From: Promethearchaeota archaeon
Lineage (GTDB): Archaea; Asgardarchaeota; Lokiarchaeia; Sigyniarchaeales; Promethearchaeaceae
Reading direction: 5' to 3'
Assembly: GCA_016933055.1 (NCBI GenBank)
Contig: JAFGBS010000019.1
Coordinates: 90,001 to 122,000 of the forward strand
Length of the DNA: 32,000 nucleotides
Below the pieces are notes generated by a model. It was not told the DNA's origin and ran no database searches. It was given only the letters and a program-made list of their open reading frames with translations. This document shows positions 1 through 32,000 of the stretch, one piece after another (position 1 is the stretch's first letter; each line of letters starts with the position of its first letter). A program made the position numbers and the translations under genes.

Positions 1-73
1 GGGTGGTTTACTAATCGGTGGATTATGTGCATTTCTGGGAGTAATATTGATCCTTTCCTATCGTAAAAGATAA
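1..73 (+). CDS. 3' end of an upstream membrane protein gene (C-terminal TM helix plus basic tail), cut by the window edge; possible paralog of 224..1741
   Basis: Frame 2 reads GGLLIGGLCAFLGVILILSYRKR-stop (TAA 71-73). It ends like ORF 224..1741 (GGYIGAGIIGFVGIFLIGSQFKKQR-stop), and both end in the DNA AAAGATAATCTTT. Confidence 0.6.
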   Translation, partial: GGLLIGGLCAFLGVILILSYRKR

Positions 74-223
74 TCTTTATGTCCAAAATTTTGGAGTAAA
101 ATTGAAAATAAACGAAAAAATTGAAATATTGAAACAATTATAGACAATTATCAATTAAGTGTTGTAATAACGATAAAGTGGTAACAAAAATAGTAATATG
201 TAAAAAATTTAGGTGTTAATAGA

Positions 224-1741
224 ATGGAAAAGAGAAAATTGATTGCGGGTATAGTATTACTCGTTATTGGAATTGGATTAATCCCTGGTACTATTGGAAT
301 GGGGAATTTAATTAACTACCGAATGGATCAAACAATCAATCCTGCATTTGATAATATACGCTCGGAATTCTCTACTGAGGCAGAATCATTTGCATTAAAA
401 GAATCAATTCCCCAGATGATGCAAGAGTTAAAGGATACAATCATTCCAAATATTCCTATATTAATTAATGGCTCTGTATCCGCAAAAGTTATCTCTAATG
501 TTCTTAATAATTTGACTGGATATATAGGGCAAGAAAATGCGACGGAATGGTTCTTTAATGACCCTACATTCACGATTAACACGGATGGTAATTATTCGAT
601 ACAAGGAATTTCAGAGTACAGCGGACTGGGTAATTTAAGTTTTTCCACATTAGCCATAAACAGAATATTATCTGCAATATTAACAAATTATGCTGTTACT
701 AATGGGATAAAGTCATTTCTGGAAAATTACGAAGATTCAGTTACCGATCTTGACGATCGAAATGAAATGATGCAGTTATATAATGCAACTTGGGAGCAAC
801 TGGAAAATGTTTCCACTTATCTGACGGATTATCTATTTCCATTAGTACCTACTTTAGGATCTTTACCATTTGAAGCTACTTCATTAACCGCCGAAGATTT
901 TTTTTATATACATTGGGCAAATGGAACTGTTTTACCAAATGGAATCCGTATTTTTTTCAGTCAAACCGTATCTGTAGTGAATTGGGAATTAAAACAACCC
1001 GACTTGAATCTCAACCTTTCAATGGTAAAAACCATCTGGAACACCACAAATGAATATTCCCCGTTCAATGAGCAAGGGATTTTGAAATGGATATGGACAG
1101 TATATGACCCCACTGAATTCACCGAAATTGAAGATGGTCTTGGAATAAACAACACACTCGTTTCGGCATTAATGGATCACTTATTTAACACTAACTTCTT
1201 AGATAATGTTATCAACCGAATATTTAACATTGTTAGCACTCAAACATTAGCTGAGAAAAGGAACGAAGGAATTATCAGGCAATGGGCAGATGGTATTATG
1301 GTTCCAACTGGTCTTGGTTCAATTGACTCGCTATATGCCGGATTTGAAGTAACATTACCTCCCAATGATCTTGGTATTGACCTGAGTGTCCTAAAGGATA
1401 TTTGGTTTGTGAATAATACTAACGCTTTGAGGAATTCAACCGATGGTTTGGATAAATGGTTTACAATCGCAAGAGCACCTGAATCAGAGCGCTCTGATCT
1501 CGTCGAATATCAAATAATTACAGCAGAATTTGGTCTAGACTCTACACAAATGAATTTAATATCGGATTGGTTGAAAATATTCAGAAACACTTCCACATAT
1601 ATCATACAAGATATTCAAGGATTCCAACTCCATCCATATGAGATCCTCAGGCAAATTACTATTGGGGGATATATCGGTGCTGGTATTATTGGTTTCGTTG
1701 GCATATTTTTGATCGGATCTCAATTTAAGAAGCAAAGATAA
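224..1741 (+). CDS. Hypothetical membrane-anchored surface glycoprotein, 505 aa, TM helix at each end and a two-copy internal repeat
   Basis: Hydrophobic segments at residues ~6-26 and ~478-498; 14 N-x-S/T sequons counted between them; repeat HWANG..WE..DL.L.LS..K.IW..G..KW (230-320) vs QWADG..FE..DL.I.LS..K.IW..G..KW (353-450). Confidence 0.8.
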   Translation: MEKRKLIAGIVLLVIGIGLIPGTIGMGNLINYRMDQTINPAFDNIRSEFSTEAESFALKESIPQMMQELKDTIIPNIPILINGSVSAKVISNVLNNLTGYIGQENATEWFFNDPTFTINTDGNYSIQGISEYSGLGNLSFSTLAINRILSAILTNYAVTNGIKSFLENYEDSVTDLDDRNEMMQLYNATWEQLENVSTYLTDYLFPLVPTLGSLPFEATSLTAEDFFYIHWANGTVLPNGIRIFFSQTVSVVNWELKQPDLNLNLSMVKTIWNTTNEYSPFNEQGILKWIWTVYDPTEFTEIEDGLGINNTLVSALMDHLFNTNFLDNVINRIFNIVSTQTLAEKRNEGIIRQWADGIMVPTGLGSIDSLYAGFEVTLPPNDLGIDLSVLKDIWFVNNTNALRNSTDGLDKWFTIARAPESERSDLVEYQIITAEFGLDSTQMNLISDWLKIFRNTSTYIIQDIQGFQLHPYEILRQITIGGYIGAGIIGFVGIFLIGSQFKKQR

Positions 1742-1742
1742 T

Positions 1743-1757
1743 CTTTTTTCATTTTTT
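1743..1757 (+). terminator. Oligo-T tract, archaeal-type terminator candidate
   Basis: CTTTTTTCATTTTTT directly after the stop of 224..1741. Confidence 0.4.
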
Positions 1758-1819
1758 CACAATTTCATGTAATAGACAGCTATAATTCAAAAGGTTAACA
1801 ATATATATTGTGATTATAC

Positions 1820-2455
1820 ATGGATTTATTTCCTCAATATGTGATATTAGGCAACAATGTAAAAATTGGGAAATTTGTTATTTTAGGTGAAATACCAAGA
1901 GTAGAGAAAATCCAACCCTTAGAAATTGGTGCCGATACAATAATTAGATCCCATTCTGTAATTTACACCAACACCACAATAGGGGATAATTTCCAAACTG
2001 GTCATGGTGTATTAATCAGAGAAAATTGCGTAATTGGAAAAAATGTTAGTGTAGGTAGTCATAGCGTTTTGGAAAGAGATGTAATATTACAGGATAATGT
2101 TAGAATTCATTCAAATGTTTTCATTCCAGAATATACATGCATAGAACAGAATGCATGGATCGGACCTAATGTTGTTATGACGAATGCTTATCATCCATTA
2201 TGTAGTAAAGTAAAGGAATGTTTAAAGGGACCTACCATTAGAAGCCATGTTATTATAGGTGCTCATGTGACAATTGCCCCCTATGTTACTATTGGAGAAA
2301 ATGTATTTATTGGAGCAGGATCAGTTGTGACAAAAGATATCCCGGATAATATGGTCGCTTATGGCTCTCCAGCTAGAATAATAAAACGAATTGATCAATT
2401 AAAATGTAAAACTGGTATTAAAAACAAAAATCCATATAAAAGTATACCGAAATGA
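1820..2455 (+). CDS. Hexapeptide-repeat (left-handed beta-helix) N-acetyltransferase, WbpD/WlbB-like
   Basis: Repeated [LIV]G-x-x-x-x hexapeptides, IGPNVVMTN, GAGSVVTKDIP and YGSPAR motifs; ATGA overlap with the next gene. Confidence 0.8.
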   Translation: MDLFPQYVILGNNVKIGKFVILGEIPRVEKIQPLEIGADTIIRSHSVIYTNTTIGDNFQTGHGVLIRENCVIGKNVSVGSHSVLERDVILQDNVRIHSNVFIPEYTCIEQNAWIGPNVVMTNAYHPLCSKVKECLKGPTIRSHVIIGAHVTIAPYVTIGENVFIGAGSVVTKDIPDNMVAYGSPARIIKRIDQLKCKTGIKNKNPYKSIPK

Positions 2456-3471
2456 CGAAATATGCAATTATTGGGCTTGGATATTGGGGATCAAATCACT
2501 TAAGAGCTTTAGATAAGTTACGATCTGATAAATTAATTGAACAACTGGTAGTTTGTGATATTAATGAAACAGCATTACAAGAAACTCTGAAATTTCCTAA
2601 TATAGAAAAATGTAGAGATTGGAGAATCTTGTTAAAAGATGAGTCATTGGATATGGTATCAATAGTTAGTCCCTCCCCATACCACTTTGAAATGACCAAA
2701 GAGTTTCTTCTTGCTGGGAAAGATGTATTGGTTGAAAAACCAATGGCTCTAACATCTAAAGAATGTGACATACTTTTGGAAGTACAAAATCAGACGGGAA
2801 AAGGACTAATGGTGGGTCATGTATTCAGGTTTCATCCTGCAGTGATTGAATTACGCAATCGAATCCAAAACGGTCAGTTTGGTGAGATTCTCACTATCAT
2901 GATAAGAAGAATTGCTTTAAGGCCTCCTAGGAAGGATATGGGTGTGATGTTAGCCCTTGGGATTCATGAGGTTGACTTAACATGTTTTCTTTTAGGGGAT
3001 AAAACACCAGATTCTATTTTTGCAGATATAAACTACTATTATGATAAACAAGAAGAAACAGCATTAATCCTCCAAAAATTTGGTAAAACTTCTGCATATT
3101 CTTTTGAAAGTTGGATTGATCCCACGCAAGGAAAATTACGAGAATTATCCTTAGTTGGTAGTTTGGGGAGTGTAATGATTGATTTCCTCGTACCTAATGA
3201 AATAAAGATAATTCAATCCCATTTGATTGTTAAAGAGCTAGAAAAGGGAAAAAACTTTGATATCGTTGATAAAGGTGAATCTATAGTGAAATTAGAACCG
3301 AAAGAACCGCTTCTTGAAGAAATTAGACACTTTATAATCCAGTCAAAAGGAAATAAAAAATATGAATCAAATGGAACTATTGGTAAAAGAGCTGTATTAA
3401 TGATTGAGAAAGCTATTAAAGCTTATAGAAAAAGAAGATTTGTCAAAATGGATAATATGGTTTATGAGTAA
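2452..3471 (+). CDS. Gfo/Idh/MocA NAD-dependent oxidoreductase, WbpB/WlbA-like sugar 3-dehydrogenase
   Basis: IIGLGYWG Rossmann motif, VLVEKPM, VGHVFRFHPA, IHEVD motifs. Confidence 0.85.
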   Translation: MTKYAIIGLGYWGSNHLRALDKLRSDKLIEQLVVCDINETALQETLKFPNIEKCRDWRILLKDESLDMVSIVSPSPYHFEMTKEFLLAGKDVLVEKPMALTSKECDILLEVQNQTGKGLMVGHVFRFHPAVIELRNRIQNGQFGEILTIMIRRIALRPPRKDMGVMLALGIHEVDLTCFLLGDKTPDSIFADINYYYDKQEETALILQKFGKTSAYSFESWIDPTQGKLRELSLVGSLGSVMIDFLVPNEIKIIQSHLIVKELEKGKNFDIVDKGESIVKLEPKEPLLEEIRHFIIQSKGNKKYESNGTIGKRAVLMIEKAIKAYRKRRFVKMDNMVYE

Positions 3472-4541
3472 AATTCAATGATTTTTTCACATACAAAACG
3501 GATTTTATCTTTTGAATACGTACCAGAAATTGGAATAGATAAAATTTTTTCACTTATTTCATCATTTATTGGCATTTTTTGATATCCAGCAACCTCTTTA
3601 ATATAATTCAATTCATTAAGCTTTTCTTTATACATTACTGAAGAACCGATATTATTTTTTTTAAGATATTTTTGTAACTCATCTCTTTTTTCTGCTTTGA
3701 TAGTGTAAAGATGATAAACATGTTTGAAATTTGGTGGTTCAGTTGGTAATTCTATATGAAAGAGATTTCTTAACTTTTCTTCATAACAACTTGCAAGATC
3801 TCTTCGATTTTGATTGTATTTATCTAGTTTCTTAAGGTGAGATCTACCAATTGCTGCTAAAATTTCACTTAATCTATTATTTAAACCCGGCATAACATGC
3901 TGACCATTAATTCGTCCGTGATCTCGTAAAGCTTTGATTTTTAGAATTAATTCTTCATTATTGGATATTACTATACCTCCATCTCCTCCAACTGTAGTAT
4001 TTTTAGTGGGGAAAAATGAAAATGCTGCTAAATCACCTTGAACTCCTGCCTTTTTTCCTTTACATGCTGCTCCGTGAGCTTGACAAGCATCCTCTATTAT
4101 ATAAATATTATTTTTTTGTGCAATCGATTGGATTTTTTCCATTTCACACATTAATCCATATAAATGAACAGGGATGATTGCTTTTGTGTTCATGTTTATT
4201 TTTTTTTCCAACTTCGTGGAGTCGATCAAAAAAGTATTGGGATTGATATCGACGAAGATAGGTTTTGCACCCGTAAAAATTATTGCATTCACTGTTGCAG
4301 CAAATGTGTTTGGGGGGATAATTACTTCATCACCGTTTTTAATGTTTAATGCGAGTAAAGATAAGTGAAGTGCAGAAGTCCCTGAGTTGACTGTTGCAGC
4401 AAATTCAACTTGTTGATACTGAGCGAATTCTTCTTCTAGTAATTCAGCTTCTTGTCCTTTTACATATTGACCACTGCTTAGAACTCTTTCAATTGCATTT
4501 CTCTCTTCATTACCTAAATCAACTGTCGTTCTTGGAATCAT
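3462..4541 (-). CDS. DegT/DnrJ/EryC1/StrS PLP aminotransferase, WbpE/WlbC-like
   Basis: VNSGTSALHL, IPVHLYG, IEDACQAHGA, SFFPTKN (catalytic Lys), GDGG motifs. Confidence 0.9.
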   Translation of the reverse strand: MIPRTTVDLGNEERNAIERVLSSGQYVKGQEAELLEEEFAQYQQVEFAATVNSGTSALHLSLLALNIKNGDEVIIPPNTFAATVNAIIFTGAKPIFVDINPNTFLIDSTKLEKKINMNTKAIIPVHLYGLMCEMEKIQSIAQKNNIYIIEDACQAHGAACKGKKAGVQGDLAAFSFFPTKNTTVGGDGGIVISNNEELILKIKALRDHGRINGQHVMPGLNNRLSEILAAIGRSHLKKLDKYNQNRRDLASCYEEKLRNLFHIELPTEPPNFKHVYHLYTIKAEKRDELQKYLKKNNIGSSVMYKEKLNELNYIKEVAGYQKMPINDEISEKILSIPISGTYSKDKIRFVCEKIIEFYS

Positions 4542-4851
4542 CTCGAGTTTGGATTAAAAATATAAAATTTAAACTTATTCTGAGGGGATCTGAAAAAACG
4601 AAAAATAATAGAAAAATATACAAATCTTGAGTTATTTTGAAAATACATATTTAAATAATTCCCAAATAATTGAGCTGACTACCGGAATCTAAGATAACAA
4701 ACCATTTACACTCCTATTAGTAGATAGAAATTTCTTAAATACAAAGAAAAGATTCTTTTCGTTCATCAATTATTAACATAGTCCCAAACATAAAAGAGTA
4801 ATTTTTACTTAAACGAGATTTATAAATTTTTAAAATCGACTAGAGTTCCTT

Positions 4852-5163
4852 TAATCAATTCCAAATAAGTCGTCTTGGATTACCAGACGAATTGTTGACA
4901 CTCCTTATAACCTTAGTTTTCATAATTTTTTACATAATTTCTCAAGTACGTGGACGAATCCTCTTGCAATGTACAATTTTTTCTCACTTGGATTAGACCA
5001 TACGAGTTGTATGTCTATCCCGCAATTTCCTTAATCTATGGTATACCCACGTCATTTTTTTGCACGTATGTCCGTGGTGGAATGTCTTGGATATCCCATA
5101 GGAGTTGTTTAACCCATGTATCGCAAGCGATAGGTCGTATAGGCACACAATAGACGTTGATTA
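4852..5163. other. Hairpin-rich non-coding segment ending in a copy of the 17253-family terminal repeat
   Basis: Hairpins TCGTC-T-TGG-ATTA-CCA-GACGA (~4870-4890), CATAC-GAGTT-GTATG (4999-5013), TATCG-CAAG-CGATA (~5119-5132). 5144-5163 matches the reverse complement of 17253-17272 at 17/20 positions. Confidence 0.4.
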
Positions 5164-5233
5164 ATCATTTGACTTAATTGCGATGGCAATTATCTGCCCC
5201 TTTTAAATAGAAAACTTCAATTTTTTGTGGTAA

Positions 5234-5569
5234 TCATTTCATTAGATAAATCGGATTTAAAATATCTATCAAATTTTGGGCTTTCTTATTTAACTCTTCA
5301 AAATATTGTTCTTTTACATTTTCTAGCGCTTCTAAAGGAGGAGTTGCTGTGTGAAAAGTTGTACGATTCTCCCCGTCAAGTAAAACAAATCCTTTTCCAA
5401 TAAGAGGTTGAAGAATTTGGTAAATACAGGGATAGGGGGATTTACTTTCCTTTCTGAATTCCTTTTCATTAAATGTACCCACGATAACTAAAGTTAGATA
5501 AACCAAGGTTTTATTATCAGTAAAACCTAAGTCATTCAAAGATTCTTTTAAATGCTGAGGAAGCACCAT
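5234..5569 (-). CDS. Stand-alone TrmB-family winged-HTH transcriptional regulator, 111 aa
   Basis: LNDLGFTDNKTLVYLTL..IYQILQPLIGKGFV..HTATPP matches the TrmB N-terminal pattern LGLxxxExxVYxxL..YxxLxxLxxKGLV..YxAxxP; no sugar-binding domain. Confidence 0.75.
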   Translation of the reverse strand: MVLPQHLKESLNDLGFTDNKTLVYLTLVIVGTFNEKEFRKESKSPYPCIYQILQPLIGKGFVLLDGENRTTFHTATPPLEALENVKEQYFEELNKKAQNLIDILNPIYLMK

Positions 5570-5636
5570 ATTTTATACATAAGGATTTTAATATTTACAA
5601 ATTAACTGAGTTTTCAAATGTCATAATGATTAGTGA

Positions 5637-7073
5637 TTATTCTTGGTTTTTTTTCTCAATACCTACACGATATTGCTTAACTAAACTCTTTGCTCTTGAT
5701 GCTTCCTTTGCTTCAGCAATGACACGGATAACGGGTTCTGTATTGGATTGATGAACCAAAATCCATTCTTTCCGTTTCTTATTTATAATTTTCACATCAT
5801 TTCCCTTTGCAATATACGTCAAGTTCTCCTCTTCAAGATGAATTTTTAATCTATCGATAATCTTTAGTGATTTTGGTACAGTAAAACTTTCTCGATAAGA
5901 GGAATATTTGGGAATATTTTTTATGAGTTCGGACAATGATTCAGAATGTTGAGATAGACAATCACATATTACACAGGATGCAAAAATTCCATCTCTTGCA
6001 TTATTAAACCTTGGATACATAAATCCTCCGCTAGATCCCTCTCCACCTATTATCAGAGTACCTGGATTGTCCAATTTTAATTGTGTAAACTTTCTTGCAA
6101 GATATTGTTCCCCGATTTGTGTGCGATAAATTTTCGCACCAAATTTTTCAGCGAGATCATCGAACGCCAATGAAGAAGCGATGTTTGTTACAATCAGTAT
6201 CTTTTTAGGAGATTTTTTTAATGCGTTTCTATGAAGGAAGTAATGCATGGGGAGAAGTACAGAAACATCTTCGGGATAGACTTCACCATCTGGACCGACT
6301 ACTGTTAAACGATCAGCATCACAATCATAAGCAAATCCCACATCGGCATTAGTTTTTTTCATTTCCAATTTTAATACTTCTAAGTTTTCAGCAATAGGTT
6401 CGATTTTTCGTGGAAAATGAGGATAACACATTGAAGAATCATTAGTTATATTGAATTTTTCATGAAGGTGTATCAAAATACATCCATAAGAGGAAAGAAA
6501 TATATCGATAACACCTTTTGCTGTCCCTGCATTTGTATCGACAATAACTTTCAATCCTCTTTTCTTGATATTTTTTATATCTAATTCTTTATTTAGAAGT
6601 GATTTGTACAACTTTTTCGCATCTGCACTATGAATTAACCCGATTTCATCCCATTTAGCGGGATATTCGGAAGAAACACCTTTTAGTGAAAGCTTCTGGA
6701 TTTCTTCGATTTCCTCATTATTGATAAATGTGTGTGAAGGACCAACAAATTTAACTCCATTATACTCTTCTGGATTGTGAGATCCTGTAATAATCACACC
6801 TCCTGCAAGTTTTTTTAGATGAATATAATGTAATATAATCGGTGTAGGTAAATCAAGTAAATCAGTTACATGAATTCCCATTGAAATTAATCCTGAAGCA
6901 ATAATTTGTGCATACATTAAGCTTGAATTCCTTGTATCTCTACCTAAAGCAACTTTAGAGCCCTTTCCTAACCATAATGCAAATTTCTTAGTGAATTTCA
7001 GCACATCTTCAATTTTTAAATCTTCATTTACTTTTCCTCGCATTCCACTGGGTGTAAGTATCACTATTCTCAA
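5637..7073 (-). CDS. Alpha-D-phosphohexomutase (PMM/PGM/GlmM family)
   Basis: GRDTR, ITGSHNP phosphoserine loop, YDCDADR metal loop, GGEGSSG, SNTEPVIRVIAEA; TTG start. Confidence 0.92.
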   Translation of the reverse strand: MRIVILTPSGMRGKVNEDLKIEDVLKFTKKFALWLGKGSKVALGRDTRNSSLMYAQIIASGLISMGIHVTDLLDLPTPIILHYIHLKKLAGGVIITGSHNPEEYNGVKFVGPSHTFINNEEIEEIQKLSLKGVSSEYPAKWDEIGLIHSADAKKLYKSLLNKELDIKNIKKRGLKVIVDTNAGTAKGVIDIFLSSYGCILIHLHEKFNITNDSSMCYPHFPRKIEPIAENLEVLKLEMKKTNADVGFAYDCDADRLTVVGPDGEVYPEDVSVLLPMHYFLHRNALKKSPKKILIVTNIASSLAFDDLAEKFGAKIYRTQIGEQYLARKFTQLKLDNPGTLIIGGEGSSGGFMYPRFNNARDGIFASCVICDCLSQHSESLSELIKNIPKYSSYRESFTVPKSLKIIDRLKIHLEEENLTYIAKGNDVKIINKKRKEWILVHQSNTEPVIRVIAEAKEASRAKSLVKQYRVGIEKKNQE

Positions 7074-7179
7074 TTTTCTAAGTTATGTTGTTCTGAAATG
7101 TAAGATACGTGATAAATAATAATTCTTCTTATTTGAAGAGTAAAACGGTGATTGTATTTGTATTTATATGTGCTAGCAG

Positions 7180-7197
7180 TTAAGATACCGATCTTAA
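7180..7197. promoter_or_regulatory. Perfect 7-4-7 palindrome overlapping a TATA-like box in a divergent promoter region
   Basis: TTAAGAT-ACCG-ATCTTAA followed by ATATA, about 25 nt before ATG 7222, between divergent genes. Confidence 0.35.
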
Positions 7198-7221
7198 ATA
7201 TATTGATGATTTAAACAAGAT

Positions 7222-8274
7222 ATGGATAAAAATATTAAGGATTTTTTTAGCGGTAAGGGGATACTTGTTATCGGAGGAACTGGAACTATTGGGTCTGAAA
7301 TCGTTAATCAACTTCTAATATGTAATCCACGAGTCATTAGGATTTTTACCAATTCTGAAAACGAATTATGGGAAACCCAACTGAGGTTTGACCAATATTC
7401 TGAGAAACTTCGGTTTTTATTAGGAGATATTCGAGATTACGATCGTGTTTTGAAAGCCATGGAAGATATTGATATAATTTTTAATGCTGCAGCGATAAAA
7501 CATGTTCATATCAGTGAATACAATCCTATGGAAGCAATTACCGTTAATTTAATTGGTTTAAGTAACATAATTGAAGCAGCAATTAATAAGAAAGTCAGGA
7601 AAATCATTCAAATTTCAACTGATAAAGCAGTTTCTCCAACAACAGTAATGGGGGCAACAAAAATGATAGGAGAAAAATTATGTTTATCTCGTTATTTTTC
7701 AAAAGGAACTCATGATATTGCTATTTCATGTGTTAGGTTTGGCAATGTATTAGGTTCTCGGGGTTCGATAATCCCACTAATAAAAGAACAATTGAGACGA
7801 TCCAATGAAATTTTTTTAACGAGTAAAGAAATGCGACGCTTTTTTATGTCAATTAGTGAAGCTGTTGAATTAGTATTAAAAGCAGCAATGGTTTCAATTA
7901 ATGGAGAAATCTTTGTCTTAAAAATGCCAACCGTCCAGATTAAGGATCTCATGGAGGTAATTGTTGAGGAATATTGTCCAACTATAGGGAAAAATCCCCA
8001 AGACATCAAAATTATTGAAACTAAGCCAAAACCTGGAGAGAAATTCGATGAAGAGTTAGTTTCAGAAATCGAACAAAAAAACTGTTTCGAGAATGAAGAC
8101 ATGCTAGTCATCATTCCTAGTTTCGATTTCGATGAAAACGATATTGAACAAAAAATTGCAAAAATTGGGAAACCACTCAGTGAAGAATCATATGGTTTAA
8201 TTTCTACAAAAAATGCGACTCCACTAACAAAATCTGAAATAAAAAAAATCTTAAAATACCTAAAATTCATTTAA
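7222..8274 (+). CDS. Soluble UDP-GlcNAc 4,6-dehydratase (CapD/PglF/PseB-type SDR)
   Basis: GGTGTIG, LGDIRD, AAAIKHV, STDKAV, VRFGNVLGSRGS, RRFFMS, KPGEKFDEEL motifs. Confidence 0.9.
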   Translation: MDKNIKDFFSGKGILVIGGTGTIGSEIVNQLLICNPRVIRIFTNSENELWETQLRFDQYSEKLRFLLGDIRDYDRVLKAMEDIDIIFNAAAIKHVHISEYNPMEAITVNLIGLSNIIEAAINKKVRKIIQISTDKAVSPTTVMGATKMIGEKLCLSRYFSKGTHDIAISCVRFGNVLGSRGSIIPLIKEQLRRSNEIFLTSKEMRRFFMSISEAVELVLKAAMVSINGEIFVLKMPTVQIKDLMEVIVEEYCPTIGKNPQDIKIIETKPKPGEKFDEELVSEIEQKNCFENEDMLVIIPSFDFDENDIEQKIAKIGKPLSEESYGLISTKNATPLTKSEIKKILKYLKFI

Positions 8275-8284
8275 ACTGATTTAT

Positions 8285-9445
8285 ATGAAGAAAACATACC
8301 CCTTATTTGACATATACTGGGATGAAGAGGATATTCAGCGAGTCAATGGAGTGATTCGCAGAGGTACTTCTTGGGCTGCTGGTCCTGAAATTATTGAATT
8401 TGAAAACGCTTTGAAAACATATTTTGGAGTAAAATATGCTTTAACTTTTAACTCTGGAACCTCAGCTATGCATGCATTAATGCTAGCTCACGGGATAAAT
8501 TCTGGTGAAGTGATTGTGCCTTCTTTTTCTTTTATTTCTACTGCTAATGCAGTTCTATTAGCAGGTGCAACTCCCGTGTTTGCAGATATTGAATCAGAAT
8601 CTCTTGGATTGGATCCTATGGATGTTGAGGGAAAAATCTCTTCAAATACAGAAGCAATTGTGCCAATGCATTACGGAGGAAGAGTTTGTAAAAATATTGA
8701 AAAATTACGGACATTAGCAGATACTCATAACCTACTCTTAATTGAGGATAATGCAGAGAGTTTTGGTGCTTCCTTAAATGGAAAACTAGCTGGAACATTT
8801 GGTCAATCTGCTTTTTTAAGCTTCTGTCAAAATAAGATTATTACTACTGGGGAAGGAGGAGCAGTGATTACCAACGATGAGAATGTATATCAAAACTTAA
8901 TATTAATTCGCTCTCATGGCAGAGTAGAAAAAAATGACGTGGATTATTTTCATGATACAGAAATTGAAGACTATATTGCGATTGGTTACAATTTAAGAAT
9001 GCCCTCTATTTGTGCAGCATTAGGTGTGTCTCAATTAAAAAAAATATCTACAATAATCTCAAAGCGACGAGAAGTGGCTTTGTATTATAACCAAATCCTG
9101 AGTGAAATAAAAAATATTAGTATTTTTCACGAAAATTCTTTTTCTACTCCCGTCTATCAATTATTTAGTATCTTATTGAATAACCCGACAGATCGAGCTC
9201 CCTTACAGAAATTTCTAGTTGAAAACGGAATTTATACAAAAATTTACTTTGCACCAATACATCAAAAGAAATTTTATGCTAAAAAGTTTCCAAAATCGAA
9301 AGGACTATCTGTCACGATAGATATTAGCAGAAGGATTCTTACTTTACCATTCTCTCTAAATTTCCAGAAGGAGGATTTAGATTTTATCGCTGATAAAATC
9401 CGAGAGTTTTTTAAAGACCAACAGAACAAGGAGGAAATTACTTGA
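8285..9445 (+). CDS. DegT-family sugar 4-aminotransferase (PglE/LegC role)
   Basis: FNSGTSAMH, VPMHYGG, IEDNAESFGA, SFCQNKIITTGEGG; sits between the dehydratase and neuB. Confidence 0.88.
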   Translation: MKKTYPLFDIYWDEEDIQRVNGVIRRGTSWAAGPEIIEFENALKTYFGVKYALTFNSGTSAMHALMLAHGINSGEVIVPSFSFISTANAVLLAGATPVFADIESESLGLDPMDVEGKISSNTEAIVPMHYGGRVCKNIEKLRTLADTHNLLLIEDNAESFGASLNGKLAGTFGQSAFLSFCQNKIITTGEGGAVITNDENVYQNLILIRSHGRVEKNDVDYFHDTEIEDYIAIGYNLRMPSICAALGVSQLKKISTIISKRREVALYYNQILSEIKNISIFHENSFSTPVYQLFSILLNNPTDRAPLQKFLVENGIYTKIYFAPIHQKKFYAKKFPKSKGLSVTIDISRRILTLPFSLNFQKEDLDFIADKIREFFKDQQNKEEIT

Positions 9446-10500
9446 GTATACATATTGGTAATAGGAAAATTGCATATGATTCTCCATGTTTTATTATTGC
9501 TGAAGCAGGAGTTAATCATAATGGAGATATAGGGATTGCCAAGAAACTGATAGATGTTGCGGCTCAGGCCAAAGCCGATGCAGTTAAGTTCCAAACGTTT
9601 AAGACTGAAAATCTGATGACAAGGAATCTCGAAAAAGCGGATTATCAGAAAATTGGTGAAGATGATACTGAAACCTTTTTTGACCTTGCTAAGAGATTAG
9701 AATTTTCTTTCGAAGTCTTTTTAGAGTTAAAAAATTATGCAGAATCTAAAAATATAATGTTTCTTTCTACCCCGTTTAGTGCAGAAGCAGCTCTTTTTCT
9801 CAATAAAATTCAAATACTTGCATTTAAAGTGAGTTCTGGCGATATTGATAATTTTCCTTTCTTAGAACACCTAATACAATATGGAAAACCGATTTTATTA
9901 TCAACAGGAACAGCATACTTTCAAGAAGTACAAGAGGTGGCTGAATTTTTTGCTAAACACAATTTTAAAGATTTAGTTTTACTTCAGTGTACAACTTCGT
10001 ACCCAACACCTCTAAAGAATATTCACTTGCGTGTTCTTACTTCATTTCAAAAAAATTTCCCTAATTACGTAATTGGATTTTCGGATCATTCACAAAGCAC
10101 AACATTAGGAAGTGCAGCAAGAGCTATGGGAGCATTAGTAATAGAAAAACACTTCACTTTAGATAAAAGATTGGAAGGACCAGATCATCAAGCTTCCTTA
10201 AACCCGCATGAATTACAACAATATATCCAAAATATTCGAGATATAGAGATTGCATTAGGAAATCCTACTAAAATGATTCAGGATGTTGAATCCCAGAATA
10301 AAATTACAACAAGAAAAAGCATTGTCTCTAAATGTGATTTGAAAAAAGGAAACCGTATAGATGCTAATTGTATTACAATAAAACGTCCTGGAAACGGAAT
10401 CCGTCCAAAATTCTTCAAAACTCTTATTGGTAAAAAAATAAACAAAGACATTAAAAAAGATGAGGTTCTTCATATGAAGGACATCGAATGGGGGAATTAG
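9442..10500 (+). CDS. neuB: Nonulosonic acid synthase, NeuB/LegI family with C-terminal SAF domain
   Basis: IIAEAGVNHNGD, VKFQ, STPF, CTTSYPT, GFSDHS, IEKHFTLD, GPDHQASL, KRPGNGI; TTG start overlapping the upstream TGA. Confidence 0.95.
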   Translation: MSIHIGNRKIAYDSPCFIIAEAGVNHNGDIGIAKKLIDVAAQAKADAVKFQTFKTENLMTRNLEKADYQKIGEDDTETFFDLAKRLEFSFEVFLELKNYAESKNIMFLSTPFSAEAALFLNKIQILAFKVSSGDIDNFPFLEHLIQYGKPILLSTGTAYFQEVQEVAEFFAKHNFKDLVLLQCTTSYPTPLKNIHLRVLTSFQKNFPNYVIGFSDHSQSTTLGSAARAMGALVIEKHFTLDKRLEGPDHQASLNPHELQQYIQNIRDIEIALGNPTKMIQDVESQNKITTRKSIVSKCDLKKGNRIDANCITIKRPGNGIRPKFFKTLIGKKINKDIKKDEVLHMKDIEWGN

Positions 10501-11172
10501 ATGAAAAAACTTGTAATAATTGGAGCTGGAGGTTTCGGTAAACAGACTTCTGAAATAGTTAATAGGTTGATTTCTCAAGGAGAACAAATACAGTTAAAAG
10601 GATTTTTGGATAGTAATAAATCTCTGCACAATCAAAAAATTAACGATATTCGAGTATTGGGAGACATTGATTGGATAAACTCTGAAGATCCTAACGAAAA
10701 AAATTATTTTGTTTGTTCTATTGCTGATCCTGCAACCCGAGAGAAAGTAGTAATAGAAGCGCGTAAATTGAAGTACATTCCCTATACTTTGGTCGATCCA
10801 TCAGTGATACAAGGTTATGGTGTTAAAATTGGGGAAGGAAGTATTATATGCCCCGGTGTGATCCTAACGAGTAATATTAGTATCAATTCATATGTTATAA
10901 TTAATCGATTATGTTCAATTGGTCATGATGTTAACATCTCTGATTTTTGCACAATTAATCCGTTAACTGCAATAGGAGGATATGTGCATCTTAAAAAAAG
11001 TGTTTTAATTGGTGCACATTCTTCAATTCTTCAAAAATTATCTGTTGGTAAAAACTCTGTTATTGGAGCAGGTGCAAGTGTTATTTCTGATGTTCCTGAG
11101 TCCGTTTTAGTTGTTGGTGTCCCTGGAAAAATCAAAAAAGAAATCTTCAAAAAACAATTATTTAGTAGGTAA
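10501..11172 (+). CDS. neuD: NeuD/PglD-family sugar acetyltransferase
   Basis: IIGAGGFG, GFLD, SIADP..R, hexapeptide repeats, IGHD (catalytic His), GAGASV, VGVPGK. Confidence 0.85.
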   Translation: MKKLVIIGAGGFGKQTSEIVNRLISQGEQIQLKGFLDSNKSLHNQKINDIRVLGDIDWINSEDPNEKNYFVCSIADPATREKVVIEARKLKYIPYTLVDPSVIQGYGVKIGEGSIICPGVILTSNISINSYVIINRLCSIGHDVNISDFCTINPLTAIGGYVHLKKSVLIGAHSSILQKLSVGKNSVIGAGASVISDVPESVLVVGVPGKIKKEIFKKQLFSR

Positions 11173-12310
11173 TCATTTTCTTTATCCACTTTCCTGAAAA
11201 ATTAGTTTCAGATAGTATTTTTAATATAGAATCGACGGTTTTTCCCTCTCCGTAAGGATTGACCGTATTTTTCACACGTTTTTTAAACTCTTGATTATCT
11301 AAAGCAATTTTAATAGCATCAATTATTTTTTGCTTATTATGGGGAACATCAATCACATTATCCCCCCGTTCTCGACTCATCTGGCGTATTCCTATATTTA
11401 CAACGGGAGTGTGAAAACTTCCAGATTCTGTCATACCACTACTAGAATTACCTACTAAAACACTCGCATATTTCAATAAGGTGAGATATTCATGACGAGG
11501 TAAACTTGGATAAGCTTGAAAATAGGAGTAAGTTTGATATTTCTTTATTTGTGATATCATGTTCCTCCCCCCCAAATCAGAATTTGGATAGATTGCAATT
11601 GTTTGTATCTTTAATGTCTTAATTGCTTCTAGAGTTTCTATAATTTGTTGCTCAGATTTATCAGATTCAGTAGAAACTGGGTGTTGAACTAGTAAGATAA
11701 ATGGTCTTTCTGATTGGAGATCGTATTTTTCCTCAATATACCTTTTAGAGGGAAATCGCATTTGCATAATTTCATCAATTCCTATCAAACCAACAGGAAA
11801 AATTCTCCATTCATCTTCTCCTAATTTTCTTAATCGTTCAGCACTCTTTAGTGTAGAAGGAAAATGGATGTGAGAAAATTTAGTTATAGCGTGTCGTGCT
11901 GATTCATCTAATCCTCCCCAAGATATATCCCCTCCACTTAAATGCGCTACAGGAATGTTTAGATACGCACCTGCAATTGCTGCACCTAAAGTTTCTGTTC
12001 GGTCTCCTAAAACAAGTAAAATATCGGGTACTGAGCTCAATAAATAATTGGATACCCCTATAATAGTTTTTCCTACTGAAAGAGCCATAGAATTTGGAGT
12101 TTCATGTTCAGTATCAGATGGAATTTCTGCATTAATTTCAAATCCATCTTTTTTTATCTCGTCTATTGTATGACCGAAAATAGATATTAAATGCATTCCA
12201 GTTACAATTAGATCCAATTCAAAATGAGGATTATTAACTATTCCTTTAAGTAAAGGTCGTAGTAATCCGTATTCCGCCCGCGTTCCCGTAACTACACTTA
12301 TTTTCTTCAT
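11162..12310 (-). CDS. neuC: Hydrolysing UDP-sugar 2-epimerase (NeuC/LegG)
   Basis: VTGTRAEYGLL, VTGMHL, LGDRTE, HLSGGD, RHAITKFSH, HPV, YPNSDLG, GNSSSG, NIGIRQ, NPYGEG. Confidence 0.93.
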   Translation of the reverse strand: MKKISVVTGTRAEYGLLRPLLKGIVNNPHFELDLIVTGMHLISIFGHTIDEIKKDGFEINAEIPSDTEHETPNSMALSVGKTIIGVSNYLLSSVPDILLVLGDRTETLGAAIAGAYLNIPVAHLSGGDISWGGLDESARHAITKFSHIHFPSTLKSAERLRKLGEDEWRIFPVGLIGIDEIMQMRFPSKRYIEEKYDLQSERPFILLVQHPVSTESDKSEQQIIETLEAIKTLKIQTIAIYPNSDLGGRNMISQIKKYQTYSYFQAYPSLPRHEYLTLLKYASVLVGNSSSGMTESGSFHTPVVNIGIRQMSRERGDNVIDVPHNKQKIIDAIKIALDNQEFKKRVKNTVNPYGEGKTVDSILKILSETNFSGKWIKKMITY

Positions 12311-12321
12311 GATTATAACCC

Positions 12322-13020
12322 TTATAGTATCTTTAAATTCTTATTTTCTAAGATGAATTCTACTAACTCGAATTCATATTCAGTATCAATATCTATACTA
12401 AACTCACTAGGCATTACATATGGGATGCTTTTCGAGGTGAAAAATGACTTTTTTCTTTGAAGTACATCGGGAGAAGATATATAAATAGACCCATTGGGGC
12501 GATATACTTCAGATAGTTGCTGTCTGGAAGTTTTTTTCATTTCTTCAGAGAATAACGGAACTAATCTGTTTTTCTCGATTATTAATGACCATAAGGGATT
12601 ATGTTCAAAAAGACATACACTTATTACACTTTCAGGGTTCTCGCTTTTAAATAATGAAATACTTTCTAATATAAAATTAGGAGTTCTTAAAGGAGATGTG
12701 GGTTGAAGAAGCACAATTATTTCTGGATCATCATTTTGCTCCTTTAATTTTTTAATGACATCAAGAACAACATTTATCATGGGTGTGTCATCTTGTGCAA
12801 GAGAAGGGGATCGTTTAAAAACTTCTGCCCCATAATTCTTTGCATATTCAGAAATTTCATCATCATCGGTTGATACAATAATTCTTTTAAACACATTTGT
12901 TTTTTCCGCAATTTTAATAGAATATGCGATTAGTGGGTGACCTTTAAGGGACCGTATATTTTTTTTTTTAATCCCTTTAGATCCTCCTCGTGCTGGAATA
13001 ATTGCATAAATTTCCTTCAT
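12322..13020 (-). CDS. neuA: CMP-nonulosonate synthetase (NeuA/LegF cytidylyltransferase)
   Basis: IIPARGGSKGIKKKN, VSTDD, LLQPTSPLR, SRQQL, PNGSIY, IDIDTEYEF. Confidence 0.95.
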   Translation of the reverse strand: MKEIYAIIPARGGSKGIKKKNIRSLKGHPLIAYSIKIAEKTNVFKRIIVSTDDDEISEYAKNYGAEVFKRSPSLAQDDTPMINVVLDVIKKLKEQNDDPEIIVLLQPTSPLRTPNFILESISLFKSENPESVISVCLFEHNPLWSLIIEKNRLVPLFSEEMKKTSRQQLSEVYRPNGSIYISSPDVLQRKKSFFTSKSIPYVMPSEFSIDIDTEYEFELVEFILENKNLKIL

Positions 13021-13180
13021 ATATGTAAATTGGGATATTTACTAATTATGTTTTTATAGTCTCCCTATTTAAAAAAGTAATAGTGTTTTTAAAGAATTTT
13101 ATCAAAAAAGTTCAAAAATAGCAATAGGTTATAGATAAGTAGAGATATTTCTCAAAATTATTAACAATATAGATAATTCA

Positions 13181-14665
13181 ATGAATATTATTAAAGATCT
13201 AATCTGTGAGATAGAAGAAAACATCCCAGTTAATAAATGGGAATTTCTTGGAATAAAGATTTGGCCATTAGTCCGTTTAACGATAAGTACTGATTTGGGA
13301 GGAGAAATTAATACCCAACGAGTACAAGCATCAGGATTTTTAGACCAGATTAAAGAACTTTGTAAGAAAATTTCTTATTCGTTTAAAGTCGTTTTCTCTA
13401 AATTTTTGGATTATAAGATGAACAGAATAGAGAAAAATTCCTCAGTTTTACTTTTAGGTCGTTCTTCATCAAGAAATACTTTATGGAAAGGAAAATGGTT
13501 AGATCCAAATTTGGATAGCATGCGATATTATTTAAAAAAAATGGGAAAAAAATCAATTCATTTGGAGTTTGATTTTTTGGGATTGACAAGAATTCCTAGA
13601 TATTCTCCTTCACTATTCATTCATAATATAATCCAATTCTCTAAAATAAAAGCATATATGCAAAATCTGCTCCATAAAACCCAAAAATTGAATATACCGA
13701 AATATCCTGAATTTATCCAGATTTTGAAATCTCATAATATCAATCTCAGTATTATGGATAAAAATAAGATTAGATATTATGTGTATTTGTTGAGGATTCG
13801 AGCAAATTATTTCAAATGGTTCATTAAGAAACATCATAGTGAATTAGGGATGTGTACAGGTTATTACATACCAGAACATTTAGCGTTTATTCTTGCTTGT
13901 TTTGAAAGCAGCATTCCGTCAGTCGATATTCAACATGGTTTACAAGGAGAATTTCTTTCTGCATATTCTGAATGGAAACATGAATATCGTCAATTATTAC
14001 CTACGAGTTTTTGGGTTTGGACAGAATTTGAAAAAGACTATATTCAAAATTGGGCTCATGAAACCAGCCCATTCCCATATTTGGGAGGGAATTTATGGTT
14101 AGATTTTTGTTCCAATGCAGAAAATGGTGAGATTCGGAAATTTCTAAAAGAAATTCGACATATAAAAACTAATGAATACAATTCCCATATTTTGCTGTCC
14201 CTTCAACCCAACAATACTTTGGATTATTTTTTTAACATAATTAAGCAATCTCCCAAAACTTGGTTTTGGTGGATTCGACTTCATCCCCGTATGTTAGAAC
14301 AAATAGATGAATTAATCCAATTATTAGAACAAAATAATATTTTAAATTATTCCGTAACTGAAGCGAGTCAATTCCCCTTACCATTAATATTAAAAAACGT
14401 CGATGTGCACATCACATATAATTCAACGGTAGTAATCGACGCGGATCAATTCAATCTTAAATCTATCGTGTTAGATGAAAATGGATCGGATTATTTTCCT
14501 CAACAATTTCAAAAAGGAGTAGCATACTATGAAAGAAGTACTCCAGATATTGTAAATCGATTAGATTTTTTATTAAAATCTACTCAGGATGTTAAAATAA
14601 CGTCCACGAAGGATACTGCACCAGTTTCAAGACTTGAAAAGTTTTTTGCTCTACTCAATTTATAG
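13181..14665 (+). CDS. GT-B-fold glycosyltransferase-like protein, candidate nonulosonate transferase
   Basis: DIQHG motif, WWIRLHPR (HP motif), HITYNSTVVIDA; divergent from neuA. Confidence 0.6.
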   Translation: MNIIKDLICEIEENIPVNKWEFLGIKIWPLVRLTISTDLGGEINTQRVQASGFLDQIKELCKKISYSFKVVFSKFLDYKMNRIEKNSSVLLLGRSSSRNTLWKGKWLDPNLDSMRYYLKKMGKKSIHLEFDFLGLTRIPRYSPSLFIHNIIQFSKIKAYMQNLLHKTQKLNIPKYPEFIQILKSHNINLSIMDKNKIRYYVYLLRIRANYFKWFIKKHHSELGMCTGYYIPEHLAFILACFESSIPSVDIQHGLQGEFLSAYSEWKHEYRQLLPTSFWVWTEFEKDYIQNWAHETSPFPYLGGNLWLDFCSNAENGEIRKFLKEIRHIKTNEYNSHILLSLQPNNTLDYFFNIIKQSPKTWFWWIRLHPRMLEQIDELIQLLEQNNILNYSVTEASQFPLPLILKNVDVHITYNSTVVIDADQFNLKSIVLDENGSDYFPQQFQKGVAYYERSTPDIVNRLDFLLKSTQDVKITSTKDTAPVSRLEKFFALLNL

Positions 14666-14808
14666 TATATATAATTGCTGGTAAAGATCTATCAAATTTA
14701 CTTTTTAGTTTATGGATTCATTTTAAGTATGTTTTAAAATTTGTGTTAATAATGAATTTTATACTCTTATCGTAGTGTAAAAAAAACCAACTGAGGGTTT
14801 TCCTAAGT

Positions 14809-15735
14809 ATGATTGAAAAAATTAAATCTATTCCAAAGTTAATAAAAAACCGCCAGTTATTGATACAAATAAAAAAAAGATTCTATATTGATCTGAATTC
14901 AAATATTAAAAATACAATTTTCATTTCTGGAACAGGAAGAAGTGGAACAACTTGGTTATCTCAAATAATTAACTACAAGAATGACTTTCGTTACATTTTC
15001 GAGCCGTTCTATCCCGGGAAAGTCGATTTTTGCTATTTTTTTGGTTGGAAACAATATTTACGCTTGAATGAAGAATATCCCCTATTTTATGATGCAGTAA
15101 AAACAATTTTGAGCGGAAAGGCACGAGTACATTTCATTAACAGACATAATCGGAAATTAGTTAACAATAAACGATTGATTAAAGACGTTAAAACAAATTT
15201 ATTTATGGGATGGATGGCTCAAAGATTTACTGATCTAAAATCGATATTGATAGTTCGGCATCCTGGAGCAGTGATAAATTCTTATCTGAAACTTGGATTA
15301 GACCCTAATATAAAATGGTATTCTAATCAGCATGAGTTGATGGAGGATTATCTAAATGATTTCTCGCAAGAATTACATAGTGCAGTAACTCGATTTGATA
15401 GGATATTGTTGATGTGGTGTATTGAAAATTACGTTCCCCTACAACAAATGCGTGAATGTCCATTGAATATCAAATTGGTGTTATATGAGGATTTCTGTAA
15501 TAAATTTGAACCTACAGTAAAATCTGTATTTCAATATTTGAATATACCATATAGGGATGAAGTATTAGCAACAAAAAAAGAAGCTTCCTTAACTACTCGG
15601 CCTTTTGCAGCAGTATTGAACGATTTAGATTTAACATCTGCTTGGAAAGCGAATATTGATGAAGATAAAATAAAGAAAATCAAGAAAATGACCCAATTAT
15701 TTAAGTTGGATTATTTATATGAAGATTTACGATAA
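14809..15735 (+). CDS. PAPS-dependent sulfotransferase, soluble
   Basis: ISGTGRSGTTWL 5'-phosphosulfate loop, FEPF, IVRHPGAVINS 3'-phosphate motif, LYEDF; no TM segment. Confidence 0.88.
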   Translation: MIEKIKSIPKLIKNRQLLIQIKKRFYIDLNSNIKNTIFISGTGRSGTTWLSQIINYKNDFRYIFEPFYPGKVDFCYFFGWKQYLRLNEEYPLFYDAVKTILSGKARVHFINRHNRKLVNNKRLIKDVKTNLFMGWMAQRFTDLKSILIVRHPGAVINSYLKLGLDPNIKWYSNQHELMEDYLNDFSQELHSAVTRFDRILLMWCIENYVPLQQMRECPLNIKLVLYEDFCNKFEPTVKSVFQYLNIPYRDEVLATKKEASLTTRPFAAVLNDLDLTSAWKANIDEDKIKKIKKMTQLFKLDYLYEDLR

Positions 15736-15981
15736 ATTACGTAAAAACCACATCTTTTTTATAATTTAGTATTATTTCTTTATTTACTAATCGATATCAT
15801 AATAAAGAATTTTTTCACTAAGAGGATCAATTAATTGAATTAAAATAGATAGCTCAGTAAATTCATTTTTTATCCCATATTGAGGAAAGCTAACCTAGTA
15901 TATAGCATTATTAGAGCCAAATTAATATGTGGTGTATTTTTCTGAAACATATTTAAATTTATAATTTTGAGGTATGATTAG

Positions 15982-17100
15982 ATGCGATATTGTAAAAGAT
16001 GTGTAATGCCAGATACACGCCCCGGTATAAAATTTGATGAAAACGGAGTATGTTATCCTTGTCTCCGTGAGGAAAAGAAAGATCATATAGATTGGAATGC
16101 ACGTTATCGGGAATTAGAAAAATTGTGCAATAAATATCGAAAAAATTCCGATGAGTATGACTGTATTATTGCAGTAAGTGGAGGAAAAGATTCGCATTTT
16201 CAAGTTCATATAATTAAAAACATTATGCAAATGAATCCCTTGTTGGTTTCAGTAACAGATAATTTTCCAATGACCAAAGCAGGACAATCTAATTTTGATA
16301 ATATTTCAGAAGCATTCGGATGCGATATAATAGTAATGAAACCTAATATAAACCTCCAAAAGAATTTAATGAGAAAAACCTTTGAAAACTATGGGAAGCC
16401 AACTTGGCATATTGATCGTTTAATCTATACTTATCCACTCCATATGGCAATTAAATTTAATATACCTCTTGTTGTTTTCGGGGAGAATATTTCTCTTGAA
16501 TACGGGGGTCCTGGTGCAAATGATACATATTCTGCTATTGATCAGATCGAAAATGGTGTAGCATCTGACATTTCTTGGGAAGAATTAATCGATGAAAATA
16601 TTTCCATGAAAGATTTAGTTATGCTTAAAGCACCAACGAAAGAAGAAATGGATTCAGTTCATTTAGATCCGATTTATTTAAGCTATTTCATGAGATGGAA
16701 TGATTACCGGAGTTACAATATCGCAAAAAGATACGGATTCAAAGACCTAGCTAACGAATGGGAAAGAGAGCACCATATTGAAAATTTTTACCAAGTGGAC
16801 AATATGGCATATTTAATTCATCCGTGGATGAAATACCCGAAATTCGGTCACGCGACTGCTACTGATGCAGCCTGTAGATTTATAAAAATCGGTAAATTAA
16901 CCCGTGAGCAAGGAATTGAATTGGTGAAAAAACATGATCATAAGTTGGATCAAAGAGCTGTCCAAGAGTTCTGTGATTTCTTGGGATATACTAGAGCGGA
17001 ATTCTATGCAATTGTTGATAAATTCTATAATCCAGATTTATTCACAAAAGATCCTAAGACTGATGAATGGATTCTCAAAGATCCAATTTGGAGCCACTGA
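15982..17100 (+). CDS. N-acetyl-sugar amidotransferase (WbpG/WbuX/PseA family, PP-loop ATPase)
   Basis: N-terminal CKRCVMPDTRP..CYPC, YDCIIAVSGGKDSH PP-loop, GEN, KYPKFG, LTREQG. Confidence 0.88.
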   Translation: MRYCKRCVMPDTRPGIKFDENGVCYPCLREEKKDHIDWNARYRELEKLCNKYRKNSDEYDCIIAVSGGKDSHFQVHIIKNIMQMNPLLVSVTDNFPMTKAGQSNFDNISEAFGCDIIVMKPNINLQKNLMRKTFENYGKPTWHIDRLIYTYPLHMAIKFNIPLVVFGENISLEYGGPGANDTYSAIDQIENGVASDISWEELIDENISMKDLVMLKAPTKEEMDSVHLDPIYLSYFMRWNDYRSYNIAKRYGFKDLANEWEREHHIENFYQVDNMAYLIHPWMKYPKFGHATATDAACRFIKIGKLTREQGIELVKKHDHKLDQRAVQEFCDFLGYTRAEFYAIVDKFYNPDLFTKDPKTDEWILKDPIWSH

Positions 17101-17252
17101 AAACTTCATCTCTTATTTCTTTTAGTTAAATAATTCCACTTTTTTTAATGTTTGATCTCTTTTTCCTAAGTATAATCAAACTAGATATATGATTTTGGAT
17201 GATACAAAGATCAAATTTGGTCAAAATCTAATTCAAAAAACTTCCATTTAAA

Positions 17253-17598
17253 TAATCAACATCTATTCCGTGATACCCAATCTATCCCATAAGATAAGTG
17301 AGCAGAGGGTATATAGTAAGAAGTGCCATCCCTTTGGTGTACCATCAAACGCTTTGCATCTATGCCTCATGCTACGCATTCGGCTTTGGGTGTAGCCTAC
17401 CACCCTCATGATAAACGGGTGGGTAGTATTTCGACTCCCTACCCGCACCAAGGACTTAAGTATTCTACATCTGATCGGGTATGAAATTGGCAGAAGATGG
17501 TTATTTGGTTAAGATTTTTCAATTTCACGCTGTTTTACGATATTTTTACGTTAAAAAATTGATATTTACGATCTATTCAACAGAATAGATGTTGACTA
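17253..17598. mobile_element. Non-coding TIR element, copy 1 (MITE-like, 346 bp including both TA)
   Basis: Starts TA-ATCAACATCTATTC and ends GAATAGATGTTGAC-TA (15/16 inverted match); no credible ORF. Confidence 0.6.
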
Positions 17599-18024
17599 AT
17601 CAATATCTATTCCATGATACCAAAAAATATTGCTTCGATTGAATACACGATATATAGTAAGAAGTGCCGTCAATTCCCTACGGGAGTGTAACTTCATCAT
17701 ATATGTGCTCCCTAACTCCTACGGATGTGCATTGGATCTTCCATTTGGACCACGTTCCCGCACCAAGGACATCTGTTTATTATATCTGATCGGGTATTTA
17801 AGCGACATGGGGGTTGTTACCTTTTTGTAGCCTTTTGTTACGCCTATCCATCGGTGGTCTATCAACCACCTCGGATAGACAAGCCTATTGTTTGTGAAGT
17901 GAGATTGCAATTGAGTTTGGATGGATCGTAAATTTTCAATTTTATAGGCTTGACGTTGTTTTACGATAGTTTTACGTTAAAGAATTGACATGTACGATCT
18001 ATTCAACAGAATAGATATCGACTA
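17597..18024. mobile_element. Non-coding TIR element, copy 2 (MITE-like, 428 bp), sharing the central TA with copy 1
   Basis: Starts TA-ATCAATATCTATTC and ends GAATAGATATCGAC-TA. Shares five ordered blocks with copy 1: 23/25, 18/18, 14/14, 14/14 and 65/72 identical. Confidence 0.6.
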
Positions 18025-18052
18025 GAAAAAAGAGGAAAAAAGGAAAAAAAAT
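18025..18052 (-). terminator. Pyrimidine/T-rich terminator candidate of sat-cysC
   Basis: Plus strand GAAAAAAGAGGAAAAAAGGAAAAAAAAT gives T tracts on the minus strand right after the stop at 18053. Confidence 0.45.
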
Positions 18053-19771
18053 TTAGATATACCCGTATTCCCTCAAAATCTTAATTACTTTATCTTTACT
18101 TTCTTCAACAGTTTCTTTATCAGTTTCTAACACCAATTCAGGACTCTTTGGTACTTCATAAGGATCATTAACACCTGTAAAATTCAAAATCTCTCCTTTT
18201 TTGGCTTTTTCGTATAATCCTTTCACATCACGTTTTTCACATTCATCAATCGGGCATTTTACATACACTTCGATAAAATTTCCGATTAATTGGCGAATCT
18301 CGTCCCTTATGATACGATATGGAGCGATATTGGCCATTAGGACAATTATGTTATTTCGAGTAAGTAAATGAGCAACAAATCCGACTCTTCTGATGTTTTT
18401 ATCCCGATCTTCTTTACTGAATCCAAGGTCAGCTGTTAAATGCTGACGTACTACATCCCCATCAAGCCTTTCAATTATATACCCTTGTTTTCGTAATTCT
18501 TGAACAACAGCTTTTGATACTGTAGTTTTTCCCGCACCACTTAGACCTGTGAATAAAACTGTTACACCCTTTTGTTTAACAGCTAAATGTTTACCATTAA
18601 TCGCATTATTAAGAATCATTGCTACCTCAGGGCGAGTAAATTCTTCTGGTAGCATTTTTTGTTCATTTAACATCTGTCGCACTTTAGTACCAGACAAATA
18701 TACGTGAGCTTCACTTCCATGAGGACATGTTCTTCTTGTAACCATTTGTTTACAGATTTTACAGTAAAAAGCATGTTCCATTTTAAATGGTTGAATTCTT
18801 AATTCACCCTCATTAAATTGGTCGAAAATCTCTTGTGCGTCATAAGTTCCGTAGTATTTTCCAACCCCAGCATGATCTCGGCCAATTATAATATGTGAAC
18901 AACCATAATTCTGTCTTGCAATTGCATGCATAATCGCTTCTCTTGGACCCGCATATCGCATATATGCTGGAAAAATGCTTAGGAGAGTTCTGTCCTTTGG
19001 ATAATATGAATTTATAATAGTTTTGTATGTTTCCATCCTCACATTGAGAGGAATATCATCTTTCTTTGGAGATTCAGCTAGTGGATGTATCAATAAACCG
19101 TCCACGGTTTCCAACGCAATTTTTTGTAGGTATTCATGGGCACGATGGATAGGATTACGAGTTTGAAAAGCAACCACAGTATTCCAATTCTGTGATTTAA
19201 AATATTCTCTAGTCTGTTTTGGACTCAATCTGTATTCCGTAAACTCTTCATGAGGAAGATCTCCCACTAATGTTACTTTACCAGCTAAATAAACATTTTT
19301 TCTATTATATAATATATTCACCCCTGGATGTGCAATATCGTCTGTACCAAAAACTAATTTTGCTTCCTTTTCTTTTTTAGGCTTGTATATTTCTGAAATC
19401 TCTATCACACCGATGATTGTGTTTTTCCACGTCAATCCTACATAGATATTTGGTTTTAATTGAGAAACAAAGTCTTCATCTACAGCTAATGTAACTGGAA
19501 TTGGCCAAACAGTTCCATCTACTAATCTCATGTTTTCTAAAACGTTGAGGTAATCTTTTTCTCCCATAAAACCCGTTAATGGAGAATATACGCCTGTAGC
19601 TAAACATTCAAAGTCTGTAAAGCTAAACTCATCCAATTCTAATTTTGGGGAATTATTTAACAAATCAAGGATTTTAAATCGTTCTTTCTCATCGTTTATC
19701 ACTGATTGCACTAATTTTCCTCCATGGGGTTGTATTAATGCATTCTTTGATTGACCTTTTTCCATTTTCAT
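18053..19771 (-). CDS. sat: Bifunctional sulfate adenylyltransferase / adenylylsulfate kinase (PAPS synthase, Sat-CysC order)
   Basis: PHGG, YSPLTGFM, WPIPVTL, AFQTRNPIHRAHE, GRDHAG, SGTKVR; then FTGLSGAGKTT P-loop, LDGDVVR, RDVKGLY, FTGVNDPYEVP. Confidence 0.95.
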   Translation of the reverse strand: MKMEKGQSKNALIQPHGGKLVQSVINDEKERFKILDLLNNSPKLELDEFSFTDFECLATGVYSPLTGFMGEKDYLNVLENMRLVDGTVWPIPVTLAVDEDFVSQLKPNIYVGLTWKNTIIGVIEISEIYKPKKEKEAKLVFGTDDIAHPGVNILYNRKNVYLAGKVTLVGDLPHEEFTEYRLSPKQTREYFKSQNWNTVVAFQTRNPIHRAHEYLQKIALETVDGLLIHPLAESPKKDDIPLNVRMETYKTIINSYYPKDRTLLSIFPAYMRYAGPREAIMHAIARQNYGCSHIIIGRDHAGVGKYYGTYDAQEIFDQFNEGELRIQPFKMEHAFYCKICKQMVTRRTCPHGSEAHVYLSGTKVRQMLNEQKMLPEEFTRPEVAMILNNAINGKHLAVKQKGVTVLFTGLSGAGKTTVSKAVVQELRKQGYIIERLDGDVVRQHLTADLGFSKEDRDKNIRRVGFVAHLLTRNNIIVLMANIAPYRIIRDEIRQLIGNFIEVYVKCPIDECEKRDVKGLYEKAKKGEILNFTGVNDPYEVPKSPELVLETDKETVEESKDKVIKILREYGYI

Positions 19772-20241
19772 CGCATTCTTTCCAAAATCATATTAATTTG
19801 AAAAATAAGATTAGCTTATAGAAGTTTTTGTCATAGTTCTTTTTAAAAAATAAATTTAATAAATACTTAAATAGGTAAACAAAACCTATTAGATTTTTTC
19901 TTTTTAAGAAATTTATGGAGAATTTTTTTAAAAGGAATTTTCAATTTTGCATTTTCATGTGAGTTAATATCTTCTTTGGGTTATAACCTTAAAAAATAAT
20001 TAGATATATGATAAAAAAGCAAAAAAAAGTGAAAAAATGAATTCCTATGGGTACAACTATTGTAATCTGGTTGTATAAATCCATCCCAATAAAATTTAAT
20101 ATATTTTCTACAAATTTTATAATTAATTCTAAGGGAATTAACCATTTAATCATCAAAAATAGCATATAATTAATAAAAAAATCAAAACAACAATTATAAG
20201 GTGCTGAAATATGTTCCACAAAGAGATTCTCATTGTCTTAA

Positions 20242-20308
20242 TAATCAACATCTATACGGGTCCATCCATGCAATTTTGTAACCCATTAACGTAATTCTAT
20301 CGTAAAAC
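20242..20308 (-). repeat. Lone, inverted, degenerate right end of the 17253-family element
   Basis: TAATCAACATCTAT, then TTAACGTAA-nnn-TATCGTAAAAC ending 67 nt from the start, the same spacing as the reverse complement of 17532-17598. Confidence 0.6.
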
Positions 20309-20384
20309 TAGTCTGAATGTATAAGAAGTAATCGTAGAACAATTTTTTCAATCATTACATTATCCAGTGGCTAAAAGGAATACT

Positions 20385-20463
20385 TACGATACAAACTAAA
20401 TTTTCACGTTGATAGTCAATTTAATTTGAATATAGGGGACGTGAAAATTTAGCTTGTAGCGTA
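20385..20463. repeat. 25-bp inverted repeat with a 29-nt spacer
   Basis: TACGATACAAACTAAATTTTCACGT (20385-20409) vs ACGTGAAAATTTAGCTTGTAGCGTA (20439-20463): 23/25 complementary, inner 14 bp perfect. Confidence 0.75.
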
Positions 20464-20598
20464 GTTTGAGATAGAAAGGACTCAACCAGAAAGAAAGTGG
20501 TTAGAAAAATATTTGAGTTTGCTTAATTTGGGGTAGAGGAATTGTTTGACGTACCAAATTCTATTTAATGATGGTGTTATTCAAAATTAATATACAAA

Positions 20599-22806
20599 AT
20601 GCCCCATGAAATCCAAAAAAAACCCACAAGTTTAAGTAAAGTTATAGCTACAGGCTCTATCACTTTTAGTATTGCGGGTTTAATTCAACAATTCCTTCTG
20701 TTTGCTCAATCAATAATTACGTATAGATTATTAACGGTAGAGCAAAGAGGTGAATATGACATAATTTGGTCTATATTTGCATTAGCGGGAACCTTTACCT
20801 TTACAAAGATGTTTTCTCAAATCGTTATTAAAAAAGTGGCTGCAAATAAAGATAATTCACAAAAAATAAATCAGACTGTAACGGGTTACATTGTTTATGC
20901 AGTAGGAACTTCAGTCTTATTTGTGTTCTTTTTCCTCGTCTGTTTTATTTTGGATCGTTTGAAAATTATGCGGATTATTCCTTATACACTGCCTTTATTT
21001 ATTGTTTCAATTGTTGTATTCTATTCAATTGTAGAATATAATTTTTTATTGGTGGGTTTGGGTAAATATTTTAGTTATAATTTGATACAAATACTTTCTG
21101 CGATAATTCATTTCGTCCTATGTGTGGGATCCCTCATTTTTTCAAGTTTTTCACATCTATTCCTCCCTATTATGGTGTTTTATTGATTTAATATTGAAAA
21201 CGAATAATCATGCAAATTCTGACAACCTATATGGTTTGGAAAAAGTATGGGAGATTTCGAATAAAACTAAAAGATTTAAAAGGATTTAGAAGTTTGTTTG
21301 GTGAAAGTCTAGGATTAGGAATAGATTTTATTATATACGACATTTTAATTGACGGTTCGATTATTATATTAGCGTTTTTTGCACCAGATAATGTCGTAGG
21401 GAATTTTAGGGGAATGCGAGATGCTGGAATAAATATTTTCCGAATTATTGTATTATTGCTGGGAACTATGCTGCTTTCCACTATCCCCAGTTATTTGAAA
21501 AAATTTGAATATGATACAGTGGAAAAAATGACCGGTTATGTGACAAAAATCAACCTATATTTTTTTGTCTATTATCATGCTGGCAATGTTTATAATTCCA
21601 GAAGCTTATATCAGAGTTTTTAATAGCGAGATCTATCTTGATATACAAGGAGTATTTTTTTTTAGTTGTTTTCAGATTCTTTTTAATATATTGTCTTTAG
21701 CGGTTAGCCCAATTTTGATTGGTCAGAGTAGAATTCACATAATGATATTCTTGCATGCGATTCGGGCAATGATATTCTTATTACTTTCTTTTATCTTTCT
21801 ACCGGTAGTAGAAAATAAACTCTATGGAATACTAACAATTATCTCCATATCTTACATTGTTAATATCATTTCAACAATTTATATTGCTCAAAATACGAGT
21901 AAAGTACATTTCTTAAAATATTTAAAAAAAATCTTTCTTATTACAGTTCTATTTCTGACAATTTGCATCCTTATAATGTTTCCGTTTCATATTAAACTGA
22001 TTTTTCTGTGGAAAATCCCCCTTTTTCTCGGGGTGGTCATTATATTCCATATAGTGATAATTACAGTTGGTACAATTACCAAACAAGATATAGAGATTAT
22101 TAAAAACATCATTAGATCATTCTTTACGACAGATAAGGATACTAAATGGAAGAAATGGATAAAATAAAGTGAGGATTTCGTTGCTTGGATATTTAAAATC
22201 CTCAGATTGATTCCTTTTAAAGATTCTCAAATAAGTATAGACAACGATGTTGTATTAAAAGAAAATGTGTGTATTAGCCCCCAATCCAATAACTTTAAAA
22301 ATTTAATTCAGAATTTCGAGAAATAGGGATTTTTTGTGATTATTATAACTTTCCACAACACTCATGGGATAATTCACCAAAGAAATGTAGGATATTTTGA
22401 ATTTTTTTTCGCATCGACTAAAAATTTTCCTAAGGAATCAGTGAGAATTTTTGAAGCAGTGAATAGTCATAAAAAATTTAAATATGTAATCTCAATTGAT
22501 TAAGTAGGATTAGGAATTGTAAAATATACTAGAGTTAAATCGAAATTCATCATTATTATTGAAAATTATTAGAGGAATCAAATGAAAGATATTTTCAAGT
22601 CCTCCAAAACTCGAAAAAAGTTACGTGGATTTGGTGTATTTTTTCATGGAATGTCGCAATGGTTTAATATGTTTGAAATTTTTACCAGAGTTCAAACAAT
22701 TGTTGTAAAATCTGAAGCAATTAAAGAAACTGTCAAAAAATATACCGGTTCTGAGGAGAATATATTATTTATTACTAAGGATTTTAATGTTCTTGAGGTA
22801 ATGTAG
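20599..22806 (+). pseudogene. Disrupted paralog of the flippase / GT-B-half-domain fusion at 25190..27391
   Basis: Fragments align collinearly (ESLGLGIDFIIYDILIDGSIIILAFFAP vs ESLGLGLDFILYSILIDGSIIVLAIFAP). Frameshifts near 21150-21210 and 21570-21620, then in-frame stops near 22165, 22324, 22501 and 22570. Confidence 0.85.
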
Positions 22807-22902
22807 AACATAGTGATAATCTCGCTATGAGATATGTGAGATATAAATACATTTTTGTTCTTACTCTAAATGTTATAAATAATCATTTAAATAGGATTAG
22901 TC

Positions 22903-24093
22903 ATGTTAAAGATATGTTTCGTCACCGATAGACTCCCGATACATCAATTAGGAGGAATGGAGCAACATGGGTTCATTGTCAGTACAGAACTTGCACATAG
23001 GGGAAATCAAGTGACAGTCTTGACCACAAAACATCCAGAGGGAATCCAAAGTGAAAAATCTGAAGAAAATCTTGAATTCTTTTATCTAAGTTCCCAAGGA
23101 AAGTATTCAAAAGAGTTCGAGCAAGAATTACACCGCAAATATTGGGAGTTGCACGAAAAATTAAATTTTAATGTGATTTATTCAGAGAGTACTACGGCAA
23201 CCGCATTGATCAGAGATAAAAATATATCAATCCCAATTGTATGTTTGATGCATGGTTTTGTTGATAATAATTATGTAAAAAGATGGAAGAGGGGGGATTT
23301 ACGTGGAAAATTATCAGCTATTAGGCAATGGTTGATAATAAAAAAAACACCTGTTAAAAAAAGAGCTTATTCTCAGTGTGATCATCTAATAACCATTAGT
23401 CAGAAGAATTTAGAGCAATTTATTAGACAAAAGCCTTCACTTGCCTCTCGGATTTCTTTGGTTTATAACGGTATTGACACAGAATTATTTAAGCCATTTA
23501 TTACCAATAAATGGCGAGAAAAATTAAATTTGGAATCAAGTCATGTGATTGTATATACGGGCAGGATAACAAAATCGAAAGGAATTCATATCATGATCCA
23601 ATTAATCCCCATTTTAAAAAAAACATATCCAGATATACAATTATTAATTGCAGGTACTGGTAATTATCTGAATGAATTGAAAAAAATGACCAAAAATTAT
23701 GACATCCAGGATTGTGTGCATTTTTTAGGATTTATCGAGAATAAAAATGTGCCCGAATTATTAAATACAGCAGATTTGTTTATTTTCACAACGTTGTCCA
23801 TTGAAGGATTACCTTACAATGTAATTGAAGCTCTATCATGTGGTTGTGCCATAATAGGATCGAATTCCGAAGGTGTAGACGAGATCATTGAAAATTATGA
23901 GGATGGCATCTTGGTAAATCCTAAAAACTCTCAGCAAATACTAAAGGAAATCCACTGGGTTTTTCAAAATCCTGATAAAGTCGAAAAAATGAAGAATAAC
24001 GCCCGTAGGAAGGCAATAGAAAATTTTAGTATAAACAAAATGATGGATGGAATAATTAATGTTTTACATAAAGTGGAAAAACAATTAAAGTAG
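22903..24093 (+). CDS. GT4-family (GT-B) glycosyltransferase
   Basis: GGMEQH, MHG, VYNGIDTELF, YTGRITKSKG, FLGFI, EGLPYNVIEALSCG (E-x7-E), DGILV. Confidence 0.92.
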   Translation: MLKICFVTDRLPIHQLGGMEQHGFIVSTELAHRGNQVTVLTTKHPEGIQSEKSEENLEFFYLSSQGKYSKEFEQELHRKYWELHEKLNFNVIYSESTTATALIRDKNISIPIVCLMHGFVDNNYVKRWKRGDLRGKLSAIRQWLIIKKTPVKKRAYSQCDHLITISQKNLEQFIRQKPSLASRISLVYNGIDTELFKPFITNKWREKLNLESSHVIVYTGRITKSKGIHIMIQLIPILKKTYPDIQLLIAGTGNYLNELKKMTKNYDIQDCVHFLGFIENKNVPELLNTADLFIFTTLSIEGLPYNVIEALSCGCAIIGSNSEGVDEIIENYEDGILVNPKNSQQILKEIHWVFQNPDKVEKMKNNARRKAIENFSINKMMDGIINVLHKVEKQLK

Positions 24094-24097
24094 AAAA

Positions 24098-24220
24098 TCA
24101 AATGGTGATTTCTTTGTATTTCAGCAATGTTTTGGTAACGTAGGGTGATATTGATCCTTGTCCAATGATATTTAGAAGTATTTTATCTAAAGTTGGGTCA
24201 ATCATTGCTCCAAATTTTAG
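24098..24220 (-). pseudogene. Last 40 codons plus stop of a second ftsZ paralog
   Basis: LKFGAMIDPTLDKILLNIIGQGSISPYVTKTLLKYKEITI aligns ungapped to the C-terminus of 27557..28777 (25/40 identical). Confidence 0.85.
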
Positions 24221-24969
24221 TATTTGGATTTCTTCATATTCATATTTTGGATGGTAACTAGCATCTAAAATTAAATGTATACCTTTCTCTTTGGTTAATC
24301 GTCCAGTATTAATAAAAACGTGATTGGAGACAAATCCAAGTTTATTTTCCCATTTATGAGTAGAATTAGGTTTGAAAAGCTCAGTATCAATTTCATTATA
24401 CACTAATGAGATTTTTGATTTTAAATTGAGATTTTGTTTCAAATAGCTGTTACAGTGCGTTTTACTTATGGTGATGAGGTGATCCCGTCTTGAAGCAACT
24501 CTTTTCCTAACTGGAATTTTTTTTGTTTTTATCCACCAAATATTGCTGAAATCTTTCCTCTAATGTCTCCTCTTCTCTATCTTGTCACATAATTATCATC
24601 CCAAAACCCATGCATTAAACCCACAATCGGGATATTTAAACAACTTTCCTCCAAGATAGTCTTTTCTTGAAACACTTGCCAGAATAAATCACATTAAAGG
24701 GTTGTTGATTATGCAATTCTCAGAATTTTCTCATCATACAAATTTCAAAATCTTTATGATATGTTCCCGCTTGCTCTCCCATGCAATAAAACTGTAAATT
24801 ATCACACATTTTTTCAAAAATAATTCCCTTAGGATGTTATTTTGTAAATATTATTCCCATATATATGACCTCGATCTGTTATTCCTTTACATAATGTTAA
24901 TGCATGAATTTGCATTCCTCCTAAGTTAAGTATTGGAAATCTATAACAGATAAAGAAGATTTTAAGCAT
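24221..24969 (-). pseudogene. Decayed GT4 paralog of 22903..24093, truncated mid-gene
   Basis: ATG at 24969: MLKIFFICYRFPILNLGGMQIH.. vs MLKICFVTDRLPIHQLGGMEQH; then HPKGIIFEK, RKF*ELH..FNVIYS, IPIVGLMHGFWDDNYVTR*RRGDIRGKISAI, ISLVYNEIDTELFKP. Several frameshifts and stops. Confidence 0.88.
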
Positions 24970-25189
24970 ATTTGCACATTATTTGTGAAAACTTTAAAAT
25001 TCTTTGCTCTTTCGTGATCCATCAAGAATAATCATAGTTAATCGGACATTTATTAAATGAACATTATTGTTTCCTATTATGCGAAAATTGTTCATTGGGA
25101 CTTTGAATATAAATTTCATAAAATAAGTAATCATAGATCCCATAGGATATTTAACTGGAATTTTATTCACATTACAAGAGATTGCTTAT

Positions 25190-27391
25190 ATGAAAAGAGA
25201 GACTGAAAATCTGGGAAAATTTATTGTTAAAGGATCTATTTCTTTCAGCACTTCTGGTTTAATCCAGCAATTTTTTTTACTCATACAAGGAATTATAACA
25301 TATAGGGTACTGAGTGTTGCTGAACGAGGAATATATGCACAAGTTTGGTCAATTTTCGCTTTTGCCGGGACATTTACTTTTGTAAATATGGTACAGCAAA
25401 TAGTAATTAAGAAGATCTCATTACAGATTAATAACAAACCAAAAATCAATCAAATTTTAACAAATTTTGTATTGTATAGTATTATATCATCATCTTTTTT
25501 TGTTCTTTTTTTTATCATCACGTATTTTTTAGAAAGATGGAACGCAATTCAAATTTTTAATACAGGTTTATCATTTCCGCTTCTTCTTGCCTCTGCATCC
25601 ATATTTTTTGCAGTATCTGGATATAACATAGTATTTGTTGGTATTAAGGATTATTTCAACTACAATCTAATCCAAATAATATCGACGATTATTCATTTTG
25701 TATTATGCGTAGGTTTTCTCCTTTTATTCAAGCATTTCACATCTATCCCCCCCTATTTTGGTATCTTCATTGGATTAATATTAAAAACTTTAATCGTTGT
25801 TATCTTAACTGCATTTATCGTACGTAAAAAATATGGGAGATTTTTGGTAAAATTAAACAAACTAACGGGTTTGGGAGACTTAATAGTTGAGAGTTTAGGA
25901 TTAGGATTAGATTTTATTCTATATTCTATCCTTATTGATGGCTCAATTATTGTACTAGCAATATTTGCTCCTGAGGAAACAGTCGCAAATTATGAAGCAA
26001 TAAGAAATGCAGGATTAAATCTTTCAAGAATCATTGGATTACTTTTGGGATCTATGTTATTGTCCATAATTCCCGCCTATTTGAACAAATTTGAGTACGA
26101 TTTGGTAGAAAAAATGACGGGCTATGTAACAAAGGCAGTACTATACTTGTTATCTCTCATTATGTTAGCGATTGTATTCATTCCAGAAGCTTACATCCAA
26201 ATTTTCAACGGTGATAAATATTTGGGAATCCAAGAATTATTTTTCGTTTCATGTTTTCAAATATTTTATAATGTTTTATTAGTCGCAGTAAGACCAATTC
26301 TGATAAGTCAGAAGAAAATTCATATACTCATTTTGATAAATTCGATACGATCATTCATATTTTTGATATTATCATTCATTTTTTTACCAATTGTAACCAA
26401 TAAACTACATGGTCTACTTGTGATTGTTGTAATTACATACACAATAAACATAGTTACTACAATATTATTAACCCAAAGATCTAGTAAAGTTCATTTTTTT
26501 AAATATTACAAAAAAATATACTTAATTACTGCATTTTTCGTCATCATTGGGTCCCTCGCAATGTTTCTTCTCCATGAAAGACTAACTTTCTTATGGAAGA
26601 TTCCTATTTATTTCGGTGCACTTATGTTATACCATGTCTTAATAATTATGTTTGGAGCAGTAACAAAGCAAGATCTTTATATTATTGAGAGTATCGTCTA
26701 TTCATTTTTCTCTAACGATAAAGAGATAAGGCAGAAAAAATGGAAAAAGAAATTGGAGTCATTGATATCAGTAGTGTTTAAAATTCTACATTTAATTCCT
26801 TTGAAGGAAACAAAAATAGAAATAGATAGTGAATTTGTTCTAAAAAATAATATTTGTGTAATTACCAAATCCGATATAAATATCGGATTTGTCAAGAAAT
26901 TGATCGAATCTGGTTATAGAATATCTATTATTACTGGACCTAATCCTCAAGGAATAATTCACCAAGAAATTGACGAACACGTGGAGAAATTTTTCACGAT
27001 TTCAACTGATTTTATAAAAGAATCTGCAAGAATTTTCAATGCAATCAATAAATTCAAACATTTTGCATATGTTATATCACTTGATCTTGCAGCAATTGGT
27101 TTAATTAAATATTCACGATTCAGATCCAATTTCATCATATTTATGGAAACTTACTGGCGGAACATTGTTAATGAAAATATTAAATCTCAAAACATTCGAG
27201 ATAAACTACATGGGATTTATTTATACTTCTATCACCTTACCAGATGGTTTATATTACGTGATACTTTAAATCGCTCACAAAAAATAATCGTTCCATCTGC
27301 GACAATGAAAAATCAGATTGCAAAAGATCTAAAATCCAATAAAGATAAGATATTACTAGATAAGCAATTAGATTTAACAGAAATAATATAA
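25190..27391 (+). CDS. MOP-superfamily (Wzx/RfbX/AglR-like) oligosaccharide flippase with a C-terminal GT-B N-terminal-like domain
   Basis: About 14 hydrophobic segments in residues ~15-500 with a flippase-like start (LLIQGIITYRVLSVAERGIY); soluble tail of ~200 aa (GYRISIITGPNPQGI..QKIIVPS..KNQI) resembles the first half of the neighbouring GT4. Confidence 0.75.
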   Translation: MKRETENLGKFIVKGSISFSTSGLIQQFFLLIQGIITYRVLSVAERGIYAQVWSIFAFAGTFTFVNMVQQIVIKKISLQINNKPKINQILTNFVLYSIISSSFFVLFFIITYFLERWNAIQIFNTGLSFPLLLASASIFFAVSGYNIVFVGIKDYFNYNLIQIISTIIHFVLCVGFLLLFKHFTSIPPYFGIFIGLILKTLIVVILTAFIVRKKYGRFLVKLNKLTGLGDLIVESLGLGLDFILYSILIDGSIIVLAIFAPEETVANYEAIRNAGLNLSRIIGLLLGSMLLSIIPAYLNKFEYDLVEKMTGYVTKAVLYLLSLIMLAIVFIPEAYIQIFNGDKYLGIQELFFVSCFQIFYNVLLVAVRPILISQKKIHILILINSIRSFIFLILSFIFLPIVTNKLHGLLVIVVITYTINIVTTILLTQRSSKVHFFKYYKKIYLITAFFVIIGSLAMFLLHERLTFLWKIPIYFGALMLYHVLIIMFGAVTKQDLYIIESIVYSFFSNDKEIRQKKWKKKLESLISVVFKILHLIPLKETKIEIDSEFVLKNNICVITKSDINIGFVKKLIESGYRISIITGPNPQGIIHQEIDEHVEKFFTISTDFIKESARIFNAINKFKHFAYVISLDLAAIGLIKYSRFRSNFIIFMETYWRNIVNENIKSQNIRDKLHGIYLYFYHLTRWFILRDTLNRSQKIIVPSATMKNQIAKDLKSNKDKILLDKQLDLTEII

Positions 27392-27556
27392 ATCAATATA
27401 TTAATAAAAGGGATAAATTTCGTGATTTCTAGAGATATAGGGTTTCAAAATCCTATATAAGTTGAATTCTCATGCGTTTTGAGTAGAAACCATGTGCATA
27501 TTGAGAAGAATTCCTCTCATTCTTCATCTATCAGCAAATTAATATAAGTTCATAAC

Positions 27557-28777
27557 TTAAAATATCATTTCTTTATGTTTTCGTTCTGCATTGGAAACAT
27601 AGGGTGATATTGGACCTTGACCTATTATATTGATGTGAATTTTTTCTGAGTTTGGGTCTATCATTGCTCCAAATTTTAACTTAGCGTTAGATTGGATGTT
27701 TTCTGAAACAGTAGATACTATTTCATTCACTTGATTTAAAGATAGATATTGATTCCCCGTAATTGATACTAAACAACTAGAAATCTCTGAAGGATCCATT
27801 TCAAGAATTGGATTGTGAAGCGCTTTCAGAGTTTTTTCCCGTATTATTTCTTTAATTAAAGGAGAGGATGTGGTATTACCATCTTTTGCAATGTCATCTA
27901 TATTAATTTCACTCTTACCGATATAACCGCTTGTTTCATTACATCTTTTTAAGATATTTTTAACATCTGCTAAATCTAGATTTACTAATCCGCAGTTTGA
28001 CACTAAATCTACAATTCCTCGAACGGATCCAATAAGTATCTCATCCATGATTTTAAATCCTTTCATTAAAGTTAAGTTGGGAACCAGTTTTATGAGTTTT
28101 TCGTTGGGTAGTGGAATTATAGTGTCAGAATATTTTGCTAGCCTTAATAACCCCTCATTGGCGATAGTTTCTTTTTCAGCTCCTTCCATCTTAAATGGCA
28201 ACGTACAAAAAGAAACTACTAAGGCACCCGCTTTTTGTGCTTCCCGCGCAATTATCGGTGATGCACCCGTTCCTGTCCCCCCTCCCATCCCACACGTGAT
28301 AAAAACTATATTTTTTCGCGTTATTTGACGAATTCGCTCGAGATCTGATTCTGCTGATTTTTCTCCTATTCGTGGATTATTACCCGATCCTAATCCGCCT
28401 GTTACCTCTTTTCCGATCAATATTTTTTGGTCTGCGTTAGCATAATACAAATCTTGTGCATCTGTATTCACCGCGATAGTAATCGCTCCTGTAACTCCCG
28501 ATTCTTGTAATCGGGTAATGGCATTATTCCCTGCTCCCCCAACTCCAATGATTACGGTTCGTGTTTTTAATAATTGCAGAAACTCAGATAAATATTCGTC
28601 CGAGTCATTAAACCCATCGGATTCTATGTTACTTTCCTCATCTAGTGGGTCTTTGGATTTCAGAACTACTTGCCCATTCTCGAGAACCGGGATCCCATTA
28701 ATAGTATCTGTGGTAATCTCTTTGAGTTTATCCTCGCCAATTAAATCTTCTAAACTTCCATACATCAGTTGCTTCAC
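27557..28777 (-). CDS. ftsZ: FtsZ-family GTPase, archaeal type, with an acidic N-terminal extension
   Basis: IIGVGGAGNNA, AVNTDAQDL, GGLGSGNNPRIG, CGMGGGTGTGASP signature, PFKMEG, PNEKL, T7 loop GLVNLDLADV; GTG start (alternative ATG at codon 5). Confidence 0.92.
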   Translation of the reverse strand: MKQLMYGSLEDLIGEDKLKEITTDTINGIPVLENGQVVLKSKDPLDEESNIESDGFNDSDEYLSEFLQLLKTRTVIIGVGGAGNNAITRLQESGVTGAITIAVNTDAQDLYYANADQKILIGKEVTGGLGSGNNPRIGEKSAESDLERIRQITRKNIVFITCGMGGGTGTGASPIIAREAQKAGALVVSFCTLPFKMEGAEKETIANEGLLRLAKYSDTIIPLPNEKLIKLVPNLTLMKGFKIMDEILIGSVRGIVDLVSNCGLVNLDLADVKNILKRCNETSGYIGKSEINIDDIAKDGNTTSSPLIKEIIREKTLKALHNPILEMDPSEISSCLVSITGNQYLSLNQVNEIVSTVSENIQSNAKLKFGAMIDPNSEKIHINIIGQGPISPYVSNAERKHKEMIF

Positions 28778-28899
28778 TAGTTTCGGTTGATTCGGGATGG
28801 GTAATGTGCTCTTCCTAAAATTTAGCTATATACACATCATAGCTTTGCATTTTCTTAAGAGCATATAATATCTCAGTAATATCACAGATTTGTGAAAAT

Positions 28900-28946
28900 A
28901 AAATAAAACGAGACAAAATAAAAAAGAAATGATGGAAAAAGAAAAA
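28900..28946 (-). terminator. T-rich terminator candidate after aglB
   Basis: A-rich run on the plus strand (AAAATAAAAAAGAAATGATGGAAAAAGAAAAA) gives T tracts on the minus strand after the stop at 28947. Confidence 0.4.
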
Positions 28947-31900
28947 TTAAGTTGCTTTACCCAAGATTAAGGCGGTATAGGTTGGACCTTCAACGGTTAT
29001 TACTGTGACTTCATAATATACACCCGCAGTGATTGTCAGGCCCAGTTCAGTGCCCGATATATCGATAATGGTCGGTCTGGTAGGTGTAATTACATTTCCT
29101 CCTACGATGGTGATATCTGCCACCGATAGTTCAGTACCATTTACTACTACTGCGTCTATTGTTAAGTTGTATACATCTGTTCCAATTACCGCAATCTGTA
29201 AAGTATTATTGGCAGCAATACCTTTTGTGTTAGTGTTAGCCAGATCAATTTTGAAATCATAACCATAGGGAACTTCTGCATCAAATGTCTTCATATCTGT
29301 CACAGCGCCTGAGTCCGCTAAAACAGTTAGATCTATTGTATCCGATTCATTAATTTTCACTCCCATAATATCCACACTGAATTTAAATACATCCAAAGGT
29401 TGCATAACAGCGGACCCATAAATGATTTCAATATTATCGAGATCAAATGAAGAACCCAGTAATCGGAATTCTTCCAGTGTAACTTGTTCATCTCCAATAT
29501 TTTTCACAGCAATTTCCACCCGTTCGTCCGTAAATACTGTAGTGTAATCGGATTCTAGTAATTCTATTGCTTTCCCGTCATACAAAGGTGTCATTCGAGC
29601 TACATCACTTGCAACATCATATCCCGCTTGATTAATGCTAATTACTGTTACTTTAACTTCGTTATTTCTGGTTATTCCTGTTAATTGAGCTGTGTAGCTT
29701 TCAATCTCGTTAGGCTCTAAGAAATAATCACCTTCTGAAGCGAGAAAGTCAACGGGTGCATTATTAACTAACATCGATTGCATCAATAAATTGTGTGAAC
29801 CGGTATTTTGAACAGTTATCTTCAATGTGCCATTCTCATAAAGGTAAGTTAAGTCATTATGGGGGAGTAAAGTTCGTATTGTATCTGGATTTTCTTCGCC
29901 GATTTCTTCAAAATGCATAGTTCGATCCTTAGGTAGGATGGTCAATTGATATTCGAGAACATTAATAGATAATTCAATCCCATCAGATACCCCCTCAGAA
30001 GTATACGCGTATACTTGATAGGTCTTTCCCTCCGCTGGGGAGCCCACTAAATTGGTATCTAGTAGGTATTGTTCGATGTTTCCAGGAGATAGAACATAAT
30101 TATGGTTTTGTGCTAAGTTGGAACGATCATATCTAACTCCATCAATTTCGAAGTGCTTAATATTGACTACACTTTCTCCGGTATTTTCTATCTGTAACTG
30201 GAAACCCAGATATCCATTAGATAAAACACTCGAATATTCTCTATTGATACTCAATGAGTAGGTTGGGACATCTACTACCAATTTTGTGTCCGATGAATTG
30301 GAAAATTCATATTTCAAACCATCAAATTTATCCGCTTCTGCAATTATGGTTACATTATAGCGATCGTTTAAGTTCCAAGTGGTTTCCGTATCTACCCAGA
30401 TAGTCTTTGTTTCCTCAGCCTCAATTACGGTATCATCATCTTCAATAATAAAATCGTATTCTTCATTGTTCAATTTCACGGAAGTAATGGTAATATCTCG
30501 CTCTCCAGTATTTACAACTTCTACATTGGCTAAACCATTGGTCGACAACTGCGGATTTTGCACTTCAAATGAGGATTCCAAGGCAGTATAATCCATTTTA
30601 TAAATTTTTACAAGGTGATTTGAAGAGAAATAATATTTCTGGAATACTTTAAAATCATATTCTCCGTCAGTCGGTATGTGATCAGACCAGAGTTTGCCGT
30701 TATCATCTCTTCGAGGACTTCTTCCCTCTGCTTCATTTCCACCAATCATTTGGGCATATTGGCTCGCCAAATAACTATAATAGGTACTAGTTTGCTGTAA
30801 TGGCATCTTTGGGGAACTGAGGTCGGTGGGTTCATCGTAAAACATTAGTCTCACTAATTGGGAGTTGAACCATTTATCTTCATACATACCTGAACTTGAG
30901 TTGATGTATTCGTCTTCATTAAATACAGAAATAATCTCTCCTTGCTCATCTCGATACCAATTATCTTTTGCAAGCCCCCACGATTCATATCGTGTTGTAT
31001 AATCATTACAGATTCGAAGCATCCATGGCCATTTACCCTCGTCTCCTCCAATCGAATTTATCATAAACCCAAAGAAGACAAGTACATAATCTGCACCCAA
31101 TCGTTTGAAAATTTCTGCGCTATAAAGCTCATTGGATTGCATCATAGCCATACCTGTGAGACCGAGACGTGTATGATTGAGAGTTGCATTATCATTTACA
31201 GTAGTGACATTCCCTAAAACAGTTAACCAATACCCATAATCCCACCACGATACTACAACTGTTCCCGGTGGTAAATTTTCTCGCACAAATGAGAGGGATT
31301 CTTCCCAGTCATGTATTTGATTAAGTGTTACTAATTCGCTATATGACATTTGATCAATAGAAACGGTTGTGGCATGGTTAATTTGTGCAAAAAACATAAA
31401 TCCGACTAGTATAAATACCACTACTCCTTCTGCAGCACTCAATGTTTGACGGATTTGCCGTTTTCTTCTCCTTGTGATGGTCTGTTGTTTTTGCATTAAG
31501 GAACCAAAAAATTTCAGAACATAGGTCAATCCATACGCACCGATCAAAGAAAGTGCAGGGGATAACAGTAATATGATTCGAATCATTGAACCGGTAAAAT
31601 AAAGCAAAGTCAAAGCGAATACTAGCATTAAGATATCCTCTTCCCGGTTTCGTTTGATCGCAAAAAATACTCCCAGTGGTGTTAAAATAACGGGAATTAG
31701 AGTGTTATAGTAAAATACTGACCAAGGGGAGGGTTTATGCTCCCCAACGGATGCCACAAGATTGATTGCTTGTCGAATGGTAGGATTTAAGATACTTGTC
31801 GCTCTTGAGCTTAAACCGAATGGAAGAATTTCAGGAGCTACCCAAAATATTATCCCGAAAACAAGTAAAGCAGGAATAGTTCCCCACTTGATAACATTCC

Positions 31901-32000
31901 AGATAATTTTATAAATTTTGGGATTCTTTGTTTTTTGAACGTGTAATATATGATATCCAATCATAAAAAAGAGGAAAAGAACGGGAATTGCAATTTCCAT
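28947..32000 (-). CDS. aglB: Oligosaccharyltransferase AglB/STT3, 5' end outside the window, with a ~540-aa C-terminal repeat extension
   Basis: SVGEHKP, SWWDYGY (WWDYG at 31233-31247), NDNAT.N, DYVLVFFG, GDEGKWPWM. Only ~250 aa precede WWDYG, so the N-terminal TM helices are probably cut by the window edge. Confidence 0.95.
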   Translation of the reverse strand: MEIAIPVLFLFFMIGYHILHVQKTKNPKIYKIIWNVIKWGTIPALLVFGIIFWVAPEILPFGLSSRATSILNPTIRQAINLVASVGEHKPSPWSVFYYNTLIPVILTPLGVFFAIKRNREEDILMLVFALTLLYFTGSMIRIILLLSPALSLIGAYGLTYVLKFFGSLMQKQQTITRRRKRQIRQTLSAAEGVVVFILVGFMFFAQINHATTVSIDQMSYSELVTLNQIHDWEESLSFVRENLPPGTVVVSWWDYGYWLTVLGNVTTVNDNATLNHTRLGLTGMAMMQSNELYSAEIFKRLGADYVLVFFGFMINSIGGDEGKWPWMLRICNDYTTRYESWGLAKDNWYRDEQGEIISVFNEDEYINSSSGMYEDKWFNSQLVRLMFYDEPTDLSSPKMPLQQTSTYYSYLASQYAQMIGGNEAEGRSPRRDDNGKLWSDHIPTDGEYDFKVFQKYYFSSNHLVKIYKMDYTALESSFEVQNPQLSTNGLANVEVVNTGERDITITSVKLNNEEYDFIIEDDDTVIEAEETKTIWVDTETTWNLNDRYNVTIIAEADKFDGLKYEFSNSSDTKLVVDVPTYSLSINREYSSVLSNGYLGFQLQIENTGESVVNIKHFEIDGVRYDRSNLAQNHNYVLSPGNIEQYLLDTNLVGSPAEGKTYQVYAYTSEGVSDGIELSINVLEYQLTILPKDRTMHFEEIGEENPDTIRTLLPHNDLTYLYENGTLKITVQNTGSHNLLMQSMLVNNAPVDFLASEGDYFLEPNEIESYTAQLTGITRNNEVKVTVISINQAGYDVASDVARMTPLYDGKAIELLESDYTTVFTDERVEIAVKNIGDEQVTLEEFRLLGSSFDLDNIEIIYGSAVMQPLDVFKFSVDIMGVKINESDTIDLTVLADSGAVTDMKTFDAEVPYGYDFKIDLANTNTKGIAANNTLQIAVIGTDVYNLTIDAVVVNGTELSVADITIVGGNVITPTRPTIIDISGTELGLTITAGVYYEVTVITVEGPTYTALILGKAT

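Follow-up and report, generated by a model that had tools for sequence, protein, structure and literature searches.

What are the two abutting noncoding elements at positions 17253-18024 of this stretch of archaeal DNA, and how did they come to lie end to end? The window, meaning the whole 32,000-nucleotide stretch that was analyzed, is C27:90001-122000 of an assembly that comprises 3.76 Mb in 36 contigs, has a G+C content of 35%, and is rated 91% complete. A sequence-only reading of the window proposed that the pair consists of nonautonomous elements with terminal inverted repeats (TIRs), mobilized by an IS630/Tc1-mariner enzyme, or alternately that their junction is a recombination site. The analysis reported here indicates that they probably belong to a genus-specific family of nonautonomous inverted-repeat (MITE-like) elements that target TA within a palindrome mimicking two abutted element ends.

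Copy 1 (17253-17598, plus strand) is a member of the main family, measures 346 bp from TA to TA, and aligns with positions 1-350 of the nhmmer profile described below, with a score of 243. Copy 2 (17597-18024, plus strand, 428 bp from TA to TA) belongs to a long subfamily and carries an extra module of roughly 90 bp that is typical of that subfamily. Its nearest relative, at C17:281482-281903, is 86% identical. As the sequence-only reading stated, both copies are TA-flanked, and the single TA at 17597-17598 is common to both. Each copy starts with TA-ATCAAYATCTATTC and finishes with GAATAGATRTYGAC-TA. The left terminal repeats occupy 17255-17268 (ATCAACATCTATTC) and 17599-17612 (ATCAATATCTATTC) on the plus strand, and the right terminal repeats occupy 17583-17596 and 18009-18022, where the minus strand reads GTCAACATCTATTC and GTCGATATCTATTC, respectively. 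When TA and the adjacent 16 nucleotides are compared, the ends form an inverted match at 16 of 18 positions in copy 1 and at 14 of 18 in copy 2. The two copies comprise the same blocks in the same order and differ by inserted hairpin modules, with 74% column identity over their whole length.

The final 72 bp of the two copies are identical at 65 of 72 positions. The same reading had pointed out this similarity, a perfect subterminal hairpin (ATCTATTC-AACA-GAATAGAT; 17571-17590 on the plus strand of copy 1, and identical at 17997-18016 in copy 2), and ACG at offsets 1, 11, 22, and 42 of both 72-bp ends, and all three observations were confirmed. Phased subterminal repeats of the TTTTAYG type are located at 17527-17570 (plus strand) in copy 1 and at 17953-17996 in copy 2. 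A highly conserved block with a TATA-like core, GGTATATAGTAAGAAGTGCC, is present at 17308-17327 (plus strand) in copy 1 and at 17649-17668 in copy 2, and perhaps this block acts as a promoter. Within each copy, a third terminal motif, TA-TTCTACATCTGATCGGGTAT, is found at 17461-17482 (plus strand) in copy 1 and at approximately 17778-17797 in copy 2. This internal motif is oriented as the left end and is inverted relative to the right end; counted by eye, it matches the right-end variant ATCAACATCTATACGGGTC at about 14 of 19 positions. The 30-bp junction of the two copies (17583-17612) is self-complementary at 26 of its 30 positions.

The pair sits between two convergent genes, one a 372-amino-acid ORF (15982-17100) and the other encoding a fused ATP-sulfurylase/APS-kinase (sat-cysC). 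The ORF had been labeled an amidotransferase; its only Pfam match is to a PAPS-reductase domain and is below threshold (E = 0.0012; 19.4 bits, with a cut-off of 22.5). The minus strand at 20242-20334 (C27:110334-110242) carries a lone right-end fragment of the element family, corresponding to profile positions 259-351. It lies 2.2 kb downstream of the pair and begins with TA-ATCAACATCTATAC.

Other copies, which the sequence-only reading expected a genome-wide search to reveal, are numerous. BLAST detected 55 related stretches in this genome, and an nhmmer profile of 351 positions, built from 16 copies, detected 63 matches that total 14.9 kb. Thirty-five of the 63 are near full length, spanning 250 or more of the profile's 351 positions (240-426 bp; median, 329 bp). 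About 25 further profile matches share the last 90-100 bp only and belong to another family, of approximately 200 bp. The 16-mer that combines TA with the TIR, TAATCAACATCTATTC, occurs 40 times in this genome with at most one mismatch (20 + 20), whereas the reversed control does not occur at all, so the termini of the pair are found far more often than chance would allow. At least four other short families, with lengths of 118, 229, approximately 200, and approximately 335-427 bp, have TA-ATCAAYATCTAT termini and unrelated interiors. Several unrelated interiors behind one terminus are the classical hallmark of MITE families that depend on a single transposase. In 27 copies that were compared, no ORF keeps its position or frame, and all 35 long copies are intergenic. 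The proposal that the pair consists of nonautonomous TIR elements is therefore sustained by the dispersed copies, by the unrelated interiors with the same termini, and by the noncoding, intergenic character of the family. Of the outcomes that the sequence-only reading had named as refuting it, none that could be checked was observed.

Full copies share a fixed order of parts. TA and the left terminus are followed by CGTGATACCC, a variable loop, GTGAATAGRG-GGTATATAGTAAGAAGT, GTCAATTTG, a first variable hairpin, CCTCATGCTACGCATTCGGCTTTTG, a second variable hairpin, and CCCGCACCAAGGAC. Next come the internal TA-TTCTACATCTGATCGGGTAT, a third variable module, the phased TTTTAYG-type repeats, a right-end variant, and finally ATAGATGTTGAY-TA. 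The left terminus reads ATCAACATCTATTC in about half of the copies and is degenerate (GTTAAATTCTATGC; GTWAAATTCTATKC) in about half, with 9 of 14 positions matching the right end. Three right-end variants exist: two have a hairpin, which is short in one and has a long loop in the other, and the third, which is the commonest, has none. The hairpin ATCTATTC-AACA-GAATAGAT is restricted to one of these variants, and many copies have ATG where the pair has ACG; the consensus of the subterminal repeats in the family is TTTGACGnTGTTTTAYGATAGTnTnAnGTTAAAGG. Both the hairpin and the ACG spelling thus characterize a subfamily and are not family-wide. A different hairpin, CCTATCC-N4-GGATAGG, occurs 12 times, compared with once in the control, and is an optional module that is found at varying positions. 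Its sites include C4:25429, C11:158230, C16:254026, C17:704188, C30:123590, and C35:16306, as well as sites inside main-family copies. All cases whose coordinates were checked fall within main-family copies or adjoin ends of the family of approximately 200 bp.

The family is confined to one genus in what was searched, namely to this genome and that of a sister species. The 16-mer TAATCAACATCTATTC occurs twice in the single sister genome (Promethearchaeota archaeon isolate AMARA_1) and 0-2 times, which is the control level, in each of 119 further genomes from the same order. A 23-nucleotide left end used as a query against GTDB genomes matched the sister MAG alone, and a 27-nucleotide family block had no matches in JGI metagenomes. 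The 16-mer gave 42 single matches in IMG/VR; sequences beyond the 16-mer are unrelated, none has a properly placed inverted partner, and these matches look like chance.

TA is present at 60 of 84 scored ends and on both sides of 15 of 29 full copies, and most of the remaining ends are one base off TA. Among the 15 copies with TA on both sides, the direct repeat extends past TA by 0-1 nucleotide on both sides in seven. In the other eight, the repeat extends by 2-6 nucleotides on at least one side, as a target that mimics the element ends would predict; one copy alone has 5 nucleotides on both. A direct repeat beyond TA is never consistent on both sides. Read outward, the 60 TA-flanked ends have the consensus T at -9 (37 ends), -8 (43), -7 (52), and -6 (51), A at -4 (35), and Y at -3 (43), and the pattern is the same whether it is read from left or right ends. 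From this consensus the target is palindromic, TTTTnAY|TA|RTnAAAA; it resembles the inverted element tip TGTTGAT|TA and mimics two abutted ends. In three cases (the pair studied here, C17:540039/40, and C35:16186/7), two ends abut on exactly one TA. A TA beside a resident end is a near-perfect target, which explains these three abutments, including the tandem pair.

An allele of the pair locus without elements would read ...CATTTAAA-TA-GAAAAAAG... An orthologous empty site was not obtained from the sister genome, in which the relevant contig begins inside sat, and synteny is broken at the two other loci examined. An exact-protein look-up returned one Logan contig, and an identical sat gene was assembled from run SRR13394437.

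Candidate enzymes were sought by six-frame profile searches with Pfam models. PF13358 (DDE_3/IS630) has no match in this genome or its sister, and neither genome of the genus has a match to PF13359 (Harbinger-type DDE_4) or PF00665 (rve). In this genome, PF01797 (Y1), PF01548 (IS110), PF00239 (serine recombinase), and PF07282 (TnpB zinc ribbon) are likewise without matches. PF01609 (DDE_Tnp_1) matches one decayed fragment in this genome (C8:3190-3495) and, in the sister genome, an intact 421-amino-acid transposase between two close-set genes (L037, G001:C33:3371-6997). The possible ends of this sister insertion sequence, ATTCGACA, are unrelated to the TA-flanked family. Four genes for tyrosine recombinases of the integrase/Xer type (PF00589) are present in this genome, and none adjoins an element. 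Tyrosine integrases of 423, 197, and 352 amino acids are encoded on the small contigs C8 (7.7 kb) and C33 and at a contig end, C17:817460, and these genes are probably parts of integrated elements.

An autonomous element was also sought between paired ends up to 3.5 kb apart, in small contigs, and at contig ends, and these regions contain only ordinary genes or short repeats. Thus, the transposase or recombinase gene that the sequence-only reading suggested looking for is not found between any paired ends, and no known TA-duplicating transposase was found in this genome or its sister. An assembly that is 91% complete does not prove that the enzyme is absent. Of 13 other genomes in the same taxonomic family, 4 carry IS630 transposases, and one genome of a related genus has two copies of a 1349-bp IS630 element whose ends are unrelated to those of the TA-flanked family. 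With PF13358 absent from both genomes of the genus and these ends unrelated, the assignment of the pair to IS630/Tc1-mariner was not borne out. The mean in a survey of Asgard genomes (2026) is 8.5 insertion sequences per genome, and IS200/IS605 elements are present in more than 65% of genomes (PMC13343696). Relative to that mean, the present genome is unusually poor in insertion sequences while being rich in MITE-like repeats. The whole assembly has about 100 MITE-like ends and almost no insertion sequences.

Prokaryotic MITEs related to IS630/Tc1-mariner include SM1 of Sulfolobus, which is mobilized by ISC1048, Nezha of cyanobacteria, and MITEEc1 of E. coli. In a study that names MITEEc1_IS630, prokaryotic MITEs are as a norm taxon-specific and intergenic (PMC11602168). 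Like these MITEs, the elements described here are noncoding, multicopy, and intergenic, measure approximately 100-450 bp, have TIRs of about 14-16 bp bordered by TA at each end, and form several families on one set of termini. They differ in that the two genomes of the genus have no detected IS630-type transposase and the termini match no IS630 element of related genera. They are also long for MITEs, are mosaics of conserved blocks and swappable hairpin modules, and have an extended palindromic target that mimics their ends. In general terms, they have the small size, lack of coding capacity, TIRs, and many dispersed copies that characterize MITEs, and an autonomous element with the same termini was not found. 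IS630/Tc1-mariner is the closest known model, but a cognate transposase with matching ends, a defining feature of that group, was sought and not found.

Members of the IS30 family produce 2- to 3-bp duplications, use palindromic hot-spot targets, target resident inverted repeats, and form junctions in which inverted repeats are separated by 2 bp. The present family resembles them in its 2-bp repeat, its palindromic target, its insertion directly beside a resident end, and its ends that are 2 bp apart. However, neither genome of the genus has a detectable rve-domain transposase, and with only about 74% identity between them, the two abutted copies do not represent a replicative dimer. The family is also reminiscent of BIME/REP, Correia/NEMIS, BOX, and RUP elements, which are modular, hairpin-rich, intergenic, and lineage-specific, and which in some genomes occur without an active transposase. 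REP elements depend on Y1 RAYT enzymes for their movement and do not have TA-flanked inverted-repeat termini such as those found here, and Correia elements, which have TA duplications, are bacterial and measure approximately 100-155 bp, whereas the present elements are archaeal and longer. Aloposons were considered as relatives and dropped, as they are unrelated giant-gene elements.

The fixed scaffold of the family, in which hairpin-forming inserts of unrelated sequence occur at four fixed places, is reminiscent of a structured noncoding RNA gene, perhaps a guide- or bridge-type RNA of a mobile-element enzyme that has been lost. Transcription of such an RNA would begin downstream of the TATA-like block and stop at the T-runs that precede the right end, with the conserved blocks, among them GGTATATAG, forming the core of the RNA and the hairpins its peripheral stems. 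Single copies do fold better than shuffled sequences (z scores of -2.4 to -4.4), and for 20 of 27 copies the fold is more stable on the plus strand. However, the scores include the pairing of inverted termini, and the strand bias is weak and can be explained by the excess of T over A. Moreover, cmscan searches of Rfam gave no match at E values up to 1, RNAalifold predicted no consensus pairs in alignments of 27 and 23 copies, and with core columns only, its predicted pairing was limited to the DNA inverted repeats. An all-against-all screen for column covariation revealed noise only, and the candidate stem ATACCC/GGGTAT has one-sided C-to-T changes and no compensatory pairs. A TnpB, IscB-type, or IS110 gene, as such a guide would serve, also was not found in this genome. 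A structured-RNA gene therefore has no support here and is very unlikely. Subterminal right-end hairpins and the asymmetry of left and right ends might alternately suggest derivatives of hairpin-dependent, single-strand transposons of the IS200/IS605 (PATE) or REP/RAYT type, and in one subfamily the outer arm has a T-to-C change and the inner arm the matching A-to-G change (ACCTATTC...GAATAGGT). Yet true TIRs with TA on both sides are foreign to these types, which have hairpins at both ends and make no duplication, the commonest right-end variant has no hairpin, and this genome has no Y1 match; the idea is extremely improbable and already largely refuted. The abutment of ends on exactly one TA, the self-complementary junction, and a target consensus that mirrors the inverted tip on both sides could also reflect conservative site-specific recombination with a 2-bp crossover at TA, performed by an enzyme of the serine type or of an unrecognized class. 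In that event TA would not be duplicated, and joined ends, GTTGAY-TA-RTCAAC, would pair with genomic sites that mimic them. The failure to find a DDE transposase and the presence of four tyrosine recombinase genes are consistent with recombination. On the other hand, serine and IS110-type recombinases were not found in this genome, repeats do not extend past TA as the 6- to 8-bp overlap of tyrosine recombinases would require, and about 100 dispersed, loosely similar sites are unlike att or dif. Recombination of this kind is therefore quite unlikely, and the earlier suggestion that the junction is a tyrosine-type site with an 8-bp spacer is disfavored by the lack of any consistent direct repeat beyond TA.

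A host function at the DNA level is a further possibility, in which the elements would be protein-binding arrays or structural repeats, similar to REP/BIME or Correia elements, that were kept or co-opted. Among 23 aligned copies, pairwise identity does not exceed 90%, with 67% as its median, and despite this divergence GTGATA, TCATG, ATTCGGC, ATGTTGA, and other blocks persist and are retained in the sister-species copy. Strongly conserved columns cluster into six runs of at least five columns, compared with 1.1 expected, a pattern that would not be predicted if dead copies had simply decayed neutrally. It is possible that the blocks reflect either long-lived active lineages selected for transposase binding or retention for a host role. 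The CCTATCC-N4-GGATAGG hairpins that recur as optional modules across families also are compatible with such a role. However, the blocks are equally expected from active source lineages under selection for transposase binding, the termini number 40 in one species and 2 in the other, and the copies have no bias of orientation or position relative to neighboring genes, as all four arrangements are represented (by 11, 9, 8, and 6 copies). For these reasons, a host function seems rather improbable. Finally, the mover might be a kind of enzyme unrecognized in Asgard archaea that chooses targets resembling joined ends, with a related version in which the scaffold was co-opted for host function, and we regard this as unlikely.

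The preferred explanation remains a family of nonautonomous MITE-like elements. A transposase supplied in trans would recognize the 14- to 16-bp termini, TA|ATCAACATCTATTC, and probably also would read the phased TTTTAYG repeats and the internal third terminal motif. The element would then be cut out and pasted into the TA within TTTTnAY|TA|RTnAAAA, with duplication of TA. The tandem pair would have arisen when one copy inserted at the TA beside another. Mobility, TA duplication, and the type of enzyme are what we infer from the common termini, the flanks, and the target consensus, and an enzyme resembling IS630/Tc1-mariner is the best guess, to which we assign somewhat less than an even chance. 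Against the preferred explanation are the missing autonomous partner, the age of the copies, the degenerate left ends in about half of them, and the clustering of conserved blocks. With the enzyme missing from the assembly, the copies are probably remnants of earlier bursts; alternately, they could be served by a gene that is unassembled or unrecognized.

Several observations bear on the age of the copies. No copy in this genome is more than 76% identical to the sister-species copy. When the assembly was compared with itself, repeats of at least 300 bp were few and consisted of paralogous genes, local tandem repeats, and copies of these elements, with no insertion sequences, and those above approximately 90% identity were paralogous genes only. 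The low pairwise identity and the lack of highly similar long repeats imply that the assembled copies are old, and they give no direct sign of recent movement. Contigs do, however, break inside repeats, at the end of C9, both ends of C18, the end of C35, the start of C2, the end of C19 and start of C20, and the end of C23, and the overlaps that these broken ends have in common are identical and measure 84-89 bp. The assembly is therefore limited by the repeats, which explain its breaks at several contig ends, and some younger copies may be collapsed.

The family is an expected, ordinary kind of genomic parasite, whose twist is that the mobilizing enzyme was not found in the assembly. It documents a rich, lineage-specific set of MITE-like repeats in a Loki-type Asgard archaeon, and no description of MITEs in Asgard archaea was found in the literature searched. 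With its missing transposase and end-mimicking target, the family is a useful bait for the mobilizing enzyme in better assemblies. For annotators, hairpin-rich intergenic elements in this genome represent one repeat superfamily and not many separate candidate RNAs. Another repeat type, a long hairpin of the form CTACGCTAAAAGCC...GGYTTTTTAGCGTAG, is found in the flanks of C2:130166 and C9:17479, at C6:343015, and at C30:900-1193. This repeat often adjoins main-family copies, which indicates that several repeat families are clustered together in large intergenic gaps.
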